Part shown: piece by piece, positions 1-64,000 of the stretch
How the letters are laid out: every line of letters starts with the position of its first letter
Numbering within the stretch: the first letter of the stretch is position 1
Source: a virus
Lineage: Duplodnaviria > Heunggongvirae > Uroviricota > Caudoviricetes
Length of the DNA: 64,000 bases
Virus record (IMG/VR): IMGVR_UViG_3300037790_000024
Strand: one strand, 5' to 3'
The notes under the pieces: model-generated
Seen by the model: only the letters and a program-made list of their open reading frames with translations
Databases searched by the model: none
What the model was told of the DNA's origin: nothing
Translations under genes and position numbers: made by a program

Positions 1-137
1 AGTGTGAAAAAATCTTGACAGGTGTGTTAAAATCTGCTAACCTGCAAATAAGCTTAAGTGTGTTTGAACTCTAACCTCCTTTAAAGAACCCTCGATTATA
101 ACAAAGTAATTCTTCGTTGTCAACACTTATTCTAAGT

Positions 138-2630
138 TTAGTGGCATTGTGCCCAGTTTCTTCCCATCTGGTATCCAGAAGTTAATTCCACCCTTAGGTT
201 AAAAAACTCTCCTCCTTTACGGATACTGTGTACAGCAAGCTCTCCAGCTCTGGAGTATCCTACATAGTAAGTGTCACCTACATGTCCAACATCACTCCAC
301 ACCTTACCTGTGCTACTCTCTTCTTTAGCTTTGAAAGCTTCTGCCTCTTCCTCTGTTTTAAACACTTTAACAACCACTTCCTTACGGTGCTGATCCATCT
401 GGGATTCATCGTGGTAGGCTATAAGCTGTTTAGAGTTGATACCCTCATATTTAACCCATCTATCCCAATACACCATAGCTCTCTTCATGCAGATCACGCC
501 TGCTGATTGGAATAATGTGTTTAACAAAGCATGTTTAGATCTAGTCCACAACTTACGTCCATCAATCCCTAGAATCCATTTCTTATCGTTTATTTCCCAG
601 TGCTTCTCTAGAGCAACCTTAAGGTCAGAAAGTGGCTTAGAAGCCTCCCAGAAAGCCTCAAACACCTTCTTAGCATGGTTCAGGCCCCAGTTCATTTGTT
701 TGGCTATTTTAGGTGGCTGAGCACCATAACTGCTAGAATATTTTAAAACTTTAGCATCATCCCTTGTTACACCCATCTTCTCAGCATTAATAGTGTGTAG
801 ATCATTAGGTTTAGCAGCAACCAAAGACTCCGCATATTTTTCCCCGTTATAAGGAATACAATAATGACCTTCAATCCTAGCTTCCAAACCATCTGCATCA
901 CACCCTATCTGTACCCTATCTTTCTCTACACAGAATAGAGATCGCATAGGCTCCCCATATAAACTTGTCACCCTAGGGATGTTAGCTACAATCTTGTGCT
1001 GAAACCTAGAGGTAGAACACCCACAGGTGTCCGCAGGAGTGGGAAGTCTTCCATCATACTCCAGTCTTGGATGAGCTAAGAGTCCGGTTCCATTAGGAGA
1101 CAGGATAGCATTCCGTCTATGTCGATAAGTTAGCCAATATACAATATCCTGAACATAACTAACCTGATCCCCAAGCCTAACTAGATTAGGGCAAAGATCC
1201 TCTTTATCAGTGCCAACTGTATAAGTTGGTTGTGTAATCACTTTAAGAGGTCTTGAGAGATCATGAGATAGCATTTTATCTCTCATCTCAGCTATCGTTC
1301 TAACTTTTAAATGCTCTAATCTAAAAGGTTTTAAAGGACTGTTGGCAGTTTCTTCGATATACTTCTCACAAGACTCTATAAACTTCTCTCTTGTTTTCTT
1401 GCGTTTATCCTGCCCCATCGTAATGTCCTTGTCTTTAAAGCTGAGAGGTTTCCAACCCAGCTCAACTAAGTGGGCTTTAATATCAGCTTGGCTAGACAGT
1501 TTCATAGGTTCTGTCATTTCTGGCATTACCTTATCTTCTAGATCCTTCCTTGCTTTCTTTTCAAGATCAGGAGGCAGCACTGGCTTCTCTGCTTTCTGTA
1601 AACACTCCCTAAGGAAAGGAGCATACTCCTCTGGGTCTACAATTCCAGCATTATTACAATATCTTTCCCCAGCCTTGCTCACTTCCCCTTTTTGTGTAAA
1701 GCAAGTTTTAGGAGGCTCTTTAAAAGACAGTCTTTCTCTATCAACAGGGTATCCCAGTTTTTCTAACCAAGAATATCCTGTAGCACTGATAGCCTTATCT
1801 GCTGTAAAAGGACTTGCAGGGAACTTAGGTTGCTTACTCACTGGTAGAGGTCTAGGAGGGAGTAAAGGCTCCACTCTAGCCTCAATGTCTGCCATGAGAG
1901 CGTTAAGTTCTTCTAAGTTTTTCTTAGCCAGCTCCTCATCAAACAGATACCCATACTCCTCCTGTCTGTAAATTAATTCTGCTACAGCTTTCTCTAACCA
2001 GTAAGCCACACTCCAATCCCAGCCTTTTGCTTCCTCTTTAAGATAGTGATACACTTTTTCATTAACTTCCACATCTCTAATGCAGTAGTCCAGCATTCTA
2101 GGATGCCACTTCTTAAATTCAGCCCCTTTAGGATCATCTGGCTTAATTAAACCAAGCTTGATAGCTTCAGCTCTCCAGTCAATTTTATTAAAACCAAGCT
2201 TTTTGCCAAAGGCTTCAATACCATGACCATCCCTGTCAGGGAACAGTGTTTTAGATAGAACATAAGTGTCCTCAATAAAACAACGATCCCCATTTAGGGT
2301 ATCATAATCCCTCCAGTGGGGATGTTCTTCTAACTCCTCGGCTTTACAAGTATCTGCAATAGAGTAGTCAATACCCAGCAGATATTGTATAGCTGGTAAA
2401 TCATAACTAATTATGTTATGTCCAATTATTTCATCTGTCTTACCAAGAAGCAGTTTGAACTGATCTAAGGTGAACTGGGTTTCTTCGTTGTCTCCAAAGG
2501 TGAAAATCTCTTTTGTATCAACATCTTTAGCTACAATGCAGTGTATTTTAGTCACCCTGTCCCAGACATTCATCAAACCATCTGCTTCAATGTCAAATAC
2601 AATTCTTCTTCCCATTAGATGCAGTCCCAC
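138..2630 (-). CDS. DNA polymerase, family A (Pol I/T7-like) with N-terminal 3'-5' exonuclease domain
   Basis: Exo I-like DIEADGL near N-terminus; pol motif A DADGLEAR, motif B RDDAKVLKYSSSYG, motif C AYHDE; 830 aa. Confidence 0.9.
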   Translation of the reverse strand: MGLHLMGRRIVFDIEADGLMNVWDRVTKIHCIVAKDVDTKEIFTFGDNEETQFTLDQFKLLLGKTDEIIGHNIISYDLPAIQYLLGIDYSIADTCKAEELEEHPHWRDYDTLNGDRCFIEDTYVLSKTLFPDRDGHGIEAFGKKLGFNKIDWRAEAIKLGLIKPDDPKGAEFKKWHPRMLDYCIRDVEVNEKVYHYLKEEAKGWDWSVAYWLEKAVAELIYRQEEYGYLFDEELAKKNLEELNALMADIEARVEPLLPPRPLPVSKQPKFPASPFTADKAISATGYSWLEKLGYPVDRERLSFKEPPKTCFTQKGEVSKAGERYCNNAGIVDPEEYAPFLRECLQKAEKPVLPPDLEKKARKDLEDKVMPEMTEPMKLSSQADIKAHLVELGWKPLSFKDKDITMGQDKRKKTREKFIESCEKYIEETANSPLKPFRLEHLKVRTIAEMRDKMLSHDLSRPLKVITQPTYTVGTDKEDLCPNLVRLGDQVSYVQDIVYWLTYRHRRNAILSPNGTGLLAHPRLEYDGRLPTPADTCGCSTSRFQHKIVANIPRVTSLYGEPMRSLFCVEKDRVQIGCDADGLEARIEGHYCIPYNGEKYAESLVAAKPNDLHTINAEKMGVTRDDAKVLKYSSSYGAQPPKIAKQMNWGLNHAKKVFEAFWEASKPLSDLKVALEKHWEINDKKWILGIDGRKLWTRSKHALLNTLFQSAGVICMKRAMVYWDRWVKYEGINSKQLIAYHDESQMDQHRKEVVVKVFKTEEEAEAFKAKEESSTGKVWSDVGHVGDTYYVGYSRAGELAVHSIRKGGEFFNLRVELTSGYQMGRNWAQCH

Positions 2631-2821
2631 ATTGCTTTCAGTTTAAAACTACTTCCACTAGAAATAACTTGGTTGGTTTCTAGCTTTGTTTTAAATTCTT
2701 TTAAAAACTCCACTTCTTCTTCTGAGAACATATCTCTATAGTCTAGGCAGAGTTCCACCATACTTTCTTCACTAACCATATATTCCTCCTCATCCATAAA
2801 ACTCATCCTGATCAGAAGCAT
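2615..2821 (-). CDS. hypothetical small acidic protein
   Basis: 68-aa ORF between pol and primase-helicase, same strand, 4-nt overlaps typical of phage operons. Confidence 0.35.
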   Translation of the reverse strand: MLLIRMSFMDEEEYMVSEESMVELCLDYRDMFSEEEVEFLKEFKTKLETNQVISSGSSFKLKAMWDCI

Positions 2822-4439
2822 CCATTAACAAACCTGTAGTGTCATCCATCTTGAGAACATCAGCGTAGCCAAGGTAGCCCCAAGGTCTATTTTTAAGGAC
2901 AACAAGACGAATCCTGCCCCTGCTTTTATCAGGCATAATCTCTGGTTCTACACCAATGATGATCCAAGAGAGTTGTTCAATACCAGAAGCCCCTTTAAGG
3001 TCTTCCTTCCTAACAGGAACCCAGAAAGGTTCATTCTCTTTACCTTTTGGTGGCCTAAAGTCTTGAGCAATGTTTCTATTCAGATGTGACACTAGAATAA
3101 TACCAACATCGTTTGTGTTAGCAGCAACATAGGCAGCAAGCTCCACCATCGTGTCCTCAGTAGCTGAGTATTGTTCAGATGCACTAGCTCCTGTTGTAAG
3201 CATTGTCAAGTGATCTAGAATGATGTAATCTACTTTATTTACATGAACATAGGTGTTTACTTTATTCATGAGTTCATTCAAAGGCATTTTACCAAAATGA
3301 TCTAAGAACGTAAATTTATCAGCTTCAATACACCAGTCATAAGCAGCTTGGAGGCTTTCCATACTAGCAAACTTCTGAGGCTCTTTCTTAAAGTGATTGT
3401 AGTTAATCTCTAAAAACCTAGCACCCATTCGCTGTAAGGTTTCATCTGTCTCCTCTTCTAGGAATATCATCCCGATTCTTTGGTTTGCTTCAGCCAAGTG
3501 GTAGGCAATTTCTGCTGTCAGAGTGGATTTACCAACACCCGAAGGAGCTGTAACCACCACAACCTCTCTCTTACGAAAACCGTGTATCTTTTCCATAAGT
3601 TCTGGCATTGTAGGAATATAAATACCTTCCTCACGTTTACGTGTAAAGGTTTCAAAACCAATATCCCTGCCTGTAACCACCTTCTCAGCAGAAAACGGCT
3701 TAAACTTAAAGCTAAGCAGTTTCTGGAGTTGTTCACTTCCAAGCTCTAGGTAAACATCATTAGGATCTTTCTGTTCATAGCCTGTCCAGTCTAATGCATT
3801 AACACCACCTCTTAACAAACTACTTGCTACGTTCTCTGTGCATTCCTTACCTCGGATGGTTCCTTTACGTTTTTCTTTATCAGTGGCATAATCATTATCA
3901 AAAGCTAAGTTAATCTCTTTAAAACTAGATACAAACTCAATATTGTGCTGAACAGCTTCTGTGGCGTTTGCTGTACCACAAGACAGTCCTACAAGGAAGG
4001 GTCTCATGCCTTTGTATTTTGTTGTAGAATCAGCCCATTCACAAAAGGATTGATAGGAAATCATAGTGTCTTCCTCTCCTTCCACCATAATCAGCTTTGT
4101 TCTAGCCCTATCATTCTTTTCAGCCACAACTTGACCAAAGAGCTTTGTTTCTACACCAGCCTTACCAATCGTTGTGATATAAAACTTATCATTTTTAGCC
4201 AGTGTTAGATCTTTTTTCTTCCATCCACACAATTTACCACGCTTGTCATATTGAGGAAAATAGAATGCAGTGGGAGTGTACCCATCTGACGTATCTACCG
4301 ACATTCTGACATTAAATATCTCTACAATGTAATCTTCTATCCCTCTAGAGGACATATCAGCGTAGGGATACTCCTCTATTTGTTTTACAGTTTCTTTTGT
4401 TGTACTCACAAAAGTGCTATCTCCTCTTCGGTATGCCAT
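2790..4439 (-). CDS. primase-helicase (TOPRIM primase domain fused to DnaB-like hexameric helicase; T7 gp4-like)
   Basis: TOPRIM-like MVEGEEDT and LAFDNDYATD acidic motifs; Walker A VTAPSGVGKST; Walker B-like IILDHL; 549 aa. Confidence 0.85.
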   Translation of the reverse strand: MAYRRGDSTFVSTTKETVKQIEEYPYADMSSRGIEDYIVEIFNVRMSVDTSDGYTPTAFYFPQYDKRGKLCGWKKKDLTLAKNDKFYITTIGKAGVETKLFGQVVAEKNDRARTKLIMVEGEEDTMISYQSFCEWADSTTKYKGMRPFLVGLSCGTANATEAVQHNIEFVSSFKEINLAFDNDYATDKEKRKGTIRGKECTENVASSLLRGGVNALDWTGYEQKDPNDVYLELGSEQLQKLLSFKFKPFSAEKVVTGRDIGFETFTRKREEGIYIPTMPELMEKIHGFRKREVVVVTAPSGVGKSTLTAEIAYHLAEANQRIGMIFLEEETDETLQRMGARFLEINYNHFKKEPQKFASMESLQAAYDWCIEADKFTFLDHFGKMPLNELMNKVNTYVHVNKVDYIILDHLTMLTTGASASEQYSATEDTMVELAAYVAANTNDVGIILVSHLNRNIAQDFRPPKGKENEPFWVPVRKEDLKGASGIEQLSWIIIGVEPEIMPDKSRGRIRLVVLKNRPWGYLGYADVLKMDDTTGLLMDASDQDEFYG

Positions 4440-4687
4440 TAATACATCACTTCTTCTAAAATACAGAAGTATACTTTTCTAAAATCTGATTTTGATAAGA
4501 GAGCCTCTAACTCTTCTTCACTTTCCAGTTCTAATTCACTACCGTCTTTTCTTAGAGCATTGACATAAAATATTTCATACTCAACTGCTTCATCTTCTAA
4601 GTCAAAATCTGTCACCTCCAAGGAGATTCTTAAACTCTCTAGTTCATCGTGCTCTTCTAGAGATACAAACACCTCAATGTCACCCAT
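4439..4687 (-). CDS. hypothetical acidic protein
   Basis: 82-aa ORF, operon context, start/stop overlap with neighbour. Confidence 0.45.
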   Translation of the reverse strand: MGDIEVFVSLEEHDELESLRISLEVTDFDLEDEAVEYEIFYVNALRKDGSELELESEEELEALLSKSDFRKVYFCILEEVMY

Positions 4688-4699
4688 TTGCCCTCCTTA

Positions 4700-4909
4700 T
4701 TAAATAAATAGCTCCGCGTCATCATGAACTTGTACAAGATTATCTGCGTCTTTTGAATGTACAAACCCTGATCTCATGTCCACCAAGATAGCTTTATCAT
4801 TATCTACTTCGTCTGTTTTTATATAAACACAATTATTATAAGAAACAATTTGACCTGCATCGACTTGCCGGAGAGTTACTAAGTTTGTACCTCTATTAAT
4901 TTTGTTCAT
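4700..4909 (-). CDS. hypothetical protein
   Basis: 69-aa ORF in co-directional block. Confidence 0.4.
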   Translation of the reverse strand: MNKINRGTNLVTLRQVDAGQIVSYNNCVYIKTDEVDNDKAILVDMRSGFVHSKDADNLVQVHDDAELFI

Positions 4910-5133
4910 CGAAACTCCTCCATCATTTCTGTGATTGCCAAATCAACATCATCTTCAATATTCATTTGAGCTTCCTCATCACCAAGAGCGGCTCCAATAA
5001 GGTCACTTAGGAAGTCTTGATCACCTTCGTATTTCTTTAGAAGATAGTAGAGAACATTCACATCTGTGATTTGTTTGAATCCTCCAACAACACCCTCTTC
5101 GACCAGTTGATCCAATACAGTATCTTTATCCAC
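4906..5133 (-). CDS. hypothetical acidic protein
   Basis: 75-aa ORF, 4-nt overlap with neighbours. Confidence 0.45.
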   Translation of the reverse strand: MDKDTVLDQLVEEGVVGGFKQITDVNVLYYLLKKYEGDQDFLSDLIGAALGDEEAQMNIEDDVDLAITEMMEEFR

Positions 5134-5399
5134 TAGTTATCCTCCTGTAGTTTAAGTTCAGATTTATACTCAATAACTTCTAAAGTCTCCCAATCTTCCC
5201 AGTCATGAGAAGTAATAATTTCTCCATCATAAAGATCTAATGCAAGAATTTGTCCTCCTGTGCTTAGACACTCTTGCCAAGTTTTTATGAAGACAGCAGG
5301 CTCTGGTTCAGTATCACTAGCCAATCTAAATACCGAACCACGGGCAATAGAGCTAACTGTAGAAATTTTTTGGGGTTTAGGCAGAATATTTATTTCCAT
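5133..5399 (-). CDS. hypothetical protein
   Basis: 88-aa ORF, operon context. Confidence 0.45.
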   Translation of the reverse strand: MEINILPKPQKISTVSSIARGSVFRLASDTEPEPAVFIKTWQECLSTGGQILALDLYDGEIITSHDWEDWETLEVIEYKSELKLQEDN

Positions 5400-5408
5400 T
5401 TTACCTCC

Positions 5409-5774
5409 TTAAGAATCATACTCAACAATAGGCTTTGAATTATACACCCATTTACCACAAGATTCAACCATTTTGTTATAAATAACGGCAGGTCTTTCGT
5501 CTTTGTCTGTTCTCAAATAAATCTCTTTAACCAAAATCCATAAAGAATCTTTATCTATTTTATACTGATTTGCAACCATGTCAAGATCAAAATAGAATTT
5601 GTAGAGTTTATGTCCTTGGTTTCTAGTGGCCTGAATGCCTGCTGCAATACCTGCCACCTTCTTACACTCTTGTTTATCTTTCGGTGTTAAAGATCTCTCC
5701 CTCCCGTCTGGAAAAACAACTCCAGACAAGGATATTGCAAACACAAACAAAATAATTGAAATAACTTTTTTCAT
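5409..5774 (-). CDS. secreted hypothetical protein (N-terminal signal peptide)
   Basis: MKKVISIILFVFAISLSGVVF hydrophobic leader; 121 aa. Confidence 0.5.
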   Translation of the reverse strand: MKKVISIILFVFAISLSGVVFPDGRERSLTPKDKQECKKVAGIAAGIQATRNQGHKLYKFYFDLDMVANQYKIDKDSLWILVKEIYLRTDKDERPAVIYNKMVESCGKWVYNSKPIVEYDS

Positions 5775-5776
5775 AT

Positions 5777-6274
5777 CTACTCCTGACTTCGTAGTTGGTT
5801 GGCGTATTCTTTGGCTGCTTCTCCGTAAATAACTCTACCGTTCAGAGTTCTAACTCCATAGTGCTTGTATAAATACTCAACAGCATCAGCCTGAATATGG
5901 GCTAGGGATTGTTGGGGCGATTCGTCTACTATTCTTTGAGCCTTGATTGCTGTATCACAATGAGGGCATCCGTACTCTGATTCGCCGCAGTAGCAAGGAC
6001 TTTCGGCAGATTCCAGAAAAAGTTCAGATGCCAGCTCAAGCCTGCCAATCCTAGCCTGTAGCTGCTTAATGGTGGAGGCTTGTTGTTGGGTCTCTTTTTT
6101 CAAATCTGGAGCTGACGCAATTAACTCAGCAACTTCTACCCTATCCTCGATATTTGGTACATCGTGGTGTATGTCGGCAATTCCTAAACAAGTCCAAGGA
6201 ACAGTGCATCCGACACCAACAAACCCAGTGTCGTAGTCCTTTACAACGTGCCATTTGTTTTTAGTTAAACTCAT
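5777..6274 (-). CDS. hypothetical protein with CxxC...CPHC metal-binding motif
   Basis: 165 aa; CYCGESEYGCPHC cluster. Confidence 0.5.
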   Translation of the reverse strand: MSLTKNKWHVVKDYDTGFVGVGCTVPWTCLGIADIHHDVPNIEDRVEVAELIASAPDLKKETQQQASTIKQLQARIGRLELASELFLESAESPCYCGESEYGCPHCDTAIKAQRIVDESPQQSLAHIQADAVEYLYKHYGVRTLNGRVIYGEAAKEYANQLRSQE

Positions 6275-6288
6275 TTCTCAACCTCACT

Positions 6289-6445
6289 TTAAAAGGTGTC
6301 TTCAAGACGCAGACCAGTATCGGGGTCGTAGTAAATATCGTCTTCGTCCAATTCGGGATCTGTTTCTTTCTCTACAGGTTTGGTAGTGTTACCACAATCT
6401 TCGGAACAGTTGCAGTTGTGCCAATCTGGACAATAACTCATTTCT
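6289..6445 (-). CDS. small Cys-rich protein (zinc-ribbon-like), about 50 aa
   Basis: MSYCPDWHNCNCSEDCGNTT...; not in ORF track (<60 aa); found by manual translation. Confidence 0.3.
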
Positions 6446-6617
6446 CATCCTCCACATTCATAAAGTAGTTTAGTCATTTTCGTATCTCTTTAGCCACTCG
6501 GCTGACAAATAACTGTGTTTCTAGCCAGCTATCTATCGGCACGACATAAACAGAAGGTAATTTGTTGTCACGCCACAAGATAAGCAGTCCTTTTGTATAT
6601 TGTACTGTGCCTTTCAT

Positions 6618-7280
6618 CTACTCACCCTCCACATTCATAGCGCGTTCCAATTTAGATGTCCAAGAATCAGATACCCTTAGTTCCAGTCGAATAGCTTCAC
6701 GCTGCTCATGACTCAACTTCCTAGCAACAAACTCACCTTTGGACTTGTCTACTACTCTAACACCATGTTCAAATTGGTATTCAGCTATTTCAAAAGCTTC
6801 GTGCGGGGGCATGTCTGGTGGAAGCGTAGAAATAAGGAGTTCAATTTGCTCATCCCGATATTTCTCTGCTGCTGATTGGATGGCGACTTTAGGCGCATAA
6901 ATATCGCGTACGGGGTAACCTGACTCTTCGGTGTTTTGACGATGATTACCAGTATCCATGCCCATATGCCACTTTCCATCTTGATAGAACTGCCAACCTA
7001 CGACTTCCACTTCTGCTAATTCTTGCTTATTTAGCTTTTCACTTGTCATTGATTCAATCAAAAATTCCGCTTCTTCATCATCCCACTTATACCCAGACAG
7101 ATTGATTATGCCGGCTGCATCCCTAAAACAATCTAAGTAACATTCTCCGTCTGCTTGGTCAGTATCATAGTGCTCACAGCCCACTCCAAGAGCTGTAGAG
7201 ATTAATTGCAGACCCTCCTCAAGAATATTTCTGTAATATTGGATTTCTTCATCACTTGTCATTGCTTTTCTCCAATTCAC
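6618..7280 (-). CDS. hypothetical protein
   Basis: 220-aa ORF, no recognisable motif. Confidence 0.55.
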   Translation of the reverse strand: MNWRKAMTSDEEIQYYRNILEEGLQLISTALGVGCEHYDTDQADGECYLDCFRDAAGIINLSGYKWDDEEAEFLIESMTSEKLNKQELAEVEVVGWQFYQDGKWHMGMDTGNHRQNTEESGYPVRDIYAPKVAIQSAAEKYRDEQIELLISTLPPDMPPHEAFEIAEYQFEHGVRVVDKSKGEFVARKLSHEQREAIRLELRVSDSWTSKLERAMNVEGE

Positions 7281-7509
7281 TCACATGCCGCCCGTACTTC
7301 TCCAAGTGCCCCGGCGCATAGTGTTTGTCGTTATCAAATACCCAGCCAGCCTTTTGCATAGCGCTGATGCATTGCTCTTTGGTTGGCAGGGTGTATTCCG
7401 CTGTCACCGCTTCCCAGTGCCTTTCTACGCATAGAGCGCATTCACAGGTGACGGATAACTGGTGGCGGCTTTGTTCAATCATTGGCCTGCTGCTCTGGCG
7501 CCATACCAA
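7252..7509 (-). CDS. hypothetical protein (CxC..C motif)
   Basis: 85 aa; TCECALCVERHW. Confidence 0.4.
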   Translation of the reverse strand: MVWRQSSRPMIEQSRHQLSVTCECALCVERHWEAVTAEYTLPTKEQCISAMQKAGWVFDNDKHYAPGHLEKYGRHVSELEKSNDK

Positions 7510-7675
7510 TTTTTTGCTCCATTCTTCGCCTAATCGCGATCAACAGCCGCTCTATGTCTCGACAATCAAACTCGCCATGCAAAACCTTTTGGTCGCCAGT
7601 CAGAAGCGGGTCTGCCCAGTTAGTCGGAATGCAAGACATCAGATCGGATGCTATTTTTCTTTCAGATTTAGTCAT
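7475..7675 (-). CDS. hypothetical protein
   Basis: 66-aa ORF overlapping upstream gene end. Confidence 0.35.
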   Translation of the reverse strand: MTKSERKIASDLMSCIPTNWADPLLTGDQKVLHGEFDCRDIERLLIAIRRRMEQKIGMAPEQQAND

Positions 7676-7971
7676 GACTTCTCCCGCTGCTTTGCGTTGG
7701 TGATGGCTTTATCGCAAACATCTATGACGTCTCCAACCCTAATGCGAAGCTCTTTGACTGGGTCGCCGTATTCAATCGCAACCATTAGAAGCCTAGATTG
7801 ACCTTTAATGAAATCAAGCGCCTCAACCAACTGCTGATTTGTGGATTGGAGTTGCTCGGCTTTAATTGCCTCATCCAGCAAATCCTTAACGATTTTCACA
7901 GCGCCTTTGTTGTTAGGTTTTTTGCTAAGCGCCTCTATTAAGCGATCACCTTGTTTTAATAATTCACTCAT
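7672..7971 (-). CDS. hypothetical protein
   Basis: 99-aa ORF. Confidence 0.45.
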   Translation of the reverse strand: MSELLKQGDRLIEALSKKPNNKGAVKIVKDLLDEAIKAEQLQSTNQQLVEALDFIKGQSRLLMVAIEYGDPVKELRIRVGDVIDVCDKAITNAKQREKS

Positions 7972-8169
7972 TCACATCACCTCAATCCCAGACAGATCTT
8001 GTTCTAGCACCTCACACCAAACAACATCAGGCTCTTTTTCAAGTGCAAATTGATACCAAAAACCCTGTTGGCCTAGGTATATTAGTACTTCTTCTTGGTA
8101 CTTCCACTTATACTTACTATCAATTTCTAATTCATTCTTTTTCATACTATTGCTCCAACCCCGCTTCAA
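7972..8169 (-). CDS. hypothetical protein
   Basis: 65-aa ORF. Confidence 0.4.
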   Translation of the reverse strand: MKRGWSNSMKKNELEIDSKYKWKYQEEVLIYLGQQGFWYQFALEKEPDVVWCEVLEQDLSGIEVM

Positions 8170-8372
8170 ATCTTTCTATATAAACAAATATACAATGTAC
8201 CAACAAATGCTCTCTAGAAGGGTATCTTGGTTTTAAAAGTCCAAGAGCACCTAAGTATTTTTGAGCCACTAGTAGCATATCTTCTTCTGTCATGTTGTTC
8301 TCCTTATTTCTTTATTACTTTAAAAACATACTATCAGAAATCCCTATCTATGTCAATAATTTGTTTAAGCCA

Positions 8373-8825
8373 CTACCTCTGTTTTCTTCTGTAAAAAACA
8401 TGACTTCCCACTTTTGCTACTTTTTCTTTATGCTTAGCCCAGTAAGGTTCAAACTTTTCTTTTGTGCTATATAGTTTATCAGCATGGTAGTATAACGAAT
8501 CTTTTACTGGACTAACAACATCATAATGCAGTAAGAGATGCGCTATATTTCTTATTCTTTTGTATATTTCTTTTTCTTTGATCTCAGGGTTTTTGTTAAT
8601 TGTCCAAGAGAATTGTTTATGTTGCCACACAACTTCACACACTGTATCTGGAAACAAAGGAGACTTCACTCTGTTTAGAACCACCTCTCCGACAGCTCCC
8701 CAGCCTTGTATTCCTTCACTTCTTGCTTCGTGATAGATGTTTTCAGCCAAGCAATCTAAGTCAGTTTTAGCGTGTGCTGAGCTGCTGCTAATAAAAAGAA
8801 TTAGTGCCAGAATTATGTAGTTCAT
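8373..8825 (-). CDS. secreted cell-wall hydrolase, SleB-like (Hydrolase_2 family)
   Basis: Signal peptide MNYIILALILFISSSSAHA; CLAENIYHEARSEG...VLNRV...FPDTVCEVV...QF matches SleB-type catalytic domain pattern. Confidence 0.75.
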   Translation of the reverse strand: MNYIILALILFISSSSAHAKTDLDCLAENIYHEARSEGIQGWGAVGEVVLNRVKSPLFPDTVCEVVWQHKQFSWTINKNPEIKEKEIYKRIRNIAHLLLHYDVVSPVKDSLYYHADKLYSTKEKFEPYWAKHKEKVAKVGSHVFYRRKQR

Positions 8826-8879
8826 ATAGCCTCCTTATGCAAAAAGGAGGGGAATGATCCCCTCCATCTGCCTTACAGT

Positions 8880-10226
8880 TTAGAACAATGATTTCACTTC
8901 GTCAAGAGTGACACCTAACTTTTTCAACAAGGCAGCTCCTGCTTCAGTGGATGCAAAAGCTTCTAGTGATTGTCCCATAGACATACCTCCTGCTGGAGTA
9001 AGTACATCCATCAGCTTATTAACACCCCCGTTGACATCAGAGCTATTAGCAATAACTTTCAGATCACCTTCAGCCAGAGCTTTAGCTTGTTCAATACCCA
9101 CCACTTCGTCTTTTTCCACCTTACGAATTTGAATCAGGTAGTCTTGGTAGCCAGCATTCTCACCGATCTCTTTAGCCAGAGTGATCTGAGGATCAACAAT
9201 AGCCAATTCTGCCAGTTTCTTAGCCTCTGCTTCTGATGTACCGATAGCGAGAATACCTTCAGCTTCCTTCTGTGCTGTAATAAGAGCAGCTTCAGCAGCA
9301 CGTTCAGCAGCAGACTTATCACCTTCTGCACGTAGTTCTGTAGTGCGACGATACTCTTCAGCATTCTGAATTTGCACTTCTTTAGCAATTTCAGCAGCTT
9401 TAACATCTTCCACTTGTTGTACAGCCATTTGTTTCTCTGCTGTAATACGAGCTTCTTCCTGTACCATCTGTTTAGCTTTCTCGTTAGAAATACCTACAGC
9501 TTGATCTTTCTCCGCAGTACGGATACCAACTACTTGCTGAGCTTCTTGATCTTTAACATCAGACTCTCGTTTAGCTTCAATCTCTGCGATCTCTGCCAGT
9601 TTGCGGTTATTAGCCACTTCTGTACGGGATTCCATCTCAATATAAGATTTCCGCTTTTCCATAATGTTTTGGATAACTTGGCTTCCATCAGCATCACGGA
9701 TGTCCATTAATTCAATTGATTTAACTGTGCGAACACCCCAGCTTTGGAGTTGTTCATTCACTTCTTCTGTAAATTGGTCTCCATACACAGAGCGGTCTTC
9801 CATAATACTCTCAATCTCACTACGAGCAAGGATTGTACGAGCAGCACCTTGTAGAATGCTTCTCAGATGATCCTTTAGTTCTTCGATAGAAGATACACGT
9901 TGAGCAGCTTTAGCAGAATCTTCGATGTTAAAGAACGCTGTAATATCTACAAAGAAAGGCAACCGCTGTTTATCATAAGCACGATACTCTACCAAATTAA
10001 TATCAAAGTTGGAGACGGGTAGGATAATCCGTGTAATACCAAAACGGGGAACCCACTCTGGAATGTTATAATAAACATTTTTAGGAAAGTCCTTACCAAA
10101 AGAAACCGTCTGGGAGTTCTTCTGGAGGATATGCACCTCATTAGTAGGAACAACGACACGGAACAGGACAGCAAAAACCACCCACAGCGCTGCTACTACA
10201 CCAATACCAATAATACTTGTAATCAT
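8880..10226 (-). CDS. SPFH/band-7 (flotillin-like) membrane protein with long Ala/Glu-rich coiled coil
   Basis: N-terminal TM helix MITSIIGIGVVAALWVVFAVLF; band-7 core; repetitive AE-rich C-terminal half. Confidence 0.7.
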   Translation of the reverse strand: MITSIIGIGVVAALWVVFAVLFRVVVPTNEVHILQKNSQTVSFGKDFPKNVYYNIPEWVPRFGITRIILPVSNFDINLVEYRAYDKQRLPFFVDITAFFNIEDSAKAAQRVSSIEELKDHLRSILQGAARTILARSEIESIMEDRSVYGDQFTEEVNEQLQSWGVRTVKSIELMDIRDADGSQVIQNIMEKRKSYIEMESRTEVANNRKLAEIAEIEAKRESDVKDQEAQQVVGIRTAEKDQAVGISNEKAKQMVQEEARITAEKQMAVQQVEDVKAAEIAKEVQIQNAEEYRRTTELRAEGDKSAAERAAEAALITAQKEAEGILAIGTSEAEAKKLAELAIVDPQITLAKEIGENAGYQDYLIQIRKVEKDEVVGIEQAKALAEGDLKVIANSSDVNGGVNKLMDVLTPAGGMSMGQSLEAFASTEAGAALLKKLGVTLDEVKSLF

Positions 10227-10484
10227 CTACACCTCCTCCTTTGCTTTATAAAATTCTTCTCTTGTAATCATATTACAAGGGGCTACAACTTCTGGCTCTC
10301 CCCAACAAACATCCTCTTTCCTTACTTCTTTTGGAGGTTTGGGGTTTGGATAAAAATCACCTTCAACAGGAGTATTCCACTGCCTAACCTCTCCATCCCT
10401 ATCTATACCTACATGAGTAGCATCTGGATGAAGATCGTTTAGGTTTTCAACTAACCACTTAAGCTCTTCAGGATTTTCTACCAT
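10227..10484 (-). CDS. hypothetical protein
   Basis: 85-aa ORF abutting SPFH gene. Confidence 0.45.
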   Translation of the reverse strand: MVENPEELKWLVENLNDLHPDATHVGIDRDGEVRQWNTPVEGDFYPNPKPPKEVRKEDVCWGEPEVVAPCNMITREEFYKAKEEV

Positions 10485-10496
10485 AGCTCCGTCTCC

Positions 10497-10865
10497 TTAT
10501 AGATTTTCAATACGTTGCTGGATCTCTTCAACAGAGAGACCTTCTAGCTCTGAAGCTTGTTTTTGTTCCAACACCTTCAGTAGTTTTTCTTTTTCAGCAG
10601 CTTTTTCAGCTTTTTCTTTAGCTGCTTTCTTCTCTTCCAGTCGAATATGAATGATGTACTTGACAATTTCAAACTTCAACTTGGTTTCTTTATCTACAGT
10701 GTTCTCAGCCAGAAAGTTCTCTTCCTCTGCTTCTTTAATCTCTTTATTAAGAGCTTTAGCAAGAGTGTTGAGTTTTTCCAGTGAGACATTCCACAGATCC
10801 TCAGTGCTAAGCACCCCCTGAGAGGTGCTGTAGCGTAATTTCATACGAGTTGCTTGTTCAAACAT
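10497..10865 (-). CDS. hypothetical K/E-rich coiled-coil protein
   Basis: 122 aa, KEKAEKAAEKEKL repeats. Confidence 0.45.
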   Translation of the reverse strand: MFEQATRMKLRYSTSQGVLSTEDLWNVSLEKLNTLAKALNKEIKEAEEENFLAENTVDKETKLKFEIVKYIIHIRLEEKKAAKEKAEKAAEKEKLLKVLEQKQASELEGLSVEEIQQRIENL

Positions 10866-10876
10866 AGTGATCCTCC

Positions 10877-12868
10877 TTAAAATTTCACTTTCACAATACG
10901 AGAGAATGATCCCTCTACTTTCACCAACAAATCAGCTCTTTTAGTTGAGCTAAAACCTAATCCAGACACTTGCTTATGACTGTCTGCCACCTGCATTTTA
11001 CCCCCCAACATTTCAAACACTTTACGATGTTGAGTTAGTTCTGGTTTTAAGAATTCATTATAGAATCCTCGTGCCACCTCATCATTTTGTGCCTTATCTA
11101 GGATAAAGAACACATGTTTATTACCTGTAGAGGTATCCCAGTAGTTAGGAGACAGCATAACCATAGAGGCTTTTTGCCATTGATTTGTAGCCATTCCCCA
11201 CACTTCAGTTGAGATAGTAGCTGAAGATGCATCCCCTGTCAAGAGTTTTACACCATTTTCTTGAGAATATTCAAACTCAGCTACAGTGACATTACCTCTG
11301 TCTCTAACTGCCTCTGTGTGGCTGAAGTTGTAAACTTCCCCTTGGCACTCAATCTCTACGTTAAAGCCAACATCTTTGCTCTCACGCTTACAAAAGTTAT
11401 TAACAACAACTTTGTATCTACCTTCCATACGTTTGTTAGAAGATGGGTAGATAACATTCTCTACCGGAGTGCGGGTGTCTCCCATACCAGCGTTCATGTC
11501 AACATCAAGCTTACCTCCTGTAGCTCTACAATGTTTGCTGTTAAACATGATTTCATAACCTGTAGGATCAATCACATGCAGATCCAGATCATCATAGTTA
11601 AACCACTCTAGAGAGATACGAAGCTCACCATCTACTTTACCACCAGCAGCCTTAACACGCTCTTTCATAGAGTCTGCGACATTACCTTTATAATCCCAAG
11701 ACAAGCCATTATCCCAGTTGAACAAAGATTTACTACCTTTGTTAGTAGGAGCAATAACACTCATCAGATTTGACTGGTGTTTGTTTTCCAGCAACACTTC
11801 AATACTTTTAGCCGTAGGAAGAATCTTTTCTTTAAATGTTTCAAAAGTCACCTCTTCCACTTTGCCCAGCTTGCGAGAGTTGACAGGCAAATCTTCTTTC
11901 ATTTGCTCGAATACAGAGCCAGTTTCTTTTGACCCCACTGAATTATCCCGATTAACATGTAGTACATAGTCCACAGGGATGTCATCAGGAGTGGCATGTC
12001 GTCGTGCCAATGAGTCCATATAGCCCAACTCAACCACCTTCTTCTCAGCAGCTTCAATCATGCCTTTGGTAGCCAGAGCTTTAGGACGTTTGTAGTTAGA
12101 AGGTGCTACTACATTTTCATAGCGCTTCACTGCTGTCTCCAGATCAACATCTTCAGATAGATCGATCAACAAAGTGCCGATAGCTGAATTGCGGATCTTT
12201 CCCCCATCTTTGGCATGTTCCCAAGCATATAGTGATTTAGCTTTCTTTGTTTTAAGTTTATCGTAGGCTTTTTTGTGAGCCAATACTTTTTGAACCCAGC
12301 TCTTATACTCATCCCCACGATACAAGCTACCTTGCAAGATAAGCTCTAGAACAATCTCCATTGCATCTTGAGAAAGTTCATTAAGAGAGCGTTCAAACAC
12401 ATTGCGAGTGCTCTTCATAGATCCCCTCTCAGCCTCAATTGAACAGGGCAGTGAAGACACTCTATTGTTTTCATAATAAAAGTGATCCCATGAAATAGCC
12501 TGACCGTCCTTATACTGAAGATTATACTCCACACCAAACTGACGATCCTTTGTTACAAAGTAATCCCTTGGTTTAGCTTTGGAAATAAGCTTGTGTAAAG
12601 CTGCTGGGATAGCATCATAAACACCATCTGCATATTCAAAATCCCAAACAGTGTGAATAACACCATCTTTTACTCCCACAATATGAGCGTAGTCTCTCAA
12701 GAAATGTCGGCAACAAGAGCAGTTGTGCTCCTGTCGATATTCCTCTGGGAATGCAGCCAAATATGCCTCGTTTGCAGCATCTCTTTCTACATCCATTACC
12801 AACACAGTGTCCATAGACATGATTAGATCTAGCCGTTCCTGCACCTTTTGACGAAATTGTGTAAACAT
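10877..12868 (-). CDS. large hypothetical protein (663 aa), function unknown
   Basis: Long uninterrupted ORF with RBS; internal motif DLDLHVIDPTGYEIMF...GGKLDVDMNAG; I do not recognise the family. Confidence 0.65.
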   Translation of the reverse strand: MFTQFRQKVQERLDLIMSMDTVLVMDVERDAANEAYLAAFPEEYRQEHNCSCCRHFLRDYAHIVGVKDGVIHTVWDFEYADGVYDAIPAALHKLISKAKPRDYFVTKDRQFGVEYNLQYKDGQAISWDHFYYENNRVSSLPCSIEAERGSMKSTRNVFERSLNELSQDAMEIVLELILQGSLYRGDEYKSWVQKVLAHKKAYDKLKTKKAKSLYAWEHAKDGGKIRNSAIGTLLIDLSEDVDLETAVKRYENVVAPSNYKRPKALATKGMIEAAEKKVVELGYMDSLARRHATPDDIPVDYVLHVNRDNSVGSKETGSVFEQMKEDLPVNSRKLGKVEEVTFETFKEKILPTAKSIEVLLENKHQSNLMSVIAPTNKGSKSLFNWDNGLSWDYKGNVADSMKERVKAAGGKVDGELRISLEWFNYDDLDLHVIDPTGYEIMFNSKHCRATGGKLDVDMNAGMGDTRTPVENVIYPSSNKRMEGRYKVVVNNFCKRESKDVGFNVEIECQGEVYNFSHTEAVRDRGNVTVAEFEYSQENGVKLLTGDASSATISTEVWGMATNQWQKASMVMLSPNYWDTSTGNKHVFFILDKAQNDEVARGFYNEFLKPELTQHRKVFEMLGGKMQVADSHKQVSGLGFSSTKRADLLVKVEGSFSRIVKVKF

Positions 12869-12876
12869 ATATCCTC

Positions 12877-13086
12877 CTACCGTTCTGTTAAATTATAAAT
12901 TTCTGTAATACCAATCTTAAAAGAACCTCTGTGATACCCGCTTGTTTTTGGTGTTACATACACCACGGTGAATCCGTCTGACACTGGTTCAATCTCAGTC
13001 CACACTGCTCCTTCAGGGAGCTTGTACATATTCTGAAGTAATTTCCATTTAAAGTCAATAAGATCTAGTTCTTGTTGTAAATGCAT
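12877..13086 (-). CDS. hypothetical protein
   Basis: 69-aa ORF. Confidence 0.4.
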   Translation of the reverse strand: MHLQQELDLIDFKWKLLQNMYKLPEGAVWTEIEPVSDGFTVVYVTPKTSGYHRGSFKIGITEIYNLTER

Positions 13087-13104
13087 GTCGTCTCCTTTAA
13101 TGAT

Positions 13105-13596
13105 TTAAGCCCGTTCTCTCCACTCTTGCATAGTTTTCCAGTATTCTGCCACTTGTTTAGGATGTTCATCATCAGGAACCTTTAAAGTCCACTCCATCCC
13201 CCTAGGATCAACGATCATTCTGATTCTTTGGGCAGCACCTTGGGGAGAGTTATCCACAGAACTCCATTCTCCAGCAAACATCCAATCCCATCTGTCTTCA
13301 TCTACATCTAAACCTAGAAACTCTACAGAAATTTTAAACCAGTGTACAACCAGCCCAAACATACTAGTCACTTCGATGTAGTCTTCCAGATTAAAATCTT
13401 TATATCCTACAAAAGGAATATGCCCCATAGCACAAGCTGCTGTACCACAAGCAGGAGCTGTAGCTTTGCCTTGTTCAATCAGCCAAGCAACACGTTCAGC
13501 ATCTCCTGTCCAAAATTCAGCCATTTCAAATTCTGAGTAGTTTGCAGGTAATGCTTCCAAATAGTCCGCCAGTTGTAGTAATCGCTCTGTATTCAT
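13105..13596 (-). CDS. hypothetical protein
   Basis: 163-aa ORF. Confidence 0.55.
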   Translation of the reverse strand: MNTERLLQLADYLEALPANYSEFEMAEFWTGDAERVAWLIEQGKATAPACGTAACAMGHIPFVGYKDFNLEDYIEVTSMFGLVVHWFKISVEFLGLDVDEDRWDWMFAGEWSSVDNSPQGAAQRIRMIVDPRGMEWTLKVPDDEHPKQVAEYWKTMQEWRERA

Positions 13597-13779
13597 TTCT
13601 CCCCCTTTAGTCTTTTAAGACAGTCTTGATACTCTTTGTGAACTCCATTGGAAACAAGCTTACAGGTGTTCTCCTGAGATGTCAAGTCTTTTTGATGATC
13701 TTTATAATCTTCCCTGTATTTATCCACAAACAACACAGTGAAGATAACACTGCCAATTATGTCAATCATTATATTTCTC

Positions 13780-14214
13780 CTAGTTTTCTGAGTAGAGTTC
13801 TTCTATAACTCTAGGTTCAGAGCTACGCTTAACCAGTCTAGTCATGTTGAGATACATATCCTCTGGTGTTGGATGCCAACCCCTCCAATACTTAGAATAC
13901 TGGAGTTTTTCTGTAATATCAACACAAATACTCTCAAACTTATCTTCATCTATGTTAAAACCTCGACAAACAAGCTCAGAAGCAATAGACCTATAGCGAT
14001 AGTATAGCCACTGTAGTTTGTTAAAGAAAAACTTCTCATGACCAGAGTTGAGAATGTAAACATCTCCAATCTTACAATCATCCAAAGCATGATCAACACC
14101 ATGTTTCCTGATACGATTCACCACCTTCTTGAAAGGTCTAGTGATCTCTTTGTATTCAGCCAACAAATGTTTATCACTTAATGTCTCAACAGGGACACAG
14201 TTGATACGAGTCAT
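13780..14214 (-). CDS. denV: pyrimidine dimer DNA glycosylase (T4 endonuclease V homolog)
   Basis: MTRINCVPVETLSDKHLLAEYKEITRPF closely parallels T4 endoV N-terminus ([28 protein letters not shown]); 144 aa. Confidence 0.85.
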   Translation of the reverse strand: MTRINCVPVETLSDKHLLAEYKEITRPFKKVVNRIRKHGVDHALDDCKIGDVYILNSGHEKFFFNKLQWLYYRYRSIASELVCRGFNIDEDKFESICVDITEKLQYSKYWRGWHPTPEDMYLNMTRLVKRSSEPRVIEELYSEN

Positions 14215-14388
14215 ATAAATCTCCTCTATTCAATTCTAAGCTTCTCTACACTATCTACTGGTAGGGTAGCCTACCCAACACCATAATAATCCAACACAGA
14301 GCAACACAGAAGCTCCTAGGGGTATTCTAGAGGGTGATACTGCCATACCATCTGTAATACCCAATACTTAAATTTAATCTTACACACA

Positions 14389-14427
14389 TCTGGTTTGTTT
14401 GTCAACACACATCAAACAAAAACCAGA
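14389..14427. promoter_or_regulatory. long inverted repeat / hairpin (13-15 bp arms, 11-nt loop)
   Basis: TCTGGTTTGTTTG-tcaacacacat-CAAACAAAAACCAGA upstream of denV start. Confidence 0.4.
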
Positions 14428-14504
14428 TAATAATATTTAACACTCCAAATGTTTCCCTGTGTGTTTGGTGAGTGTTACAAATAGGCTCCTATATTGATCC
14501 CTAA

Positions 14505-14612
14505 TTATTACTAAATAGTATGTATGTATAGATCAATTATCACTAAATAGTATATATTACTAAATATAACTAAATAGTATATATTAATATATATATAACT
14601 AAATATTAGAGG
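14505..14612. repeat. AT-rich repeat array (CTAAATAGTATATAT units) in divergent intergenic region
   Basis: 3-4 copies; located between denV (-) and first plus-strand early-type gene. Confidence 0.6.
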
Positions 14613-14742
14613 GTAACAGATCTTGGAATGAAAGTCAAGAAGTTTTTTTAAGTGTACACCAATACCACAGAGTTGTGAGAAAAGTGTTGACTTATAATTT
14701 TAACACTGGTAAAGTGGTTCCTAAATCAACTGAGGAGAAAAT

Positions 14743-14931
14743 ATGAACTTTAGAATGACTAGAAGGTGTGGTGTTTATCTTTACACAGATGGAACTAAGT
14801 ATGTAGGAAAACTATTTCTTACTTCTAAAGAAACTCTTGAGAAGAACTGGAAGTGGTATTTTCCTTACACTGAAGAAGAGTTAGACAGTTTTGGGTTTAT
14901 TGCCCCTACTGAGTGGGAGGAAGTAAAATGA
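14743..14931 (+). CDS. hypothetical protein
   Basis: 62-aa first ORF after divergent promoter/repeat region, RBS gaggagaaaatATG. Confidence 0.4.
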   Translation: MNFRMTRRCGVYLYTDGTKYVGKLFLTSKETLEKNWKWYFPYTEEELDSFGFIAPTEWEEVK

Positions 14932-15230
14932 GTGCTTTTGATTTACGTGTAGCTAAGAAGTATGTGTCTTTACAACAGTCTGCTAAAAAGCGGGGAAAAG
15001 ACTTCGATTTGTCGCTAACTTCGTTGAAAAACCTACTAAAAGCTAAGAAGTGTTACTACACTGGAGTTCCTCTAACTCATGCTACACGCAGTATTGATCG
15101 AGTGGATAATACAAAAGGCTACATTAAGGGTAATGTTGTAGCTTGTCACACCAATATTAACCAACTTAAAGGCAATTTGGAGATGGACACAATCATCAAA
15201 ATTGCTGACAAACTGAAGAAAAGGAGATAA
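14928..15230 (+). CDS. HNH endonuclease (putative homing endonuclease)
   Basis: IDRVDNTKGYIKGNVVACHTNINQLKGN HNH-type motif; start at internal ATG with RBS gggaggaag. Confidence 0.55.
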   Translation: MSAFDLRVAKKYVSLQQSAKKRGKDFDLSLTSLKNLLKAKKCYYTGVPLTHATRSIDRVDNTKGYIKGNVVACHTNINQLKGNLEMDTIIKIADKLKKRR

Positions 15231-15232
15231 AG

Positions 15233-15511
15233 ATGGAATTTACTCAACAAGTGATAGTGCCAAAAAAAGTAGAGTGTTCTGTAGAAGAGTTTGTAGATCA
15301 ACATCTAGCAGACCTAAGAATCCGCAATGTCAACGGAGAAGATTGTTATGATATCTTTGTCAATTCTAGAGTGAATTCAGGTTACATGGAAAGAGTGTTG
15401 ACAGTTCCGAAAAGATTCTTTAAAATGAAAATCTGGGATGACGACGGCATCTACAATAAAATTGTTGTTATTGATGCAATCCAAGACTATTTAGGAGAAA
15501 AGGATGGATAA
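15233..15511 (+). CDS. hypothetical protein
   Basis: 92-aa ORF. Confidence 0.45.
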   Translation: MEFTQQVIVPKKVECSVEEFVDQHLADLRIRNVNGEDCYDIFVNSRVNSGYMERVLTVPKRFFKMKIWDDDGIYNKIVVIDAIQDYLGEKDG

Positions 15512-15935
15512 ATATTGTGGACAACCTGATTACAAAAGTTATGTGCAATTCTTTGGTGTGGGTAGGATAACCTCTCTTACAGAGCAGCAATGGCTTAATA
15601 GGAAAGAGTATGGGATTTTAAAGAGGTGTTATCCACTATCAAGAGAAAAGTCCTATTCTGAAGATATGTTGTTTTTTCTAGCTCCTTGCCTAGGCGGGTC
15701 TTATATTTGTTTGGATAGTAAAACTAGAATAAGAATAGACTATGAGCAGATGATTACAACAATAGGATATTACAAGTGGAAACATCTTAAAAAGATTTTT
15801 GTGGAGAAAGAAGAAGGGAGTCCTAAAACTTTAGAACAAATATGGAGGGCTTACTCTTTAACTTCAAATCCTGTTACTCGTAGTGTACACAGACAACAAC
15901 TGATTAATAGGCTTAGAAAACTGAGAGGTGAGTGA
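15504..15935 (+). CDS. hypothetical protein
   Basis: 143-aa ORF. Confidence 0.45.
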   Translation: MDKYCGQPDYKSYVQFFGVGRITSLTEQQWLNRKEYGILKRCYPLSREKSYSEDMLFFLAPCLGGSYICLDSKTRIRIDYEQMITTIGYYKWKHLKKIFVEKEEGSPKTLEQIWRAYSLTSNPVTRSVHRQQLINRLRKLRGE

Positions 15936-16147
15936 TGTCAAGATATAAGATTACATTTAAAGTGGAGAGAGAAGGAATTCTTAAAGATGCTATCTCTAGG
16001 AGTAATGCGGCTGTCAGAGATTTCACAGAAGGTTTTTGGGTGGGAACTGATTACAAACTACAGCCTCCCCTTGGAGAAGAGTATTTATATATAATGCCTC
16101 ACCATGTAGTGAGAATTGAATTGATCCCTAGAGAGGAGGATTATTAA
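15932..16147 (+). CDS. hypothetical protein
   Basis: 71-aa ORF. Confidence 0.4.
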   Translation: MMSRYKITFKVEREGILKDAISRSNAAVRDFTEGFWVGTDYKLQPPLGEEYLYIMPHHVVRIELIPREEDY

Positions 16148-16497
16148 TGGAAAAAGTTAGTAAAGAACAGATTATCAAGAATACTTGGTTTTCTCATTTA
16201 GTTTTAGATAGTGATAGGGAGCCTCTAGATAAGCTATCAGGTAAATACTCAGAGCATGAAGATCATGTTGAGGTAGAGTTAAAAATAAATGGTGTTCCTC
16301 TTCGGGTGGAAGATTTTAACAAAGTTCTAGATGAATGGTCAGATAGGATTGGAGATTTGTGTAAGGAACAGCTTGATTATCTAAATACTGAAGAAGCAGT
16401 GGTTACAAAAGCTGAACAATTAATAACAGAAAAGCTTGACAATATTCATCAGATTCTATACGATGTAGAGAACAATCTTTGGAAACTAAGGAGTTAA
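16147..16497 (+). CDS. hypothetical protein
   Basis: 116-aa ORF. Confidence 0.45.
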   Translation: MEKVSKEQIIKNTWFSHLVLDSDREPLDKLSGKYSEHEDHVEVELKINGVPLRVEDFNKVLDEWSDRIGDLCKEQLDYLNTEEAVVTKAEQLITEKLDNIHQILYDVENNLWKLRS

Positions 16498-16498
16498 T

Positions 16499-16777
16499 AT
16501 GTATACAACAATCGAAACCTACCGTCTACCAGATGCAGTGTTACAACACATCCCTGAAGAGGTGACAGAAGTGGAGGTGGAATATAACTATTCTGCTGCC
16601 TCTCCAGCCAATTTTTCAGGAGATCCTGACACTTGGTGGGAAGGAGAAGACGAAGACTTTGAAGTGGTGTCTCTGGAGTTGTTAGGTACAGGCATGTTTA
16701 TCCAGATTGATTCTGAAATAGAACAAAGTTTGTTCCCCTTATGCCTAGATGCACTGATGCTTGAAGATCAATATTAA
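16499..16777 (+). CDS. hypothetical acidic protein
   Basis: 92-aa ORF. Confidence 0.45.
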   Translation: MYTTIETYRLPDAVLQHIPEEVTEVEVEYNYSAASPANFSGDPDTWWEGEDEDFEVVSLELLGTGMFIQIDSEIEQSLFPLCLDALMLEDQY

Positions 16778-16845
16778 AAAAGTCTTGACATTCTGATTTA
16801 GGTTTGAAATAATAGACACATCCTAAACAAACAAGGAGAATTACA

Positions 16846-17103
16846 ATGGCTAAAGTAGAGAAAATGAGCAAAATGGAAACCAGCTTGGTACGTCACCTTA
16901 ACAAGTGCTACAAAGGCAAGACATTCATCTCAAATGATGTTGTCAATTCCTTCCGTCTCACTCTGCAAGGTGGTAAAACACCAGTGAATGTTAAAGCGGG
17001 TATGCTGCTCACCAATCTTCGTAAGAAAGGGGTTATTCAGCAGGTGTCTGAATATGACAATCACAAACGTGGTGTCAACAACCGTGTCTATAAAATTGTA
17101 TAA
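16846..17103 (+). CDS. hypothetical basic protein
   Basis: 85 aa, RBS aaggagaattacaATG. Confidence 0.5.
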   Translation: MAKVEKMSKMETSLVRHLNKCYKGKTFISNDVVNSFRLTLQGGKTPVNVKAGMLLTNLRKKGVIQQVSEYDNHKRGVNNRVYKIV

Positions 17104-17112
17104 GGAGGAAGC

Positions 17113-17514
17113 ATGAAACTAGTACCTGCAAATATTAAAAGTAAAGCTGAATTTGCTAAACGTATGGCTGATGGCGAGGTGTTCTATAATGAATTCAAAG
17201 ATAAACTATACTTTGATGAAAATCTTCTTCCATTCCCGTTTGTATTTGAAGATGGATTATCAGGAGGGAGACAGGCTTTAGGTGCAGCTTGGGAATTGTA
17301 TAATTGTGTAACTGTTGAATCAAAATGGTATGAAAACATCCCAGAAGGGGGTATTCTCTGTTGGGTGTGGGATGAAGATGAAGACAAAAGAAGTAGGGCA
17401 CTTGTTATCACTAAATACAGAGGAAAGAGATATTCTCATCCTTACGAAGATAAATACGCTGCTGGGTGGGAAAATGCAGAGCCTGTAACTAAAGAAGATT
17501 TGAAGGAGGTGTAA
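17113..17514 (+). CDS. hypothetical protein
   Basis: 133 aa, RBS aaggaggaagcATG. Confidence 0.5.
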   Translation: MKLVPANIKSKAEFAKRMADGEVFYNEFKDKLYFDENLLPFPFVFEDGLSGGRQALGAAWELYNCVTVESKWYENIPEGGILCWVWDEDEDKRSRALVITKYRGKRYSHPYEDKYAAGWENAEPVTKEDLKEV

Positions 17515-17515
17515 A

Positions 17516-17959
17516 ATGTTTGAAGCATTTATTATTTATATCTATCTAATTTTAGGGGATATTCTTGGTACTATGACAGGGATAGCTTGGGTAGGTAGTG
17601 TCATAGTTGCAATTTTTGTTGTATGTCTAGGCTTTCATGAGATCAATGCATACGACAGCGATGCTACAAGAGATTTTAAGGAGGAGAGTAATGAAAAAAC
17701 AAAGGCTTTCTTTATTGCCCACTGGAAAAAGTTTGTGGTGATTCCTCTAGTATCAACAACCCTCTTACTGGCATATCCCACTAAAGATGATCTAAAGTGG
17801 ATTGTTGGTGGTGCTATTGTTTGGAATTCTGCTGAAGGTGTAGCCAACATTAAAGGTGTTGACAAACTACCTGAGAATCTGGTAGGAGCAGCCAATTACT
17901 TCTTGGAGTCTATCTACAAAGAAGAGGAGGACACTGATGCTGGTAGTGCTGAACAGTGA
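17516..17959 (+). CDS. membrane protein (2-3 TM helices)
   Basis: 147 aa, hydrophobic N-terminal half. Confidence 0.5.
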   Translation: MFEAFIIYIYLILGDILGTMTGIAWVGSVIVAIFVVCLGFHEINAYDSDATRDFKEESNEKTKAFFIAHWKKFVVIPLVSTTLLLAYPTKDDLKWIVGGAIVWNSAEGVANIKGVDKLPENLVGAANYFLESIYKEEEDTDAGSAEQ

Positions 17960-18063
17960 TACAGGTATGTGGGAGGTGTTCTGCCTAGAAAGCTTTGAAG
18001 TGATGAAGGAGTTTGACACAAAAGCAGAGGCTGACGAATGGAAAGAACTCAACTGGGGGCGAT

Positions 18064-18309
18064 ATGAACACAAATGTGATTAAGGTGGACTTCAGAACTA
18101 AAACTGTGGTAGATAATAGAAAGCAAATCACCTACCAGTGCCATATCTGTAGACAGAATTTTTATTATGATTCAAAATATCACAAGAGGGTTCCTCTATT
18201 AGTGAAGATCAGGAAGGAAGTGTACTGTCCTGATTGCATTGACAGTATGGCTGAGTTTCTAAAAGACGAGAGGAAACGGATCTTTAAAGAGGATCATCCG
18301 GTGGACTAA
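18064..18309 (+). CDS. zinc-ribbon protein (C-x2-C ... C-x2-C)
   Basis: CHICRQ...CPDC; start moved to internal ATG (track ORF begins 18013). Confidence 0.45.
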   Translation: MNTNVIKVDFRTKTVVDNRKQITYQCHICRQNFYYDSKYHKRVPLLVKIRKEVYCPDCIDSMAEFLKDERKRIFKEDHPVD

Positions 18310-18325
18310 CAAGAATTCAGGTAAT

Positions 18326-18522
18326 TTTCATTCTCATTCAAAATCCTAAAAGAGCCTTGTACATGAAAGTGTACAGGGCTTTTTCATTTCCATTCAAAAT
18401 GCTAAAGAATTCAGAGAATTTTGATTTGATTTCAAAATCGATCCTGAGCCAAATGTAGAGAGAAATTTCATTCTGTTTCAAAATGCAAGTGTAGAGCGAT
18501 TTTTCATTTGAATTCAAAATCC
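18326..18522. repeat. iteron-like direct repeats (4 copies of about 21 bp TTTCATTC-N-CATTCAAAATSC, plus a half copy) with irregular spacing
   Basis: Copies near 18326, 18382, 18466, 18502; spacers 36-84 bp; non-coding. Confidence 0.6.
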
Positions 18523-18570
18523 TTAAAAAAATAGCGGGAACTTTTGAAATCATTTTTATATTGCACACGA

Positions 18571-18586
18571 TGGAACGAATCTTGCA
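18571..18586 (+). promoter_or_regulatory. sigma54-like -24/-12 motif (TGGAAC-N5-TTGCA), copy 1 of a conserved intergenic motif
   Basis: Followed by conserved AGCAAAAATCATGCCAATAAAAAA extension shared with the copies at 21351 and 23203. Confidence 0.35.
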
Positions 18587-18780
18587 TTAGCAAAAATCAT
18601 GCCAATAAAAAACATTCGCGCAGGGTGTGCGTATCACCCCCAGAGCACCGCTGATCGAACCGTTAATAATATCGTAGCAAAACCCCACCACCAGATCAAC
18701 CCCTAAATTAAAAATAAATAAAATAATTTTTTATTCCTTGTATATGCACAAAGCGATCAGAAAAAAGATCGATTAAAGTG

Positions 18781-18809
18781 TTGACATTAGGATCTGCATG
18801 TTTTATTCT
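18781..18809 (+). promoter_or_regulatory. sigma70-like promoter (TTGACA-17-TATTCT)
   Basis: Consensus -35, 17-bp spacer, upstream of the 18844 gene. Confidence 0.45.
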
Positions 18810-18843
18810 GTGCCCATGCTTAATGACAACAGAGGATCAGAGT

Positions 18844-19359
18844 ATGAAAGAGAACAGACAAAAATTGCGCTTATTTGACAAGGAGCTAGGAAACAAAGTG
18901 ATCATTAATGTTTGCTGGCAGCACTTATCAAGAAATAAGGAAGCCTATCTGTCGGTAGGCATTCAGGAAGTTAAGTTGTTTGGAAAAAAGATCCAAGGCT
19001 GTCAAGAGCAGATTAGAGCGATCAAACAAATGGGCTGTCCTGATGATTTCTCCTTTTTAGTGGATCATCATCTACTGTCCCGATCTGGTTTTGGTAAGCA
19101 TGAGATCGCAAACTTCACTTATTTTTTAAAAAAGACAAAAGAGCATCTATCTAAGCCACCAGCAGACAGATCCGATCTATGGACTGTTGATCGTCTTGTC
19201 GATTATTCAGGCTTGACAAAAAATCAGATCGAATCTATGGTATTACTTCCAATTGACAGCAGAGAGATCGAAGAAGCTCTAAAGGAGAAAAGAGATCTAA
19301 CACTGTTGACACTGGAAACAATAGAGAATAAGATCAACATTCCATTAAATAAAAGATAA
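18844..19359 (+). CDS. hypothetical protein (GATC-rich island)
   Basis: Start at MKENRQKL with RBS; track ORF starts 18778. Confidence 0.5.
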   Translation: MKENRQKLRLFDKELGNKVIINVCWQHLSRNKEAYLSVGIQEVKLFGKKIQGCQEQIRAIKQMGCPDDFSFLVDHHLLSRSGFGKHEIANFTYFLKKTKEHLSKPPADRSDLWTVDRLVDYSGLTKNQIESMVLLPIDSREIEEALKEKRDLTLLTLETIENKINIPLNKR

Positions 19360-19371
19360 GAGGATCTAATT

Positions 19372-19872
19372 ATGGAACTAAAAGAAGCCGTTCAGATTTT
19401 CCGCAAACTCTCAAACGAGTTAAACGCTGATTTCTCAGCCTATCCACTAGAGGAGATCAAAGAAGGGATCAAGAGATTGCAAGACGAATCAAACCCTGAT
19501 GATCTCATGCATTCAGCGGGTATTCTGGCTGTATGTATGAATGCTACAGATGACGACATGCACGATCACACGATAGAGGAGTTGATCGATCTGTTAGAAG
19601 AAGTTGATCAGATAGGGATTGATGATTATCTGGATCTTTCGGCGGGTGAAGTGAGATTGATCCATGAAGACGAGATCGACGAGATTTGGACAGAATCTCT
19701 AATTGATTTGATCAAAGAATGTTACGATCTCGGAGATGTGCCAAGCTTTGTTAGCATTGACTGGGAACAGACAGCCCAAAATTGCAAAGTTGACGGAAAA
19801 GGGCATCATTTCAGCGGTTATGATGGATCGGAGCACTACAGCGCACCATTTTACATTTTCCGCACAAACTAG
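19372..19872 (+). CDS. hypothetical acidic protein
   Basis: 166 aa, RBS aagaggatctaattATG. Confidence 0.5.
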   Translation: MELKEAVQIFRKLSNELNADFSAYPLEEIKEGIKRLQDESNPDDLMHSAGILAVCMNATDDDMHDHTIEELIDLLEEVDQIGIDDYLDLSAGEVRLIHEDEIDEIWTESLIDLIKECYDLGDVPSFVSIDWEQTAQNCKVDGKGHHFSGYDGSEHYSAPFYIFRTN

Positions 19873-19881
19873 GGGGATCAG

Positions 19882-20106
19882 ATGCTAGGAATGTTTAAGA
19901 AACAGAAGCCAGATCAAGATCCTGTAGCCTTAGAGCTTGACGCAAGCCGATCAGCCTTGTTTATGCCTCAGGATCTGACAAGGGAACAATGCGAAGCCCT
20001 ACAAGGCTTGCTAGATGTCGCAAGACGCAACCCAGAACAGCCGATCATTGTCTCCTTCAGTGGGAAAAGCTGGCATATTAGCAAAAACTTAATTTCTTTT
20101 ATTTAA
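19882..20106 (+). CDS. hypothetical protein
   Basis: 74 aa. Confidence 0.45.
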   Translation: MLGMFKKQKPDQDPVALELDASRSALFMPQDLTREQCEALQGLLDVARRNPEQPIIVSFSGKSWHISKNLISFI

Positions 20107-20119
20107 AGAGGATTAAAAA

Positions 20120-20344
20120 ATGAAAAATACAGCGGAATTTCTGGGATATATAAAAGTTCCCTTTGATTTTGAAACTGAAGAAGAGACAGATCACTACGAT
20201 CTTGTGTCTGCGTTAGAATTTCCAAAAGGCTGGGATTTTTCGGAATACTATTGCAGCCCAATTGCAAGTGTGATAATATTTGAGTGTGATCATCTTCCAA
20301 CAGAGGAAGAGATCCAAACAATAGAGAAAACTTTAAGAGGCTAA
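20120..20344 (+). CDS. hypothetical acidic protein
   Basis: 74 aa, RBS aagaggattaaaaaATG. Confidence 0.45.
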   Translation: MKNTAEFLGYIKVPFDFETEEETDHYDLVSALEFPKGWDFSEYYCSPIASVIIFECDHLPTEEEIQTIEKTLRG

Positions 20345-20348
20345 TACC

Positions 20349-20465
20349 ATGAAAAAACACAACTTGACAAAGCAAGAAAAGAAACAAGCCCAACAACAAC
20401 GGAGAGCAAGAAGATCCGCACGTGGCAGACAGTGGACAGATCAAACCTATAAAGTAATATATTAA
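20349..20465 (+). CDS. small basic protein (38 aa)
   Basis: MKKHNLTKQEKKQAQQQRRARRSARGRQW...; manual translation. Confidence 0.3.
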   Translation: MKKHNLTKQEKKQAQQQRRARRSARGRQWTDQTYKVIY

Positions 20466-20538
20466 AAGTTTACTATTACCACTTGATCCGATCAGGTGGT
20501 AATGTTAAACTACAAGAAAATGACAAAGGGATAATATT

Positions 20539-20643
20539 ATGAAAACACTAAAAGCAGTTGTTCTATTTCTTCTCGCAGTGGTGCTGCTACCCCCTGCGAT
20601 CATTTCTCTTTTCTTTTTAATTAGCATATTGCTAGCCCTTTAA
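20539..20643 (+). CDS. small hydrophobic membrane peptide (34 aa)
   Basis: MKTLKAVVLFLLAVVLLPPAIISLFFLISILLAL; manual translation. Confidence 0.3.
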   Translation: MKTLKAVVLFLLAVVLLPPAIISLFFLISILLAL

Positions 20644-20655
20644 GGAGCGTTTAAC

Positions 20656-21006
20656 ATGTATCAAATTATTAGTCTTTATAAAATCGCAGAACTTGACAAC
20701 TGGGAAAACGGGATCACAGAATCAACAGCACATGCCCGAATTGATCTAAAATGGAGGAATTCAGATCTTAAGGGTTTGATCTCTGATGTGTCAGAGTTTG
20801 TCGGGGACAAAGAACCAGCGATCAACCCCTGCGGAGATGAAGCAAGCCGGATCGATTGGCAAGTGTATGAAAACGGGGAAGGATACCCAGCGACAGAGCG
20901 AGAGATGGATCAATTTAAGGAAGGAAAGATCGATCTTTATCTTTGCACATATACGGCACATGTTGAGCAAGTGACAAAGCCGGATCTTGAAAAGCTTTTA
21001 AAATAA
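20656..21006 (+). CDS. hypothetical protein
   Basis: 116 aa, RBS aaggagcgtttaacATG. Confidence 0.5.
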   Translation: MYQIISLYKIAELDNWENGITESTAHARIDLKWRNSDLKGLISDVSEFVGDKEPAINPCGDEASRIDWQVYENGEGYPATEREMDQFKEGKIDLYLCTYTAHVEQVTKPDLEKLLK

Positions 21007-21018
21007 GAGGATTAAAAA

Positions 21019-21114
21019 ATGGATGAATTAGAATTATTTCTTGACAATTACGAAGATCAAGAGATCGATTTATCAGACGATGACACAAGCGATCCAGAGA
21101 TGGATCAGGAATAA
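21019..21114 (+). CDS. small acidic peptide (31 aa)
   Basis: MDELELFLDNYEDQEIDLSDDDTSDPEMDQE; RBS aagaggattaaaaaATG; followed by terminator. Confidence 0.25.
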   Translation: MDELELFLDNYEDQEIDLSDDDTSDPEMDQE

Positions 21115-21127
21115 AAAGAAAGAAGAA

Positions 21128-21155
21128 GCCCGACAAAATGATCGGGTTTTTTCTT
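21128..21155 (+). terminator. rho-independent terminator
   Basis: GCCCGA-caaaatga-TCGGG followed by TTTTTT. Confidence 0.6.
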
Positions 21156-21169
21156 GTTCATTAAATAGT

Positions 21170-21185
21170 TGGCACAGTGTTTGCA
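21170..21185 (+). promoter_or_regulatory. sigma54-like -24/-12 motif (TGGCAC-N5-TTGCA), consensus match
   Basis: ttGGCACagtgtTTGCAtgg; part of repeated intergenic element. Confidence 0.4.
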
Positions 21186-21350
21186 TGGCTAGCAAGCACC
21201 ATGCCAGATCAAATATTATGCCAGAAAATCGGATATGCTTTAGAGCGAATATAGGGCCGTTTTTAGCCGTTTTTAATGTTTTAAGCCATACTTGCCCAAG
21301 GTGGATCGAGATCTCCCAACAGGAGCGAATTTAGCCCTATTTTTGAGAGT

Positions 21351-21366
21351 TGGCACGATGTTTGTA
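21351..21366 (+). promoter_or_regulatory. sigma54-like motif (TGGCAC-N5-TTGTA) within a repeated intergenic element of about 150 bp
   Basis: Element 21240-21420 is a near-repeat of 23100-23265. Confidence 0.35.
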
Positions 21367-21497
21367 TAAGCAAAACTCATGCCAACATAAAATAGAAAAA
21401 ATATAAAAATAAATGTTAAAAAGTGTTGATCAAGTTCTTTATATATGAGACCATGATCCCGTAGTTTTAAATTAAACATTATTAAAGGATCGAGAAT

Positions 21498-21662
21498 ATG
21501 AAAACTTTACTTGTTTGTGCTGTTGTCTGGTTTGGCTGTCTGTCTGCCCTTCCTGATGATCAATCAGCTATTGAGTTTAAAAGCTCAACCCCGTATGATC
21601 GTTGCATGGCACAATTTGAAGGATCAGAACACATTGATCAGTGTGCAGAGTTGAAAATTTAA
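21498..21662 (+). CDS. small secreted protein (54 aa, signal peptide)
   Basis: MKTLLVCAVVWFGCLSALPDD...; RBS aaaggatcgagaatATG. Confidence 0.3.
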   Translation: MKTLLVCAVVWFGCLSALPDDQSAIEFKSSTPYDRCMAQFEGSEHIDQCAELKI

Positions 21663-21688
21663 ACTATATAAAAGAAGAGGATCAGACA

Positions 21689-21988
21689 ATGAGATATATT
21701 AAAGCTTTTGATTTATGGAACCCTGCGATCTCTGGATTGATCGAGCAAGGCAAGATACAGGTGCAGTCAGGGCAGATCGCATATCGTCAAAACAGATCAG
21801 ATGTTTCTATAATAGACGAGATCAAAAAAGGCTATGTTAGAGCATTCCACGGATCGACAGTGAAGGAAGCGAGATCAAAATACTTGGAATACAAAGCCGC
21901 AGAAAAGCGAGCAGCTCGCAGACTAGAGATCAGGAGACAGATCAAAGCTCTAGAGGCAGAGCACGATCAATTAATAAAAGAAATGTAA
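21689..21988 (+). CDS. hypothetical protein
   Basis: Start at MRYIKAFDL with RBS aagaagaggatcagacaATG (track ORF starts 21641 with GTG). Confidence 0.45.
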   Translation: MRYIKAFDLWNPAISGLIEQGKIQVQSGQIAYRQNRSDVSIIDEIKKGYVRAFHGSTVKEARSKYLEYKAAEKRAARRLEIRRQIKALEAEHDQLIKEM

Positions 21989-22091
21989 AAAAGATTGATC
22001 AAAGTGTTTACTTTTAAAAATAGATGATTTAGAATTGTTTGCAAGTGGCGGGGAATTGGTTCCCGCCCTTAACTCAAAAAAGGTGATTAAA

Positions 22092-23021
22092 ATGTCGAAT
22101 ATTGTTACTTTCCCATCTCGCGCCGTTGTTGCTCCTGTTGCTGAAATTGCAACCCCATCAACTGAGATCATCACAACCCCAACAGAGCAAGATCGAGCTG
22201 TCTTCTCTGATTATGCCCACCACGATCAGAAAATGTTTGATATTGAGAGTTTGCCTCTTTCCAGTGAGTATGGAGTTATCCCAGATAAAAAAGGCTTGTT
22301 TGTGAATGGCAAAAATATCAACATTGTCTCCCATCATTATGAGATCGTGCAGCCTAAAAAAGTATATGAAACATTTGTAAATGTTGCTGAGTCTTCAGGG
22401 CTTACAATTAACAAGGTGCTGACAAACCCCGCTAACGGTGGCCTGATGATCTCTGCCCTGTTTGACCAAGTGAAGATCACCGGAGAGGATCACAACGTCA
22501 ATTTAGTGTTCTACACTTCGCACTGTGGCAAATATAAAACCTTCCTTACTCTGGATATGCTGCGCATGGCTTGTTTTAATCAGGTGCCTTGTCTCTATCA
22601 GAATAAAGATCGCTTTATCTTTGCAGAAAAGCACTACAAAAATGCGCTTAATATTGACTTGCTGCAAAAGTATCTGGAAAACATTCCTGCCAGTGTTCAG
22701 GCATACAACACTAAAGCGGAAATGCTCAAAGATATTAAATTGAGCAAAGCGGATTTTGTCGAATGGTACAAGGAACAGATCAAACTGTCAGAGGCTAGCA
22801 AGCAATACGACAGCAAGATCGCAAACATTGCCAACACGTACACCTTCGCAGACGGTCAAGAGATTGCCGGAGACGGTACAGCATGGAAAGCATTTAACGC
22901 TATTACATACATGAACACGCACCAAGGAAGAAATACACAATTTAAGGAAGAAAACAAACTTATTAAAGGAGGAAATAACTCTATTGAGATGATGGATCAG
23001 CTTTTGGCTATGGCTGGCTAA
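22092..23021 (+). CDS. hypothetical protein, about 310 aa (possibly DUF932-like plasmid/phage protein; unverified)
   Basis: Start MSNIVTFPS with RBS aaaaaggtgattaaaATG; largest gene of the island; followed by terminator. Confidence 0.55.
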   Translation: MSNIVTFPSRAVVAPVAEIATPSTEIITTPTEQDRAVFSDYAHHDQKMFDIESLPLSSEYGVIPDKKGLFVNGKNINIVSHHYEIVQPKKVYETFVNVAESSGLTINKVLTNPANGGLMISALFDQVKITGEDHNVNLVFYTSHCGKYKTFLTLDMLRMACFNQVPCLYQNKDRFIFAEKHYKNALNIDLLQKYLENIPASVQAYNTKAEMLKDIKLSKADFVEWYKEQIKLSEASKQYDSKIANIANTYTFADGQEIAGDGTAWKAFNAITYMNTHQGRNTQFKEENKLIKGGNNSIEMMDQLLAMAG

Positions 23022-23042
23022 TTCATCCCAGCATCACCAAGG

Positions 23043-23070
23043 AAGCCCGCACAAAAGCGGGCTTTTTTGT
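23043..23070 (+). terminator. rho-independent terminator
   Basis: AAGCCCGC-acaaaa-GCGGGCTT then TTTTTTG. Confidence 0.65.
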
Positions 23071-23202
23071 GTCTGTTGATCCGGTATACTCTAAAACCGA
23101 TTTTAAAGCCCTTTTTAGCGCTTTTTATAATATTACGCTATAACTGCCCTAGCATGATCGAGATCTCCCAGTGTGTGCGAATTCGGGCTTTTCTAGGCCA
23201 CT

Positions 23203-23218
23203 TGGCACGATAATTGAT
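23203..23218 (+). promoter_or_regulatory. sigma54-like motif (TGGCAC-N5-TTGAT), copy in repeated intergenic element
   Basis: cttGGCACgataaTTGATcaagcaagatctatgccaacaaaaaaa. Confidence 0.3.
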
Positions 23219-23268
23219 CAAGCAAGATCTATGCCAACAAAAAAATTTAAAAATATATGTTTTAACTG

Positions 23269-23296
23269 TTGATCTGATCTGTGATTGTGTTAAGAT
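23269..23296 (+). promoter_or_regulatory. sigma70-like promoter (TTGATC-16-TAAGAT)
   Basis: Upstream of small gene at 23333. Confidence 0.35.
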
Positions 23297-23332
23297 GTCC
23301 TTAAGTTAATCAGAAACGAAGAGGATCAAAAG

Positions 23333-23440
23333 ATGGATAAATTACTAGACGGTTTAGAGTTGGTACTGGAGCTGGCTGCTTTTTGTACTTTGTTAGTATT
23401 GCCTGCCACTATCGCAGCTTTACATTATGGCATTATCTAA
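23333..23440 (+). CDS. small hydrophobic peptide (35 aa)
   Basis: MDKLLDGLELVLELAAFCTLLVLPATIAALHYGII; RBS gaagaggatcaaaagATG. Confidence 0.25.
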   Translation: MDKLLDGLELVLELAAFCTLLVLPATIAALHYGII

Positions 23441-23453
23441 GAGGATCACAAAA

Positions 23454-23615
23454 ATGACTAAATCACAAAAAATCTCAAAAGCTGTTCAATCTCTCATTGT
23501 CTGGGAGCGTATCCACGCCGAAGACATTGTAACAGGAAAAGAGGATCGGAAAGTGAGCAGAGAAGCGATCAAACAATATCGGGAAGAGCTTAAAGAGTTG
23601 GGTATTAACTTATAA
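23454..23615 (+). CDS. hypothetical protein (53 aa)
   Basis: Start MTKSQKISK with RBS aagaggatcacaaaaATG. Confidence 0.45.
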   Translation: MTKSQKISKAVQSLIVWERIHAEDIVTGKEDRKVSREAIKQYREELKELGINL

Positions 23616-23640
23616 CTTTAATAAACCCATCCCCCAAAAG

Positions 23641-23668
23641 AGGCCGCCACTAGAGCGGCCTTTTTATT
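23641..23668 (+). terminator. rho-independent terminator
   Basis: AGGCCGC-cactaga-GCGGCCT then TTTTATT. Confidence 0.65.
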
Positions 23669-23929
23669 GCCTGTTATTATTCCAGATAATTTAAAAAATC
23701 TATCCTGATCTTTTCCCTGTATATTGTCCCCCTAATATGAGCTAAGCCGCTCTGTGTGCCCTTCTAACGGGCTTTTATTCTCCAGCCTTTGCCCTGTATC
23801 ACTGAAGGAAAGAAAACAAGTAAAAACACGGTATATAAGCTTGTATGGCAAAGGCTAATTATTATATATCCCAATATAGCGAGGCCATATAGATAAGCTA
23901 TGCTTATATAGATGTGCTAAGCACACTTA

Positions 23930-24120
23930 TAAACAAATGTCAACTAATTAAGAAAAATTAATATAAAAATAGATATATATAATAAAAACTAATATTAAAT
24001 TTTAATATTAATAAACTAATATAATTAATATTAATAAATAATATTAACAAACAATGTTCCACGTGGAACACGTGAAAGAGATTAATATTAATTTGTCCCC
24101 CCTATGTTGAACAACATAAT
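23930..24120. repeat. AT-rich region with TAATATTAAT-type repeats and two perfect palindromes (GTTCCACGTGGAAC at about 24056-24069; TATGTTGAACAACATA at about 24103-24118)
   Basis: Non-coding 850-bp gap between terminator 23668 and promoter 24470; candidate origin/operator. Confidence 0.5.
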
Positions 24121-24469
24121 GGAGCACAAATATTTTAAAATTATAATAGTTGGGGGAAATTAGGTGGGGGACTGTGCTTAATACCAATTTCTCGATTCCT
24201 CGAAATAGCCATTTAGCCCGTCCTAATATTTTAATTTTAAACAACAACAGAGCTATTAAGGGATCACTCTAGGTGGATAATATTATTGTCCCCTCGCTTG
24301 GAATGTTTCTCTCATGTATTCGAGTGAAATCCAAGGAGACACAGGAGGGATATTTTAAAATATACAATGTAACTGAATTGAAGATATTTGCCCTTACGGG
24401 AATATTTTGCTATAGTGGATGTAGAATTAGGGGAGATATTCCCGTACAGGAAGATGGAGATGTAGAGGC

Positions 24470-24497
24470 TTGACTTATATTTTGAAATATGTATAAT
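24470..24497 (+). promoter_or_regulatory. sigma70-like promoter (TTGACT-16-TATAAT)
   Basis: Near-consensus hexamers upstream of the 24517 gene. Confidence 0.55.
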
Positions 24498-24531
24498 GGG
24501 ATGAAATTGTTATATTTTGATAGGAGGATGT

Positions 24532-24702
24532 ATGTCAAAACCTTATTTACCCCCTTGGGCAGAAGCTGGTTGTAAAGTAGTTGAGGAATGGGAAGAGCAC
24601 CTAATCACTGCTGGGAAACCTTACACTAGAAAGATGATTAAATACTTGAATAAGAAAGGTAAGGAACAGGTCATGGCTAAACAGATTATCTGGGAGGAGT
24701 GA
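24532..24702 (+). CDS. hypothetical protein
   Basis: Start MSKPYLPPW after RBS taggagg (track ORF starts 24517 with TTG). Confidence 0.4.
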   Translation: MSKPYLPPWAEAGCKVVEEWEEHLITAGKPYTRKMIKYLNKKGKEQVMAKQIIWEE

Positions 24703-25103
24703 GTGTGGACTTAGTGCTAGCTTATACTAATATTGGATCAGACTATAACAATCTCCCTGTATGTGGGATCTTTGCTATTACAGTAGTTTCTGGTAAAGAG
24801 TTTAGAGAGGTGTTTGAACACCATAAAACTTTCTTTCATAAAGGAAGCAGGTGGAAGGGAAGAACTAGGTGGGAACATCTTCTAGGGCATCTGCATGACT
24901 ACGATATTGAGTATGAAGAGATGGAATTAACTAAGAGGGTGGCTCTAAAGAAGTTTGAAGAAAAGCTTGGCCCAGACACAGTGTATCTGTTAAGGTTAGG
25001 TAATCACTTCGTTGTCTATTACAACGGGGAATATATAGATCAGCATGGTGTACACACAGCTTGTTTCTCTAATAAGCAAGTGACACACGCAGCTAAATTA
25101 TAG
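24699..25103 (+). CDS. hypothetical protein
   Basis: 134 aa, GTG start, RBS gggaggag. Confidence 0.5.
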   Translation: MSVDLVLAYTNIGSDYNNLPVCGIFAITVVSGKEFREVFEHHKTFFHKGSRWKGRTRWEHLLGHLHDYDIEYEEMELTKRVALKKFEEKLGPDTVYLLRLGNHFVVYYNGEYIDQHGVHTACFSNKQVTHAAKL

Positions 25104-25113
25104 GAGGTGGAGT

Positions 25114-25290
25114 ATGGCTTATAAGGTGACATTCCCAGATAAGGGATATAATACATCCTCAACACAAAAGTTTTATAGTGTAGGGGATGTTGAGATCACT
25201 CCCAGTGGTGATTTGATTATATACAATAAGGATATGAAGATATTTGCTGCTTTTGCTAAAGGATGCTGGGAGAGAGTAGATGAATACTAG
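25114..25290 (+). CDS. hypothetical protein (58 aa)
   Basis: MAYKVTFPDKGYNTSS...; RBS taggaggtggagtATG; manual translation. Confidence 0.4.
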   Translation: MAYKVTFPDKGYNTSSTQKFYSVGDVEITPSGDLIIYNKDMKIFAAFAKGCWERVDEY

Positions 25291-25480
25291 GAGAGAGGAT
25301 TTTAAACATAACGGAGTAGTATATTCTGTAGACACTTCTGTGGATGTTTCTGGGGTTATCTCTCAAGAGATCAAGCTTGGGCATGAGGTGCTGTGGCATG
25401 GCATTATAAAAACCCAAGATGAACATGTTAAGAGATGTCTTATTGAGCTAGGATGGACTCCTCCTAAGGAGGTGGTATGA
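25280..25480 (+). CDS. hypothetical protein
   Basis: 66 aa. Confidence 0.45.
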   Translation: MNTRREDFKHNGVVYSVDTSVDVSGVISQEIKLGHEVLWHGIIKTQDEHVKRCLIELGWTPPKEVV

Positions 25481-25848
25481 TTACCGAAGAACAACTTAAT
25501 AGCTTAAAAGAGAGTGGGGATATTTTAGATCCTATCCCTCTGGCAGAATTAGTTGACCCCGACCTTGTTTGGGTGTATCATAGAGATATCGGAGTGATTC
25601 CTGTTCTTTTTGGTAGCCACGAGTTTGTTATGGGAGAGCTGGAGGCTATGTTACAAGGATACAAAGGCGGTTTTGACTACCCCCATCTTGGATGGATGGA
25701 GTTGGCAGAATTGTTTCTCCAAAGAGAGGGTACAGCTTACGCCTCTAGTGTTGGGGAGTGTGTCTGGGTAGGAGCCTCTGGAAATATTAACGCTATTGAG
25801 CGTAGAATTTTCAGTAAGGTGTATATAGATATTCGAGTTATGTTTTAG
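25477..25848 (+). CDS. hypothetical protein
   Basis: 123 aa. Confidence 0.5.
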   Translation: MITEEQLNSLKESGDILDPIPLAELVDPDLVWVYHRDIGVIPVLFGSHEFVMGELEAMLQGYKGGFDYPHLGWMELAELFLQREGTAYASSVGECVWVGASGNINAIERRIFSKVYIDIRVMF

Positions 25849-25857
25849 GAGGAGTTT

Positions 25858-26052
25858 ATGAAAAAGATTTGGTTGATTTTAATGGCACTTATTATTGTGG
25901 GTTGTACTCCCACTGAAGGAAACTACATCACAGATGCCTACCTTAAATGTCAGGATCATGGTGGTGTTGTTCATATAGGAGGATTAAGGAGCAACGCTTG
26001 GGTGAGATGTGTAGATGGAAGCTTATTTCAACCTATCGGAAAAGGAGAATAG
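25858..26052 (+). CDS. putative lipoprotein
   Basis: MKKIWLILMALIIVGC lipobox-like. Confidence 0.5.
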   Translation: MKKIWLILMALIIVGCTPTEGNYITDAYLKCQDHGGVVHIGGLRSNAWVRCVDGSLFQPIGKGE

Positions 26053-26053
26053 T

Positions 26054-26440
26054 ATGAAACTAACTAAGAGACAAATTATTGACGAAACTGTAGAGTATTA
26101 TAAACATAACCACAGAGCATCTACTTGGTGGGGCTGTCAATACTTAACGGAGGATGGAAGCATGTGTGCTGTTGGTAGATGTTTGGAAGATCCTGAAGCT
26201 CTAGAAGAAGCTATCCTCCAACAAGAAGGAGCACAATCGGAGCTTAACCTTAAAGGTATAATGGACTTTGAAAACCTAGCCAAACACATTGTGTTCAAAC
26301 CTGAGTATGAAGGTCATTGTGTAGAGTTTTGGGCAGACTTGCAGAAACTACACGATCTCTCTTCTCACTGGAATGACGATAAAACTCTTTCTGAGAAAGG
26401 GCAGGAATTTAAACAAATACTTTATGGTAGATGGGGGTAG
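26054..26440 (+). CDS. hypothetical protein
   Basis: Start MKLTKRQ with RBS aaaaggagaatagtATG. Confidence 0.5.
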   Translation: MKLTKRQIIDETVEYYKHNHRASTWWGCQYLTEDGSMCAVGRCLEDPEALEEAILQQEGAQSELNLKGIMDFENLAKHIVFKPEYEGHCVEFWADLQKLHDLSSHWNDDKTLSEKGQEFKQILYGRWG

Positions 26441-26769
26441 GGATGTATTGGATGTTTGCTGATGGTTTAAACGGAGACTCCTTCTCAAACTACGAGGAAA
26501 GCTACGAAGGTAGTTCCTGTAGTGGGAGAGAGCCTAACTCCTCCTATTATAGGGGAGACCCTCTATACTTTCATTGTGTTCTTCCTGAGTGGGCAACACT
26601 AGAGGATTACTCTGAGAAGAGTTATAAAGTGATCATAGATAATAACCACTGTAGAGGATCTTTCTTTTTTGCTAAAAGTTTGGTGAGGGAGATGTTTGGA
26701 GCTAAAATGGTGCATAAGAAGATATTCTATAAAAATTTAAGGAGCTTATATGATCAACAAAACGTATGA
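26431..26769 (+). CDS. hypothetical protein
   Basis: 112 aa. Confidence 0.45.
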   Translation: MGVGMYWMFADGLNGDSFSNYEESYEGSSCSGREPNSSYYRGDPLYFHCVLPEWATLEDYSEKSYKVIIDNNHCRGSFFFAKSLVREMFGAKMVHKKIFYKNLRSLYDQQNV

Positions 26770-26962
26770 AAACTCTTATTCAGATGATGTCGATGTAGAG
26801 GCTGGTGTTTACGAAGATGGGAGTTTATACTTGACTTTGAAAAACACTTCTGGTAGTATCACTGTGGAACTAGACAAAGAAGCTGCTTCTGAGTTTTTAG
26901 AGGACATGGCTTTTCTAGGGTTTGTTTCTGCACTTGAACAGGAGGCTGAAAATGAAGGTTGA
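26750..26962 (+). CDS. hypothetical acidic protein
   Basis: 70 aa. Confidence 0.45.
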   Translation: MINKTYENSYSDDVDVEAGVYEDGSLYLTLKNTSGSITVELDKEAASEFLEDMAFLGFVSALEQEAENEG

Positions 26963-27182
26963 GCTAGAGTATTGTTTTGACAACGTGGGGGATATTGCTA
27001 TTCGGCAGAATGGCCTTGTTTTTGGGTTTAAGGATAAAAGCTGGGAAGAGTTTGCTTGGGATAGCGATCCCAGAATATTTTCTAGAGCCAAAGATTACTT
27101 TTGTGCGTACTCAGAAATAAACTTAAGAGAATTAGGTATTGATGATAACACTATTTGGAGAATAGGTGTTTTAGAAGAATGA
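26952..27182 (+). CDS. hypothetical protein
   Basis: Start at internal MKVELEY. Confidence 0.45.
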   Translation: MKVELEYCFDNVGDIAIRQNGLVFGFKDKSWEEFAWDSDPRIFSRAKDYFCAYSEINLRELGIDDNTIWRIGVLEE

Positions 27183-27382
27183 AAGTTGAAGTAACTTTAG
27201 ACTACTATGATGGTAGTAAAGGTAGAGCCAAACAGGTGTACATTGATGAGATTGATTCTTTCACTCTGAAGATGTCCATGATGCAGAGTGGTGTTTGTGG
27301 TGTAACTATCACTAAGGCAAACACCTCTTTGGAAAAAATTGTTAATAAGACAAGAGGAGAATGTTATGAATATTATGAATAG
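27179..27382 (+). CDS. hypothetical protein
   Basis: Start at internal MKVEVTL. Confidence 0.45.
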   Translation: MKVEVTLDYYDGSKGRAKQVYIDEIDSFTLKMSMMQSGVCGVTITKANTSLEKIVNKTRGECYEYYE

Positions 27383-27599
27383 AGTAGTAGGGCTTTTGTT
27401 TATGTTTATTGTAGTGGTGTTAGCCCTCCCTATGGCTTTCGCCATGCTGTTGCTTCGTATTATAGGTAAGCCTGAACTTTCTGGTTGGCAATCTTTCAGA
27501 GAGTTTTTCACTGACACTAAGGAGGCTATTATAGAGCCTTTTATTGAAGGTGTAATTAAAGGTAAAGACTTTTATGATTACAACTACTACAAGGACTAA
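27366..27599 (+). CDS. membrane protein (1 TM)
   Basis: MNIMNRVVGLLFMFIVVVLALPMAFAMLLL. Confidence 0.45.
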   Translation: MNIMNRVVGLLFMFIVVVLALPMAFAMLLLRIIGKPELSGWQSFREFFTDTKEAIIEPFIEGVIKGKDFYDYNYYKD

Positions 27600-27601
27600 C
27601 T

Positions 27602-27928
27602 ATGATTGTAGTTAAAACTTGGATTGAGAAGAAAACTTTTAAGGATGGGAGTGTCACCTATACCCCTATGTTTGAAAAGGCTAGCTATATATTTGATAAT
27701 CCTAAATTTCACCACAAATGGCTTTCTTTCTATATAGATAAAGGAATGATAGCTTTCTCTGATCTGAAATACTTAAGCAACGAAGATTTTCCGACAGCGA
27801 GATATAAGGAGGGTAGTTTAGATCGAGCTAAACAACTAGTTGATGCTTACATCCTCTCTGAGAAGAATAGAGAGAACTGGCTTGCTTCTGTCACTGTTGA
27901 CAAAGTTGAGAAGATCAAGTATCCTTAA
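27602..27928 (+). CDS. hypothetical protein
   Basis: 108 aa. Confidence 0.5.
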   Translation: MIVVKTWIEKKTFKDGSVTYTPMFEKASYIFDNPKFHHKWLSFYIDKGMIAFSDLKYLSNEDFPTARYKEGSLDRAKQLVDAYILSEKNRENWLASVTVDKVEKIKYP

Positions 27929-27947
27929 GTTTTTGTAAGGAGGATTT

Positions 27948-28208
27948 ATGAAATACCCACAATTGATTATATTGCCTGTCAGGGATATTGAGTTAGATTT
28001 ATCTACTCTTAGGGGAGTGTCTATGCATTGGGTGTTTCATGCCCATTTTGTATATGTGTATAATCCAGAAACACTAGAGGGCAAACTTATAAAAAACAGA
28101 GATGTATCTTACTACAACCCTTATATGAGGTATGATGTTTTTTGGGACTACTTAAATTACTGCATGAAAAGAAGAGAGGTGTGGAATGAGCAACATTCTC
28201 GTAAATAA
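27948..28208 (+). CDS. hypothetical protein
   Basis: 86 aa, RBS aaggaggatttATG. Confidence 0.45.
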   Translation: MKYPQLIILPVRDIELDLSTLRGVSMHWVFHAHFVYVYNPETLEGKLIKNRDVSYYNPYMRYDVFWDYLNYCMKRREVWNEQHSRK

Positions 28209-28575
28209 AATGATTACTCCAGATGGTACTGCCATACAAAGTATGTACAGGCATGATTATGTTGAATATGAAGACACTGTTTCTGGAGAAACCTATGTTG
28301 TCGATGGAGGTATAGATTATTTCCGTCATTCTATGAATAAAATAAAACCTACTTTTGTGTTTCTTACTGAAAAAGATCCTATTGAGGAAATCAGAGAGCA
28401 CTTCCTTTGGGGTACTTACGGTATTAACGGGGATCAACGTTTGTTTTTTGTTTTGCTTAAAGACATGAGTGAAGATCACATCAGGAATGTTTTGAGAGAC
28501 TGTGGGATGCCTGAGAGGATGGAGAATATGTTTTTGGCAGAGTTGACTTATAGGAGAGAGAATGGAATCACTTAA
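28186..28575 (+). CDS. hypothetical protein
   Basis: 129 aa. Confidence 0.5.
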   Translation: MSNILVNKMITPDGTAIQSMYRHDYVEYEDTVSGETYVVDGGIDYFRHSMNKIKPTFVFLTEKDPIEEIREHFLWGTYGINGDQRLFFVLLKDMSEDHIRNVLRDCGMPERMENMFLAELTYRRENGIT

Positions 28576-28771
28576 ATGGGCTTATGATTCTTCGGATTGT
28601 CTTGTTATCACCAACGGCTCGGAGTTTATAGGTTTTAGCACAGCAAGCATAGAACAGTTCAAGTGGCTTTTTAACAAAGGTGCTGTTTATTTTGACATGT
28701 TTGAACCTTATACTAAAGACAAGGTAGAACAATATGGTCTTAAAGAAATCTCAGATTGGAGGGATGTGTAG
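28562..28771 (+). CDS. hypothetical protein
   Basis: 69 aa. Confidence 0.45.
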   Translation: MESLKWAYDSSDCLVITNGSEFIGFSTASIEQFKWLFNKGAVYFDMFEPYTKDKVEQYGLKEISDWRDV

Positions 28772-29010
28772 TGAAAATTGTTAATCAAAGCTTACCAACA
28801 CCTAAGTTTACATTGAAGGATGTTCCTGTAGGAGAATGTTTTGTTTTCCCTAATGCAGTGGGCATCCCTCATATTAGATGTACTCCTTTTTCAGAGGATG
28901 ATTACACAGCTTACTGTGTTAATTTAAGTGATGGAGTTGCTCACTTGGAAGATTTATCTGTTGAAGTAATTCCTGTGGACTCATATCTATTATTTCAGGG
29001 GGAAAATTAA
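28756..29010 (+). CDS. hypothetical protein
   Basis: 84 aa. Confidence 0.45.
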   Translation: MEGCVVKIVNQSLPTPKFTLKDVPVGECFVFPNAVGIPHIRCTPFSEDDYTAYCVNLSDGVAHLEDLSVEVIPVDSYLLFQGEN

Positions 29011-29186
29011 TGGGAGGAGATTACCAAGAACAAAAGTATGTAGCTATTAGTGACTTTGAAGGAGCTTTTGTTGGCACTTTTAGCGAAATTGAGGAATGGA
29101 TGCAGGAAATTTCTGTTTCTATTCTGGAGTGTGAATTCTATGAGCTTGGCTCCAAAGTTAAAGTGGGGCTAGGGATTAAGAAATGA
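29010..29186 (+). CDS. hypothetical protein (58 aa)
   Basis: MGGDYQEQKYVAISDF...; ATG overlaps previous stop (TAATGG); manual. Confidence 0.35.
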   Translation: MGGDYQEQKYVAISDFEGAFVGTFSEIEEWMQEISVSILECEFYELGSKVKVGLGIKK

Positions 29187-29353
29187 AACAGAATAACTGG
29201 GTAGCTAAGCACAACCCTCATAGAGGTGGGGTGCATGGCAAGACAACTAAAGCTGAACGTAAAGACGTTAAGGATCACTTAACTCAACACGCTTTAGATG
29301 AGTGGGAGGCCGCCCAAGAAAAAGAGGAGGAGCAGTATGCAGAAAAAGATTGA
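29183..29353 (+). CDS. hypothetical protein (56 aa)
   Basis: MKQNNWVAKHNPHRGG...; ATGA overlap; manual. Confidence 0.35.
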   Translation: MKQNNWVAKHNPHRGGVHGKTTKAERKDVKDHLTQHALDEWEAAQEKEEEQYAEKD

Positions 29354-29465
29354 TTACTATCTACTCTCTATCAAGTATTGGCTACAAGGAGATGAATGGG
29401 CAGAGGCTCAGGCTTTTGCTGAAAGACTTGTGTATGGATTTAAGGAGGATGAAGATGAACTTTGA
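29337..29465 (+). CDS. hypothetical protein (42 aa)
   Basis: MQKKIDYYLLSIKYW...; manual. Confidence 0.3.
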   Translation: MQKKIDYYLLSIKYWLQGDEWAEAQAFAERLVYGFKEDEDEL

Positions 29466-29751
29466 GAATATTCACCCTAGTGCTATTAGTGCTGGGGATA
29501 TTTTTTATGAGTGCGAGATGGGTCTTAACATGAAAGTAGAGGCTATCACCACTCCTAAAGAAGTGGCAGAAGGAGAATGGGAGTGGAGGGGAGAGAATGT
29601 TTACACAGGAGTTCCTATTCAATACCGTTGGTCTGAAAAGCTTTCTCATTATAGTCCAAGGCTGTATGCTCTCCCTCAATATTTCACCATAAAAGACGGT
29701 GTTCCTGTTTTTGAAATTGTTGGAGGAGGAGAGGAACGTTATGAGAGTTGA
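29455..29751 (+). CDS. hypothetical protein
   Basis: Start MNFENIH after RBS aaggagg (track ORF starts 29302). Confidence 0.45.
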   Translation: MNFENIHPSAISAGDIFYECEMGLNMKVEAITTPKEVAEGEWEWRGENVYTGVPIQYRWSEKLSHYSPRLYALPQYFTIKDGVPVFEIVGGGEERYES

Positions 29752-29926
29752 TATTCCCTCTGGGGCTATTAATCCTCTTGTTGTGGCTTCTTTAAAAGAA
29801 GCTAAAGAGTGCTTCAACATTCCTTGCAGAGTTCCTAAGGTTTCTTTTGACATTAAAGAAGAAAAGAAGTATATTAAAAAGATGAACAAAGCTTTTGATC
29901 TTCTTATTGATTACTACGGAGGATAG
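29741..29926 (+). CDS. hypothetical protein
   Basis: Start MRVDIPSG, RBS ggaggagaggaacgttATG. Confidence 0.45.
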   Translation: MRVDIPSGAINPLVVASLKEAKECFNIPCRVPKVSFDIKEEKKYIKKMNKAFDLLIDYYGG

Positions 29927-29927
29927 T

Positions 29928-30179
29928 ATGGAACTTTGTAACCACAAACACTCTTGGAAAGGAAGGTGCTGCTGCAACTGCAAGTTTCAATGTCAGATTG
30001 TAGAGCACGTTGCTAACTCCGATCACTTCTCTCATTGGGGTTGTTCAATGATGCACGTTGTCCATCAGATTTATAAACAAGAGGGTATGTCTGATCCAGA
30101 AGACGTAGGAGTGGTTGTTAAGATGAAAGATGAACACGGTATTTGTGAAATGCATGAATGGAGGAACAATGTTTCATAG
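29928..30179 (+). CDS. Cys-rich small protein
   Basis: MELCNHKHSWKGRCCCNCKFQC. Confidence 0.45.
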   Translation: MELCNHKHSWKGRCCCNCKFQCQIVEHVANSDHFSHWGCSMMHVVHQIYKQEGMSDPEDVGVVVKMKDEHGICEMHEWRNNVS

Positions 30180-30387
30180 ATTCAAAAACAGACTTATTAT
30201 TCTACCACTGTTAATAATCATTCCTGTAGTGGCTCTTGTAGTAGGCACTGTAGATGGTTGTTGGGAGATTATAACGACAGGTTCTTACACAGAAACTTGG
30301 GAGTGGTTAAAAGAGGGTTGGAGTATTTTTAAAGAAGGTGTAGTTATTTTCTGGAAAGGGGGAGATCCTAGTGAAAATATTATTTAA
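30169..30387 (+). CDS. membrane protein
   Basis: MFHRFKNRLIILPLLIIIPVVALVVG TM helix. Confidence 0.45.
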   Translation: MFHRFKNRLIILPLLIIIPVVALVVGTVDGCWEIITTGSYTETWEWLKEGWSIFKEGVVIFWKGGDPSENII

Positions 30388-31336
30388 AGGACTATTTGGA
30401 AGTCACTTGTACGGACTTAATACAGAGAACAGTGACAGAGACTATAAAGCTGTATACCTGCCAGAGCCTGAGGATATTATCCTAGGTAGAGCTAAGGGAA
30501 GTATTTCTCACTCTACAGGCGGGAGTGATAGCAAGAATTCCTCAGAAGATGTAGACACAGAGTATTTTTCTCTTCAAGAGTTTGTCAAACTGGCTTGTCA
30601 GGGACAAACTGTAGCTATTGATATGCTTCACACCCCTCCTAGCCTAACTTTGGAAACTAGTGAGATCTGGGAACATCTTGTCTCTCATCGTCAATTATTC
30701 TATTCTAAAAATATGGACTCCTTTATGGGCTACGTTAAGAAACAGGCTGCTAAATACGGGATTAAAGGAAGTAAGGTAGCTGCATTGCAAGAGATTCTTG
30801 ATGTGATTGAAGAGGAAATGGATACAAACGGAGATATTCCTGATATATCTTATCTGCGTCATTCTCTGCCTGTCAATGAATATTGTTTCTGGGTGGATGA
30901 AGAAAACAACGGACAGAGCTTTTATTCGGTGAATGGGTCTTGGATGCATGATGTAATTTCTGTAGGGGAACTCCAGTCTAGAGTGCAAAAGCAGTATGAC
31001 AATTATGGACACAGAGCAAAACAAGCCGCTAATAATGAAGGTATTGATTGGAAAGCAATTAGTCATGCTCTAAGAGCTGGGTATCAACTTTACCATATTT
31101 TTGTAGAGGGAGATTTTGAATATCCTCTGATAGAAACCTACTACCTTAAGCAAGTTAAGGCTGGAGAGCTAGACTATACAACAAATGTTGCAGAGGAGCT
31201 GGAGCTTCTTGTGGAGATGTTAGATGCTAAAAGTGCTGAAGCACCTTTCCCAGAAAAGGTAGATTTTCAATACTGGGATGAATGGGTGTATTCTGTCTAC
31301 CTACAACATATTTTATTAGAGGAGGGGCTGCTATGA
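30371..31336 (+). CDS. nucleotidyltransferase (Pol-beta superfamily minimal NTase fold; resembles 'predicted nucleotidyltransferase' PF10127-type)
   Basis: N-terminal hG[GS]x9-13 DxD motif: LFGSHLYGLNTENSDRDYKAVYLP; GTG start with RBS; 321 aa. Confidence 0.6.
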   Translation: MKILFKGLFGSHLYGLNTENSDRDYKAVYLPEPEDIILGRAKGSISHSTGGSDSKNSSEDVDTEYFSLQEFVKLACQGQTVAIDMLHTPPSLTLETSEIWEHLVSHRQLFYSKNMDSFMGYVKKQAAKYGIKGSKVAALQEILDVIEEEMDTNGDIPDISYLRHSLPVNEYCFWVDEENNGQSFYSVNGSWMHDVISVGELQSRVQKQYDNYGHRAKQAANNEGIDWKAISHALRAGYQLYHIFVEGDFEYPLIETYYLKQVKAGELDYTTNVAEELELLVEMLDAKSAEAPFPEKVDFQYWDEWVYSVYLQHILLEEGLL

Positions 31337-31794
31337 GAGTGGTACAAGGAGATTTGTTTGAAGCCTTTAGGCTAGGCGTTGTAGATGCTATTGCCCACTG
31401 TGTAAACTGCAAAGGTGTTATGGGTAGTGGAGTGGCTTTACAGATGAAGGAAATCTACCCTGAGGTGTATAGAGTGTATAAAGATTTTGTGCAGGATTGC
31501 ATTTCGGAGGGCTATGTGCCTTTAGGAGAAAGCTTAGAAGTACACACCCAACACGGAGTTGTTTACAATTTGTTTGGACAAGAATATTATGGGAGGGATC
31601 AAAGACATCTTGATTATGGTGCTTTAGCAGACTCTCTAATAGGTATGTCTGTAGATCTTCCTGAGGGAACTACTGTAGGCTTTCCCTACAAGATTGGTTG
31701 TGATAGAGCTGGAGGCAACTGGGAGGTTGTACAAGAGATTATTTTCCACTTCCTAGAACGGGAAGGAATTAACGTAGTATTTTATCAGTTATGA
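31333..31794 (+). CDS. macro domain protein (ADP-ribose / Appr-1''-p processing)
   Basis: VVDAIAHCVNCKGVMGSGVALQ matches macro-domain glycine-rich loop (cf. AIVNAAN..LLGGGGVDGAI); ATGA overlap with upstream NTase. Confidence 0.7.
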   Translation: MRVVQGDLFEAFRLGVVDAIAHCVNCKGVMGSGVALQMKEIYPEVYRVYKDFVQDCISEGYVPLGESLEVHTQHGVVYNLFGQEYYGRDQRHLDYGALADSLIGMSVDLPEGTTVGFPYKIGCDRAGGNWEVVQEIIFHFLEREGINVVFYQL

Positions 31795-32951
31795 TTTTAG
31801 TAGGAAGTAGAGCCGCTAAATACTGGGGAATAAACAGAAGTGAGCCTAAAGACACAGATGTTTGGTATAGAGGAGAGCAACCTGAAGCTGTCCCCCACCA
31901 AGATAGTTTTTACTGTCCAGAACACATCTATGATTTGATGGAAGTAGATGAGAAAGGAGTAGCCACTCCAGATTGTCTGTACACCCTTAAGTGTTCTCAT
32001 TTAGGGGTTAATGCACATATAGAAAATGAGCGTATCTGGTGGAAGCATGTAAAAGATATTCTCTGGTTTAAAGAAGAACATTGCTGTATTCTTATTCCTG
32101 ACTTATATAAGGCACTGGTGGAATACTGGCTATCCTCTGGTAAGGATAAAGACCATTTATCCCTTAAAATGGATAAAGAAGACTTCTTTAATGACTTTGT
32201 AGAATATCGCTATGATCATGATTATCTACATGAGCTTGTAGCATACCCAAATACCCCTGTGTATGAAAAGTGTCTTAAAGAAGGGGAAGAAGTTCTACTT
32301 GACAAACAGTTGTTTGACAGGTTAGACTACTGTGACAAAATAAGAATGTTCAGAGAAGAGATAACTGTCATAGCTTGTGAAAGATGGTTGTTAAATCCAA
32401 AGAACACATTGAGTTGGTATCAGGCATACCATGAAAGCCTGAAAAAGACAATCACTCGTTTAACAAAAAACTGGGCTTGTGATTTCATTATTATGAACTT
32501 AGAGGAATTTGTGATCCCTGAGTTTAGTTATTTTAAACATATACTAGAAACTTTAAAGGAGGAATTAATGCCTAAAGTAGATTTAGAGGTATTTGAAAAA
32601 TTGAAAAAAGCACTTCAGTCAGAAGAAGGTCTAGGTCATTTAGTTATAGACTTAGCTGAAGCAGAGGAGTGGATGGATTACTCTGAACCTCAAATAGGAA
32701 GTGGATTAGGGTGGCAAGAACGGAGAGATAAGATCAAGGAAGTATTAGACTCCTTTGGATATGTCCACTTAGATCAAGAAGGTGGAGGAGAAGGTGGTAG
32801 TGAATACTGTTATGGGGTGTTTAAGCTGGGAGAAAAATTTTATCGTGCTGAATACTCCTATTATTCTCATCATGGATATGAGTATGATGGTATCGTAGAT
32901 ACCCTTCGAGAAGTTAAACCTGTTGAGAAGACAATCACAGTGTACGAATAA
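31791..32951 (+). CDS. second NTase-like protein (386 aa) with N-terminal GS...DxD motif and unknown C-terminal domain
   Basis: LVGSRAAKYWGINRSEPKDTDVWY; ATGA overlap with macro gene. Confidence 0.55.
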   Translation: MILVGSRAAKYWGINRSEPKDTDVWYRGEQPEAVPHQDSFYCPEHIYDLMEVDEKGVATPDCLYTLKCSHLGVNAHIENERIWWKHVKDILWFKEEHCCILIPDLYKALVEYWLSSGKDKDHLSLKMDKEDFFNDFVEYRYDHDYLHELVAYPNTPVYEKCLKEGEEVLLDKQLFDRLDYCDKIRMFREEITVIACERWLLNPKNTLSWYQAYHESLKKTITRLTKNWACDFIIMNLEEFVIPEFSYFKHILETLKEELMPKVDLEVFEKLKKALQSEEGLGHLVIDLAEAEEWMDYSEPQIGSGLGWQERRDKIKEVLDSFGYVHLDQEGGGEGGSEYCYGVFKLGEKFYRAEYSYYSHHGYEYDGIVDTLREVKPVEKTITVYE

Positions 32952-32973
32952 GGAAAATCCTTATATGGAAAGA

Positions 32974-32997
32974 GCCTATCCCTGATAGGCTTTTTTT
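32974..32997 (+). terminator. rho-independent terminator
   Basis: GCCTAT-ccctg-ATAGGC then TTTTTTT. Confidence 0.65.
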
Positions 32998-33069
32998 ATG
33001 TCTGTGATATAATACTGTAGAGGAAATAGAGAAATGTTTCCTGTAACTTAACTAACAAAGGAGAATACT

Positions 33070-33141
33070 ATGTGGACTAAACCAGAATACTCAGACATGC
33101 GTTTCGGTTTTGAAGTGACAATGTACGTTGCCAACCGATAA
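33070..33141 (+). CDS. pqqA-like: PqqA-like 23-aa peptide (orphan PQQ-precursor-like gene)
   Basis: MWTKPEYSDMRFGFEVTMYVANR matches PqqA consensus MW.KP...D.R.G.EVT.Y..NR including the cross-linked E and Y; strong RBS aaaggagaatactATG; extended -10 TGaTATAAT at about 33005-33013. Confidence 0.4.
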   Translation: MWTKPEYSDMRFGFEVTMYVANR

Positions 33142-33152
33142 AACCTGTAGAT

Positions 33153-33192
33153 AAAAGAAAACCCCCTTGGATTGCTCCTTGGGGGTTTTTTA
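33153..33192. terminator. bidirectional rho-independent terminator between convergent blocks
   Basis: AAAA-CCCCC...GGGGG-TTTTTT; sits between the PqqA-like gene (+) and the gene ending at 33204 (-). Confidence 0.6.
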
Positions 33193-33203
33193 TTGTCTGG
33201 AGA

Positions 33204-33665
33204 TTAGTTAGAAAGTTTTCCTGTGAGTAGATACCTAAGTCTCTGCCAGAATGTAGCAGACTCTACTAAAGATAGCTCGCTTCTGGTTTCTTCCAACTCT
33301 TTAGAACACCACCACCATTTATTTCTCCACCTATCTTTTGCCTCGTCAGCTTGTTTTACATATTGTTCTACAGAATCTATGTAATCTCTGACAAAACCCA
33401 GCTTTTTCCAAGTTTCTTGAGAGACAGCGAAGCTCTCCTCTACAAATCGGATTATTCCGGTGTACTCATCTCTCACAGCTCTTTTAAAAGTTCTTACAGG
33501 GACAGATACTATGTCTGCCCCTTGATCTAAAGGCATTTCCTGAGGGGCAGCTTGTTGGGGATTCAGGAGCCTCTCCGTCTCAGGATTATATACAAAATAC
33601 TGAAATCTATCCCCTCTTACATCGTGAAACTCTACCTCAATATCTCTAAGGAATTTTACTCTCAT
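33204..33665 (-). CDS. hypothetical protein
   Basis: 153 aa. Confidence 0.5.
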   Translation of the reverse strand: MRVKFLRDIEVEFHDVRGDRFQYFVYNPETERLLNPQQAAPQEMPLDQGADIVSVPVRTFKRAVRDEYTGIIRFVEESFAVSQETWKKLGFVRDYIDSVEQYVKQADEAKDRWRNKWWWCSKELEETRSELSLVESATFWQRLRYLLTGKLSN

Positions 33666-33731
33666 ATTTCCTCCTTACATACAAAAAAGCCGCTACAATA
33701 GTAACGGCTATTTGCATAAATGTCAAATTGT

Positions 33732-34145
33732 TTAATGAACCTTGTCGGGATCTGCAATAGAAGTGATTCGGGGGTCTGAGTCAATCTCATCCTTTTCTTC
33801 TTCCACTCCCCCTGCAACACTTCTATCCACTTCTGCAATAAGGTTTTCCAACCAACCTAGTGCCAGATCTTCCATCTCTGTCTCAAGATCAATAGCGTAC
33901 ACCTTCATATCTTCTTCTTTCTCTGCCACAAAAGAAGGAGTCATGATGTGAACATGCAGCACTTCTTCCAGCATCATAGGATAGAACAGGATACCTCGGT
34001 GCATGGCTTGTGTAGGGTTACTACAAGCTCTTACCATAGCTTCCAGCACCTCTTGCTGGGTTAGAGGATTTTCTTGGTTCATATTAAGTTTGTTAAGCTG
34101 TGTAATAGCAGCTTCCAGTTGGTTCATGTCATAAGTGATTCTCAT
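33732..34145 (-). CDS. hypothetical acidic protein
   Basis: 137 aa. Confidence 0.5.
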   Translation of the reverse strand: MRITYDMNQLEAAITQLNKLNMNQENPLTQQEVLEAMVRACSNPTQAMHRGILFYPMMLEEVLHVHIMTPSFVAEKEEDMKVYAIDLETEMEDLALGWLENLIAEVDRSVAGGVEEEKDEIDSDPRITSIADPDKVH

Positions 34146-34153
34146 AATGTCTC

Positions 34154-34723
34154 CTATTTTGATAATAATTTGTAATCTGGGAAATACTTCTTCATCTTAG
34201 GCAGATGATTTGCCTGAGAGTGCTCTTTCTGGCTCTCAGACAACTCTGACTCAAAGAATGTGATGGTCTTATTCTCTATATCTCTCAAAAACTCTATAGA
34301 GGGAATAAGTGCCACTTTTGAAGTAGGGTTCCAACTATACACCCTATTAATTCCTGTGTCAATATGATCTACTACAGCACGATCAAATCTATCCTTAATA
34401 CTATAAGGATCACAGAACATAATTTGGAAGTTTTCTCCTTCCCACCTAAAAGAAATAATTCTGTTTATTGTAAAATTGTTTCCTTGGTAGTATTCCGTGT
34501 TTACATCTTGAAGTATATTTAGAGGTTCTTCTAAAGCTTTCTCTAAAGCATTCTTCTCATCTCCTGCAAAGGTTCTAAGATAGATGTCAATATCATTGCA
34601 GGGTTTTCCCATCCACCAATCTCTACAGGCTCCCCCCGCAACAACTGCCTCTTCATCTACAAGATCGTGAATCCTCTCTAAAAACAAAGAGGCCACTTCC
34701 ATTTGTTTTTCTATTCTATCCAC
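34154..34723 (-). CDS. hypothetical protein
   Basis: 189 aa. Confidence 0.5.
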   Translation of the reverse strand: MDRIEKQMEVASLFLERIHDLVDEEAVVAGGACRDWWMGKPCNDIDIYLRTFAGDEKNALEKALEEPLNILQDVNTEYYQGNNFTINRIISFRWEGENFQIMFCDPYSIKDRFDRAVVDHIDTGINRVYSWNPTSKVALIPSIEFLRDIENKTITFFESELSESQKEHSQANHLPKMKKYFPDYKLLSK

Positions 34724-35030
34724 TTCTCCCCCTGTGTAGTTTATCCATAAGTTCTTCCCCCACTACTCTTACCCTCAAAGGATAGTCTTCCATCCTAAGG
34801 TTGTAAGCAGTGCCTGCTTTGAGCATATCTTTAGTTACGAGATGTTTGTGCATGTGCTCTATATCTTCGTAGTTTTTAAGAAGATACAAAGCCATTTTAT
34901 CATACACTTCGTCTGAAAGTATACTCTCATAACGGCAGTAGTAGCAATAGCTGGCTATTAGAAACCAGCTAAGTGCATTTTTCTTACCGTTTTTAAAAGC
35001 CTCTCGTGCTTCTTGGTCAAAGTTGTCCAT
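34716..35030 (-). CDS. hypothetical protein
   Basis: 104 aa. Confidence 0.45.
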   Translation of the reverse strand: MDNFDQEAREAFKNGKKNALSWFLIASYCYYCRYESILSDEVYDKMALYLLKNYEDIEHMHKHLVTKDMLKAGTAYNLRMEDYPLRVRVVGEELMDKLHRGRSG

Positions 35031-35535
35031 AGTCTACCTTAATAGTACCTAAATCTCTAAATTCTTCATAGAAATCATAGTCTAAAGAGCCTAAATAAGT
35101 AACTACGCTACCTTTAGTCACACCTTTCTTCTTAGTACCATCTGGGAGGTAATAGTTGGTTCTACCATGTATGTAGCACTGAGGATACTCTAAAAGAGGT
35201 CTAAACCAAGCTTCACTAGTAGCAGCAAAGGTTATGCAGCAAGCTTGATCAATATTTCCTTTCTCATATTCTGCCACAAGTTTTTCTATTGCTCTTTTAT
35301 TATAGTCCCTTCCGAAAGGATGATTCATCCAGACATTCCCAAACCAATCTTTAGTGAAAGCATCATCTTCTTCAGTAAAGAAGAAGTCTGCCCCCACTCG
35401 CTTGTTTGCAACAGCACTACTAAAGGGATCTAGAGTTATACTCCCCATAGCAGCTCTAGCTCTCTCTACTATATCTTCAGGGGTGTACCACTCAAAATTA
35501 CCACTGTCCTGATTAATTAATTGAGCACTATCCAT
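35017..35535 (-). CDS. DNA N6-adenine methyltransferase, phage Dam family (PF05869-like)
   Basis: NFEWYTPEDIVERARAAMGSITLDPFSS and VWMNHPFG (N/D-PP-Y/F-like) motifs. Confidence 0.55.
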   Translation of the reverse strand: MDSAQLINQDSGNFEWYTPEDIVERARAAMGSITLDPFSSAVANKRVGADFFFTEEDDAFTKDWFGNVWMNHPFGRDYNKRAIEKLVAEYEKGNIDQACCITFAATSEAWFRPLLEYPQCYIHGRTNYYLPDGTKKKGVTKGSVVTYLGSLDYDFYEEFRDLGTIKVDYGQL

Positions 35536-35778
35536 TTAGTATCCTTGAATCAAAACAATCTTAATATGTTCTTCTGGATCAAGATCTTCCTCGGCTACAC
35601 ACTCAGCCATGTATTCACTCTCGTAAATATATTCTTCACCTACCCAAGTAGCTGACATGGCATATTGACCATGATCAGCCTCTACCCTAACCTCCATCTC
35701 TGGATCAAGGTTTTCCAACTGTTTAATTAATTCTCTCACTTTCATATTAAAACTCCTCGTTATAACTACCAACATCAA
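35536..35778 (-). CDS. hypothetical acidic protein
   Basis: 80 aa. Confidence 0.4.
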   Translation of the reverse strand: MMLVVITRSFNMKVRELIKQLENLDPEMEVRVEADHGQYAMSATWVGEEYIYESEYMAECVAEEDLDPEEHIKIVLIQGY

Positions 35779-36652
35779 AAATGTTTGGCATACCTTTTAA
35801 AGTCCAGTGACGAATCATCTGTCTGCGATCATCAAAGACAGCATAAACATTATATTTTCCCCTAATGTGATTTTCGTACAACTCGTCTTTAATTACAGAG
35901 TCTTTACGGGAATCTCCGGCCTGTCTCATATACAGGGTAGGTTTAGGAGTTATATAGGAAGAAATCCATTCATAAGTTTCTTTATAACAACTTCCATCCC
36001 TACCTGATAAGAAGATAATATCTATCCCAGTTTGAGAACGAATCCCTGAGACAGCAGCTATAATAGACTCTCTAGGAGAATCTTCCCCCACCTTGCTCCA
36101 ATCAAAAGGCGATCTTCCTTCCATAGAGGCCACAGTACCGTCAATATCACAGATAATGCAATCTGGTAGATCAGGAGCATGCTCATAAAGTTTAACACTT
36201 CCAAACTGTCGTTCAAACCTTATATACTGATCCCACAGTAGAGCTTCAGACAAACCCCCCTGTCTCTGAGCGTTACGCTTAACTAAAGTTTCCCAAGGAC
36301 AAGGGAAGAGTTTTTCCTCATAATCATACCCACAGTCCTTAGCCCACTGCTTCCATTTATTACGAGCTTTGGTGCTAAGGTTGGTATCTGAAATTATGAT
36401 GTTGGAGTTATTGTGTGTAGCCCACTTAGCTTTCTGCAACTGAACCTCAGTAACCTTATTCTCATTGTTTTTTGAAAATTTATACTTAGTCCAGTCCCTG
36501 ACAGAATTTGTAAACAATGAAAAGCGGATCTCATCTCTATTGAGGTTAGCCCATTTCTCACCTTTAGCTATACCTTCTATCTTGAACTCTTCAGCCCAAG
36601 TAGTTTTACCTGAAGCGCTGGCTCCAATTGTTAAAATAATTTTTGGCATCAT
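35747..36652 (-). CDS. pseT: polynucleotide 5'-kinase/3'-phosphatase (T4 Pnk homolog)
   Basis: MMPKIILTIGASASGKTTWAEEF vs T4 [22 protein letters not shown]; C-terminal HAD-like phosphatase DIDGT...DDR; 301 aa, same length as T4 Pnk. Confidence 0.85.
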   Translation of the reverse strand: MMPKIILTIGASASGKTTWAEEFKIEGIAKGEKWANLNRDEIRFSLFTNSVRDWTKYKFSKNNENKVTEVQLQKAKWATHNNSNIIISDTNLSTKARNKWKQWAKDCGYDYEEKLFPCPWETLVKRNAQRQGGLSEALLWDQYIRFERQFGSVKLYEHAPDLPDCIICDIDGTVASMEGRSPFDWSKVGEDSPRESIIAAVSGIRSQTGIDIIFLSGRDGSCYKETYEWISSYITPKPTLYMRQAGDSRKDSVIKDELYENHIRGKYNVYAVFDDRRQMIRHWTLKGMPNIFDVGSYNEEF

Positions 36653-36682
36653 CCCTCCTTTAACAATCCCTAGTTATTTTCA

Positions 36683-36931
36683 CTACACTCTCTCCCCTTC
36701 TATTCCAAAGGCTTCAAACATTTCAAAGATACCTTCACTCCAGCCAACATACCAATCAAAACTAGAAATAATAGCCTCCCCATCCTCATCATACCCGAAG
36801 ATAACATAAGTGTCGTCGTTATCACATTGTACACTAACGTAGCAGTCTGGATTATTTTTCAACCACTTCCATCTCCCTGCATCTGTAGGAATTTCATCAA
36901 ATTTATTTTTGTATAGATCAACATCAGTCAT
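36683..36931 (-). CDS. hypothetical protein
   Basis: 82 aa. Confidence 0.45.
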   Translation of the reverse strand: MTDVDLYKNKFDEIPTDAGRWKWLKNNPDCYVSVQCDNDDTYVIFGYDEDGEAIISSFDWYVGWSEGIFEMFEAFGIEGERV

Positions 36932-36933
36932 AG

Positions 36934-37215
36934 CTACCTCCCTTCATAAAACCACATATACGCATTACAGTAGGCATGCACTGCCCCCTCTGTCATCCCA
37001 GTGTTATGATCATGCTGTAGATGGACAGGCCATTTAAGAAAATTAGGAGGAAACAGCCTCCAATCAATATACTTGCTAGTTATACCAGCAGGGGGCTTGT
37101 TTATCAACAACTCGTTGCAAAACATGCAACGGCCTTTTTGTCTTCTAACATACTCCTCTCTAACCTCCTTTCTTTCTCTAGGAGAGAGTTTTTCATAGTT
37201 GGTGGGGAGATTCAT
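36934..37215 (-). CDS. hypothetical Zn-binding protein
   Basis: CMFCNE...HLQHDHNTG...HAYCN. Confidence 0.45.
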   Translation of the reverse strand: MNLPTNYEKLSPRERKEVREEYVRRQKGRCMFCNELLINKPPAGITSKYIDWRLFPPNFLKWPVHLQHDHNTGMTEGAVHAYCNAYMWFYEGR

Positions 37216-38510
37216 TATGAAGCATCCTCCTCGTCCACGTTTTCTTCTTTGTAGATCCCTTCCATAATGCGGAATGCTTTAGATTTGTTTTTATAAAACT
37301 TGGGTGTCAAACCTTGTCCATCTACACGGATAACAACACCTTCATTAACATGAGATGGATCTCTGTAGTCTTCTGTCAACACCTCAGGGCGGTCTGTTAG
37401 CTGATCTACCAGTTCTACTAGTTTATCTTTATCTCCATCATAAACAAAAGGCTCTACCAGATCAAGAGGTGGCTCAATGCCACGTTGCTCACACCAAGCT
37501 ACCAACTGAGGCTCTGTCAAATCCACCTCTGTTCCATCTACAGTGGTGTATGTAACACGGTAGGCGTAAAACTTGTAGTTTCCTTCAGGGCAACCATACT
37601 TGTACACCATAGTGTCTCCATACTTCTTAGTGTAAGCCTTGTCTTTTAGAGTTTTTACATTGTGGCTTCCCATAATAGGTTTGTCGTTAGCGTAGCCCAC
37701 GATCTCCCCATATACAGTAACACCTCTTTCCAGATGAGGCTTTAGTTGCTCCAGAATCTCAAAGCGAAAGGCTTCTGATCCATGAAAACCGTCTTTGTCT
37801 TTATCGACAGATTTCAAAACAACTCTTCGTGTGCCTGCAACATATTCCCACTCTTCTGTTTTGAAGATAGGCACTACTTTATTAATCAACTTCTTCCACT
37901 CTGGAAGATTTTTAGTCACCAAGGTGTTAGAATAACGAGCTGAAGTGCCATGTCCTTTAGCCTGAATAGAGATAACAGATCCAACAGGAATACGATCAAC
38001 ACTATATTTAAACTGATCTGTATCTACGTGCTGGTGGAACAAAGGAGTTTCAACAGCTTTACGAGCTTGTTTTTTCTTGTTGCCAATAGCTCTGAGGGTG
38101 TGAGGATTGACATATTTCTTAGCAATGCCAACTCCATTCAGTTCTTCAAACTGATCTCCCAAAGAAAAAGTGTCAATATCATAGCCAGTGAACACCAAGG
38201 AGTTAATATCAGTGAAATAGCCACAAGATTTAACTCCTAAGAAAGGTTGTGCTCTCACCTTACCGTTGTCGTCAAAAAATCCTTTCTTGTCAGGATCTTT
38301 GTTTTTATCTGAGTGGCGATAAAGATTGTTGTTTGACAAAAACTCTGGAGACAACTGAGTGTCTGGTGGGAAGAACACACCAACATACCCCACTTCCAGT
38401 TCTTTTGAAACAATAACTGGTTCTCCAAGTACATACGCCACTTGAATTTTATTTGCCTTTTCGATAGGCTCAACTTTGTCAATTTTTGCAATAATACCAC
38501 AATAGTTCAT
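37215..38510 (-). CDS. RNA ligase (Rnl2-like nucleotidyltransferase motif KxHGT) fused to N-terminal tRNA-binding OB-fold (EMAP/Myf-like) domain
   Basis: N-term CGIIAKIDKVEPIEKANKIQVAYVLGEPVIVSKEL resembles tRNA_bind domain; IQAKGHGTSARY resembles Rnl2 motif I EKIHGTNFS; adjacent to pnk; 431 aa. Confidence 0.6.
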   Translation of the reverse strand: MNYCGIIAKIDKVEPIEKANKIQVAYVLGEPVIVSKELEVGYVGVFFPPDTQLSPEFLSNNNLYRHSDKNKDPDKKGFFDDNGKVRAQPFLGVKSCGYFTDINSLVFTGYDIDTFSLGDQFEELNGVGIAKKYVNPHTLRAIGNKKKQARKAVETPLFHQHVDTDQFKYSVDRIPVGSVISIQAKGHGTSARYSNTLVTKNLPEWKKLINKVVPIFKTEEWEYVAGTRRVVLKSVDKDKDGFHGSEAFRFEILEQLKPHLERGVTVYGEIVGYANDKPIMGSHNVKTLKDKAYTKKYGDTMVYKYGCPEGNYKFYAYRVTYTTVDGTEVDLTEPQLVAWCEQRGIEPPLDLVEPFVYDGDKDKLVELVDQLTDRPEVLTEDYRDPSHVNEGVVIRVDGQGLTPKFYKNKSKAFRIMEGIYKEENVDEEDAS

Positions 38511-38522
38511 ATTAAACCTCCT

Positions 38523-38699
38523 CTATGAAAAAATATAGCTTAGTTTTTCTTTGTTCCTCAACTCAACAACGCGGTGACCTGTGAACTTACTTTGGCACTG
38601 AGCTAAGCTTTTAGCAAACACAGTTCTAGCCAGAGATGGGATATAAAATACAAGCTTACCTTCTCTGTATGCTCTTAGTTTATTAGATCTTACCATAGT
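38523..38699 (-). CDS. small hypothetical protein (about 58 aa)
   Basis: MVRSNKLRAYREGKLVFYIPS...; manual translation; approximate ends. Confidence 0.25.
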   Translation of the reverse strand, partial: TMVRSNKLRAYREGKLVFYIPSLARTVFAKSLAQCQSKFTGHRVVELRNKEKLSYIFS

Positions 38700-38701
38700 T
38701 G

Positions 38702-39235
38702 CTACCTCGTTTTGTTTACTTCGACAGATATTACCTCATTATTAGTGTATCTGTCAAGTTTAGCTGTGTGCTTAATAGCATCTTTTGCATAATACCCCAT
38801 ATAAAGAAAAGCTAGGGCAAAATCTGCGCCACTTCCTAGAGCCACCCACTCGTCTTTTAGATGTTTAATCTCCCACTCTACCTTATATTGATTTATTGCT
38901 CCCCACCAGTCAAATCTCTTCTTGTAATTTGGAGTGGCAATAAAGCAAAAATTGTAGGGGTTTCCGGTGAGAATCAAGATATTCATTTCACCGTTATTTT
39001 CCATAGTTTCAGGAAGATTACCTTTAGCCGTAAAATAAAGTCTAGCCTCTCTTATCGTGGTAACATCCCCAGAGGCTCCAAACCCTATCCAATGATCCTT
39101 GTTTTTAAAAGATCTTATCTTTGCAGAATTTCTTTCAAAGCTGGTGTAGCCTGTGCTGATATGAGATACAGTTGTTTGAGTGTCGCTATACAGCACCCCA
39201 GTTTTGGTGTTAGCAAGAATTGTTGTCATTGACAC
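38702..39235 (-). CDS. hypothetical protein
   Basis: 177 aa. Confidence 0.5.
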   Translation of the reverse strand: MSMTTILANTKTGVLYSDTQTTVSHISTGYTSFERNSAKIRSFKNKDHWIGFGASGDVTTIREARLYFTAKGNLPETMENNGEMNILILTGNPYNFCFIATPNYKKRFDWWGAINQYKVEWEIKHLKDEWVALGSGADFALAFLYMGYYAKDAIKHTAKLDRYTNNEVISVEVNKTR

Positions 39236-39392
39236 ATCCCTTCAACGTGTTTGTAAGGACAAGTTCTATCTGCATCTCTATTACCATCGAAGCTCCACAG
39301 TTTTGCACCACACTCATTGCACATCATATAAGCTTCTCCAGAAGCTAGTCTGGCTTCTACCCTATCAAATTCTTGATCTAGATCCTCTTCCA
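39236..39392 (-). CDS. small zinc-ribbon protein (about 52 aa)
   Basis: MEEDLDQEFDRVEARLASGEAYMMCNECGAKLW...; stop overlaps next start (ATGA); manual. Confidence 0.3.
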
Positions 39393-39459
39393 TTTCTCCT
39401 CCCTCTTCAATAAAAAAGCCCGTATACCAAATTAATGATACACAGGCTAAATGCTTTTG

Positions 39460-40041
39460 TCAAATTTTTTCTTGTTCTTCAATATCAGGTTTGTTTTTAA
39501 GACGTTCTACAATCTGGTCTGAATCTAGCCAGAGGTCTTGTCCTGCCAGCACTGAGTTCATCTCTTCTTCTGTCAGAAAGTGCTCGTAGTAGTCTTTAAA
39601 AACCGTTTCTACATGAGCATTAGAAAACTCCACTTGCTTCTTGAGTTTGTTATGGCTCTCGAAGAATCCTGCGGTAGGCTCATGGATAAGCATAGCTGCA
39701 TGATCTCCAACAATATACTGGTCTCCTTGGAGGAACAGCATACCATCTGCACTGTGGGCTTCACCTTCCAGATAGGTAATAATCTGAGCTTGAGATGATC
39801 GCATTAGATTTACCAACTGAATTAATGTAGCTAGGTTGCCACCTACAGAGTTGATGTGAACTCTAATAATATCATTAGGAGAGGCATTCCGATACACTTG
39901 GAAGTCTTCTAGATAGTCTGAGGGGTTTCCTAAACCACCTACATAGTCAATGTCGTAAACAAACCCATAAGGTACTTTCGAGATTCGTTTAGAGGGCATT
40001 CCTCCCATAACGATCTGGTCTAAAACTTCTTCTTCTACCAC
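39460..40041 (-). CDS. ClpP-like serine protease (S14 family)
   Basis: INSVGGNLATL, AHSADGML, LIHEP correspond to ClpP Ser/His motif regions. Confidence 0.7.
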   Translation of the reverse strand: MVEEEVLDQIVMGGMPSKRISKVPYGFVYDIDYVGGLGNPSDYLEDFQVYRNASPNDIIRVHINSVGGNLATLIQLVNLMRSSQAQIITYLEGEAHSADGMLFLQGDQYIVGDHAAMLIHEPTAGFFESHNKLKKQVEFSNAHVETVFKDYYEHFLTEEEMNSVLAGQDLWLDSDQIVERLKNKPDIEEQEKI

Positions 40042-40052
40042 TTGCCCTCCTC

Positions 40053-40805
40053 TTATTCTGCGTAAATTTCTGTGATGTATCTTGAGAGATTACTTCTCAT
40101 GTTGTGGCTGTAGTCCATCTCAACATAAGCAACAACTTCATCTTTTATGGGGAAGAGAGCATTATAGTTTTCATAACACACTCTATCAATAAGATCTCTC
40201 AGTCCATCCTCTCTTTTCTTAATTGCGTATCTTTGATCACTGTCCCCTGCAACCACTACAATACTGTCCTTACCAGCTCTTTCTGCACACAACTTCACTG
40301 TATCAGGATTCATCACCTGAGCTTCCTCTAAGATGATGATAGCATTGTCGATAGTTCTACCTTGGAGGTAGTTGGGAACATCAAACACAAGGTTGCCTGA
40401 AGCAATGTCATTTTCTAATTTATTTTTTGTCATGAATTGTAGAAAGATAGACTTCATGCTTTCCATGTGTGATAGCAACTTTTCGTTTTTGCTTCCGGTG
40501 AGAAAGCCTATTTGGTCTGTCCCAGACTCTGCTGGGGTTTTAATAAGGATAATCTTATTAAATCTGCCTCTCTTGTAGTCTGAGAGTGCTTTATGGATGA
40601 TAGTAGATGACTTTCCTGTACCACTAGGACTATTTACAATGATCAACTCTTTAGTTTCCATTGCACTTTGTATGTCCTGCTGTTTTCCTTTAGGTTTAAA
40701 CCAACCAAGATTATAGTCTTGTTGCATACTTGGTTTTTTAGCCACTACTCTTTCATCTCCTCTTTGTTGTTTTTGTTTTCGAGTGTTTCTTCTAGAGGGC
40801 TTCAA
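40053..40805 (-). CDS. phoH: PhoH-like ATPase
   Basis: Walker A SPSGTGKSST; IILEEAQVMNP...VVVAGDSDQ PhoH-type Walker B region. Confidence 0.75.
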   Translation of the reverse strand: MKPSRRNTRKQKQQRGDERVVAKKPSMQQDYNLGWFKPKGKQQDIQSAMETKELIIVNSPSGTGKSSTIIHKALSDYKRGRFNKIILIKTPAESGTDQIGFLTGSKNEKLLSHMESMKSIFLQFMTKNKLENDIASGNLVFDVPNYLQGRTIDNAIIILEEAQVMNPDTVKLCAERAGKDSIVVVAGDSDQRYAIKKREDGLRDLIDRVCYENYNALFPIKDEVVAYVEMDYSHNMRSNLSRYITEIYAE

Positions 40806-41365
40806 AATAGCACTCTCTCTTTAAGCCACCCATAGATAAAAGTTTCATCCTTCTCCCTCCTTTCTGCCAAGTCTAGGTAGAAAGCCCCTTGATATGCGTT
40901 AAGGGCTTTAAGCATTACAGCCACACCTTCTCTCCCTCTTCGGTCTAGATAACTTTCCAAGGCTGTCACTGTCTTTGCTCCAATCAGTCCATCCACCCTA
41001 AGGTCTGAGTAGTATTTCTGTTGGTTATTAAGAGCATTTAGAGATTTTTGTAGCCAGATCACTGCTCTATATGTTCCTACATTAACACCAGAGTCAAATA
41101 CTTCTGAAGCAATTAAGTCATCCACTGAGTATATTAAATGCAAGTTAGGCTCATAAAAATATCTTTTGGCATAAATATCTTGAGCAGAAGTTTTAGGGAA
41201 ATCTCTCATATCTCCATAATACCCAGCTTCTCTTGCAACTTCTTCTGTTATACCATAGTTTGTAGCTCCCCCGCTGTCATTAGGATTATTAACATAACCA
41301 CCTTCTATCTCTATAATACTGTCGATAAGGTTTCTAACAAACAAAGGACTTTTAACGTAAGTCAT
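40802..41365 (-). CDS. endolysin: glycoside hydrolase family 108 domain + PG_binding_3 domain
   Basis: EIEGGYVNNPNDSGGATNYGIT GH108 signature; C-terminal DGLIGAKTVTALESYL peptidoglycan-binding repeat. Confidence 0.8.
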   Translation of the reverse strand: MTYVKSPLFVRNLIDSIIEIEGGYVNNPNDSGGATNYGITEEVAREAGYYGDMRDFPKTSAQDIYAKRYFYEPNLHLIYSVDDLIASEVFDSGVNVGTYRAVIWLQKSLNALNNQQKYYSDLRVDGLIGAKTVTALESYLDRRGREGVAVMLKALNAYQGAFYLDLAERREKDETFIYGWLKERVLF

Positions 41366-41373
41366 TTATTCTC

Positions 41374-42204
41374 CTATAAAAATTGAGAAGGTCTTTCTTG
41401 CCATTCGTCTTCTATAATAACATCTGTAGCATTATTACCGCTTTGTTCCGACACAACAAAGTAGTAGGTATCAGCAGGAAGCCCTTTATGCATTAAAAGA
41501 CCTGATGGGGAAGAATTACTTCTGTTAGCATTTAAGTCTGTTTTTGCTTCAATGTAGTCAATCAGCTCCCCATCATTGTTGTATGTCCCCCCAGTCATCT
41601 TAGTAACATTAGAAGTGTACGCAGGGGCTTCATCCATCCTATTAGAAGGAAAGATCGGAATGTTTGTAACAAAACCTCCATTATCTGTCCCTCCTTTCCA
41701 AACCTCAACTCTAACGTGTCCGGCTAGCACAGTGAGGAGAGTGTGCTCCATAATAAAATCTTTATCAAAAACAAACTTATACACAGCACTTGTCCCAGCG
41801 GGGATGGTTGCTTCTGCATTACAGTAGAACAGCCTAGCTTCTTCAAAACCTGTTTCCTCTGCATCTACTTGGAGTCTTCTAGTGTTTGGATTTCTTGAAG
41901 TCCATGCACCATCTGGAAGATTTACCAACAGAGAGGGAACAATAGAGTCTGCTGCCCTTTGAACAACTATGCTCCCTCTAGCTCCTGTAACATACACACC
42001 GTCTGAATTTCTATTGGAAATAAGAGCTGAATGATACTGGGCTATAGGGACACTATTTTCTAAAGAAGGAGTACCGCTAGTCCTGCAAATAAACAAATCG
42101 TCTGCTGTATTATTTAAGATAACTAAATTTTCACCTATCTCAAAATCAGTTTCAGCATAGACATCGTAGAAAACTTCCCTGTTCTCTAAATAAAGAGTTT
42201 CCAT
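41374..42204 (-). CDS. hypothetical protein (276 aa)
   Basis: Long ORF next to lysin. Confidence 0.5.
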   Translation of the reverse strand: METLYLENREVFYDVYAETDFEIGENLVILNNTADDLFICRTSGTPSLENSVPIAQYHSALISNRNSDGVYVTGARGSIVVQRAADSIVPSLLVNLPDGAWTSRNPNTRRLQVDAEETGFEEARLFYCNAEATIPAGTSAVYKFVFDKDFIMEHTLLTVLAGHVRVEVWKGGTDNGGFVTNIPIFPSNRMDEAPAYTSNVTKMTGGTYNNDGELIDYIEAKTDLNANRSNSSPSGLLMHKGLPADTYYFVVSEQSGNNATDVIIEDEWQERPSQFL

Positions 42205-42207
42205 TTT

Positions 42208-42423
42208 TTATCCCTTATAAAGTTTTTTCAACATTTTATAAGCTTTTCTTCCACAATCTTCAGCCAACACAGTAGTATTAACCATAGCCCACTCAGGCTC
42301 GTTAGTCATAAGGTTATAACTATACACTTTTGGATGGACGTTTGTTTCTTGATAGTTTGCTGAAACATTTCCATAACCATGTTTAACTGATTGTCGCAGT
42401 TGCTTAGCTTTTTTGCCTCTCAT
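42208..42423 (-). CDS. hypothetical basic protein
   Basis: 71 aa, RBS aaggagggaatATG; preceded by structured 190-nt leader. Confidence 0.45.
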   Translation of the reverse strand: MRGKKAKQLRQSVKHGYGNVSANYQETNVHPKVYSYNLMTNEPEWAMVNTTVLAEDCGRKAYKMLKKLYKG

Positions 42424-42624
42424 ATTCCCTCCTTAATTTGGTCGGGGTTTATTCCCTAGAAGCCTAGGCAATACTCTCTGGCCTTTTCCCGACTAATTTG
42501 CCAGTTCATCTGGGAGCTACCCAGCCTCTCGTTATGGTGGTGTGCTGGGAGACCTTCTACTCCTGCACAGGCTTTGTTTAACGTCTGCTTCACACTCAGA
42601 CAGGTTTTATTTCACCACCAAAAA

Positions 42625-42709
42625 TGGTGGGTGTAAAAGGAATCGAACCTAAAATGCCTTACGGAACGGGGTTACAGCCCGCACACGATCCATACGTGTC
42701 TATACACCC
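42625..42709 (-). tRNA. tRNA-Tyr (GTA), type II
   Basis: Acceptor GGGTGTA/TACACCC, anticodon loop CTGTAAC, long variable arm, GGTTCGATTCC T-arm, encoded CCA. Confidence 0.7.
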
Positions 42710-42714
42710 TAAAT

Positions 42715-42789
42715 TGGCCTGCTTACAAGGACTCGAACCCTGACTAAGGGAGTAGAAATCCCTTGTGCTATCCATTACACCATAAGCAG
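42715..42789 (-). tRNA. tRNA-Arg (TCT)
   Basis: Acceptor CTGCTTA/TAAGCAG, anticodon loop TTTCTAC, T-loop TTCGAGT, CCA encoded. Confidence 0.8.
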
Positions 42790-42794
42790 TTATT

Positions 42795-42871
42795 TGGTCG
42801 GAGATAAAGGACTTGAACCTTTGACCCCTTGCTCCCAAAGCAAGTGCTCTACCAGACTGAGCTAATCTCCG
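42795..42871 (-). tRNA. tRNA-Pro (TGG)
   Basis: Acceptor CGGAGAT/ATCTCCG, anticodon loop TTTGGGA, CCA encoded. Confidence 0.8.
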
Positions 42872-42879
42872 TTTTGTTC

Positions 42880-42950
42880 TGGGGTGACGCGCAGAATCAA
42901 ACTGCTCCATACAGGGTCACAACCTGATGTCCTCTCAGAGGTACGCCACA
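42880..42950 (-). tRNA. degenerate tRNA-His-like element (anticodon GTG; abnormal D-arm); possible pseudo-tRNA
   Basis: Acceptor GTGGCGT/GCGTCAC + C73 + CCA, anticodon loop TTGTGAC, but D-arm only about 11 nt. Confidence 0.3.
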
Positions 42951-43016
42951 TTAAATAAGTGAGAGGTTGTTGGCGCAACCCCTCTTGATGAATTGACAGC
43001 TCATCATCGTTTATTA

Positions 43017-43092
43017 TGGCAGGGAAGGTGAGACTCGAACTCACGCATCAGGGGATCAAAGCCCCTTGCCTTATCCACTTGGCTACTTCCCA
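43017..43092 (-). tRNA. tRNA-Gln (TTG)
   Basis: Anticodon loop CTTTGAT, T-loop TTCGAGT, CCA encoded. Confidence 0.75.
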
Positions 43093-43099
43093 ACTTATT

Positions 43100-43186
43100 T
43101 GGTACAGGAGGAGAGACTCGAACTCTCACGCCACTAAGGACACTGGAACCTAAATCCAGCGCGGCTACCAATTACGCCACTCCTGC
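43100..43186 (-). tRNA. tRNA-Leu (TAG), type II
   Basis: Acceptor GCAGGAG/CTCCTGT, anticodon loop TTTAGGT, long variable arm. Confidence 0.8.
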
Positions 43187-43197
43187 ATATTTTCTAA

Positions 43198-43282
43198 TGG
43201 TACGAGAGGTGGGGATCGAACCCACACGCTAAAAAGCAAGGGATTTTAAGTCCCTCATGACTACCAATTCCATCACTCTCGC
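43198..43282 (-). tRNA. tRNA-Leu (TAA), type II
   Basis: Anticodon loop CTTAAAA, long variable arm, T-loop TTCGATC. Confidence 0.8.
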
Positions 43283-43371
43283 TATAAGGAGGATTCTAGA
43301 TACGTCTACCTAGCGATACTGGTACTCCAGTCAACGTACTCTCGCAGAGGTTCCTCTCTCTCTTTTTGTAT

Positions 43372-43447
43372 TGGTTGAGGCAGTTGGACTTGAACCAACG
43401 ACAACCCGATTATCGGTCGGGTACTCTACCAACTGAGTTATGCCTCA
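43372..43447 (-). tRNA. tRNA-Ile (GAT)
   Basis: Acceptor TGAGGCA/TGCCTCA, anticodon loop CCGATAA. Confidence 0.75.
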
Positions 43448-43452
43448 TTATT

Positions 43453-43581
43453 TGGTGGAATGATCTGGGTTTTATCCAGAGACCTAGTTTCAAACTAGTC
43501 AGCCTTGTATAGCCAGCATAAATTGTCTCGGTTTGGACTTACCTCCCCTCTCTTTTCGGACGACTCTCCTGCTTTCATTCC
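43453..43581 (-). ncRNA. 129-nt tRNA-like element: 7-bp acceptor-like stem GGAATGA/TCATTCC + A + CCA, T-arm-like hairpin, about 55-nt insertion in 5' half
   Basis: Sits in register within the tRNA array, 5 nt from tRNA-Ile and 6 nt from tRNA-Asn; internal hairpin GACTAG-TTTGAAA-CTAGGTC (anticodon-like TGA). Confidence 0.4.
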
Positions 43582-43587
43582 GTAAGG

Positions 43588-43659
43588 CTGGCATGGTAGG
43601 ACTCGAACCTACGACAACAACATTAACAGTGTTGCGTTCTACCACTGAACTACATGCCA
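43588..43659 (-). tRNA. tRNA-Asn (GTT), CCA not encoded
   Basis: Anticodon stem CAACA/TGTTG loop CTGTTAA; T-arm GTAGGTTCGAGTCCTAC. Confidence 0.75.
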
Positions 43660-43669
43660 ATATTCTTTT

Positions 43670-43745
43670 TGGTGCTCCGTCAGGGACTCGAACCCCATCT
43701 CCCAAGTTATGAGCTTGGCACTCTTACCCGATGAGTTACCGGAGC
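43670..43745 (-). tRNA. tRNA-Met (CAT) elongator-type (or Ile-lysidine CAT)
   Basis: Acceptor GCTCCGG, anticodon loop CTCATAA, G1-C72 paired. Confidence 0.7.
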
Positions 43746-43875
43746 GTGTATTCTATCACAGTCTGTTCCTGTGAGTCAAGCCCTAACCATCACGTTAGTT
43801 AATGCGCCTTAGCGGGGATTCAAACCCTATTCTGATACCAATTGTCGCTACCTAGCAGAATCGAACTGCATGCTC

Positions 43876-43965
43876 TGGCAGAGGGAGAGGGATTTGAACC
43901 CTCGGAGGCTTTTAAGCCTCACCACCTTAGCAGGGTGGTACAATAAACCGCTCTGACATCCCTCT
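43876..43965 (-). tRNA. tRNA-Ser (GCT), type II
   Basis: Acceptor AGAGGGA/TCCCTCT, anticodon loop CTGCTAA, long variable arm, T-loop TTCAAAT. Confidence 0.8.
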
Positions 43966-43970
43966 ATGTT

Positions 43971-44046
43971 TGGAGCGGGTGATGGGATTTGAACCCACAA
44001 CATCTGACTTGGAAGGACAGCACTCTACCAATTGAGTTACACCCGC
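43971..44046 (-). tRNA. tRNA-Gly (TCC)
   Basis: Acceptor GCGGGTG/CACCCGC, anticodon loop CTTCCAA, T-loop TTCAAAT. Confidence 0.8.
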
Positions 44047-44108
44047 ATGTCTCTCATTTCTTACAAGTATTATACCATTATTTTTAAAAATTGCAAGGAC
44101 TTTTTACA

Positions 44109-44609
44109 CTATTTTGAGATTAATTCTTCAAGTTCTTTCAGGATTTTCTTAACTCCTGTAGCTTCTTCAAAATAATACTCGATGTTATCAAATCTGTCAA
44201 GATATTCTGGCAACCATTTTTTAAATTCTGCTGCTGTCATCTTACGAGAGTTTCTTTCTACAAGCTCGTAAGTAAATCTCAGTTCTTCCAGAGGTTGCTC
44301 TGCCATATACTCAACAATAATTGTTCTGTTGAGTTCATTAGGGGAAAACTTCTCCAGAGATTCTCTCATTTTAGGAAAGTTAAATTCAACTCCACTCTCT
44401 GCCAGTTGTTTGATAGAAGCAATACACTGGCTCCAACTTCCAGAGGCATAATATCCTCCATCTTTTGTGTAGATTTCATATCTAGAGTTTTTCTTAGGAG
44501 CATTCTTTTCTCCTCCTAAAAAGATCTTAACTTTTAGAGATGCCAGCTCTGCAACCCGTTCTATGTAGTCTAGAATGTTTTCTTCTAGAAAATAACTATT
44601 CACTTTCAA
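44109..44609 (-). CDS. hypothetical protein
   Basis: 166 aa. Confidence 0.5.
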   Translation of the reverse strand: MKVNSYFLEENILDYIERVAELASLKVKIFLGGEKNAPKKNSRYEIYTKDGGYYASGSWSQCIASIKQLAESGVEFNFPKMRESLEKFSPNELNRTIIVEYMAEQPLEELRFTYELVERNSRKMTAAEFKKWLPEYLDRFDNIEYYFEEATGVKKILKELEELISK

Positions 44610-44886
44610 GCTCCTTCATAATCTTGTAATACTTTTCAATCTTGATAACCTTGTCTCCAGTTCTTTGTGCAAGTTTAGTTATATCAACATCAAAATCATA
44701 TTCCTCCCCTAGCATTCCTAGAACAATCAAGAAATCTTGAACTTCTCTTTGCAGAGCTTCTTTGTTAGTCTCCCCTGTCTTGGGGTTTTTGTAGTCAAAC
44801 CCAAAGTATTGTGTCTTTAGTGCCTCGTTAGCTACCTTAGAAGCTTCCTCTGCTAGCTTTCCTAGCAAGTATTGTAGTTTGTTCAC
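44596..44886 (-). CDS. hypothetical protein
   Basis: 96 aa. Confidence 0.45.
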   Translation of the reverse strand: MNKLQYLLGKLAEEASKVANEALKTQYFGFDYKNPKTGETNKEALQREVQDFLIVLGMLGEEYDFDVDITKLAQRTGDKVIKIEKYYKIMKELESE

Positions 44887-45080
44887 TCTTCCTCCTCAAA
44901 CAAAAACAGAAAATCTTTTTCTCCAACAGAGCAATAGATGAAGTGGTTGTCCGCAGCTACTTGGGCTACAGCCAGAATGTCATTAAGTCTGCTCTTATCT
45001 CCTTTGCGAGATGTTGTTTGTAGTCTTCTGATACAAGCCTCAATCAGGCTGTCCGTATCTACCTTTACTGAAATCATCAA
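44883..45080 (-). CDS. hypothetical protein
   Basis: 65 aa. Confidence 0.4.
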   Translation of the reverse strand: MMISVKVDTDSLIEACIRRLQTTSRKGDKSRLNDILAVAQVAADNHFIYCSVGEKDFLFLFEEEE

Positions 45081-45267
45081 TAGTAGCCCCCAAAGCTTTG
45101 TCGATTTCTATAGCATATCTTAACAAAGACTTCACTTCATCTGATAGTCTTTCCAGTTTCCCTGATAGTTTTGCTATATCTTGTTCCATTTGGGCTAGAT
45201 CATAGTTTTCTCCTTGCTCTAGCTTCTTTACTCTTTCTTCTATTGCTTCATAGCCTTTCATTATCAC
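45040..45267 (-). CDS. hypothetical coiled-coil protein
   Basis: 75 aa. Confidence 0.45.
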   Translation of the reverse strand: MIMKGYEAIEERVKKLEQGENYDLAQMEQDIAKLSGKLERLSDEVKSLLRYAIEIDKALGATIDDFSKGRYGQPD

Positions 45268-45273
45268 CTCTGG

Positions 45274-45418
45274 TATTTAATCAATGGCTGTTGGTTTTCT
45301 TTCAGTTCCCAAGGCCACTCTTCCAAACAATCCCCACATTTTTTGTAGTTTAAGCTGCTAAACCTTACAACAGCACAACATCCACAAAAAGGGCATTTGT
45401 CCCCAGCATTATTCATTA
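45274..45418 (-). CDS. small zinc-ribbon protein (about 48 aa)
   Basis: MNNAGDKCPFCGCCAVVRF...KKCGDCLEEW; manual translation, approximate ends. Confidence 0.3.
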
Positions 45419-45424
45419 ATTCTC

Positions 45425-45622
45425 CTAACCTTTAATCTTCTCCCAGCACTGCTCAAACATACTCCACACATCCCAAGGAATGTTTAGGATGTTTCCCCAA
45501 GCATAGTGCAAGTCTACTTCCAACCAGTCAATAGCAAACAGAGCTGGTTGTACTAGCAGAAACAAGGGTAGGATCAGCACCAACACCAAGAGTTCAATAA
45601 CACCAGCAATTTGTTTTCTCAT
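45425..45622 (-). CDS. small membrane protein (holin-like size, 65 aa)
   Basis: IAGVIELLVLVLILPLFLLVQPALFAIDWL TM segments. Confidence 0.4.
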   Translation of the reverse strand: MRKQIAGVIELLVLVLILPLFLLVQPALFAIDWLEVDLHYAWGNILNIPWDVWSMFEQCWEKIKG

Positions 45623-45870
45623 ATCTTTCCTCCTGTCAATGATCTAACTTTCTGTTTGTACTGAGGATGATCATCGTAATTACATCCCTTGTCAATACAC
45701 CATTCAGTTATTTTAGTTCTTATAGCAACAAGCCCACAAGTGGTGCAGTATTGTTTACCAACACCTCGGAGGGGCTTGAAACTATGACCTTTATACTTAT
45801 ATTTTTCTTTCTTGGAAGGGTTGTTCACCCAGTCCTCGATCTCTTTCTGAGATAATGATTTCCAATCCAT
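45619..45870 (-). CDS. zinc-finger protein
   Basis: CTTCGLV...CIDKGC. Confidence 0.45.
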   Translation of the reverse strand: MDWKSLSQKEIEDWVNNPSKKEKYKYKGHSFKPLRGVGKQYCTTCGLVAIRTKITEWCIDKGCNYDDHPQYKQKVRSLTGGKI

Positions 45871-46007
45871 TCTCCCTCCAACAACAATGATTATACCACA
45901 ACACCGATGTTTGTCAAGTGTTGATTTAAATTATTCGACAAACACAGGTAGTGTGCCACACCTGATAGTGAAATGTCAAATTATTTGTGGCTATGTGTAA
46001 AAAGGTA

Positions 46008-46036
46008 TTGACAAAACCACTACCTGATGGTATAAT
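46008..46036 (+). promoter_or_regulatory. consensus sigma70 promoter TTGACA-17-TATAAT
   Basis: ttgacaaaaccactacctgatggtataat; upstream of repeat array and the 46176 gene. Confidence 0.6.
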
Positions 46037-46054
46037 CTTTAAATATAAAATATT

Positions 46055-46168
46055 ATATATTACTAAATATCACTTAATAGTATATATCACTAAATAGTAG
46101 ATCAAATTATTAGATCAATTATCACTAAATAGTATATATTACCAAATAGTATATATCACCAAATAGGA
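46055..46168. repeat. AT-rich repeat array (CACTAAATAGTATATAT units); shares an identical 32-mer with the 14505-14612 array
   Basis: tagatcaattatcactaaatagtatatattac present at about 46111-46142 and about 14529-14560. Confidence 0.6.
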
Positions 46169-46175
46169 GGATCGT

Positions 46176-46601
46176 ATGAACCAGCTAGGAGAAATGATTG
46201 CTTTAGTATCTCACAGATTTAAAAACAAGACAGATAAGGGAGGTAATCCCTACATCCTTCACTGCCTGTACGTGATGAATAAAGTGAGTCACTTAGGAGA
46301 GCTTGCTATGATTGTTGGGGTGGGACATGACTTGTTAGAAGATACTAACATAACTCCTTCAGATTTGTGGGGTCTGGGTTTTGGGGACGATGTTATCGAT
46401 CTCTTAAAGAAAGTAACTCATCTAGACGGGGAGCCTTACATGGACTATATCAAGAGAGCCGCCTCCCATCCAATTTCACGAGCTGTTAAAATGGCTGACT
46501 TAGAACACAACAGCCAAATCTTTCGTATGAAAGGACTTCGGCAGAAAGACTTTGAACGTCTTGAGAAGTATTTTACAGCCTATGCCTACTTGAGTGAATG
46601 A
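46176..46601 (+). CDS. HD-domain (p)ppGpp hydrolase, Mesh1/SpoT-hydrolase-like small alarmone hydrolase
   Basis: ALVSHRFKNKTDKGGNPYILHCLYV and GVGHDLLEDTNITPSDLWGLGFGDDVIDLLKKVTH match HD_4 His...HD...ED motifs. Confidence 0.7.
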   Translation: MNQLGEMIALVSHRFKNKTDKGGNPYILHCLYVMNKVSHLGELAMIVGVGHDLLEDTNITPSDLWGLGFGDDVIDLLKKVTHLDGEPYMDYIKRAASHPISRAVKMADLEHNSQIFRMKGLRQKDFERLEKYFTAYAYLSE

Positions 46602-46830
46602 TATGAGTAATGTTTGTGATATTTGTGGGGAGGGAGAGGTTACACTGAAGTGTTCTCCCAACTTTGTTATGTTTAGAGAGCATTCAACTACGCTACCAGC
46701 ATATTTTTTGTTTTGCAACTGCTGTGAAGTAGCTTACGCTAATGAAGATATTCTATATCTAAATAAACTTCAATACGAGTCTTTTAGAGTGGAGAGGGAG
46801 CTTAAAGAAACTTACGAGAGGACTGCATGA
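46594..46830 (+). CDS. zinc-finger protein
   Basis: CDICGEG...CNCC. Confidence 0.45.
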   Translation: MNDMSNVCDICGEGEVTLKCSPNFVMFREHSTTLPAYFLFCNCCEVAYANEDILYLNKLQYESFRVERELKETYERTA

Positions 46831-47258
46831 TAGAACAGTTTAAAGAACCTTATCGGTGGCTTTCTAACTTTTGGAAGTTTAATACTCCTTTGGAGTATCA
46901 GAACTTATTGTTTCCTACAGTAGAGCATTTTTATGTTGCAATGAAGACTACCTCTTGGGATTTAAGACATCAAGCATCTCTTACAGATAGACCTAAATCT
47001 TTTGGGAGAGGTTTAGAGCTTAGAGAAGACTGGGAGCAGATTAAGTTAGATGTAATGCTGTATGCAACAAGGTATAAATACTCAGAATTAAATCCAAACC
47101 TAAGAAGGAAACTCTTAAACACTGGAGAGGAATATATTCAGGAAGGTAATTGGTGGGGGGATAAGTTCTGGGGAGTTTGTCTTAAAACAGGAGAAGGAGA
47201 GAACAATCTAGGGAAGATAATCATGCAAGTGAGGGAGGAGATAAGGGATGCCATTTAA
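46827..47258 (+). CDS. NADAR-domain protein (YbiA-like; DUF1768)
   Basis: YRWLSNFWKFNTPL...FPTVEHFYVAMKT and GNWWGDKFWGVCLKTGEGENNLGKIIMQVREEI parallel E. coli YbiA FSNF...PTSEHYFQAQKF and YWGDGG...GKNRLGYLLMELREQL. Confidence 0.7.
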   Translation: MIEQFKEPYRWLSNFWKFNTPLEYQNLLFPTVEHFYVAMKTTSWDLRHQASLTDRPKSFGRGLELREDWEQIKLDVMLYATRYKYSELNPNLRRKLLNTGEEYIQEGNWWGDKFWGVCLKTGEGENNLGKIIMQVREEIRDAI

Positions 47259-47613
47259 AGCTATTGTCGCAGGAGGGAGAGGATTCTCAGACTTTGACTT
47301 GTTGTGTGATAAGCTTGACTTCTATTTCTCAGAGATCCCAGATGCAATAGAGATTGTTTGTGGAGGGGCTAGAGGCGCTGATGCACTAGGGGACTTGTAT
47401 GCTAAAAATAATGCTTTAGATGTAACTTACTTCCCCGCTAACTGGGATAAACACGGTAAGCAAGCGGGTATTCTACGAAACATAGAGATGGGAGAGTATG
47501 CAGACGCTCTAGTGGCTTTCTGGGATGGGAAGTCTTCTGGCACAAAGCACATGATCGAGTATATGGATATTGTTGCTAATAAACCTGTAAGGGTGGTGAG
47601 GTATGATAGATAA
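47248..47613 (+). CDS. SLOG-family protein (DUF2493/YspA-like Rossmann fold)
   Basis: IVAGGRGFSD...IVCGGARGADALGDLYA...YFPANWDKHGKQAGILRN...VAFWDGKSSGTKHMI matches DUF2493 pattern. Confidence 0.6.
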   Translation: MPFKAIVAGGRGFSDFDLLCDKLDFYFSEIPDAIEIVCGGARGADALGDLYAKNNALDVTYFPANWDKHGKQAGILRNIEMGEYADALVAFWDGKSSGTKHMIEYMDIVANKPVRVVRYDR

Positions 47614-47794
47614 AAAACAAAATGGATGGTGGTGGTTGTACAGGCCAGCTATTCTAGACGGTTTTAAACACTGGTGTGAAAAAGAAAACAAAGAACCCAC
47701 ACAAGAACAGTTTATAGAATATATGAACGGAACTTTTAACATTGAAGAGGAACAAAATTTTGATAGAAAAATTAAACCTAACTCTAACACTTAA
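47603..47794 (+). CDS. hypothetical protein
   Basis: 63 aa. Confidence 0.4.
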   Translation: MIDKKQNGWWWLYRPAILDGFKHWCEKENKEPTQEQFIEYMNGTFNIEEEQNFDRKIKPNSNT

Positions 47795-47972
47795 GTTTGA
47801 CAAAGAAGGTTTTATAAAACACTTTTCGGAATGGTGTGATCTTACTGAGAGTGAAGGAAGCTTAGAGGATCAATTTGAAGAATTTTGGGGTAGTTACTTA
47901 AATAACTACGTTGAATATACCTTAGAAAACAAAAATAATAGAGGTGATAATAATGAGATGTCGCGCTTGTAA
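47742..47972 (+). CDS. hypothetical protein (overlaps previous by about 50 nt; start uncertain)
   Basis: 76-aa ORF. Confidence 0.3.
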   Translation: MKRNKILIEKLNLTLTLKFDKEGFIKHFSEWCDLTESEGSLEDQFEEFWGSYLNNYVEYTLENKNNRGDNNEMSRL

Positions 47973-48165
47973 TAGACCCCTCAGTATGGGGACAATACAC
48001 ATGAAAGATGCTGACGGTAATCCTGAGGATACTTGCGGTATTTGTAGAGGAAAGAGTGTTCAGGAATACTCTTATAGTTTTGATCATGAGTATGAGAACC
48101 AGCATATCTCAGAGGGATTATCTCATAACTCTAAGTCTGGCTACTATTACGAGTGGTATGACTAA
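47953..48165 (+). CDS. zinc-finger protein
   Basis: MRCRACNRP...CGICRG. Confidence 0.4.
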   Translation: MRCRACNRPLSMGTIHMKDADGNPEDTCGICRGKSVQEYSYSFDHEYENQHISEGLSHNSKSGYYYEWYD

Positions 48166-48192
48166 GAATTTAAATTAATTTTAAAAAACCTA

Positions 48193-48220
48193 TTGACAAA
48201 TAGGTATACTGTGCTATAAT
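48193..48220 (+). promoter_or_regulatory. near-consensus sigma70 promoter TTGACA-16-TATAAT upstream of packaging/structural operon
   Basis: ttgacaaataggtatactgtgctataat. Confidence 0.55.
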
Positions 48221-48351
48221 TAAGTGTAATAGTGGAAAAAGGGCATGAAAGCAAGCCCTAACGTTTTATGTCGCACGATCCTCCTCCTTTGGTGTGACAG
48301 CGGGGAGGCACACTCCCCTTTCTTACAGAATTTTAATATTAAGAGAAGAGT

Positions 48352-48690
48352 ATGGGAAAGAGAGATAATAGTGGTAAATTTGTCAAAGGTGTCTCTGGTA
48401 ATCCCAACGGAAGACCTAAGAACACTAGAAACGCTAGTGACCCACAAACAAAATTAAAGAGAGCTTTAGACAACGGATGGGATCTAGTTAAACTTAAAGA
48501 GTTTATCGTAGACCTAGTTTCAGATAAAGAAACAAAAATGTCTCCAGCTCAAATCGAAAGACTAACAAAAACTCTTGCTGATATAGAGTTAAAACTCTTA
48601 GAGATGGATTTCAAATACAACCACTCAGAGGAAGTAGAACAACAAGAAGAAGAGGATGATGAACCTCATTTCTCTACTACAGCAGGATAA
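48352..48690 (+). CDS. terminase small subunit (putative)
   Basis: GVSGNPNGRPKNTRN motif common in phage TerS/DNA-binding N-termini; immediately upstream of TerL. Confidence 0.55.
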   Translation: MGKRDNSGKFVKGVSGNPNGRPKNTRNASDPQTKLKRALDNGWDLVKLKEFIVDLVSDKETKMSPAQIERLTKTLADIELKLLEMDFKYNHSEEVEQQEEEDDEPHFSTTAG

Positions 48691-48701
48691 AGAGGAGATG
48701 A

Positions 48702-50228
48702 ATGGCTAAGCAAGTAATCCGGCCTCAGAGGGGGTCTCAGGAACTTGCCATGAACATTAAGGCTGACTTAATTATTTATGGTGGTGCAGCAGGTTCTGGT
48801 AAGTCCCACCTACTTTTAATGAAGTCACTACCTTACATTAAAGACCCTAACTTCCATGCGTCATACTTTAGACGTAATACAAAACAGCTTACACAACAAG
48901 GTGGTTTGTGGGAAGAAAGTGGCAAAATGTACAGGCCATTTAAACCAAAAACAAATTCAAGCGACAAGAAGCACACATTTCGTTCAGGGTCTTCTATCGC
49001 TTTTAATCACTTAGAACATGAAAAGCATAAACTGTCCTACCAAGGTGGTCAGTTATCAGCTATCTTTTTCGATGAGCTTACTCACTTTACAGAGACACAG
49101 TTCACCTACCTACTATCTCGTTTGCGTTCTGATGCAGAAGTAGATGGTTTTTGTATGGCTAGCTGTAACCCAGATAATGAAAGCTGGGTGTTAAACTGGG
49201 TAGAATGGTGGTTGGATGAAGAAGGATATCCAGATAAAGATAAACAAGGTGTTGTAAGATACTACCTGATTATAGATGATAAACCTGTCTTTGCTGATAC
49301 AGCAGAAGAACTTGAAGATCTTTATCCAGATATGTGTAGGGTGTACAATCCAAACACAGATGAATATGTACATGTTCCACCAAAAACATTTACATTTATT
49401 TCTGGAACAATCTTTGATAATCCTATTCTGATTCAGAACAACCCTAAATATCTAGCAGAGCTTAATGCTCTTCCTCGTGTAGAGAGAGCTAGACTTCTGG
49501 AAGGGAATTGGTATGCAGTTCCTGAGTCTGAAGGTTACTGTAAAAGAGAATGGTTCTTAAAGGCCAGTGCTTTACCAAATCAAGTTAAGATGGCAAGGGC
49601 TTGGGATAAGGCTGCAACAGAGCCTAGTGAGGTTAATCGTTATCCTGACTTTACCGCTTCTGTAGGAATGGCTAAAGACAGAGACGGATTCTACTACCTT
49701 TTCGGTAACTACTGTCCTGAGAATAAGGACAAGGTAGACCCAGAAATAAAAGGCAGATTTAGAAGAAGAGCTGGAGAAAGAGATAAGATTATTCTTAAGC
49801 AGGCTCAATATGATGGAGAAGAAACTACAGTGGTTCTCCCTGAGGATGCTGGAGCTGCTGGTAAGATGGAATTCACAGAGAGTTCTAAAAGTTTGATAGA
49901 GGCAGGATTCTTAGTTAAAAGAGACCCCACTCCTACAAACAGAAGTAAGCTTACCAGATTCCTACCTTTTGCAGCAGCCTGTGAAAACGGATTAGTTTAT
50001 ATTGTAGAGAACACTTTTGAGAAAAAAGTGTTGGACTACCTGTACAAAGAACTGGAAGCATTTAGCGGAGAGCCTAGTACATCAGCAAGAAAAGATGATG
50101 TGTGTGACTGCACTGCTTCAGCTTTTAATTTTCTGGCAAAACAAAAAGTGTTGCCTAGTTTTAGTTTAAATGTTAATAACACCAATAGTAAAGTAGCTAA
50201 TGTTAAACAAAGTGTTTTTGCTACTTAG
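48702..50228 (+). CDS. terminase large subunit
   Basis: Walker A GGAAGSGKS, Walker B-like IFFDELTHF, C-terminal nuclease acidic residues; 508 aa. Confidence 0.9.
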   Translation: MAKQVIRPQRGSQELAMNIKADLIIYGGAAGSGKSHLLLMKSLPYIKDPNFHASYFRRNTKQLTQQGGLWEESGKMYRPFKPKTNSSDKKHTFRSGSSIAFNHLEHEKHKLSYQGGQLSAIFFDELTHFTETQFTYLLSRLRSDAEVDGFCMASCNPDNESWVLNWVEWWLDEEGYPDKDKQGVVRYYLIIDDKPVFADTAEELEDLYPDMCRVYNPNTDEYVHVPPKTFTFISGTIFDNPILIQNNPKYLAELNALPRVERARLLEGNWYAVPESEGYCKREWFLKASALPNQVKMARAWDKAATEPSEVNRYPDFTASVGMAKDRDGFYYLFGNYCPENKDKVDPEIKGRFRRRAGERDKIILKQAQYDGEETTVVLPEDAGAAGKMEFTESSKSLIEAGFLVKRDPTPTNRSKLTRFLPFAAACENGLVYIVENTFEKKVLDYLYKELEAFSGEPSTSARKDDVCDCTASAFNFLAKQKVLPSFSLNVNNTNSKVANVKQSVFAT

Positions 50229-50241
50229 AATCGGAGGGTAA

Positions 50242-51687
50242 ATGGCAGAAAAGTATAACATCCATACGGATGAAGATCTAAAACCCTCTCCTTCTCGACA
50301 AAAACTTTCGGCAGTAAGTATTCCATCACTTAAAATTACTAGTGGTGAGATTTACGAAGAAGCTAGAAAGGAATTGAGATACCCTAAGTGTATTCCAATT
50401 TATCAGCAAATGGCTTTGGAACCGACAATAGCTTCTGCCTTTTCTCTTATTGAGACTCTGGTAACAAGAAGTGTTTGGGAAGTTAAAGCCCCAGAGGATG
50501 CTCCTCAAGAAGAACATGATAGAGCCAAGTTTATTAACTGGACTATTGATAACATGAGACGCCCTTGGGATGACTATGTTATTGAATTCCTATCATACCT
50601 TCAGTGGGGATACCAGCCAGTTGAGAAAATATACTCCAAAGTGGAGCAGGGAGAGTATAAAGGTAGGATCGGATTAAAAGATTTTAGGTTTATTTCTCCT
50701 ACTACTGTAGGGAAGTGGATTTACGAGAAATCTACCAAAGAGCTTGCAGGGCTAAGACAAGAGTTTCTTAGAAGCAGTTCTGACTTTGCAAAAGATCTGC
50801 AAGGGTCTTATGTGGATATATCTAGAACTAAATTTATGTTGTTCAGATATAGAGCCAAGCTTGACAACCCAGAGGGCAGTAGCCCTTTAAAAGCTTGCTA
50901 CATTAGTTGGAAACAAAAACAAATTGTAGAAGACTATGAGATTATCGGAATATCTAGAGACCTAGGTGGTACTCCAGTATTAGGCGTTGACATTGAGTTT
51001 TTGTCTAAAGCTAGTGAACAAGGAAGTGATGAAGCTAAAGCTCTTGCAGAGATGGATAGACAAGCTGCTCTGTTACATGCAGGTGAGCAGTCTTTTGTAA
51101 GGATGCCTATATCTTATAACGAGCAAGGTAAGGAGCTTTTCACCTTCGACCTTATAGGTGTTAGTGGTAACGGAAAGAATTACGACCCTGAGGTTGTTAT
51201 CAGCAGACTTGAAAATAAAATGCTGATGTCTTTCCTAGCAGATGTACTTAAATTAGGTACAGAGGCTCATGGTTCTTATGCCCTAGCAGACAGTAAGACA
51301 TCTCTGTTAGCTATGGGTGTTGAGCATCATCTAAGACTGATTAAGAAAGTGCTAGACCACGACCTGATAAAACAAATTTATGTTTTAAACGGGTGGGAGT
51401 ACAACTCTAAAACATCAGCTAGGTTCCACTACTCAGATATTGAGAAACCTAACTTAGAAGAAATCAGTAAGTTTATCCAAAGATGTGTTACTTCAGGTGC
51501 TATTCGTCCTACGAAAGAGCTGGAAGATACACTTATTGCTCTGCTGGGATTAGACCCTAAAGAGGAAGATGATATGGAATTTATTGAATCAATCGTAACC
51601 TCTGCTGCGGGGCAAGGTGACGGAACTTCAGGAGCTGGGAATTCTTCTCAAGATAACTCAGACTCGAATTCAGATAATGCAGCTTAA
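50242..51687 (+). CDS. portal protein
   Basis: 481 aa immediately after TerL, acidic C-terminus. Confidence 0.8.
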   Translation: MAEKYNIHTDEDLKPSPSRQKLSAVSIPSLKITSGEIYEEARKELRYPKCIPIYQQMALEPTIASAFSLIETLVTRSVWEVKAPEDAPQEEHDRAKFINWTIDNMRRPWDDYVIEFLSYLQWGYQPVEKIYSKVEQGEYKGRIGLKDFRFISPTTVGKWIYEKSTKELAGLRQEFLRSSSDFAKDLQGSYVDISRTKFMLFRYRAKLDNPEGSSPLKACYISWKQKQIVEDYEIIGISRDLGGTPVLGVDIEFLSKASEQGSDEAKALAEMDRQAALLHAGEQSFVRMPISYNEQGKELFTFDLIGVSGNGKNYDPEVVISRLENKMLMSFLADVLKLGTEAHGSYALADSKTSLLAMGVEHHLRLIKKVLDHDLIKQIYVLNGWEYNSKTSARFHYSDIEKPNLEEISKFIQRCVTSGAIRPTKELEDTLIALLGLDPKEEDDMEFIESIVTSAAGQGDGTSGAGNSSQDNSDSNSDNAA

Positions 51688-51697
51688 GAGGTAATCT

Positions 51698-53005
51698 ATG
51701 GCACATAATGTGACACGTATTGAACGTGATCGGATTTATAACCAACCTCAATTAATCTCTGCTTCTTCTTTTGAGGATGTCGTTGACTACCTTAACTCTA
51801 GGCCAGAAGGTCTTAACAAAGAAGAGTTAGCCGTAGCTAGAGATATTGAGAGAAAAAAAGTAAAACGTGAACTGACAGACACGGCAACCACTGTCATCCC
51901 TGTATCGGGTGTACTTACCTACAAAGAAACCTTTATGGGAGCTATTTGTGGTATGTCATCTTACCAAGGCATTCTAGAGGCAATGGAAGAGTCAGTAAGA
52001 GCTGGCTTTAAAACTGTTGTTTTAGATGTTGACTCTGGTGGTGGTGAAGCCTACGGGACTTTTGAAACAGCTCAAGAACTAAGAAACTTGGCTGACGAAT
52101 ATGGCGTAAGACTTGTAGCTTACGTTGACGGAATTTCCGCTTCTGCGGCATACGGCTTATCGGTAGCCGCTGATGAAATCATCCTCAATCCTTATGCAGA
52201 AGTAGGAAGCATCGGAGTTGTAACTAAGCTTAGAAATGACTCTGAGAAAATGAAGAAAGAAGGGATCAAAGACACCTATGTTTATGCAGGTACAAACAAG
52301 ATTCCTTATGATTCAGAGGGTGAATGGAGAGAAGATTTTATTGCTAGTCTTCAGAGCAAGGTAGATGTCTTGTATGAGGATTTTGTTACTCACGTATCTT
52401 CTATGAGAAGTATGTCTCAGGAAGATGTTAGAGCAACTGAGGCTAAGATGTTCTCTGCAAAAGACGCTATCGAAATGGGTCTAGCAGATAAAGTTATGAC
52501 TCGTATTGAGTTTATGAACTATCTGGCAGACATAGAAGAAGGAAAAGATATGCCGTTGAAAATGAACTTATCAAAAGATAAACCTAGTAAAGAGGTAGAA
52601 ATGGAAAACGAAAATCCTGTTGTAGAGGCTAAAACTGGTCTTGATGCAGAAACACAAAAAATTATCGCAGATATGCAGGCTCAAATCGCTTCTCTAGAAG
52701 CTGAGAAAACTGCTGCTGAGAAAGCCAAGCTGGAAGCTGCTAAGTCTGCTTTTAGTAAAGAACTGTCTGAATTTGCTTTTGTATCAGAGTCGCTGGTAGG
52801 TGATCTGACTGAAGCCCTGTTTGGACTGGAAGATAGCCAGAGAGACGTTGTATTGGCAGTCTTTGGTGCGGCAGATGAAGCCCTTGCTGAGTCTGTATCT
52901 ACTGTTGTTGCAGAAGAAGTAGAAAATGAACCTGCCCTGTCTACCGACAAGGAAGCAGCTAAAGAAGCTACTCGTCTAGCAATCCAAGAAAAATATAACA
53001 AGTAA
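51698..53005 (+). CDS. prohead protease (S49/SppA-like, lambda gpC-type) with C-terminal coiled-coil scaffold region
   Basis: VIPVSGVLTY...VLDVDSGGGEAYG...VDGISASAAYGL S49 motifs; A/E/K-rich C-terminal third. Confidence 0.8.
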   Translation: MAHNVTRIERDRIYNQPQLISASSFEDVVDYLNSRPEGLNKEELAVARDIERKKVKRELTDTATTVIPVSGVLTYKETFMGAICGMSSYQGILEAMEESVRAGFKTVVLDVDSGGGEAYGTFETAQELRNLADEYGVRLVAYVDGISASAAYGLSVAADEIILNPYAEVGSIGVVTKLRNDSEKMKKEGIKDTYVYAGTNKIPYDSEGEWREDFIASLQSKVDVLYEDFVTHVSSMRSMSQEDVRATEAKMFSAKDAIEMGLADKVMTRIEFMNYLADIEEGKDMPLKMNLSKDKPSKEVEMENENPVVEAKTGLDAETQKIIADMQAQIASLEAEKTAAEKAKLEAAKSAFSKELSEFAFVSESLVGDLTEALFGLEDSQRDVVLAVFGAADEALAESVSTVVAEEVENEPALSTDKEAAKEATRLAIQEKYNK

Positions 53006-53028
53006 GATTAATATTAGGAGATAAATAA

Positions 53029-53424
53029 ATGCCTGTAATCGCAACTGAACCAAAACGCTTCAGCGATCTGGTTAAAGTTTCAGACAATCAGCTTTGGAAT
53101 GCTGGCTACATGACAGAAAGTGTCACAGTAAACGAAGCTTCTGCTCAAGACTATGAAGTTGGTACTCTTCTGGGTAAAGTAACTGCTAATGGTAAGTACA
53201 AAATCTGGGACAGTGCTGCTGAAGATGGTAGTGAAGTGTTGGCTGCTGTTGTTCTTGAGAACAAATCTGTAGCTGCTACTACTGACACTGCTGTATGGGT
53301 AGCTGTTCGTGGTGGCCTGATTGTAGCAGACAAAGCTCTGGAGCTGAATGGTGAAACACTTGCAGACGCCAAAGCTGGTCTGGAAGCTCTGAATCCACCA
53401 ATCGTCGTTGCTTCACAAATCTAA
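53029..53424 (+). CDS. head decoration protein (lambda gpD-position) (putative)
   Basis: 131 aa between protease/scaffold and major capsid gene. Confidence 0.5.
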   Translation: MPVIATEPKRFSDLVKVSDNQLWNAGYMTESVTVNEASAQDYEVGTLLGKVTANGKYKIWDSAAEDGSEVLAAVVLENKSVAATTDTAVWVAVRGGLIVADKALELNGETLADAKAGLEALNPPIVVASQI

Positions 53425-53448
53425 GCCAAGTAAGGAGATATTTTAATA

Positions 53449-54483
53449 ATGGCACAAGTACAAAATTATGAGTACAATGACTTTACAGATGAGCTGCTGC
53501 TTATCCCTAACGAGTGGGGTTTGCTGAACTCTCTGGGTCTGTTTGGAAGCGACAGCGTTGCTACTTCTGTACTCCAATTCGATGAGACTGCACAAACTCT
53601 GACTTTGATTGAAGATCAGCGCAGAGGCACTCGTAAGCAAGTCAACCGTGATGACTACTCAAAACTGCACACTGTTGGTATTCCTCACTTCCCGTTTGAT
53701 GACGCTATCAGTCCACAGGACATCATCAACCGTCGTAGACCCGGTGATAAAGACGCAGAAGACACCATTGCGCGTGTTCGTCTACAGAAGATGGAAAGAC
53801 TGCGTAAGTCTTGGGCAGCTACCGTAGAGTATGCTCGTATGCAAGCCCTAATGGGTAATGTATACAACCCAAACCAAACCAACGATGTTCAAAACTGGTA
53901 CACTGAGTTTGGTGTTACCCAGACTGAAGTTGAGTATGAACTGGACACCGCAACTACTAACGTAATTGCTAAAGGTGAAGCAGCTATTGCCGCTTCTCAG
54001 GATAACATCCTGTCTGGTGAAGTTGTATCTGAATTCGTAGCTATCTGCTCTCCAGAGTTCTTCGCATCTCTGATTGCACACGCTGAAGTTAAAGATGCAT
54101 ACCTGTACTACAGCTCTGGTCAAGAGCCTCTACGTGATCGCCTAACTAGCTCTCTTGGTGCTCGTCATCGTGAGTTTACCTTTGGGGGTATTCGCTACGT
54201 TGAGTATCGTGGAAGCTACACCGATAAAGATGGTAACTCTGTTCGCATCGTTCCTGCTAACGAAGCATATCTGTTCCCTCTGGGTACTTCAGATACCTTT
54301 GTTACCTACTACGCTCCTGCTGATCGCTTTGAATATGTATTCACTGCTGGTCTTGAGCAGTATATGTGGGAATTCCCAGATGATCGTGGACACCTGATCG
54401 AAATCGAATCAGAGTCTAACTTCATCAACATGGTTAGACGCCCACAATGCGTTATTAAACTGCATCGTAATACTGCTCCTTAA
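53449..54483 (+). CDS. major capsid protein (lambda gpE-like order and size)
   Basis: 344 aa, strongest RBS/codon bias, followed by strong terminator. Confidence 0.8.
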   Translation: MAQVQNYEYNDFTDELLLIPNEWGLLNSLGLFGSDSVATSVLQFDETAQTLTLIEDQRRGTRKQVNRDDYSKLHTVGIPHFPFDDAISPQDIINRRRPGDKDAEDTIARVRLQKMERLRKSWAATVEYARMQALMGNVYNPNQTNDVQNWYTEFGVTQTEVEYELDTATTNVIAKGEAAIAASQDNILSGEVVSEFVAICSPEFFASLIAHAEVKDAYLYYSSGQEPLRDRLTSSLGARHREFTFGGIRYVEYRGSYTDKDGNSVRIVPANEAYLFPLGTSDTFVTYYAPADRFEYVFTAGLEQYMWEFPDDRGHLIEIESESNFINMVRRPQCVIKLHRNTAP

Positions 54484-54498
54484 TAGGCAGTAGAGAGT

Positions 54499-54528
54499 AA
54501 GGAGGGGCTTAACGGCTCCTCCTTTTTT
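54499..54528 (+). terminator. rho-independent terminator after capsid gene
   Basis: GGAGGGGC-ttaac-GGCTCCTCC then TTTTTT. Confidence 0.65.
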
Positions 54529-54542
54529 ACTAACTTGATGAG

Positions 54543-54992
54543 GTGTATATGTTAGATTTAGATTTGAGTGATCCTATCAATCAAGTTAGAGCGTTGATTG
54601 GTGACATCGACGGCAGTTTCATATCCGACCCGAATATTGAAGTGCTTTTAACATTAAATAACGACAATGTTATCAAAGCATCTATACAAGCCCTAGATTA
54701 TATTATAGCTCAAGTAGCCTACTACGTTAGAGAAGAAGCTGGAGACGTAGAAGTGTACTGGGGGGATATTTACGAAAGGCTTGTAAAACGTAAAGAGCAA
54801 GTAGAAAGAGACAACATCTATAAAATCAGTAGTGGCCTATTCAAAATGGGTGGCACTACAAGATCAGAGATTGATAGAGTTAATTCTGATATTGAGAGTA
54901 AGGGTGTTGGAGAGAGAACTGAAGACTTCAGCGCAGTGCTTAGAAAACTAGAAATTGATCCTGATAATCCGTATCTGTTAGAGCGTTACTAA
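54543..54992 (+). CDS. head-tail connector / head completion protein (putative)
   Basis: Position after MCP; 149 aa. Confidence 0.45.
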   Translation: MYMLDLDLSDPINQVRALIGDIDGSFISDPNIEVLLTLNNDNVIKASIQALDYIIAQVAYYVREEAGDVEVYWGDIYERLVKRKEQVERDNIYKISSGLFKMGGTTRSEIDRVNSDIESKGVGERTEDFSAVLRKLEIDPDNPYLLERY

Positions 54993-55480
54993 TGCATATT
55001 AAAATTACCAGAAACACGAGAATGCTGGAGAACCTTAGAAAGAGGCTAAAAGACCTTGGTAAGGCATCGGTAGCTTCTGGGTATTTTCCTGAGTCAGGCA
55101 CTCATACAGAGAGTGGACTTAGCTATGCAGAACTGATGAGTATGCATGAAACTGGGTTTGTTACAGATGATGGTAATTTTGTCTATGGTAGACCAGTCAG
55201 ACAGATTACAATGACTCTTGCAGTACACAACGGTAAATACTGGGTAGATGATGTTAAGAACTACTTAAGAGGTAAGAGCACTCTTTCAAACTCATTAAAT
55301 CATATAGGTATTGAACTTACAGAAACTGCTCAGGGGATTTTTGGGGACTCTGGTAAATTGAAATCAAATAGTCCTACCACACAAAGGCTCAAAGGCGGGA
55401 AGAACACTCCTTTGGTAGATAGTGGTGAATTAAGAGACGCTTGGACTTGGAAGATAGACTTATCTTCTCATAATTACTAG
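54992..55480 (+). CDS. head-tail joining protein (putative)
   Basis: 162 aa. Confidence 0.45.
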   Translation: MHIKITRNTRMLENLRKRLKDLGKASVASGYFPESGTHTESGLSYAELMSMHETGFVTDDGNFVYGRPVRQITMTLAVHNGKYWVDDVKNYLRGKSTLSNSLNHIGIELTETAQGIFGDSGKLKSNSPTTQRLKGGKNTPLVDSGELRDAWTWKIDLSSHNY

Positions 55481-55490
55481 GAGAGATATT

Positions 55491-55859
55491 TTGACCCCAA
55501 GACTTTTAAAAAAGAACACTTTAACTTTCACACGATACCTAGAAAACTCTGGGCAATATGTGAGAGGTACTTGGCAAGAGGGTACTGAAGACGACCCTGT
55601 AGTTGCCACTGGAAATTTACAACCATATCGACAAGGAAAGGAAAGGGTAGACCTTCCTGAGGGTATTAAAGCCCGACATGCTAAGGTGTTCTACACCACA
55701 ACCTTGTTGCTAGGATATGACGACATCTCTAACCAAGAAGCAGACAAAACCACCATAGATGGAGTGACTTTTGTTGTTTATGATGCAGAGGACTGGGACA
55801 CACCAGCTTATAGATCTAAACATTATAAGGTTTACTTAGTTAGGGAGGATAAGATGTGA
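55491..55859 (+). CDS. tail completion/neck protein (putative)
   Basis: 122 aa. Confidence 0.45.
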   Translation: MTPRLLKKNTLTFTRYLENSGQYVRGTWQEGTEDDPVVATGNLQPYRQGKERVDLPEGIKARHAKVFYTTTLLLGYDDISNQEADKTTIDGVTFVVYDAEDWDTPAYRSKHYKVYLVREDKM

Positions 55860-56452
55860 TAAATATTTTTGAAATAAAAAGAGGTATCACAGAGACAATA
55901 GATAATTTAGTAGGGGCGAATGCTTGCCCTGATAGACAGATCATGACTAGTCCCTCTATTGTTGCTAGGATGAAAGGAAGGGTTCCTCCTTTTCCTGTAG
56001 CTGTTGTGGATTCACTTCCTATGGGACAGTACGGAATCTCTAGCGTATCTGACACCTATCTAGATGATAATGAAAATCTTGTTAGAGAAGTAAGGTATAA
56101 ACTAAGTTTTATTATAGATGTTCACGGAGCCGTTGAAGATAACGTAATGGGTATTGCTCAAGAGATTCGTGATTCATTTTTTAGAACCTATGGCATGGAA
56201 GAACTCCACGCTAATACAGGGGTAGGTTTACTCGGAGTTTCAGCCCCTTCAGTTTCTTTCGTATATCTTAACACAGAGTACCAAGAAACCGCAAGAATCG
56301 TCTTAGATATGAGTGCTACTGATACATTCATTGAGGATGATGCAGCGACATGTCCTGCAACAGGAGTCATCGAAAGTATTATTGTCGATGGTGAATTAAA
56401 AGAAAATGAAGAGGACTCTGATCCTCTTGACACTAGATCTACAGCCCCTTAA
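55856..56452 (+). CDS. virion structural protein (putative)
   Basis: 198 aa. Confidence 0.45.
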   Translation: MINIFEIKRGITETIDNLVGANACPDRQIMTSPSIVARMKGRVPPFPVAVVDSLPMGQYGISSVSDTYLDDNENLVREVRYKLSFIIDVHGAVEDNVMGIAQEIRDSFFRTYGMEELHANTGVGLLGVSAPSVSFVYLNTEYQETARIVLDMSATDTFIEDDAATCPATGVIESIIVDGELKENEEDSDPLDTRSTAP

Positions 56453-56467
56453 GGAGATTAACTAAGA

Positions 56468-57586
56468 ATGGCTTATAATCCAATTACAGAGGTTCAGATT
56501 GCACTTCAAACAAGCGGTATCACCGCAGCAGGTTTTAAAACTGCTTTGTTTATTGCAGATGTGGACACAGACACCAGCCCCGATCCTCTTGGTGCTGGCG
56601 TAAGAGTAAAAACTTATTCAAATCTAGAGGAAGTGTTGTTAGACTGGGAATCTACTGATCCGGCCTATAAAGCTGCTGAAGGTTTCTTCGCTAACACACC
56701 AAGACTTTCTCAAATTAAAGTTGGTTACAGAGATATTGCTGCTGCCACCACTGAGACTCCAGCAGAAGCTATTTCAGCTATCGAAGCTGTTGACTCTGAC
56801 TGGTACTTCCTGACAGCAGAAAGTCATGCAGTAGCTGACGTACTGGCTTATGCAAATGCTATTGAATCAAGAACAAAAGTATATGTATTCTCTAGCCAAG
56901 AAGAAGACTCTCTCACTGCTTATGATGAAGGTGTTTCTACTGATGCATTAGCACAGGTTATTGAAGGAAATTTCTTGAGAACTAAAGGCTTCTTCCACCA
57001 CCAAGCAGACACTGAGTTTGTTGAGTGTAACTATGTGGGTTACAACGCCCCTTTCTTAGCTGGTAGTGTAACTTGGGCTAACTTGAGGCTACAAGGTGTT
57101 TCTGCCTCTCAAGATCCTGCTACAGGTATTCCTCTTAATACTACTCAGAAAGGTTATCTGGAAGACCGTAACGCAGCTTACACAGAACGTCTAGGAGCCA
57201 ACACTGTTATTACTAGAAACGGTAGAACAGCAGGTGGAGAATTTATTGACGTTATCCGTGGTAGAGATAATCTTGAAGAAGATATTAACGTAGAACTTCA
57301 AGGTCTTCTGGTAAGACAGAAAGGTAGCAAACTGCCTTACAACAACAAAGGTATTACAGCTATTATGAACACTGTAGACCAAGTGTTGAATAGGTATTCT
57401 ATTGCTCCACGTAACTTTATTCAGCCTGAATACAAACTAATCTTCCCTATGAGAGATGCAGTTCCTACTGCTGACTTAGAGGCAAGAGTGTATCAGTCAG
57501 GACGTTTTGAAGCAGAACTTACCGGAGCTATTGAGAGAATCACTATCTCAGGTATCCTAACAATCCGTTTTGACAGCACTGAGTAA
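56468..57586 (+). CDS. tail sheath protein (putative)
   Basis: 372 aa followed by tube-sized gene, chaperone with frameshift, and tape measure (Mu/P2-like order). Confidence 0.5.
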   Translation: MAYNPITEVQIALQTSGITAAGFKTALFIADVDTDTSPDPLGAGVRVKTYSNLEEVLLDWESTDPAYKAAEGFFANTPRLSQIKVGYRDIAAATTETPAEAISAIEAVDSDWYFLTAESHAVADVLAYANAIESRTKVYVFSSQEEDSLTAYDEGVSTDALAQVIEGNFLRTKGFFHHQADTEFVECNYVGYNAPFLAGSVTWANLRLQGVSASQDPATGIPLNTTQKGYLEDRNAAYTERLGANTVITRNGRTAGGEFIDVIRGRDNLEEDINVELQGLLVRQKGSKLPYNNKGITAIMNTVDQVLNRYSIAPRNFIQPEYKLIFPMRDAVPTADLEARVYQSGRFEAELTGAIERITISGILTIRFDSTE

Positions 57587-57599
57587 TAAGGAGTAGAAA

Positions 57600-58127
57600 A
57601 TGACAGTATTAGCGGATTTTATCCCAGAGAGTACGGCGATTAACTGGGCAGGTATCGACATGACTGGCTTTGCCCCAGATACCTACATCACAGTTAGCCG
57701 TAATAGTCCTAACTCTAACTCAAGTGTTGGTGCAGACGGAAGTGTTGGTTTAACCAAAGTAGCAGATAAAACTGGTACTGTTGAAGTCACACTTATGCAG
57801 ACTTCAGCCACCCATCGTTACCTGTCAGCAGTACAGGCTGCTCAGGATGTTGATGATGCCAACCTAGTTAGAGGGAACATGTCAATCATTGATCCATCTG
57901 GCGGGTTTATCTGTATTGCCCAAGGTGTTCACATTATGCAACCACCAGAAGTGAGCCTAGGCAGTGACCAGAATCCTAAAACTTGGACTTTCTTTGCAGA
58001 ACGTTTGATTTACACAGATGTTCCACAAGGCTTTGCACAATCAGCGGGTGAATTAACTCGTATCCAGAATGCTATTTCAGGTGCTCTTGAGATTTCTCAA
58101 GCTCTGTTAGATGCAATCTTAGGATAA
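57600..58127 (+). CDS. tail tube protein (putative)
   Basis: 175 aa; followed by terminator. Confidence 0.5.
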   Translation: MTVLADFIPESTAINWAGIDMTGFAPDTYITVSRNSPNSNSSVGADGSVGLTKVADKTGTVEVTLMQTSATHRYLSAVQAAQDVDDANLVRGNMSIIDPSGGFICIAQGVHIMQPPEVSLGSDQNPKTWTFFAERLIYTDVPQGFAQSAGELTRIQNAISGALEISQALLDAILG

Positions 58128-58135
58128 ACCAAATA

Positions 58136-58164
58136 AGGGAGCTTCGGCTCCCTTTATTCTTTTA
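58136..58164 (+). terminator. rho-independent terminator
   Basis: AGGGAGC-ttcg-GCTCCCT then TTATTCTTTT. Confidence 0.6.
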
Positions 58165-58175
58165 AGGAGGGAATA

Positions 58176-58631
58176 ATGGATAATAAATTTTTTCGTACTA
58201 AAGAAGTAAACGGAAGAAAATATCAGATTACACTACTGCCAGCACTAAAAGCAGTAGCTATGGGTAAAACCCTTATGAAACTGATCCTACCAGCTATCGG
58301 GGGAACAGTGGATGGTTTGAGAGATGACGGTTTGTATGGAGTTCCTAAGACTTTTACAGACTTAGCCCTAACCATCTGTAGTCAATTAGATGACGTAGAT
58401 TTAGATGAGATTATTTCAGTATTGCTGAAAGATTTAGTATGCGAAGGTCAAACTGTAAGAGACCTAGACACACACTTCCAAGGAGAACTTGGAGAAATGT
58501 TTGGTGTTCTTGAGTTTGCCCTAAGGGAGAACTTCTCCAGTTTTTTTACGGGAAACGATTTTCTAGCCCCTTTGATGAAAATGCTTCAAGGGATGGGGGT
58601 AGACACTTCGGAAATGTCCTTAGAGCAGTAG
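58176..58631 (+). CDS. tail assembly chaperone (G-like)
   Basis: 151 aa directly upstream of tape measure gene. Confidence 0.5.
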   Translation: MDNKFFRTKEVNGRKYQITLLPALKAVAMGKTLMKLILPAIGGTVDGLRDDGLYGVPKTFTDLALTICSQLDDVDLDEIISVLLKDLVCEGQTVRDLDTHFQGELGEMFGVLEFALRENFSSFFTGNDFLAPLMKMLQGMGVDTSEMSLEQ

Positions 58632-58843
58632 AGAGACAGGCTCCTCTTGAAGAGAATGAGTGGGTGTTCTACGGAGTGTACGGTAGTAAGTTTTGTAAAG
58701 AGCCTATAGATAAGCTCATGTATGGTATGACTCTCCCCGAGTTCTTGTCTTATAAAAACTATATTGACATTAAGAATGCCTTTGAAGAGGCAGGACATAA
58801 GGATCAGGAAGAAGAGATCAAGAGGTCAAATAATGGCAGATAA
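58176..58843 (+). CDS. tail assembly chaperone -1 frameshift product (GT-like): 58176..58547 joined to 58547..58843
   Basis: Slippery heptamer T_TTT_TTT at 58541-58547 in zero frame (agt ttt ttt acg); -1 frame open from 58514 to TAA at 58841-58843, which overlaps tape-measure start. Confidence 0.45.
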
Positions 58844-60785
58844 TGTGGAAAAGTTTCTTATTGACTTTGTATTCAAAGACGATAAGGCTTTAGGTAAAAT
58901 TAAAGAGTTTGTCGGGCAGTATGACAAGCTCAACAAGAAAGTTAGGGAGAGCAGTAGGGTATCCCAAAGAGCCTCCCAAGAAAAGGCCAGAGCCACTAAA
59001 AAGGCAACATCTGCCGTTGATAAACAAGCTAGGTCTCAGGCTAAACTAAACACCTTAGAACAAAGAAGATTAGAGCTTAGAAAAAGAATTGCTCGAGCTG
59101 AAGAGCTGGGATTAAAGGCAAGTGGTTTTAAAACAACAGCTACAGCTTCTAATAGTGCTGATAATATCAGAAAAAGAACAATTGAGCTTAACAAACAAAT
59201 TTTTGCTCAAGAACAGAAGATCAAAGCAGAGCAGGGAAAACAAGCTGCTTCTATACAGAAGACAAACTCTGCCTTAGAAAGAAAAGCAAAACTTGAGAGA
59301 AGTATTGCTTTATCTGTAGGAGCTATGAAGCGTAATAGAAGCTTTGAAGCACTAGCCCAACAAAAACCCCAAATGGCAAGCGGTATTGTAAATCAATACG
59401 AAAGAGGCTTGCGTACAGGTGGGGTAGAGGGAGCTAACCAAATCAATGCTGCTAGAGATGCTCTTAGAAAGTATGGAGACCAAGCTTTACGCACTAAACG
59501 TAAGGTTATGTCTCTTAAAACAGCTCAAACAGGTTTAGCTGACTCCACTAGACACATGATTAGAGCCTATGCATCTCTGTTCACTGTGTTAGCTGGTGTA
59601 AACCAAATAAACAAAGTTGGGCAAGGTTTTGAGGCTATGGAGTCTGCCATGCTTGCTGCAATGGGCAGCCAAGAGGAAGCAACAGCCAACATTGAGTTCT
59701 TAGACCAAATGACTTCCAGACTTGGTTTATCTTTGTTGGATACAGCAGATCAATACACTAAGTTTGTATTTGCTTCTAAAGGAAAACTAGACACAGATCA
59801 AGTCAATGAATTTTTTAACTCTGTCGCTGAAGCTGGTACGGTGTTGGGTGTAAGTAAAGAAAGAATGAAGTTATCTTTCAATGCCTTACAACAAATGTTG
59901 AACAAAACAACCGTTCAATCCGAAGAGCTGAAAAGGCAGTTGGCTGAGTCATTTCCCGGCGCTATACAGATTTTTGCTCGTGCAATAGGCAAAACTGAAG
60001 AAGAAATGTTCAAAATGATGGAGAATGGAGAGCTGCTTGCAGCAGACATTTTCCCAGATGTTGCCAAAGAAATGTCTAAAGTTGCTAACGCAGCAGGTGC
60101 TTTGGAAGCTAAATACAAAACCACGCGTGTTGCACAGGGTAGATTCTTTAAAGAGTTAGAAACATCTTCTAACGCTGTTTTTAAGGGCGGTTTTGATGAG
60201 GCTCTAGCAGCAGTATTAAATGATGTAGCAGAATTTTTGAGAGAAAACAAACAAGCTCTGGCATCCTTTGGTAGAATATTTCAAGTAGTATTTAGACTGA
60301 TTGGTGCTGCTATTAAAGTTATCCTTCCTGTTGTTGAAAGTTTAATCTCAAGCACAGGAGAACTATTTAACATTTTTGATCAACTGTTTGGAGATGGTTC
60401 GGGAGAAATAATCCTAGGAATATATGCTATCACTAAAGCAGTTAAGATGCTCTCTATGGTTTCTAGAGGTTGGGTAGCAATCCTACTAACTGCTCTGGGC
60501 TTGGTAGATGAGATAATCTCTCCTTTCGTTCAAGGAAGGATTGGTTTGATTGAGAAAGCTATAGGTAAAGATCTTTCCTTAAATCCAGACTTTGAATCTA
60601 AAAACTGGATAAGCATGATTGCAAGTAAAGGTAAGGTTGGCACCTCAGGAGCTAATCCGATCACATATATCAACATAAACCAAGAGAATCACCAACAGTT
60701 GCCTCCTAATGCTAATGAGGAGCATATCCTACAAGAGCAAAGGAAGTATACAGAGGAACTTTTCAATAAAGCTTATGCGAGGTAG
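58833..60785 (+). CDS. tail tape measure protein
   Basis: Start MADNVEKF after RBS aagaggtcaaataATG; alpha-helical, Ala/Lys/Gln-rich, 650 aa. Confidence 0.75.
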   Translation: MADNVEKFLIDFVFKDDKALGKIKEFVGQYDKLNKKVRESSRVSQRASQEKARATKKATSAVDKQARSQAKLNTLEQRRLELRKRIARAEELGLKASGFKTTATASNSADNIRKRTIELNKQIFAQEQKIKAEQGKQAASIQKTNSALERKAKLERSIALSVGAMKRNRSFEALAQQKPQMASGIVNQYERGLRTGGVEGANQINAARDALRKYGDQALRTKRKVMSLKTAQTGLADSTRHMIRAYASLFTVLAGVNQINKVGQGFEAMESAMLAAMGSQEEATANIEFLDQMTSRLGLSLLDTADQYTKFVFASKGKLDTDQVNEFFNSVAEAGTVLGVSKERMKLSFNALQQMLNKTTVQSEELKRQLAESFPGAIQIFARAIGKTEEEMFKMMENGELLAADIFPDVAKEMSKVANAAGALEAKYKTTRVAQGRFFKELETSSNAVFKGGFDEALAAVLNDVAEFLRENKQALASFGRIFQVVFRLIGAAIKVILPVVESLISSTGELFNIFDQLFGDGSGEIILGIYAITKAVKMLSMVSRGWVAILLTALGLVDEIISPFVQGRIGLIEKAIGKDLSLNPDFESKNWISMIASKGKVGTSGANPITYININQENHQQLPPNANEEHILQEQRKYTEELFNKAYAR

Positions 60786-60787
60786 TA

Positions 60788-61420
60788 ATGGCAACATTTT
60801 ACATAGATAGCCCTTCTGAGGGTATCTTGGAACTAACCTCTACTACAGACATTAGGATCTCGGAGGCAGCTTCTGTCTCCAAGCATCCTCTGGAGACAGG
60901 GGAAACCATTGTAGATAATGTTGTCGTAGAGAACGTCACAGTTGATTTTTCTGGTGTTATTTCTAATGTCAGAAAGATTGCTCAAAGAACAAACCAATCA
61001 GACCTTGCTGTTCCTAACGAATATGAGGAAAATGTTGAAGGGTCTATTAAAGCTCTAAGAAGAATTAAAGAAGCTAAAGAACTTTTCAGGGTTGTGTATG
61101 ATAATAGATTCCTACCTTTTGAGAACTGTGTCTTAACTTCTCTGTCTATGGACAGAAATGCTCAAACAGGTTTGGGGTATAATGTTAGCCTGTCTTTTGA
61201 GCAAGTTAGGATAGTGGGAAGAGCAACAACCTCTATCTCAAGGTCTGTACAAAGAAACCCAGACATTACTCAGGGTAAAACTAATGGTGGGGCTAACAAC
61301 CAGAAGCAAAATCAAATCTCTGAGTCTTTCTTTATTAAAGGGGGAACAGGGTTGATTGATCTTGCTACGGAAGTCACAAAAACTATACACACTACTGGCA
61401 ATGAGGGATTACCGGAATGA
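60788..61420 (+). CDS. tail/baseplate protein (putative)
   Basis: 210 aa after TMP. Confidence 0.45.
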   Translation: MATFYIDSPSEGILELTSTTDIRISEAASVSKHPLETGETIVDNVVVENVTVDFSGVISNVRKIAQRTNQSDLAVPNEYEENVEGSIKALRRIKEAKELFRVVYDNRFLPFENCVLTSLSMDRNAQTGLGYNVSLSFEQVRIVGRATTSISRSVQRNPDITQGKTNGGANNQKQNQISESFFIKGGTGLIDLATEVTKTIHTTGNEGLPE

Positions 61421-61779
61421 GTTTTAGTATAAGAGTCCCAGACAGTGCATTTCACACACAGTCTATCAACATTGGTGGAAGAGCTTTTAATATAACATTT
61501 AAGTTTAATGAGTCAGACAAATCTTGGTATATGAGACTGTCCAGCCTGTCAGAAGAAGACCTAACCTCTGATATAAAGGTGATGCCTAATCAGAATCTGA
61601 CTGGTAGGTTTCCTACTGAGAGTCCTTTAACGGAAGGTAACATCTGGTGTTTAAGATTTAAGAATGATTATTCTCCTATAGGGAGATATAACCTAGGTGT
61701 AGATAAAAACTACGAATTGGTGTATCTCACTTTTGAGGAGGAAGAGGAGATCGGAATAAGTGGAACAGTACAACTATGA
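61417..61779 (+). CDS. baseplate protein (gpW-size, putative)
   Basis: 120 aa. Confidence 0.45.
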   Translation: MSFSIRVPDSAFHTQSINIGGRAFNITFKFNESDKSWYMRLSSLSEEDLTSDIKVMPNQNLTGRFPTESPLTEGNIWCLRFKNDYSPIGRYNLGVDKNYELVYLTFEEEEEIGISGTVQL

Positions 61780-62827
61780 TAGAAGATACTCCCTATCAAT
61801 AACACAGCCTAACAAAACTTTTTTTGAGGTTGCACAACCTTTAAGTTTGCCTGCTCAGGGAACTATATTCAGTAATGTACCTGAGACTCCATATTCTTTT
61901 GCCTACACTCCTACAGAAGATTATCTAGCTACAGTTAATTTAACAAAAACAATAACTAAACAGCAGATCGTAGCAACTATAGAGGGAACTAATCAGACTA
62001 GTGGGAGTGATGAAAACAAAGCAAAGATTGAGATATACAATCTATCTGAAGATACTATCTCTTTAATTGCTAAAAAAGATAATCTGGTTGTCTTAAAAGC
62101 TGGCTATGCTTCAGAAGAAGATGAATTACCTATTGTATTTTCAGGACAAGTTATCAAGCAAAAAACTGAGAAGAAAGGTACACACATTATCACTACTTTA
62201 GAATGTGGAGATGGGTACACTCCTATAACCACAGCTAGAACGAGTTTGAGGGTGTCTTCAGGCAAAACTTACAGGGATGTCTTCCTAGCCCTAGCTGAAG
62301 AGTTTAATAAGGCGGGAGTGGCTACTGGAGAGATTATTACGGACTACGGATACCTACTAGGACAAGATGGGGTAGACTTAACACCGGATCTCACAGGCTT
62401 AAATAAATATCTACCACCACAGGATATTGAGCTAATAAGAGGATGGTCTTTCACAGGTAAAGTTAGTGAAGCCTTAGATGATTTATGTGAAACTTTTAAT
62501 CACACTTGGCAGATCATTCATAATAGGTTGTTTATCTTTCCTAAATACTATGGAGAAATGGTTGGGAGCATTATCCTAACAGAAAATCAGATCATTTCTC
62601 TAGAGCAAGTAGAAGATGGAACTCAGACAGGGAGCAACCCAGCAGAGTATTCTGGAGTTAAAGTTAAGATGCTGTTAGACGGAAGAATTGATTCTTCTCA
62701 AAGACTGCGTATTGAGAATGGAGATAACGCAGGCAACTATCCTATAAGGTCTTATAGTCACTCTTTGAACTACGAAGGGGATGATTGGTATACAGTAATA
62801 GAGTGCGGAGGAGTAAATGAGAACTAG
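61760..62827 (+). CDS. baseplate wedge protein (gpJ-size, putative)
   Basis: 355 aa. Confidence 0.45.
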   Translation: MEQYNYDRRYSLSITQPNKTFFEVAQPLSLPAQGTIFSNVPETPYSFAYTPTEDYLATVNLTKTITKQQIVATIEGTNQTSGSDENKAKIEIYNLSEDTISLIAKKDNLVVLKAGYASEEDELPIVFSGQVIKQKTEKKGTHIITTLECGDGYTPITTARTSLRVSSGKTYRDVFLALAEEFNKAGVATGEIITDYGYLLGQDGVDLTPDLTGLNKYLPPQDIELIRGWSFTGKVSEALDDLCETFNHTWQIIHNRLFIFPKYYGEMVGSIILTENQIISLEQVEDGTQTGSNPAEYSGVKVKMLLDGRIDSSQRLRIENGDNAGNYPIRSYSHSLNYEGDDWYTVIECGGVNEN

Positions 62828-63398
62828 TCTTTCAGAGGTAATTCTATCTCACATTAGGAAATTCTCTGGACAGCTCTACACCAGCACTCCAGCTATTGTA
62901 GAAGCCTATCATCCAGAGGATTGCACAGTGGATGTGTACCCTGCAATATTCAGGCCAGATAAAGACGGTATTGATACAAGGGAGCCTTTCTTAGAAAGAG
63001 TTCCTTTACATTTCCAAGCAACTCAAGAATTAGGCATAACTTATCCTGTAAGGAAAGGGGATACAGTTTTGCTAGTGTTTGGAATGTTTGACGCTGAGAA
63101 CTGGCTTCAATCAAATAAGGACTTTGACTTTGCCACTACAAGACGTATGCACAACATAAATGATGCTTACGCTATCGCTGGTGTATTTAAATATAACAGA
63201 AGTCCAGTCCAGTCAGGTACGGAGCAAGATCTTAACATTAGATATAAAGACACTTTTGTTAGAATTAAACAGAATGGAGACATAGAGGCCAGTAGTCCTA
63301 CAAAGATAAGTTTAAGTGTTGGTGGCAACTCTACTATCGTTATGGATAATAATGGAATTACTCTGAACGCTCCAAGAATTGACTTAAACCCAGAGTGA
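62817..63398 (+). CDS. baseplate protein (putative)
   Basis: 193 aa. Confidence 0.45.
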   Translation: MRTSLSEVILSHIRKFSGQLYTSTPAIVEAYHPEDCTVDVYPAIFRPDKDGIDTREPFLERVPLHFQATQELGITYPVRKGDTVLLVFGMFDAENWLQSNKDFDFATTRRMHNINDAYAIAGVFKYNRSPVQSGTEQDLNIRYKDTFVRIKQNGDIEASSPTKISLSVGGNSTIVMDNNGITLNAPRIDLNPE

Positions 63399-63402
63399 TA
63401 AT

Positions 63403-63858
63403 ATGGCTATACAGATAGATCCTATAACAGAAGTTACAAGAAACACTCCTTTTAGTGTTACAGTGACAGCTTCAGGCACAGCAGGTGAAACTGTAGATTT
63501 AGTTGAAGTTGCTTTTGAGTCTGAGGTGTATGAGGGGGTTTCTATAGTAGGAGCTACTATATCAGGAAGCTATGAGTCCCTTTTTCAAGATATTACAAGG
63601 TCAGTGAGTAGTGGTTCATCCGACAGATTAGAAGAGCCTCTTGTCACTAACAACGTAGACGACCTTCCTGAAGGTAGGGACTTGTATCAATATAGACAAG
63701 ACACTGCTCCTACAAGGACAGCTTCTTACACTGTAACAACTACCTACACTCCTATGGGAGGGGGCGATCAACAGCAAGATGTTCAAACTGTAAACCATAC
63801 GGTAAATAACTCTACCACTTTTGGGCTTAACTGGCTATTAAACTATTTAGGATTATAA
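63403..63858 (+). CDS. tail-associated protein (putative)
   Basis: 151 aa. Confidence 0.4.
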   Translation: MAIQIDPITEVTRNTPFSVTVTASGTAGETVDLVEVAFESEVYEGVSIVGATISGSYESLFQDITRSVSSGSSDRLEEPLVTNNVDDLPEGRDLYQYRQDTAPTRTASYTVTTTYTPMGGGDQQQDVQTVNHTVNNSTTFGLNWLLNYLGL

Positions 63859-63859
63859 G

Positions 63860-64000
63860 ATGGGAAGAGCAGTAACAAGAATAGGAGATGCGGATATACC
63901 TCACTGCTCTGCTGCTAATAGAGCAGAAGGATCTCCTAATGTGTTTGTGAATGGAAGAGCGCTGTCTAGACAGGGAGACCTTAACACAGTGCATGATGAA
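63860..64000 (+). CDS. PAAR-like spike-tip protein (partial, runs off window)
   Basis: RIGDADIPHC...GSPNVFVNGRALSRQGD matches PAAR repeat pattern xGDxxxH...GSPNVxVNG.PAxRxGD. Confidence 0.55.
   Translation, partial: MGRAVTRIGDADIPHCSAANRAEGSPNVFVNGRALSRQGDLNTVHDE

Follow-up and report, generated by a model that had tools for sequence, protein, structure and literature searches.

A GATC-saturated island of predicted early-type accessory operons in a tailed phage genome

Within the window, i.e., the whole stretch of 64,000 nucleotides of phage DNA analysed here, an array of 4.9 kb spanning 13 genes is saturated with the tetranucleotide GATC. Judging from its sequence, this excess looks selected at the DNA level, and the GATC load of the island is, among the sequences compared, the opposite of the GATC avoidance in related phages. 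Our preferred reading, which is put forward tentatively and as rather less than an even chance, is that the island may be a selected array of Dam sites that is read by proteins responding to the methylation state, such as SeqA.

Density and distribution of GATC

An exact count yielded 327 GATC sites for the window, with one zone standing out:

18653..23570, no strand: GATC-saturated zone, 107 GATC (21 per kb), coding and non-coding DNA alike

The other 59 kb (the backbone) contain 220 sites (3.7 per kb), making the zone about 5.7-fold denser. At the backbone rate, 18.7 sites would be expected per 5020 nt, compared to the 107 counted (Poisson P = 1e-44). The individual kilobases from 18 to 24 kb hold 12, 30, 20, 27, 11 and 12 sites, while all others hold between 0 and 9. 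GATC ranks first among all 256 tetramers (z = 20.4), followed by AAAA (z = 11.7), and simulations of the island that preserved its dinucleotides or its trinucleotides gave 23.7 ± 4.7 and 57.1 ± 7.5 sites, respectively (observed z = 17.7 and z = 6.7). The sequence-only reading had counted by hand 16 sites at 18781-19380 and three at 30001-30600. Both counts were exact, and the excess over the rest of the genome which it proposed is upheld by the exact count and the tetranucleotide z-scores. The backbone has an observed/expected ratio of about 1, i.e., it does not avoid GATC. Of the 78 neighbouring GATC pairs in the whole window that are at most 31 bp apart, 50 fall within the island, and no excess power over random placement was found for island sites at periods of 9.5-12 bp, so that helical phasing is absent. 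The edges of the zone are sharp and coincide with the first palindrome on the left and the last terminator on the right.

Organization of the island

The island is predicted from its sequence to consist of three early-type accessory operons. They comprise promoter-like sites and three terminators and encode ORFan peptides as well as a DUF932 protein. The early timing is suggested by the gene organization.

18311..18521, + strand: five degenerate tandem repeats, each about 36-47 nt long, with the approximate unit AAGWRTWCAGRG..TTTCATTY..ATTCAAAATS, immediately 5′ of the island
18781..18809, + strand: sigma70-like promoter P1, TTGACA-17-TATTCT, spacer containing a GATC, score 10/12
18844..19359, + strand: gene 1, 171 aa, 25 GATC per kb
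19372..19872, + strand: gene 2, 166 aa, acidic
19882..21114, + strand: six small genes at the end of operon 1, products of 74, 74, 38 (basic), 34 (hydrophobic), 116 (ORFan) and 31 aa (acidic)
21125..21155, + strand: intrinsic terminator closing operon 1, CCCGAC..TCGGG and then a T run
21498..21988, + strand: two genes, one for a 54-aa peptide with a hydrophobic leader at its N-terminus, the other for a 99-aa protein (33 GATC per kb)
22007..22035, + strand: sigma70-like promoter, TTTACT-17-TAGAAT
22092..23021, + strand: DUF932 (PF06067) gene, 309 aa, 11.8 GATC per kb
23038..23075, + strand: intrinsic terminator closing operon 2, with a stem of 13 bp and conserved in the sister phage L002
23333..23615, + strand: operon 3, two genes with products of 35 aa (a hydrophobic peptide) and 53 aa
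23638..23670, + strand: intrinsic terminator at the right edge of the island, with background GATC density beyond it

All three rho-independent terminators that had been proposed were found, and the small peptide genes exist as well, most of them having been predicted on independent contigs, too. Of two sigma70-like promoters proposed earlier, the one at 18781 stands, whereas the one at 23269 reaches 8/12 by manual reading and is absent from the scan list. A homologue of P1 in the relative L072 retains TTGACT-TTA-AGATC, and P1 and the 22007 promoter have homologous upstream modules (repeat D9). As a class, promoter-like sites are not above shuffled sequence (25 versus 20.1 ± 4.4).

No family match was obtained for the product of gene 1. 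About 57 phage proteins, BAV81023 of Vibrio phage RYC among them, form the family of the gene 2 product. Its AlphaFold model has a pLDDT of 87.6, yet the PDB profile search was empty and Foldseek gave no match at E < 0.001. An identity as ArdA was considered but is not supported, as the Pfam match (E = 0.09) was below the cutoff and the confident model did not match the ArdA fold. The DUF932 assignment comes from an HMM match above the cutoff. The description of this protein as plasmid/ICE-style had this Pfam family as its sole basis and is not retained.

A repeated intergenic element with sigma54-type boxes

A repeated element of roughly 170 nt separates the operons. Two sigma54-type -24/-12 boxes in inverted orientation make up its core:

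18571..18604, no strand: core copy 1, inverted box pair, TGGAACGAATCTTGC on the plus and TGGCATGATTTTTGC on the minus strand; left boundary of the GATC-dense zone
21170..21206, no strand: copy 2 of the inverted box pair, 7-nt central spacer
21256..21431, + strand: element copy A with GATCGAGATCTCCCA, a sigma54-type palindrome (21351-21384), a tract rich in A and, for the following promoter, the -35 TTGATC
23108..23274, + strand: element copy B with a sigma54-type palindrome (23203-23236)

That such an element recurs had been noticed from the sequence, and it is real: copies A and B are 69% identical, and the core occurs also at 18571-18604. With sigma54 (RpoN) boxes defined as TGGCAC-N5-TTGC, GG and GC being exactly one helical turn apart, the window contains six, all within the island, versus 0.44 expected. 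The motif recurs in 55 viral contigs, and the logo from 267 boxes at these 55 loci reads T-TGGCA-Y-R-N4-TTGC-W. Most boxes are paired face-to-face in inverted orientation (81 pairs), while the single boxes are more often co-oriented with the next gene than opposed to it (58 versus 33, P = 0.011). No gene for a sigma54 activator was found among the window proteins scanned. The terminator/palindrome/promoter modules between the operons could serve as regulatory cassettes, and the same repeated modules would also permit a swapping of gene cassettes.

Selection on the tetranucleotide

Genes of the island use 79 of 125 synonymous opportunities to form GATC (63%), compared to 91 of 485 (19%) in backbone genes. 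Shuffling synonymous codons with the island's own codon usage gave 35.7 ± 4.0 sites versus the 79 observed. In addition, the amino acid sequences themselves offer more opportunities (10% of codons versus 6.3%). No extended motif surrounds the island sites and none of the 107 lies within GGATCC, i.e., the constraint is the tetramer alone. The suggestion that the region is deliberately GATC-dense thus gained ground, since the synonymous usage and the sister-phage pattern described below support selection at the DNA level.

Non-coding DNA of the island is as loaded as coding DNA (23.0 and 20.8 sites per kb), and predicted untranscribed spacers between a terminator and the next promoter have about 19 sites per kb in a manual count. 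Spacers as dense as genes argue for a target in DNA and not in mRNA. This bears on the idea of an endoribonuclease that cuts early mRNAs at GAUC and so removes them, in the manner of T4 RegB, which acts at GGAG. Of the 12 plus-strand GAGGATC sequences of the window, seven fall within the island and several of these are positioned at ribosome-binding sites, which would fit such a role. Yet, with equally dense spacers and with a motif that is the canonical Dam palindrome in a phage encoding a Dam-family methylase, an RNA-level target appears highly unlikely.

Origin of the island and comparison with relatives

The island differs from its flanks in k-mer signature, as had been anticipated: its dinucleotide distance is 140-168 (30-80 elsewhere), its CpG rho is 0.76 (versus 0.39), and its codon signature is also distinct. 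Relatives carry the same composition island with raised CpG but without a GATC excess, which indicates that the shift in composition is ancestral and the GATC load a later overlay. As a homologous region is present in all relatives examined, the island is not a recent insertion. Searches with blastn and tblastn against 72,556 plasmids gave no homologues. The close homologues are without exception located in the corresponding early region of phage-like contigs, and scanning genomes yielded a single relative, carried by a phage-like contig of a Colwellia MAG. A recent plasmid or ICE origin is therefore not supported. Of the earlier proposal of a horizontally acquired cassette, the distinct composition, the own promoter/terminator units and the accessory-type genes remain; the recent plasmid/ICE origin does not.

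The backbone of the phage resembles that of the cultured Alteromonas myovirus PT11-V22, which avoids GATC genome-wide (0.98 per kb) despite encoding a methylase that is 62% identical. L062 and L063 also avoid GATC (about 0-0.7 per kb), and, apart from the phages described next, relatives either lack enrichment or avoid the tetramer throughout. The sister phage L002 uses 56% of the synonymous opportunities in its island and 18% in its backbone. At the position of operon 3 it carries different, non-homologous genes which are nevertheless equally GATC-rich, and a copy of the repeated element is also located 3′ of its DUF932 gene. Seven of the 11 GATC sites in the DUF932 gene are conserved in L002 at 71% nucleotide identity, and both lineages have gained sites, too. 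An independent case is the DUF932 gene of L061 (62% of opportunities used, 15.7 GATC per kb). In L072, the homologous early region is weakly enriched (27%) while the backbone avoids GATC (7%).

These patterns bear on the view that the excess is a functionless relic of import from a GATC-rich mobile pool. The distinct dinucleotide and codon signatures would agree with it, as would the genome-wide fourfold GATC excess of cluster B3 mycobacteriophages (PMC4841201), which offers a precedent. But relatives have the same composition island without the excess, sites are conserved above background and still gained in two lineages, the non-homologous L002 genes at the same locus are equally rich, and the searches found no plasmid or phage source; a passive relic is consequently judged very improbable.

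The exchange of genes behind the same repeated element in L002, together with the ORFan gene of the island, might alternatively point to mismatch repair. Maximal access for MutHLS could create a zone of low mutation, or nicks by MutH could make a recombination hot spot or a barrier for cassette exchange. In phiX174, added GATC sites cut the mutation rate eightfold (PMC5014478). Accessory genes are, however, the least obvious target for fidelity, with essential genes showing no excess, and repair saturates far below one GATC per 46 bp, for which reasons we regard a repair handle as quite unlikely.

A possible methylation-dependent function

The phage-encoded Dam-family methylase reported earlier was confirmed by a PF05869 match:

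35017..35535, - strand: Dam-family N6-adenine methyltransferase, PF05869, 42.7 bits (cutoff 28.1)

With a score of only 43.3 against the TIGR01712 equivalog model (cutoff 97), the protein counts as a member of the family without being an equivalog, and it shares 62% identity with its PT11-V22 homologue. The enzyme is presumed to be the writer of methyl-GATC, its specificity being taken from characterised family members, and Dam and SeqA are assumed for the host from the Alteromonadales/Vibrionales affinities of the matches. Dam-dependent timing, SeqA/MutH titration and decoy binding had been named in the sequence-only reading as candidate roles.

If the island is a selected Dam-site array, the phage's own methylase would leave virion DNA fully methylated, and the first round of replication would turn the island into by far the densest hemimethylated GATC patch of the genome. 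Host readers of the methylation state, chiefly SeqA, would bind to it and couple early-gene activity to replication, most likely by sequestering the operons and shutting them off once replication has begun. In E. coli, SeqA occupancy tracks GATC frequency and spacing and is low at high transcription (PMC2912659). Because the benefit would rise with the number of sites, GATC would be expected to fill coding, non-coding and untranscribed DNA alike. Several points count against this reading: PT11-V22 avoids GATC despite its similar methylase, a Dam enzyme of the phage would cut hemimethylation short, and a few sites would suffice for a promoter switch. The absence of 10-11 bp phasing speaks mildly against an array optimised for SeqA. 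It is doubtful, although conceivable, that the island could be seen more broadly as a DNA-encoded epigenetic device, written by the phage's own methylase and read after the first replication by SeqA-type proteins of the next infection's host, which would switch a whole block of early accessory (possibly anti-defence) operons. Such a device would have arisen repeatedly among marine phages with GATC-purging relatives.

Replicating arrays could also act as a sponge or decoy that titrates host SeqA, MutH or Dam, thereby disturbing host replication control or shielding the rest of the phage genome. Selection apparently acting on site number, the concentration of closely spaced pairs in the island, and GATC-avoiding relatives, which suggest that host GATC-binding factors harm this phage group, would fit. 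We nevertheless consider titration unlikely, as 107 sites per genome are few beside a host chromosome, the exact coincidence with three operons is not accounted for, helical phasing is absent and 220 sites remain in the backbone. Another role of dense N6-adenine methylation could be to protect the early region, at a stage preceding any phage protein synthesis, against a nuclease, silencer or sensor of the host which methyl-GATC inhibits. The methylase being encoded by the phage itself, the organization of the island like an immediate-early accessory region, and enrichment even with a GATC-avoiding backbone (L072) are in line with this. As no defence system with such a property was identified in this analysis and the first-step-transfer DNA of phage T5 lacks such enrichment, protective hypermethylation seems very unlikely.

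Comparison with known systems

GATC clusters of the Dam/SeqA type occur at E. coli oriC and the dnaA promoter and at pac and oriR of phage P1, and their function depends on methylation state, site number and site closeness. Like the island, they show local over-representation of bare GATC in an organism with a Dam-type methylase. Unlike the island, which extends over 5 kb and 13 genes, with GATC written through codons and without a DnaA-box or pac context, they measure 150-300 bp, are non-coding or within one gene and are tied to an origin or pac. The island does not fit an origin- or pac-type cluster, since such clusters cover less than 0.3 kb beside initiator boxes and an AT-rich unwinding element, or within a pac site, compared to a 4.9-kb array without helical phasing. 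The AT-rich repeat regions near the island (14.5 kb; 23.95-24.1 kb) are GATC-poor.

Hyperplastic regions of T4-type phages carry repeated promoter/stem-loop cassettes (PeSLs). There, as here, small ORFan genes are flanked by repeated terminator/palindrome/early-promoter modules, and in the sister phage different genes stand behind the same module. The two are not related in sequence, however, the core being here a sigma54-type inverted pair, and PeSLs have no described GATC load. The island resembles anti-defence leading regions of conjugative plasmids, and phage morons, in bringing promoter-like sites and terminators of its own, in its small accessory genes, in encoding a member of the DUF932 family and in its atypical composition, but it has no homologues among the plasmids searched, an ArdA is unsupported, and it is ancestral to the phage group.

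In cluster B3 mycobacteriophages, the GATC excess is unexplained and runs against the usual avoidance of palindromes; it is genome-wide and partly driven by GGATCC, in a host without Dam (PMC4841201). Here it is confined to the island, free of GGATCC and accompanied by a Dam-family gene. Phages of Dam+ hosts such as phiX174 and T7 avoid GATC (PMC5014478). Their avoidance and the island lie on the same selective axis, namely how phage DNA interacts with Dam, MutH and SeqA, but in the island the sign is opposite and one genome compartment only is concerned.

GATC content of the island

An exact count gave 327 GATC sites in the 64-kb window, of which 107 lie within 18653-23567. From 18 to 24 kb the numbers per kilobase are 12, 30, 20, 27, 11 and 12, all other kilobases contain at most 9, and the density falls to background directly beyond the island limits. 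For the 5020-nt island, 18.7 sites would be expected at the backbone rate of 3.7/kb (Poisson P = 1e-44), and GATC is the top outlier among all tetramers (z = 20.4). Simulated islands contained 23.7 ± 4.7 sites when the island's own dinucleotides were kept and 57.1 ± 7.5 when its own trinucleotides were kept. The hand counts of the sequence-only reading (16 sites in 18781-19380, 3 in 30001-30600) proved to be exact. As exact counting and composition analysis revealed both a GATC excess over the rest of the genome and a distinct k-mer signature, its observation of a GATC-dense segment stands.

The island also differs in CpG (rho 0.76 vs 0.39 outside), in AC/GT (0.71 vs 0.91) and in codon preferences. 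CpG is strongly depleted in the backbone, with rho values down to 0.17-0.3 in places, and much less so in the early accessory region.

Organization and proteins of the island

The 13 genes of the island are all located on the + strand and form three units.

Transcription units of the island
18781-21155, +, unit 1: promoter P1 at 18781 (TTGACA-17-TATTCT), eight genes at 18844-21114, terminator at ~21125-21155
21424-23075, +, unit 2: promoter-like site near 21424 (-35 TTGATC), genes at 21498-21662 and 21689-21988, internal promoter at 22007, DUF932 gene at 22092-23021, terminator at 23038-23075
23269-23670, +, unit 3: weak promoter-like site at 23269, genes at 23333-23440 and 23454-23615, terminator at 23638-23670

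All three terminators proposed from the sequence alone were recovered. From the two promoters proposed there, the one at 18781 is supported as a sigma70-like site, whereas 23269 is only a weak promoter-like site; as promoter-like sites taken together do not outnumber those of shuffled sequence, only the strongest deserve trust. GAGGATC is the sequence of seven ribosome-binding sites. In the leader of the DUF932 gene, a conserved GC-rich hairpin (GGCGGGGAATTGGTTCCCGCC, 22048-22072) lies between promoter and ribosome-binding site, with a counterpart at about 85-105 in L002, a contig of a sister phage. An inverted repeat (ATTACCAC..GTGGTAAT, 20470-20505) between the genes for a 38-aa and a 34-aa peptide encloses two GATC sites (TTGATCCGATCA).

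Only one island gene belongs to a known family, namely DUF932 (PF06067, phrog_1221), and no informative structural neighbour was found for the confident model of its product (pLDDT 85.8). A 166-aa acidic protein gave a weak match to ArdA (E = 0.09). After a PDB profile search, AlphaFold modelling and a Foldseek search this identity was rejected, as no solved fold resembles the confident model (pLDDT 87.6). The product of the 116-aa gene had no relatives among 5.8 billion collected proteins, making this gene an ORFan.

The excess concerns the bare tetranucleotide

The constraint is limited to the four bases of GATC, with flanking bases tracking strand composition, and neither GGATCC nor CGATCG occurs among the GATC contexts of the island. 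Coding and non-coding DNA of the island are equally dense (20.8/kb and 23.0/kb). By our own count, the spacers between a terminator and the next promoter (18606-18780, 21156-21423 and 23076-23268) hold 12 GATC in 636 nt, which argues against a target in mRNA.

The island genes contain 125 codon pairs able to spell GATC synonymously, and 79 of them do so (63%); in 17 backbone genes the proportion is 91 of 485 (19%). Synonymous shuffling with the island's own codon usage yielded 35.7 ± 4.0 GATC instead of the 79 observed. The island proteins also offer more such opportunities (10% of codons vs 6.3%) and are enriched in Ile, Asp, Leu, Gln and His. Repeat families in this region are few and short and do not explain the GATC count. 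Spacing between sites is approximately geometric (median 33 bp), and no 10-11 bp periodicity or helical phasing was found among the island sites.

Together, these data require that selection favours a high number of GATC sites inside one transcriptional compartment. A passive relic of foreign origin is therefore unlikely. For the same reason, a simple Dam-sensitive promoter switch is excluded as the whole explanation.

The phage and its relatives

The terminase shares ~50-54% identity with its counterparts in Klebsiella, Aeromonas and Vibrio myoviruses. At 35017-35535 the phage encodes a Dam-family methylase (PF05869), whose best cultured match (62%) comes from the Alteromonas myovirus PT11-V22 (MN877442.1), and the order of the genes for DNA polymerase, primase-helicase, Clp protease, PhoH and methylase is shared in outline by both phages. 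Judged from the relatives, the host may belong to the Alteromonadales or Vibrionales. Six contigs from several metagenomes (L064-L069; JGI 3300037784, 3300037780, 3300037781 and 3300012855, SRR12659294 and SRR12659219) match the window at 100% identity. Several are interrupted within the island, with the repeated element as the probable break point.

Outside the island, AT-rich repeat regions are found at 14480-14620 and 23950-24100 (units ACTAAATAGTATATAT and TAATATTAA). The first sits where leftward genes switch to rightward, and three independent assemblies start in or near it (window positions 14531, 14542 and 14658); an origin, a genome end and a repeat boundary are possible identities of this region. 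The sister phage conserves the CACGTG-containing palindrome located at 24054-24077 of the window. An RNA-repair set at 30371-32951 and 35747-38510 (RlaP-family nucleotidyltransferase, DUF7275, polynucleotide kinase-phosphatase and RNA ligase) points to a means of countering host tRNA or anticodon nucleases, and the RlaP/DUF7275 pair is present in the sister phage, too.

Over the final 2 kb of its island, the sister phage has 14 and 22 GATC/kb, compared with ~3/kb past the same terminator, and it uses 56% of opportunities in the island vs 18% in its backbone. Its DUF932 gene is 71% identical to that of the window at the nucleotide level and conserves 7 of the 11 GATC sites found there (about 0.25-0.35 expected per site by our own estimate), each lineage also having private sites. 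Three genes of the sister phage that are non-homologous to the third unit of the window are equally GATC-rich. In the independent contig L061 (45% G+C), the DUF932 gene has 15.7 GATC/kb and uses 62% of its opportunities. The homologous early region of L072 has 7.6 GATC/kb (27% used), while its backbone avoids GATC (1.5/kb, 7%), and its first promoter retains a GATC in the spacer, like P1.

No GATC enrichment was found in the relatives L070, L071, L003, L005 and L076-L086 or in Vibrio phage RYC. GATC is purged in L062 (0.7/kb), in L063 (none over 8 kb) and, genome-wide, in PT11-V22 (0.98/kb, O/E about 0.3), despite its similar methylase. As the raised-CpG island occurs at the homologous place in all relatives examined (L002, L003, L070, L071 and L072), the composition island is ancestral, and the GATC load is therefore a lineage-specific overlay that was gained more than once.

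Scans for DUF932 relatives returned a single Colwellia MAG contig from a genome collection and 10 loci from metagenomes. The only match of island DNA among phages and plasmids is a 200-nt stretch of a Vibrio phage RYC gene, which is not GATC-rich, and searches with island-specific DNA patterns yielded nothing or chance matches in high-GC contigs. Rfam gave sub-threshold chance matches only.

An inverted sigma54-type palindrome

The island contains a repeated intergenic element, with 69% identity between its two copies, and further copies of its palindromic core.

Repeated element and core palindromes
21256-21431: repeated element, copy
23108-23274: repeated element, copy
3′ of the DUF932 gene of L002: repeated element, copy in the sister phage
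18571-18604: core palindrome (core-only copy)
21170-21206: core palindrome (extra core)
21351-21384: core palindrome
23203-23236: core palindrome

The core reads TTGGCAY-N5-TTGC-N4(7)-GCAA-N5-RTGCCAA, that is, two boxes face to face which at the level of sequence match the -24/-12 consensus of sigma54. All six such boxes in the 64 kb lie inside the island (0.44 expected). The first palindrome is directly preceded by five degenerate tandem repeats of ~36-47 nt (18311-18521), which could be a protein-binding array, e.g., an enhancer or iterons.

An exact scan of IMG/VR revealed the palindrome in 55 viral contigs of 34-57% G+C. Across the 0.49 Mb of these loci there are 81 inverted pairs plus 113 single boxes, against about one expected by our estimate, and the boxes share the logo T-TGGCA-Y-R-N4-TTGC-W. 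Upstream of sigma70-like promoters the palindromes often occur in arrays of 2-4, three-pair arrays being common. Alteromonas phage PT11-V22 carries the palindrome as well, at about 63.8 and 70.2 kb of the record. Single boxes show only a modest orientation bias relative to the next gene (58 co-oriented, 33 opposed). The N5 segments exhibit no hairpin-like covariation. As none of the 55 loci is GATC-rich, palindrome and GATC load are separable. No description of inverted sigma54-type box pairs was found in the literature, and their conservation across very different viral contigs suggests that the early regions of phages hold a second, still unexplored regulatory element.

Possible function and comparison with known systems

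The reading that we favour, albeit tentatively and with more doubt than confidence, is a device that responds to methylation state; it is preferred because of the Dam-family enzyme of the phage and the lack of GATC avoidance in its backbone. Virion DNA would be fully methylated, the island would become the dominant hemimethylated target of SeqA once the first replication is done, and its early operons would then be sequestered. SeqA occupancy tracks GATC frequency and spacing and is inverse to transcription (PMC2912659). Against this device speak the lack of helical phasing and the GATC avoidance of PT11-V22 with its similar methylase.

Access of MutH and mismatch repair is another activity that reads GATC density, and the island might instead be a mismatch-repair or recombination handle. 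In phiX174, added GATC sites raised fidelity eightfold (PMC5014478). Two further rivals are a titration of SeqA, MutH or Dam by the island array and a protective hypermethylation of the island. The foreign relic and the RNA target considered above count among the rivals, too.

GATC loading is seen again in related as well as in independent phages, and such strong compartment-specific selection implies a dose-dependent, undescribed action of methylation state or GATC-binding proteins on early phage DNA. If so, phage methylation would be more than protection against restriction and would control gene timing or host handling.

GATC clusters at origins and pac sites, Dam-regulated promoters and GATC avoidance by phages are already known. 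B3 mycobacteriophages show an unexplained genome-wide GATC excess (PMC4841201). A gene-spanning, sharply bounded GATC-saturated phage island was not found in the literature, and an analogy to the first-step-transfer DNA of T5 was dropped, as that DNA, unlike the island, has no GATC excess. Phages of Dam-positive bacteria are known to purge GATC; the island represents the opposite, being nearly saturated with it through both codons and spacers and sharply bounded.

Follow-up and report, generated by a model that had tools for sequence, protein, structure and literature searches.

Inverted pairs of sigma-54-type promoter boxes in the intergenic DNA of an uncultured tailed phage and of diverse viral contigs

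Phages are usually thought to use the host sigma-70 polymerase, sigma factors of their own or polymerases of their own, and to our knowledge reports of phage use of sigma-54 are rare. The sigma-54 promoter reportedly has the consensus YTGGCACGrNNNTTGCW, as compiled by Barrios and colleagues in 1999. T4-type phages are said to carry mobile regulatory cassettes, the promoter-early stem-loop (PeSL) elements of Arbiol and colleagues from 2010, and symmetric bidirectional sigma-70 promoters were reportedly described by Warman and colleagues in 2021. In the lytic Pseudomonas phage YuA, sigma-54-type promoters have been reported alongside sigma-70 promoters (bioRxiv 10.1101/2023.10.13.562163), and the YuA record NC_010116 contains promoter fragments annotated as '-24/-12 consensus sequence'. 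Widespread intragenic binding of sigma-54 is reported in PMC4591121. No description of paired sigma-54-type boxes of the design presented here was found in the literature.

The window is the whole 64 kb stretch of DNA that was analysed, a segment of the genome of a large tailed phage that is uncultured. Its genes include those for DNA polymerase I, a primase-helicase, ten tRNAs and RNA-repair enzymes, as well as the large terminase, portal protein, major head protein and tape measure protein. The large terminase shows 49–54% identity to terminases of Klebsiella, Aeromonas and Vibrio phages (phages of 115–143 kb), and these hosts have rpoN. The phage has no close DNA relative among cultured phages, and positions 18300–23600 show no near-identity DNA match in them. 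The elements described here are found in a block of small plus-strand genes at about 14–33 kb. All four lie inside a GATC-dense island of 5.4 kb (18200–23650), which has 20.2 GATC per kb as compared with 3.7 per kb elsewhere in the window.

An initial annotation of the sequence had reported four copies of an intergenic element with a sigma-54-like core, and all four are present, each in the plus orientation. The copies and the features around them are as follows.

18349–18384, plus strand: terminator-like hairpin upstream of copy 1
18571–18604, plus strand: dyad copy 1, TGGAACGAATCTTGC-ATTA-GCAAAAATCATGCCA
18571–18585, plus strand: plus box of copy 1, with one mismatch (TGGAAC) and with TTGC, so that GG and GC are kept
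18590–18604, minus strand: minus box of copy 1, exact, TGGCATGATTTTTGC
18781–18809, plus strand: sigma-70-like promoter TTGACA-17-TATTCT, 177 nt downstream of copy 1
21126–21155, no strand assigned: hairpin flanked on each side by T-rich runs, 15 nt ahead of copy 2 (direct reading)
21170–21206, plus strand: dyad copy 2, TGGCACAGTGTTTGC-ATGGCTA-GCAAGCACCATGCCA, both boxes exact
21209–21223, minus strand: third, degenerate box after copy 2, TGGCATAATATTTGA
21215–21350, plus strand: conserved extension left of copy 3, with blocks TTTTTAGCnnTTTTTA, GCCATACTTGCCC, GATCGAGATCTCCCA and GCGAA
21351–21384, plus strand: dyad copy 3, TGGCACGATGTTTGT-ATAA-GCAAAACTCATGCCA; plus box without the -12 C (TTGT, GC to GT), minus box exact, TGGCATGAGTTTTGC
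21385–21425, plus strand: A-rich tract directly right of copy 3 (direct reading)
22092–23021: DUF932 protein gene
23038–23069, plus strand: terminator-like hairpin belonging to the DUF932 gene, ahead of the copy 4 extension
23072–23202, plus strand: conserved extension left of copy 4, paralogue of 21215–21350, with an orthologous stretch at L124 1082–1216
23203–23236, plus strand: dyad copy 4, TGGCACGATAATTGA-TCAA-GCAAGATCTATGCCA; plus box without the -12 C (TTGA, GC to GA), minus box exact, TGGCATAGATCTTGC
23237–23265, plus strand: A-rich tract directly right of copy 4; the homology block shared with L124 stops within it, at 23257
48351–50228: terminase genes

Each element is an overlapping, inverted pair of -24/-12-type boxes that face each other, with the layout TGGCAC-N5-TTGC, a centre of 4 or 7 nt, and GCAA-N5-ATGCCA. 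The centres of the four window copies are 4, 7, 4 and 4 nt, and in each half GG and GC are ten bases apart, which is the sigma-54 spacing. The element had been taken as a single rightward promoter because the dyad was not seen. Its conserved tail, AAGCAA..CATGCCAA, is real but is not the unexplained extension of such a promoter; its reverse complement is a further sigma-54-type box, TTGGCATG-N4-TTGCT. The likeness to sigma-54 promoters also stands, and is stronger than had been noticed: the minus-strand TGGCAT-N5-TTGC is exact in all four copies, while the plus-strand box on which the earlier reading relied is exact in one and keeps both GG and GC in two. The exact one is the 21170 copy, where direct reading confirms the perfect TGGCAC-N5-TTGCA that had been noted.

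The pattern TGGCAC-N5-TTG-N4-AGCAA-N5-ATGCCA with at most 3 mismatches finds the copies at 18571, 21351 and 23203, where 0.00 matches are expected (100 shuffles). The sub-pattern AGCAA-N5-ATGCCAA adds the 21170 copy, whose 7 nt centre is three bases longer than the others. A hidden Markov model (HMM) from 108 non-redundant dyads of unrelated viral contigs detects exactly these four sites in the window, with E-values from 5e-10 to 6e-8, and no other match. The window has 5 exact boxes as compared with 0.19 expected, and all 5 lie inside the four elements.

Copies 3 and 4 also share about 130 nt of sequence upstream. The long alignment claimed for these two copies is present, and extends from 21215–21425 to 23072–23265 with 134 identities in 193 aligned pairs. 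The controls, random partners of matched composition, have 69 ± 12 identities, so that the observed value is 5.5 SD above them; thus the similarity is not due to AT-rich low complexity, an objection raised in advance by the initial annotation. The other anticipated objection, a lack of conservation in related genomes, also falls, as the motif is kept in both related and unrelated phage genomes. The 130 nt extension contains no open reading frame and gives no RNA-structure signal on either strand (z = -0.5 and -0.9, with positive covariation terms), and a search of 18000–24000 against Rfam shows no match that overlaps the elements. The pattern GATCGAGATCTCCCA-N20..50-TGGCAC has 0 matches in IMG/VR; in JGI metagenomes it has 25, all chance matches in high-GC coding DNA. 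The suggestion that the element is the start of a small RNA is tenable only for a leftward transcript through the conserved extension, which shows no structure signal. The suggestion of a partition or oriT-like site finds no support, as the copies are dispersed singles with no such genes nearby.

The four copies are intergenic, terminator-adjacent and oriented as the genes. Their position downstream of terminators, as first described, is borne out by the plus-strand hairpins at 18349–18384 and 23038–23069, found by scan, and by the one at 21126–21155, found by reading. The scan flags the latter on the minus strand alone (21146–21129), and this hairpin could be a terminator in both directions. 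A position upstream of sigma-70-like promoters is less general than had been stated. One strong match is found, at 18781–18809 (10/12), and the TTGATC sites that follow the copies at 21351 and 23203 are below the threshold of the promoter scan.

A search with the DUF932 protein (22092–23021) showed only one distant locus in IMG/VR and one weak match among cultured phages; relatives were fetched with it from metagenome assemblies. In L124 (71% protein identity) both the dyad and the complete extension are found in the same position. Its homology block corresponds to window positions 22286–23257 and stops just past the dyad and A-tract, where other genes follow. In L125 (58%) a dyad, TGGTACGGTTCTTGC-TAATA-GCAATTAGTGTGCCA, heads a gene unrelated to that of the window, and additional boxes are found in a 1.7 kb non-coding stretch. 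The copy 1 region shows no reliable similarity to L125 beyond the dyad, and the downstream genes are not homologous. L150 has one dyad, in a non-coding gap, and four other relatives show no dyad within 10 kb. Thus the element is conserved but sporadic among relatives, and is found at a module boundary.

The dyad pattern is also present in at least 120 IMG/VR viral contigs. The 120 loci listed fall into 41 DNA-similarity clusters and range from 28 to 66% GC. In bacterial and archaeal genomes (596 Gb) there are 18 matches, mostly chance-like. All 18 are in metagenome-assembled genomes, the C of TTGC is present in under half, and several represent one conserved coding sequence. With the pair all but missing from bacterial genomes, it cannot count as a standard sigma-54 promoter architecture. 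A direct arrangement of the two boxes with the same spacing is found in 8 contigs as compared with at least 120 for the inverted one, and is at least 15 times rarer; thus the inverted arrangement appears to be selected.

Among cultured phages, a BLAST query of ten mixed dyads showed hits in Vibrio phages D260, D254 and D51, and a query with one array yielded nothing. D260 (OZ195864.1), a cultured phage, carries 8 exact boxes in its final 24 kb, at around 105.2–109.7 kb, as compared with 0.13 expected, including one inverted pair. They are situated in a stretch of tiny annotated open reading frames beside genes whose annotations are DNA-transfer protein and DNA-binding protein. Caulobacter phage RW and the isolate MW202545.1, related by terminase to array-bearing contigs, have no arrays, and the first 50 kb of Vibrio phage 355E48.1 display no box except one weak site.

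Agreement with the sigma-54 consensus was assessed in 108 non-redundant dyads from unrelated viral contigs, and only at positions left free by the search pattern. C follows TTG in 105 of the 108, a purine follows TGGCAC in 105, and a pyrimidine precedes TGG in 87; the mirrored half has the purine in 103 and the pyrimidine in 93. Read directly, the window copies also conform to the extended consensus (Y before TGG, G or A after TGGCAC, W after TTGC). Partner boxes that deviate do so mainly in two places, the outer T of TGG and the T with which TTGC begins; the first G of GG is spared, as are the T and G that immediately precede the -12 C. This 16 nt specificity is constant over very different phages, and is easier to reconcile with a conserved host factor than with phage regulators, which evolve fast.

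Boxes are also found alone. The listed dyad-bearing phage loci contain 171 distinct boxes that stand unpaired, and single boxes and pairs are about equally common. Single-box occurrences number 229, and 66% of them are outside open reading frames of 80 or more amino acids; for the intergenic ones the next open reading frame is co-oriented in 86 cases and opposed in 49. One locus (L061) carries 21 exact boxes in 13.5 kb. As single boxes are this frequent, the functional unit looks like the single box, as would be expected for a promoter.

The explanation favoured here as the most likely, though tentatively, is that the elements are docking sites for the host sigma-54 RNA polymerase and would act as enhancer-dependent promoters, as roadblocks or as both. 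In this phage the pairs come where an early transcription unit begins, after the terminator that closes the preceding unit and ahead of the A-rich, sigma-70-like promoter DNA of the new one, and sigma-54 holoenzyme would dock there as a stable closed complex. With an active enhancer-binding ATPase the complex could fire both ways. From the rightward box, in which two of the four copies keep GG and GC, transcription would enter the genes that follow, and the leftward box (exact in all four) would give short non-coding or antisense RNAs through the extension to the upstream hairpin. When no activator is at work, the bound polymerase may form a roadblock or insulator between units.

A plain sigma-54 promoter meets several objections. 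Two holoenzymes cannot both occupy overlapping promoters that face each other, and we know of nothing about sigma-54 that would explain why inverted pairs are so strongly preferred. The box that faces the genes is without the -12 C in two window copies, and no activator was found. The six-frame translation of the window displays no GAFTGA, Walker A or RpoN-box signature, and the larger proteins of unassigned function that were tested show no bacterial enhancer-binding protein (bEBP) by Pfam. In 1.07 Mb of viral loci there was one GAFTGA match and one Walker-A-like regex match (MAG contig L141); the GAFTGA match, in L063, is attributed to chance, its open reading frame having no bEBP domain (Pfam). 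No activator site is recognisable upstream of the elements. Nor did the window or the loci yield any sigma-54-like protein. An activator may be host-encoded or lie outside the 64 kb window.

It is unlikely, though an account to be taken seriously, that the dyad is instead an operator, bound by a dimeric or tetrameric protein that the phage encodes and that may read DNA with a sigma-54-like head; such a protein would control the adjacent sigma-70 promoters or mark module boundaries, with no part for host sigma-54. Inverted repeats are typical of operators and iterons, as are tandem arrays, and arrays of 3–4 dyads with a period of 43–46 bp are found in many of the listed loci (L018, L048, L057, L098). 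At least 16 viral loci have a second palindrome, Fur-box-like, 20–210 bp from the dyad, which recalls control regions with several operators, and the restriction of the pair to phages, with near absence from the 596 Gb of bacterial genomes, would suit a phage regulator as well. In addition, an early protein of a Pectobacterium phage has weak HHpred similarity to sigma-54 (PMC7693777). However, the centre from TTGC to GCAA varies from 4 to 7 nt across the dyad family, which a rigid dimer would not tolerate, and the half-sites also stand alone. The early open reading frames at 15.2–30.4 kb show no Pfam match and no detected DNA-binding domain. The window and the 120 listed loci, compared over at most 15 kb per contig, have no protein families in common except for weak polymerase, primase and terminase matches. 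An operator would also have to follow the sigma-54 consensus at the free positions and keep its specificity across 41 lineages of widely different GC content.

The dyad is found 0.3–2.3 kb upstream of the start of the large-terminase gene in 44 of the 120 listed loci and 0.2–0.9 kb upstream of a terS-like gene in 27 of them. Recognition repeats of a cos or pac site for the small terminase were considered and rejected, as the window dyads are about 25 kb from the terminase genes.

The copies could also be mobile regulatory cassettes of terminator, spacer and promoter, PeSL-like patches of homology by which early modules are shuffled, with the dyad as a passenger or a component; as the full explanation this is improbable. 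Two paralogous long forms of about 190 nt occur in one genome, the copies are sporadic among relatives, homology with L124 breaks just after the dyad and A-tract at the one junction examined, and the L125 dyad heads a gene that is not homologous to its window counterpart. Such shuffling leaves unexplained the recurrence of the 34 nt dyad in 41 unrelated lineages and its sigma-54-like fine structure. The cassette idea can be combined with sigma-54 docking.

More doubtful again, and very unlikely, is a hairpin or cruciform, either an RNA processing or binding site or an N4-type DNA hairpin promoter extruded by supercoiling. The outer TGGCA/TGCCA and inner TTGC/GCAA can pair, the 4–7 nt between the -12 elements are of loop-like length, and some copies fold better than shuffled sequences, with z = -3.7 for 21345–21392 and z = -2.2 for L125. 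But predicted stability is weak and uneven: dyad hairpins range from -2.7 to -9.9 kcal/mol, and z is between -0.3 and -1.9 for five of seven sequences. The five-base spacers of the two halves show a complementarity of 1.69 (of 5) within an element as compared with 1.84 between elements, so that a continuous hairpin is not under selection; the stems are conserved in sequence and do not covary. Partnerless single boxes are likewise not accounted for. An intrinsic terminator or structured RNA hairpin was rejected for its weak stems and because A-runs rather than T-runs follow on the plus strand, and there is no U-run after the element on either strand. The N4-type hairpin promoter (5–7 bp stem, 3 nt loop) was rejected on account of the 4–7 nt centre, the interrupted stems and the lack of a virion RNA polymerase; the window contains no open reading frame above 830 aa and encodes no giant enzyme of this type.

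A chance origin of the similarity in AT-rich intergenic sequence is hardly credible: the region is AT-rich and A-runs follow each copy, but the shuffles gave no match, the independent HMM recovers all four copies at E-values of 6e-8 or better, long-form identity is far above the controls, and copies are conserved in L124, L125 and L150.

Other known sites do not match in their blocks and spacings when compared by eye. These include the T4 MotA-box middle promoter, ECF-sigma promoters, the LuxO site (TTGCA-N3-TGCAA), the NtrC site, dif/Xer sites, the LexA box and parS.

The restriction of the pairs to phages suggests that they may be an undescribed way to engage an alternative RNA polymerase of the host. 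A wider proposal is advanced with greater reserve. The pairs are perhaps a phage-specific regulatory class, represented in at least 41 unrelated, mostly uncultured lineages and at least one cultured Vibrio phage, that captures the host sigma-54 polymerase. It might do so as a compact two-way enhancer-dependent promoter coupling expression to stress and nutrient signalling, or as a high-affinity sink or roadblock that insulates units and depletes the sigma-54 regulon. Should sigma-54 holoenzyme indeed bind to the pairs, a group of phages both large and varied would have an unstudied transcription strategy. An ATP-driven activator would then be needed, and phage expression could follow nitrogen status, membrane stress or quorum sensing. 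As a new kind of promoter or insulator, the inverted pair would also interest synthetic biologists. Because the motif is simple, viral metagenomes could be annotated for it, and the cultured Vibrio phage D260 makes a direct test practicable.

The phage boxes resemble bacterial sigma-54 promoters in the GG/GC spacing, the flanking preferences, the intergenic sites and the orientation of single boxes, which mostly agrees with that of the next gene. They differ in that they face each other and overlap, with -12 elements 4–7 nt apart. The YuA fragments are weak matches (AGGCAC-N5-CTGGC) in structural genes and none is an inverted pair; thus the YuA promoters were set aside as a direct precedent. 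The non-productive sigma-54 sites of E. coli and Salmonella offer a parallel in that stable closed complexes need not drive a gene, but those sites are single boxes and often intragenic, whereas the phage elements are intergenic pairs.

PeSL elements are repeated intergenic cassettes of terminator hairpin and promoter that flank small early genes at mosaic junctions; the phage elements may be alike, with a repeated long form and, in the one comparison, a breakpoint at the element. However, PeSL elements carry sigma-70 early promoters and no sigma-54-like dyad, and the window phage is not T4-like. As with the bidirectional sigma-70 promoters, one compact symmetric element could start transcription both ways. 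Those promoters share a -10 element back to back, whereas the phage pair consists of two complete -24/-12 promoters set face to face, an arrangement in which two starts would give overlapping, complementary 5′ ends.

The window carries a GATC-rich island at 18200–23650, where 108 GATC sites in 5.35 kb give a density of 20.2 per kb; the remainder of the window has 3.7 per kb. The island's coding DNA, in all three frames, is as GATC-dense as its intergenic DNA. All four window copies of the dyad, the overlapping inverted pair of sigma-54-type −24/−12 boxes, fall within this island. The closest relative of the window phage, contig L124, is likewise GATC-dense over positions 1–2010, including genes that are non-homologous to those of the window. 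GATC is absent altogether from two other related contigs, L121 and L151, in the 8 and 21 kb examined. Many island genes (window 18830–23557; also L124 1590–1850) are preceded by the ribosome-binding context AAGAGGATCA-N5-7-ATG, and AAGAGGATCA itself contains GATC. The string AAGAGGATCAGACAATG is identical in the window (21675) and in L124.

Five direct repeats of approximately 35–47 nt each (18307–18529), flanked by a terminator on one side and by dyad copy 1 on the other, have the consensus AAGWGTASAGnGAWTTTTCATTYnnATTCAAAATS. The motifs ATTCAAAAT and TTTTCATTT at positions 8560–8640 of L125, a more distant relative, lie upstream of its dyad and show a loose likeness to these repeats, with an unconvincing alignment. 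Dyad copy 2 is followed by a further box:

21209–21223, minus strand: third box, degenerate (TGGCATAATATTTGA), immediately right of dyad copy 2

ATGCCAG therefore occurs twice there, 17 nt apart.

A Fur-box-like palindrome, AATGAGAATnATTCTCATT, is found approximately 20–210 bp from dyads in at least 16 loci among the 120 IMG/VR viral loci listed, e.g.:

L018, 542: Fur-box-like palindrome
L008, 3238: Fur-box-like palindrome
L045, 1838: Fur-box-like palindrome
L114, 8809: Fur-box-like palindrome

The palindrome and one of the window repeats (18328, minus strand) have the 12-mer GAATGAGAATGA in common.

Elsewhere in the window, an RNA-repair set consisting of an RlaP-like nucleotidyltransferase, a polynucleotide kinase-phosphatase and an RNA ligase is encoded in the neighbourhood of ten clustered tRNA genes, and PhoH-like, ClpP-like and SPFH/Band-7 proteins are encoded as well. 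The stretches of the window concerned are:

30371–31336
35747–36652
37215–38510
42715–44046

An open reading frame with sequence similar to sigma-70-family region 2 (..QQAAIFAMEGLKKYD..PLENFLW) is present in L002 (962–1666) and in six more loci of the same large-phage cluster, close to stretches rich in sigma-54-type boxes; it has no PHROG match. Box density is extreme in two other viral loci, L061 (IMGVR_UViG_3300036770_006768), with 21 exact boxes in 13.5 kb, and L111. The palindrome CTGCCAnnnnTGGCAG follows many of these boxes by approximately 15 nt. Under genetic code 11 the box-dense region of the two loci shows poor coding potential, and a search of it for tRNA and Rfam families yielded none. 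The cultured Vibrio phage D260 (OZ195864.1, 93215–117247) displays eight exact sigma-54-type boxes in 24 kb. Those at positions 14291 and 16299 of this segment are both followed by the same sequence of approximately 30 nt, CTATTCAAAAAAaTGCGTATTTATGCA, which suggests that small transcription units are repeated in D260.

Follow-up and report, generated by a model that had tools for sequence, protein, structure and literature searches.

According to our analysis, the 64,000-nucleotide stretch of DNA from a contractile-tailed phage examined here (the window) probably carries a "heal and seal" RNA-repair gene set built from known parts, as suggested by sequence comparison, structural modelling and analogy with characterized enzymes. 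Its core genes are predicted to encode a T4-type polynucleotide kinase-phosphatase (Pnk) and an ATP-dependent RNA ligase closest to the Rnl5 family. The set appears to be an ordinary and well-conserved one, because the ligase's "own tRNA-binding domain" is a described hallmark of Rnl5. A tRNA-repair module had been proposed for this region in a sequence-only reading; the pair indeed sits in a conserved RNA-repair neighborhood, but its architecture is not new.

Gene Neighborhood

The features concerned are the following (positions in the window; E-values in brackets):

30371-31336, + strand: RlaP RNA-3'-end nucleotidyltransferase (Pfam RlaP, 1.4e-13; PHROG 388, 2e-93)
31282-31794, + strand: PHROG-335 phosphatase (PHROG 335, 6e-42)
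31791-32951, + strand: DUF7275 protein (Pfam DUF7275, 9e-50)
34154-34723, - strand: 189-aa Pol-beta nucleotidyltransferase with a CCA-adding-type head motif (PolyA_pol head, 7e-4)
34716-35030, - strand: solo Nlig-Ia NAD+-binding domain (Pfam Nlig-Ia, 2.7e-8)
35017-35535, - strand: Dam-like methyltransferase (Pfam Dam, 6e-11)
35747-36652, - strand: predicted 301-aa T4-type polynucleotide kinase-phosphatase (PDB 1ltq; PF25109; PF13671; PHROG 505)
36173-36652, - strand: kinase part of Pnk, aa 1-160
35750-36172, - strand: HAD phosphatase part of Pnk, aa 161-301
36683-36931, - strand: 82-aa protein between ligase and Pnk (homolog in the syntenic contig L002, 3e-23)
36934-37215, - strand: 93-aa His-Me finger/endonuclease VII-like protein (Pfam Endonuclease_7, 1.1e-5; PHROG 14729, 1.5e-34)
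37215-38510 including the stop codon, - strand: predicted 431-aa Rnl5-type ATP-dependent RNA ligase (PHROG 968 "RNA ligase," 1.5e-45; PF09414 and PF21189; AF2; Foldseek)
38106-38510, - strand: ligase N-terminal OB domain, aa 1-135, of the Rnl5 N-domain type with a tRNA_bind-like fold
37977-38105, - strand: ligase linker, aa 136-178, a variable basic stretch followed by the conserved P156-x-F158-x-x-H161-x-D-T164-x-Q166 upstream of motif I
37218-37976, - strand: ligase nucleotidyltransferase domain, aa 179-431 (Pfam RNA_ligase spans 183-397; invariant motif columns)
42715-44046, - strand: array of 10 tRNA genes (Arg, Pro, Gln, Leu x2, Ile, Asn, Met, Ser, Gly; ARAGORN)

The coordinates previously assigned to the Pnk and ligase genes proved exact, as did their spacing of two genes, namely the small ORFs of 93 and 82 aa, and the tRNA array noticed at the same time was recovered. 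The Pnk and ligase genes are 562 nt apart. The ATG of the endonuclease VII-like gene overlaps the ligase stop codon (TAATG), and in L002 a 94-aa homolog of its product is encoded at the identical position; the 82-aa protein matched no family in Pfam or PHROG. The gene string, bracketed by minus-strand terminator-like hairpins at 39448-39417 and 33709-33688, extends downstream through the genes at 34154..35535, among which PHROG 111 and 1614 were matched. Neither Nlig-Ia nor the 189-aa nucleotidyltransferase occurred within 10 kb of the ligase in any of 86 related loci (phmmer and iterated HMM), so their membership in the repair module is doubtful; PDB sequence searches with these two proteins gave nothing significant. 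The RlaP gene, which completes the ligase, Pnk and RlaP neighborhood in the window, lies about 6 kb off in a convergent cluster (30371..32951).

The Kinase-Phosphatase

Judged by its sequence, Pnk is a T4-type Pnkp in which the P-loop 5'-kinase and the DxDxT 3'-phosphatase sites are both intact, in agreement with its earlier designation as a T4-type enzyme with kinase and phosphatase domains. Residues 2-287 aligned with residues 1-290 of T4 Pnk (PDB 1ltq; E 3.8e-49, 38% identity), and matches were obtained to HAD_PNKP (PF25109, 1.6e-41), AAA_33 (PF13671, 2.9e-16) and PHROG 505 (6e-94). T4 Pnkp is a true homolog of the same length, and every catalytic residue is shared: K16, T17, D40, R43, D89 and R130 correspond in the 1ltq alignment to K15, S16, D35, R38, D85 and R126, the essential residues of the T4 kinase (PMC2831316), and the phosphatase motif reads D169-I-D171-G-T173. 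T4 likewise has an RlaP-family gene, NrdC.11 (PMC12776372). The window pair follows the same logic of end healing and sealing as the T4 Pnkp/Rnl1 pathway; however, its sealing enzyme is not Rnl1, as no Rnl1-type match was seen for the ligase and the C-terminal tRNA-specificity domain of Rnl1 is missing from it.

The Ligase and Its Family

On the evidence of conserved motifs and the AF2 model, the 431-aa protein is a lysine-adenylylating ATP-type RNA ligase whose motif I lysine is K185. The KxHGT motif on which the sequence-only reading had based its ligase assignment is KGHGTS at 185-190 (K185-G-H-G-T-S; K185 codon at 37956-37958), and alignment completed the set of six nucleotidyltransferase motifs: Ia (G226-T-R228), III (Y267-G-E269), IIIa (Y317-R318), IV (E390-G-V-V-I-R395) and V (K407-N-K409). 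The conservation of the motif I lysine had been named beforehand as a point on which the assignment could fail; K185 is invariant, together with H187, G188 and T189, across 35 close and 12 diverse homologs, and in the diverse homologs R228, E269, Y317, R318, E390, G391, R395, K407 and K409 are invariant as well. Pfam RNA_ligase (PF09414) was matched at 2.3e-8, and PF21189 with a score under the gathering threshold. Over ligase residues 233-275, a short local match to beta-ketoacyl-ACP synthase II (E 2e-4; single-sequence phmmer against PDB, and also NCBIfam) was considered a chance or convergent motif covering motif III, since fold and profile matches alike point to a ligase.

Within the RNA ligases, the protein is closest to Rnl5 (DraRnl/NgrRnl), as its sequence and predicted structure both indicate: an OB domain is followed by the nucleotidyltransferase domain, with no C-terminal module. 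The top Foldseek matches were structures of NgrRnl (5cot/6vt*; E 4e-15, TM (target) 0.64-0.72, full length), and 5cot was also the best structural match for the N-terminal domain, which is an OB-fold module of the Rnl5 type with D50 aligned to NgrRnl D53. In the AF2 model (pLDDT 89.8 overall, 60-81 in the linker) motif V is followed only by helices at 411-423 and 427-430, the chain ending 22 residues past K409, and no domain C-terminal to the nucleotidyltransferase was found. Of 12 aligned relatives, 10 matched TIGR02306 (RNA_lig_DRB0094, the DraRnl family model; best E 2.8e-15), 11 matched PF21189 and 10 matched PF09414; the window ligase itself gave no match to TIGR02306 at E<=1. A profile built from close homologs only reached NgrRnl at E 0.23, and at 0.001 when three distant phage homologs were added; a HMMER-level match between the nucleotidyltransferase domain and NgrRnl was not obtained. 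The NgrRnl N-domain fragment, used as a query for canonical Rnl5 proteins, returned only short fragments, each with PF21189.

The domain order shared with DraRnl and NgrRnl, with nothing beyond motif V, is accompanied by a common K-x-H-G motif I (K165, H167 and G168 in DraRnl; PMC1807946). The differences are also considerable: identity is only about 15%, no residue near the start of the window ligase obviously corresponds to NgrRnl R4, and against their roughly 340 aa the phage protein has about 90 aa more, located in a longer linker with the conserved PxFxxHxDTxQ motif and in insertions between motifs I/Ia, III/IIIa and IIIa/IV. Because these insertions make it longer, its substrate preference may differ from that of NgrRnl and DraRnl. 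The former description of the ligase as "Rnl2-like" holds for its nucleotidyltransferase core, which is of the REL/Rnl2 type (PF09414), but not for the whole protein. T4 Rnl2 and trypanosome REL1 aligned over this core only (about 290-310 columns; Foldseek E 6e-7 to 5e-6), and the signature C-terminal alpha-helical domain of the Rnl2 family is absent from the window ligase, which has an N-terminal OB domain instead. Nor is the architecture distinctive, as had been suggested: Rnl5, a family described in 2004-2015, is defined by this very layout of an N-terminal OB fold and a C-terminal nucleotidyltransferase domain without a C-terminal module (PMC1807946, PMC4408790, PMC7261155), and full-length homologs annotated as "RNA ligase" were found in 379 phage records.

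Similarly, the resemblance of the N-terminal domain to EMAP/Myf proteins was borne out only at the level of fold. The domain shares the OB-fold variant of the tRNA_bind structural class (PF01588: Trbp111, EMAPII, Arc1p-C, MetRS-C, CsaA and PheRS-beta B2), and the likeness of the DraRnl N-terminal module to the PheRS B2 OB fold has already been pointed out (PMC1807946); however, the expected PF01588 match was absent for aa 1-140 at E<=10, and, in a further departure from this class, the OB domain here is fused to a ligase. We therefore consider it doubtful that the domain is a functional tRNA-binding module of the Trbp111/EMAPII type which directs the ligase to broken tRNAs and gives it the function that Rnl1 has in T4. 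The equivalent domain of NgrRnl serves ATP chemistry: it touches the ATP gamma-phosphate and promotes lysine adenylylation (PMC7261155), and without it the enzyme is blocked in adenylylation but still carries out step 3 (PMC7261155, PMC4408790). Characterized Rnl5 enzymes also require a nicked duplex, and it is duplex nicks that they seal, not anticodon-loop breaks (PMC4408790).

Conservation of the Gene Set

The ligase clade comprises 2631 representatives at 50% identity. In 58/87 loci (49 of the 73 distinct ligases) a kinase gene stood no more than 10 kb from the ligase and on its strand (median distance 1.1 kb), a count that refers to a "Pnk-type kinase" because the iterated Pnk profile may take in kinase-only relatives; only 16 loci covered 80% or more of the bifunctional profile. 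Pnk was missing within 10 kb in about a third of the relatives. RlaP lay within 10 kb of the ligase in 40/87 loci (33/73 distinct relatives). A megablast search of the phage collection with 7.5 kb gave no match; the gene order is kept in the closest relative, the 78%-identical and syntenic L002, and in Alishewanella phages (L003) the ligase adjoins NAD-salvage genes instead of Pnk. Mycobacterium cluster E phages (e.g., Tuco) and Bacillus Tsamsa-like phages (vB_BcoS-136), which belong to other phage lineages and hosts than the window phage, have a full-length ligase of the same family (28-33% identity) paired with an annotated Pnk, adjacent or two genes off and on the same strand, although in the Bacillus phages the match of Pnk to the Pnk profile is confined to the kinase part.

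Predicted Pathway and Alternative Functions

If T4 Pnkp and NgrRnl are taken as models, the pathway would begin with host ribotoxins that cleave RNA (most plausibly tRNA) and generate 2',3'-cyclic-phosphate and 5'-OH ends, of which the 5'-OH would be phosphorylated and the 3' phosphate removed by Pnk. Should a nucleotide have been lost, the nearby RlaP, a member of a family that acts on damaged RNA (PMC12776372), may re-add it at the 3'-OH. Ligase K185 would react with ATP to form ligase-AMP while the triphosphate is covered by the N-terminal OB domain, which orients the pyrophosphate leaving group; the AMP would then be moved to the 5'-phosphate, and attack by the 3'-OH would restore the phosphodiester. 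The preferred substrate, if the characterized enzymes are a guide, is probably a break that base pairing keeps in place, with RNA as the 3'-OH strand.

An alternative is that the ligase and Pnk serve DNA metabolism, either sealing DNA nicks with a ribonucleotide on the 3'-OH side (for example, RNA-primed or ribo-patched repair intermediates) or cleaning and joining broken phage DNA ends. The substrates of T4 Pnk include DNA besides RNA, a DNA ligase was not seen among the annotated large ORFs of the window, and in Alishewanella-type phages the ligase gene stands beside ribonucleotide reductase and rII genes. Furthermore, the nicks that DraRnl and NgrRnl seal have RNA as the 3'-OH strand, and their 5'-phosphate strand can be DNA (PMC4408790); loss of DraRnl renders Deinococcus radiation-sensitive (PMC5397189). 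Nevertheless, this function appears quite unlikely: the linkage to RlaP, whose substrates are RNAs, is conserved, the pairing of Pnk with the ligase parallels the T4 tRNA-repair logic, and a DNA ligase may lie elsewhere, because the window is only part of the genome.

It has also been considered that the solo Nlig-Ia protein acts in trans and makes the ligase NAD+-dependent: it is encoded 2.2 kb downstream in the same gene string, NAD-salvage genes adjoin the ligase in some relatives, and a reading of its sequence indicates that the NMN-binding pattern Y30-Y31...D40-x-x-Y43-D44 is kept, which we take to correspond to Y22-H23...D32-x-x-Y35-D36 of E. coli LigA. This is very improbable. None of the other 86 loci, not even that of the syntenic relative with 78% identity, has Nlig-Ia less than 10 kb from its ligase; the ligase has a leaving-group-orienting OB domain of its own; and solo Nlig-Ia proteins are reported from 81 phages, which for the most part have no ligase catalytic modules (PMC9503650).

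Implications

In conclusion, the window phage joins a very numerous group (about 2,600 clusters at 50% identity) with an Rnl5-type ligase, Pnk and RlaP. A more far-reaching proposal, which we regard as unlikely, is that the Rnl5-type OB domain in this large phage clade may keep the tRNA binding of Trbp111/PheRS-B2, and that the ligase, Pnk and RlaP together form a dedicated system for the repair of cut tRNA. If true, this would provide a first natural substrate for the Rnl5 enzymes, which in the literature continue to be described as having uncharted physiological substrates (PMC5397189), and a second phage tRNA-repair route, independent of Rnl1. The tight linkage between this clade of approximately 430-aa phage ligases and genes for RNA end healing speaks, as circumstantial evidence, for a function of Rnl5 enzymes in RNA repair during phage-host conflict.

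Genomic Setting

The window is a partial genome of a contractile-tailed phage; a megablast search against the phage collection turned up no close relative. The ORFs for Pnk and the ligase lie exactly where the sequence-only reading had placed them, and the tRNA array that it reported is present, with 10 genes.

Features of the window (strand in brackets)
0.1-4.4 kb: family A DNA polymerase and primase-helicase
8880-10226 (-): SPFH/Band 7 domain protein, 448 aa, replication region
10877-12868 (-): PHROG 1735 protein (function unknown), 663 aa, replication region
30371-31336 (+): RlaP (PF10127, 1.4e-13)
31282-31794 (+): PHROG-335 phosphatase
within 30371-32951 (+): DUF7275/DUF7277 protein
34154-34723 (-): Pol-beta nucleotidyltransferase, 189 aa (PHROG 1614, 1.2e-14)
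34716-35030 (-): stand-alone Nlig-Ia (NAD+-binding domain Ia of bacterial DNA ligase), 104 aa (PF22745, 2.7e-8)
35747-36652 (-): Pnk, 301 aa
between Pnk and ligase: two small ORFs, 93 aa and 82 aa
36934-37215 (-): the 93-aa ORF, His-Me finger/endonuclease VII-like protein
37215-38510 (-): ligase, 431 aa
38702-40805 (-): upstream of the ligase, HslV-like peptidase (177 aa), ClpP-like protease (193 aa) and PhoH-like ATPase (250 aa); relatives keep PhoH and ClpP in synteny
42715-44046 (-): 10 tRNA genes, on the strand of the ligase and Pnk
48.7-62.8 kb: large terminase, portal, protease, major head protein, tail sheath, tape measure and baseplate hub

Terminator-like hairpins on the minus strand (39448-39417 and 33709-33688), which are consensus matches only, flank the ligase gene string, running from the HslV-like peptidase gene to a 137-aa ORF. 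The ATG of the 93-aa ORF overlaps the ligase stop codon (TAATG), so that from the sequence the endonuclease VII-like protein appears to be translationally coupled to the ligase; contig L002, the closest relative, has a homolog at the matching position.

Kinase-Phosphatase and RNA Ligase

Pnk was rightly described as T4-type. It matches HAD_PNKP (1.6e-41) and AAA_33 (2.9e-16) in Pfam and PHROG 505 "polynucleotide kinase" (6e-94), and T4 Pnk (PDB 1ltq, also 301 aa) aligns with it over residues 2-287 (E 3.8e-49, 38% identity). In this alignment the six T4 kinase residues reported to be essential, K15, S16, D35, R38, D85, and R126 (PMC2831316), correspond to K16, T17, D40, R43, D89, and R130, and the DxDxT phosphatase motif is kept as D169-I-D171-G-T173.

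The ligase is covered end to end by PHROG 968 "RNA ligase" (1.5e-45) and matches Pfam RNA_ligase PF09414 at residues 183-397 (2.3e-8), while "PHA02142 OB-fold" PF21189 scores under the gathering threshold at 7-78. In sets of 35 close and 12 diverse homologs, invariant positions fall on the following motifs:

Motif I: K185-G-H187-G188-T189-S190
Motif Ia: G226-T-R228
Motif III: Y267-G-E269
Motif IIIa: Y317-R318
Motif IV: E390-G391-V-V-I-R395
Motif V: K407-N-K409

The motif I lysine, K185, is invariant in both sets, so that the refuting observation named in the sequence-only reading, a motif lysine that varies among homologs, was not made. In some homologs (P0133, P0211, and P0232; 773-796 aa) an intein carrying a LAGLIDADG homing endonuclease (Hint/Intein_splicing and LAGLIDADG_2) interrupts the protein close to motif I. 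Residues 233-275 (37686-37814, -), which overlie motif III, show a short local likeness to beta-ketoacyl-ACP synthase II (DGF..GEG...LE.L..A..RG..IYGEIVGY, E 2e-4 vs PDB), judged to be a chance or convergent motif.

The AlphaFold2 model (pLDDT 89.8) comprises a beta-rich N-terminal domain, a partly flexible linker and a nucleotidyltransferase (NTase) domain, after whose two final short helices no C-terminal domain follows. Naegleria gruberi RNA ligase (NgrRnl) entries rank first in a Foldseek search of the PDB (E 4e-15 to 5e-13; target-normalised TM 0.64-0.72, whole ligase aligned), ahead of REL1, T4 Rnl2, and Rnl3 enzymes (E 6e-7 or weaker); the PheRS beta subunit is a weak match. A profile of diverse homologs matches the NgrRnl N domain (E 0.001). 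TIGR02306, the model of the Deinococcus radiodurans DraRnl family, matches 10 of 12 homologs (best 2.8e-15) and gives no match to the window ligase itself.

The structural observation of the earlier reading was thus right, but its interpretation is supported only in part. The architecture is not distinctive, because Rnl5, the family of DraRnl and NgrRnl, is defined in the literature by just this layout: an OB domain followed by an NTase domain with nothing appended at the C-terminus (PMC1807946, PMC4408790, PMC7261155). Likeness of the N module to the PheRS B2 OB fold was noted when DraRnl was described (PMC1807946), homologs in phages, including mycobacteriophages, have been listed (PMC4408790), and metagenomic phage proteins of this fold already bear the UniProt label "Naegleria gruberi RNA ligase."

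The demonstrated role of the NgrRnl N domain is chemical: Arg4, Asp53, and Lys121 touch the ATP gamma-phosphate and its metal, and removal of the domain blocks adenylylation, leaving phosphodiester formation at a pre-adenylylated nick intact (PMC7261155, PMC4408790). D50 of the window ligase aligns with NgrRnl D53, and its K132 is likely the counterpart of K121. That the OB domain binds tRNA as well would agree with its fold neighbours, yet we regard it as unlikely; the tRNA_bind domain (PF01588) expected by the sequence-only reading gave no Pfam match even at E<=10.

Family Size and Gene Linkage

Clustered at 50% identity, the ligase family numbers 2631 representatives at E<=0.001, of which 1345 reach E<=1e-30; lengths almost always fall between 405 and 470 aa. 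With tblastn, full-length homologs, generally annotated "RNA ligase," were found in 379 phage records, mostly of mycobacteriophages. We sampled 87 loci (73 distinct ligases) with an iterated Pnk profile. A Pnk-type kinase lies within 10 kb on the same strand in 58 of these loci (49 distinct ligases), at a median distance of 1.1 kb, and RlaP occurs in 40 (33 distinct ligases). The annotations of Mycobacterium phage Tuco and Bacillus phage vB_BcoS-136 show the ligase/Pnk pairing, and the closest relative, a 78%-identical contig, keeps the order GH108, PhoH, ClpP, ligase, Pnk, DUF7275, RlaP. In T4-like Alishewanella phages the ligase lacks a neighbouring Pnk and adjoins PRPP synthetase and NAPRTase; in L001 (9990-12449) and L003 (11382-13863), loci of this type, it is followed directly by ribose-phosphate pyrophosphokinase and nicotinate phosphoribosyltransferase (NAD salvage).

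RlaP enzymes extend damaged RNAs at the 3'-OH by one or two nucleotides (PMC12776372). The plus-strand cluster of RlaP, the PHROG-335 phosphatase and DUF7275 (30371-32951) converges on the ligase string and may represent another group of genes for RNA end processing. A role of Pnk and the ligase in DNA nick repair would suit what is known of Rnl5 biochemistry, as well as the radiation phenotype that the Deinococcus knockout shows (PMC5397189), but accords less well with the linkage to RlaP and seems rather improbable.

Pnk is followed downstream by a Dam-like methyltransferase, the solo Nlig-Ia and the 189-aa nucleotidyltransferase. The Nlig-Ia motif, Y30-Y31...D40-x-x-Y43-D44, has the spacing of E. 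coli LigA Y22-H23...D32-x-x-Y35-D36. Solo Nlig-Ia proteins have been reported from 81 phages (PMC9503650). The nucleotidyltransferase has the class-II CCA-adding/poly(A)-polymerase head motif (GGACRD...DIDIY) without neck, body and tail domains, and matched no PDB sequence. Since none of the related loci examined has Nlig-Ia or this nucleotidyltransferase near the ligase, both were left out of the conserved module; the same co-occurrence data make it highly implausible that the ligase and Nlig-Ia form a split NAD+-dependent ligase.

Overall, our analysis suggests that this module probably acts in RNA repair: Pnk would heal 2',3'-cyclic-phosphate/5'-OH ends, RlaP would optionally put back lost nucleotides, and the Rnl5-type ligase would seal the break via K185-AMP, its OB domain assisting adenylylation.
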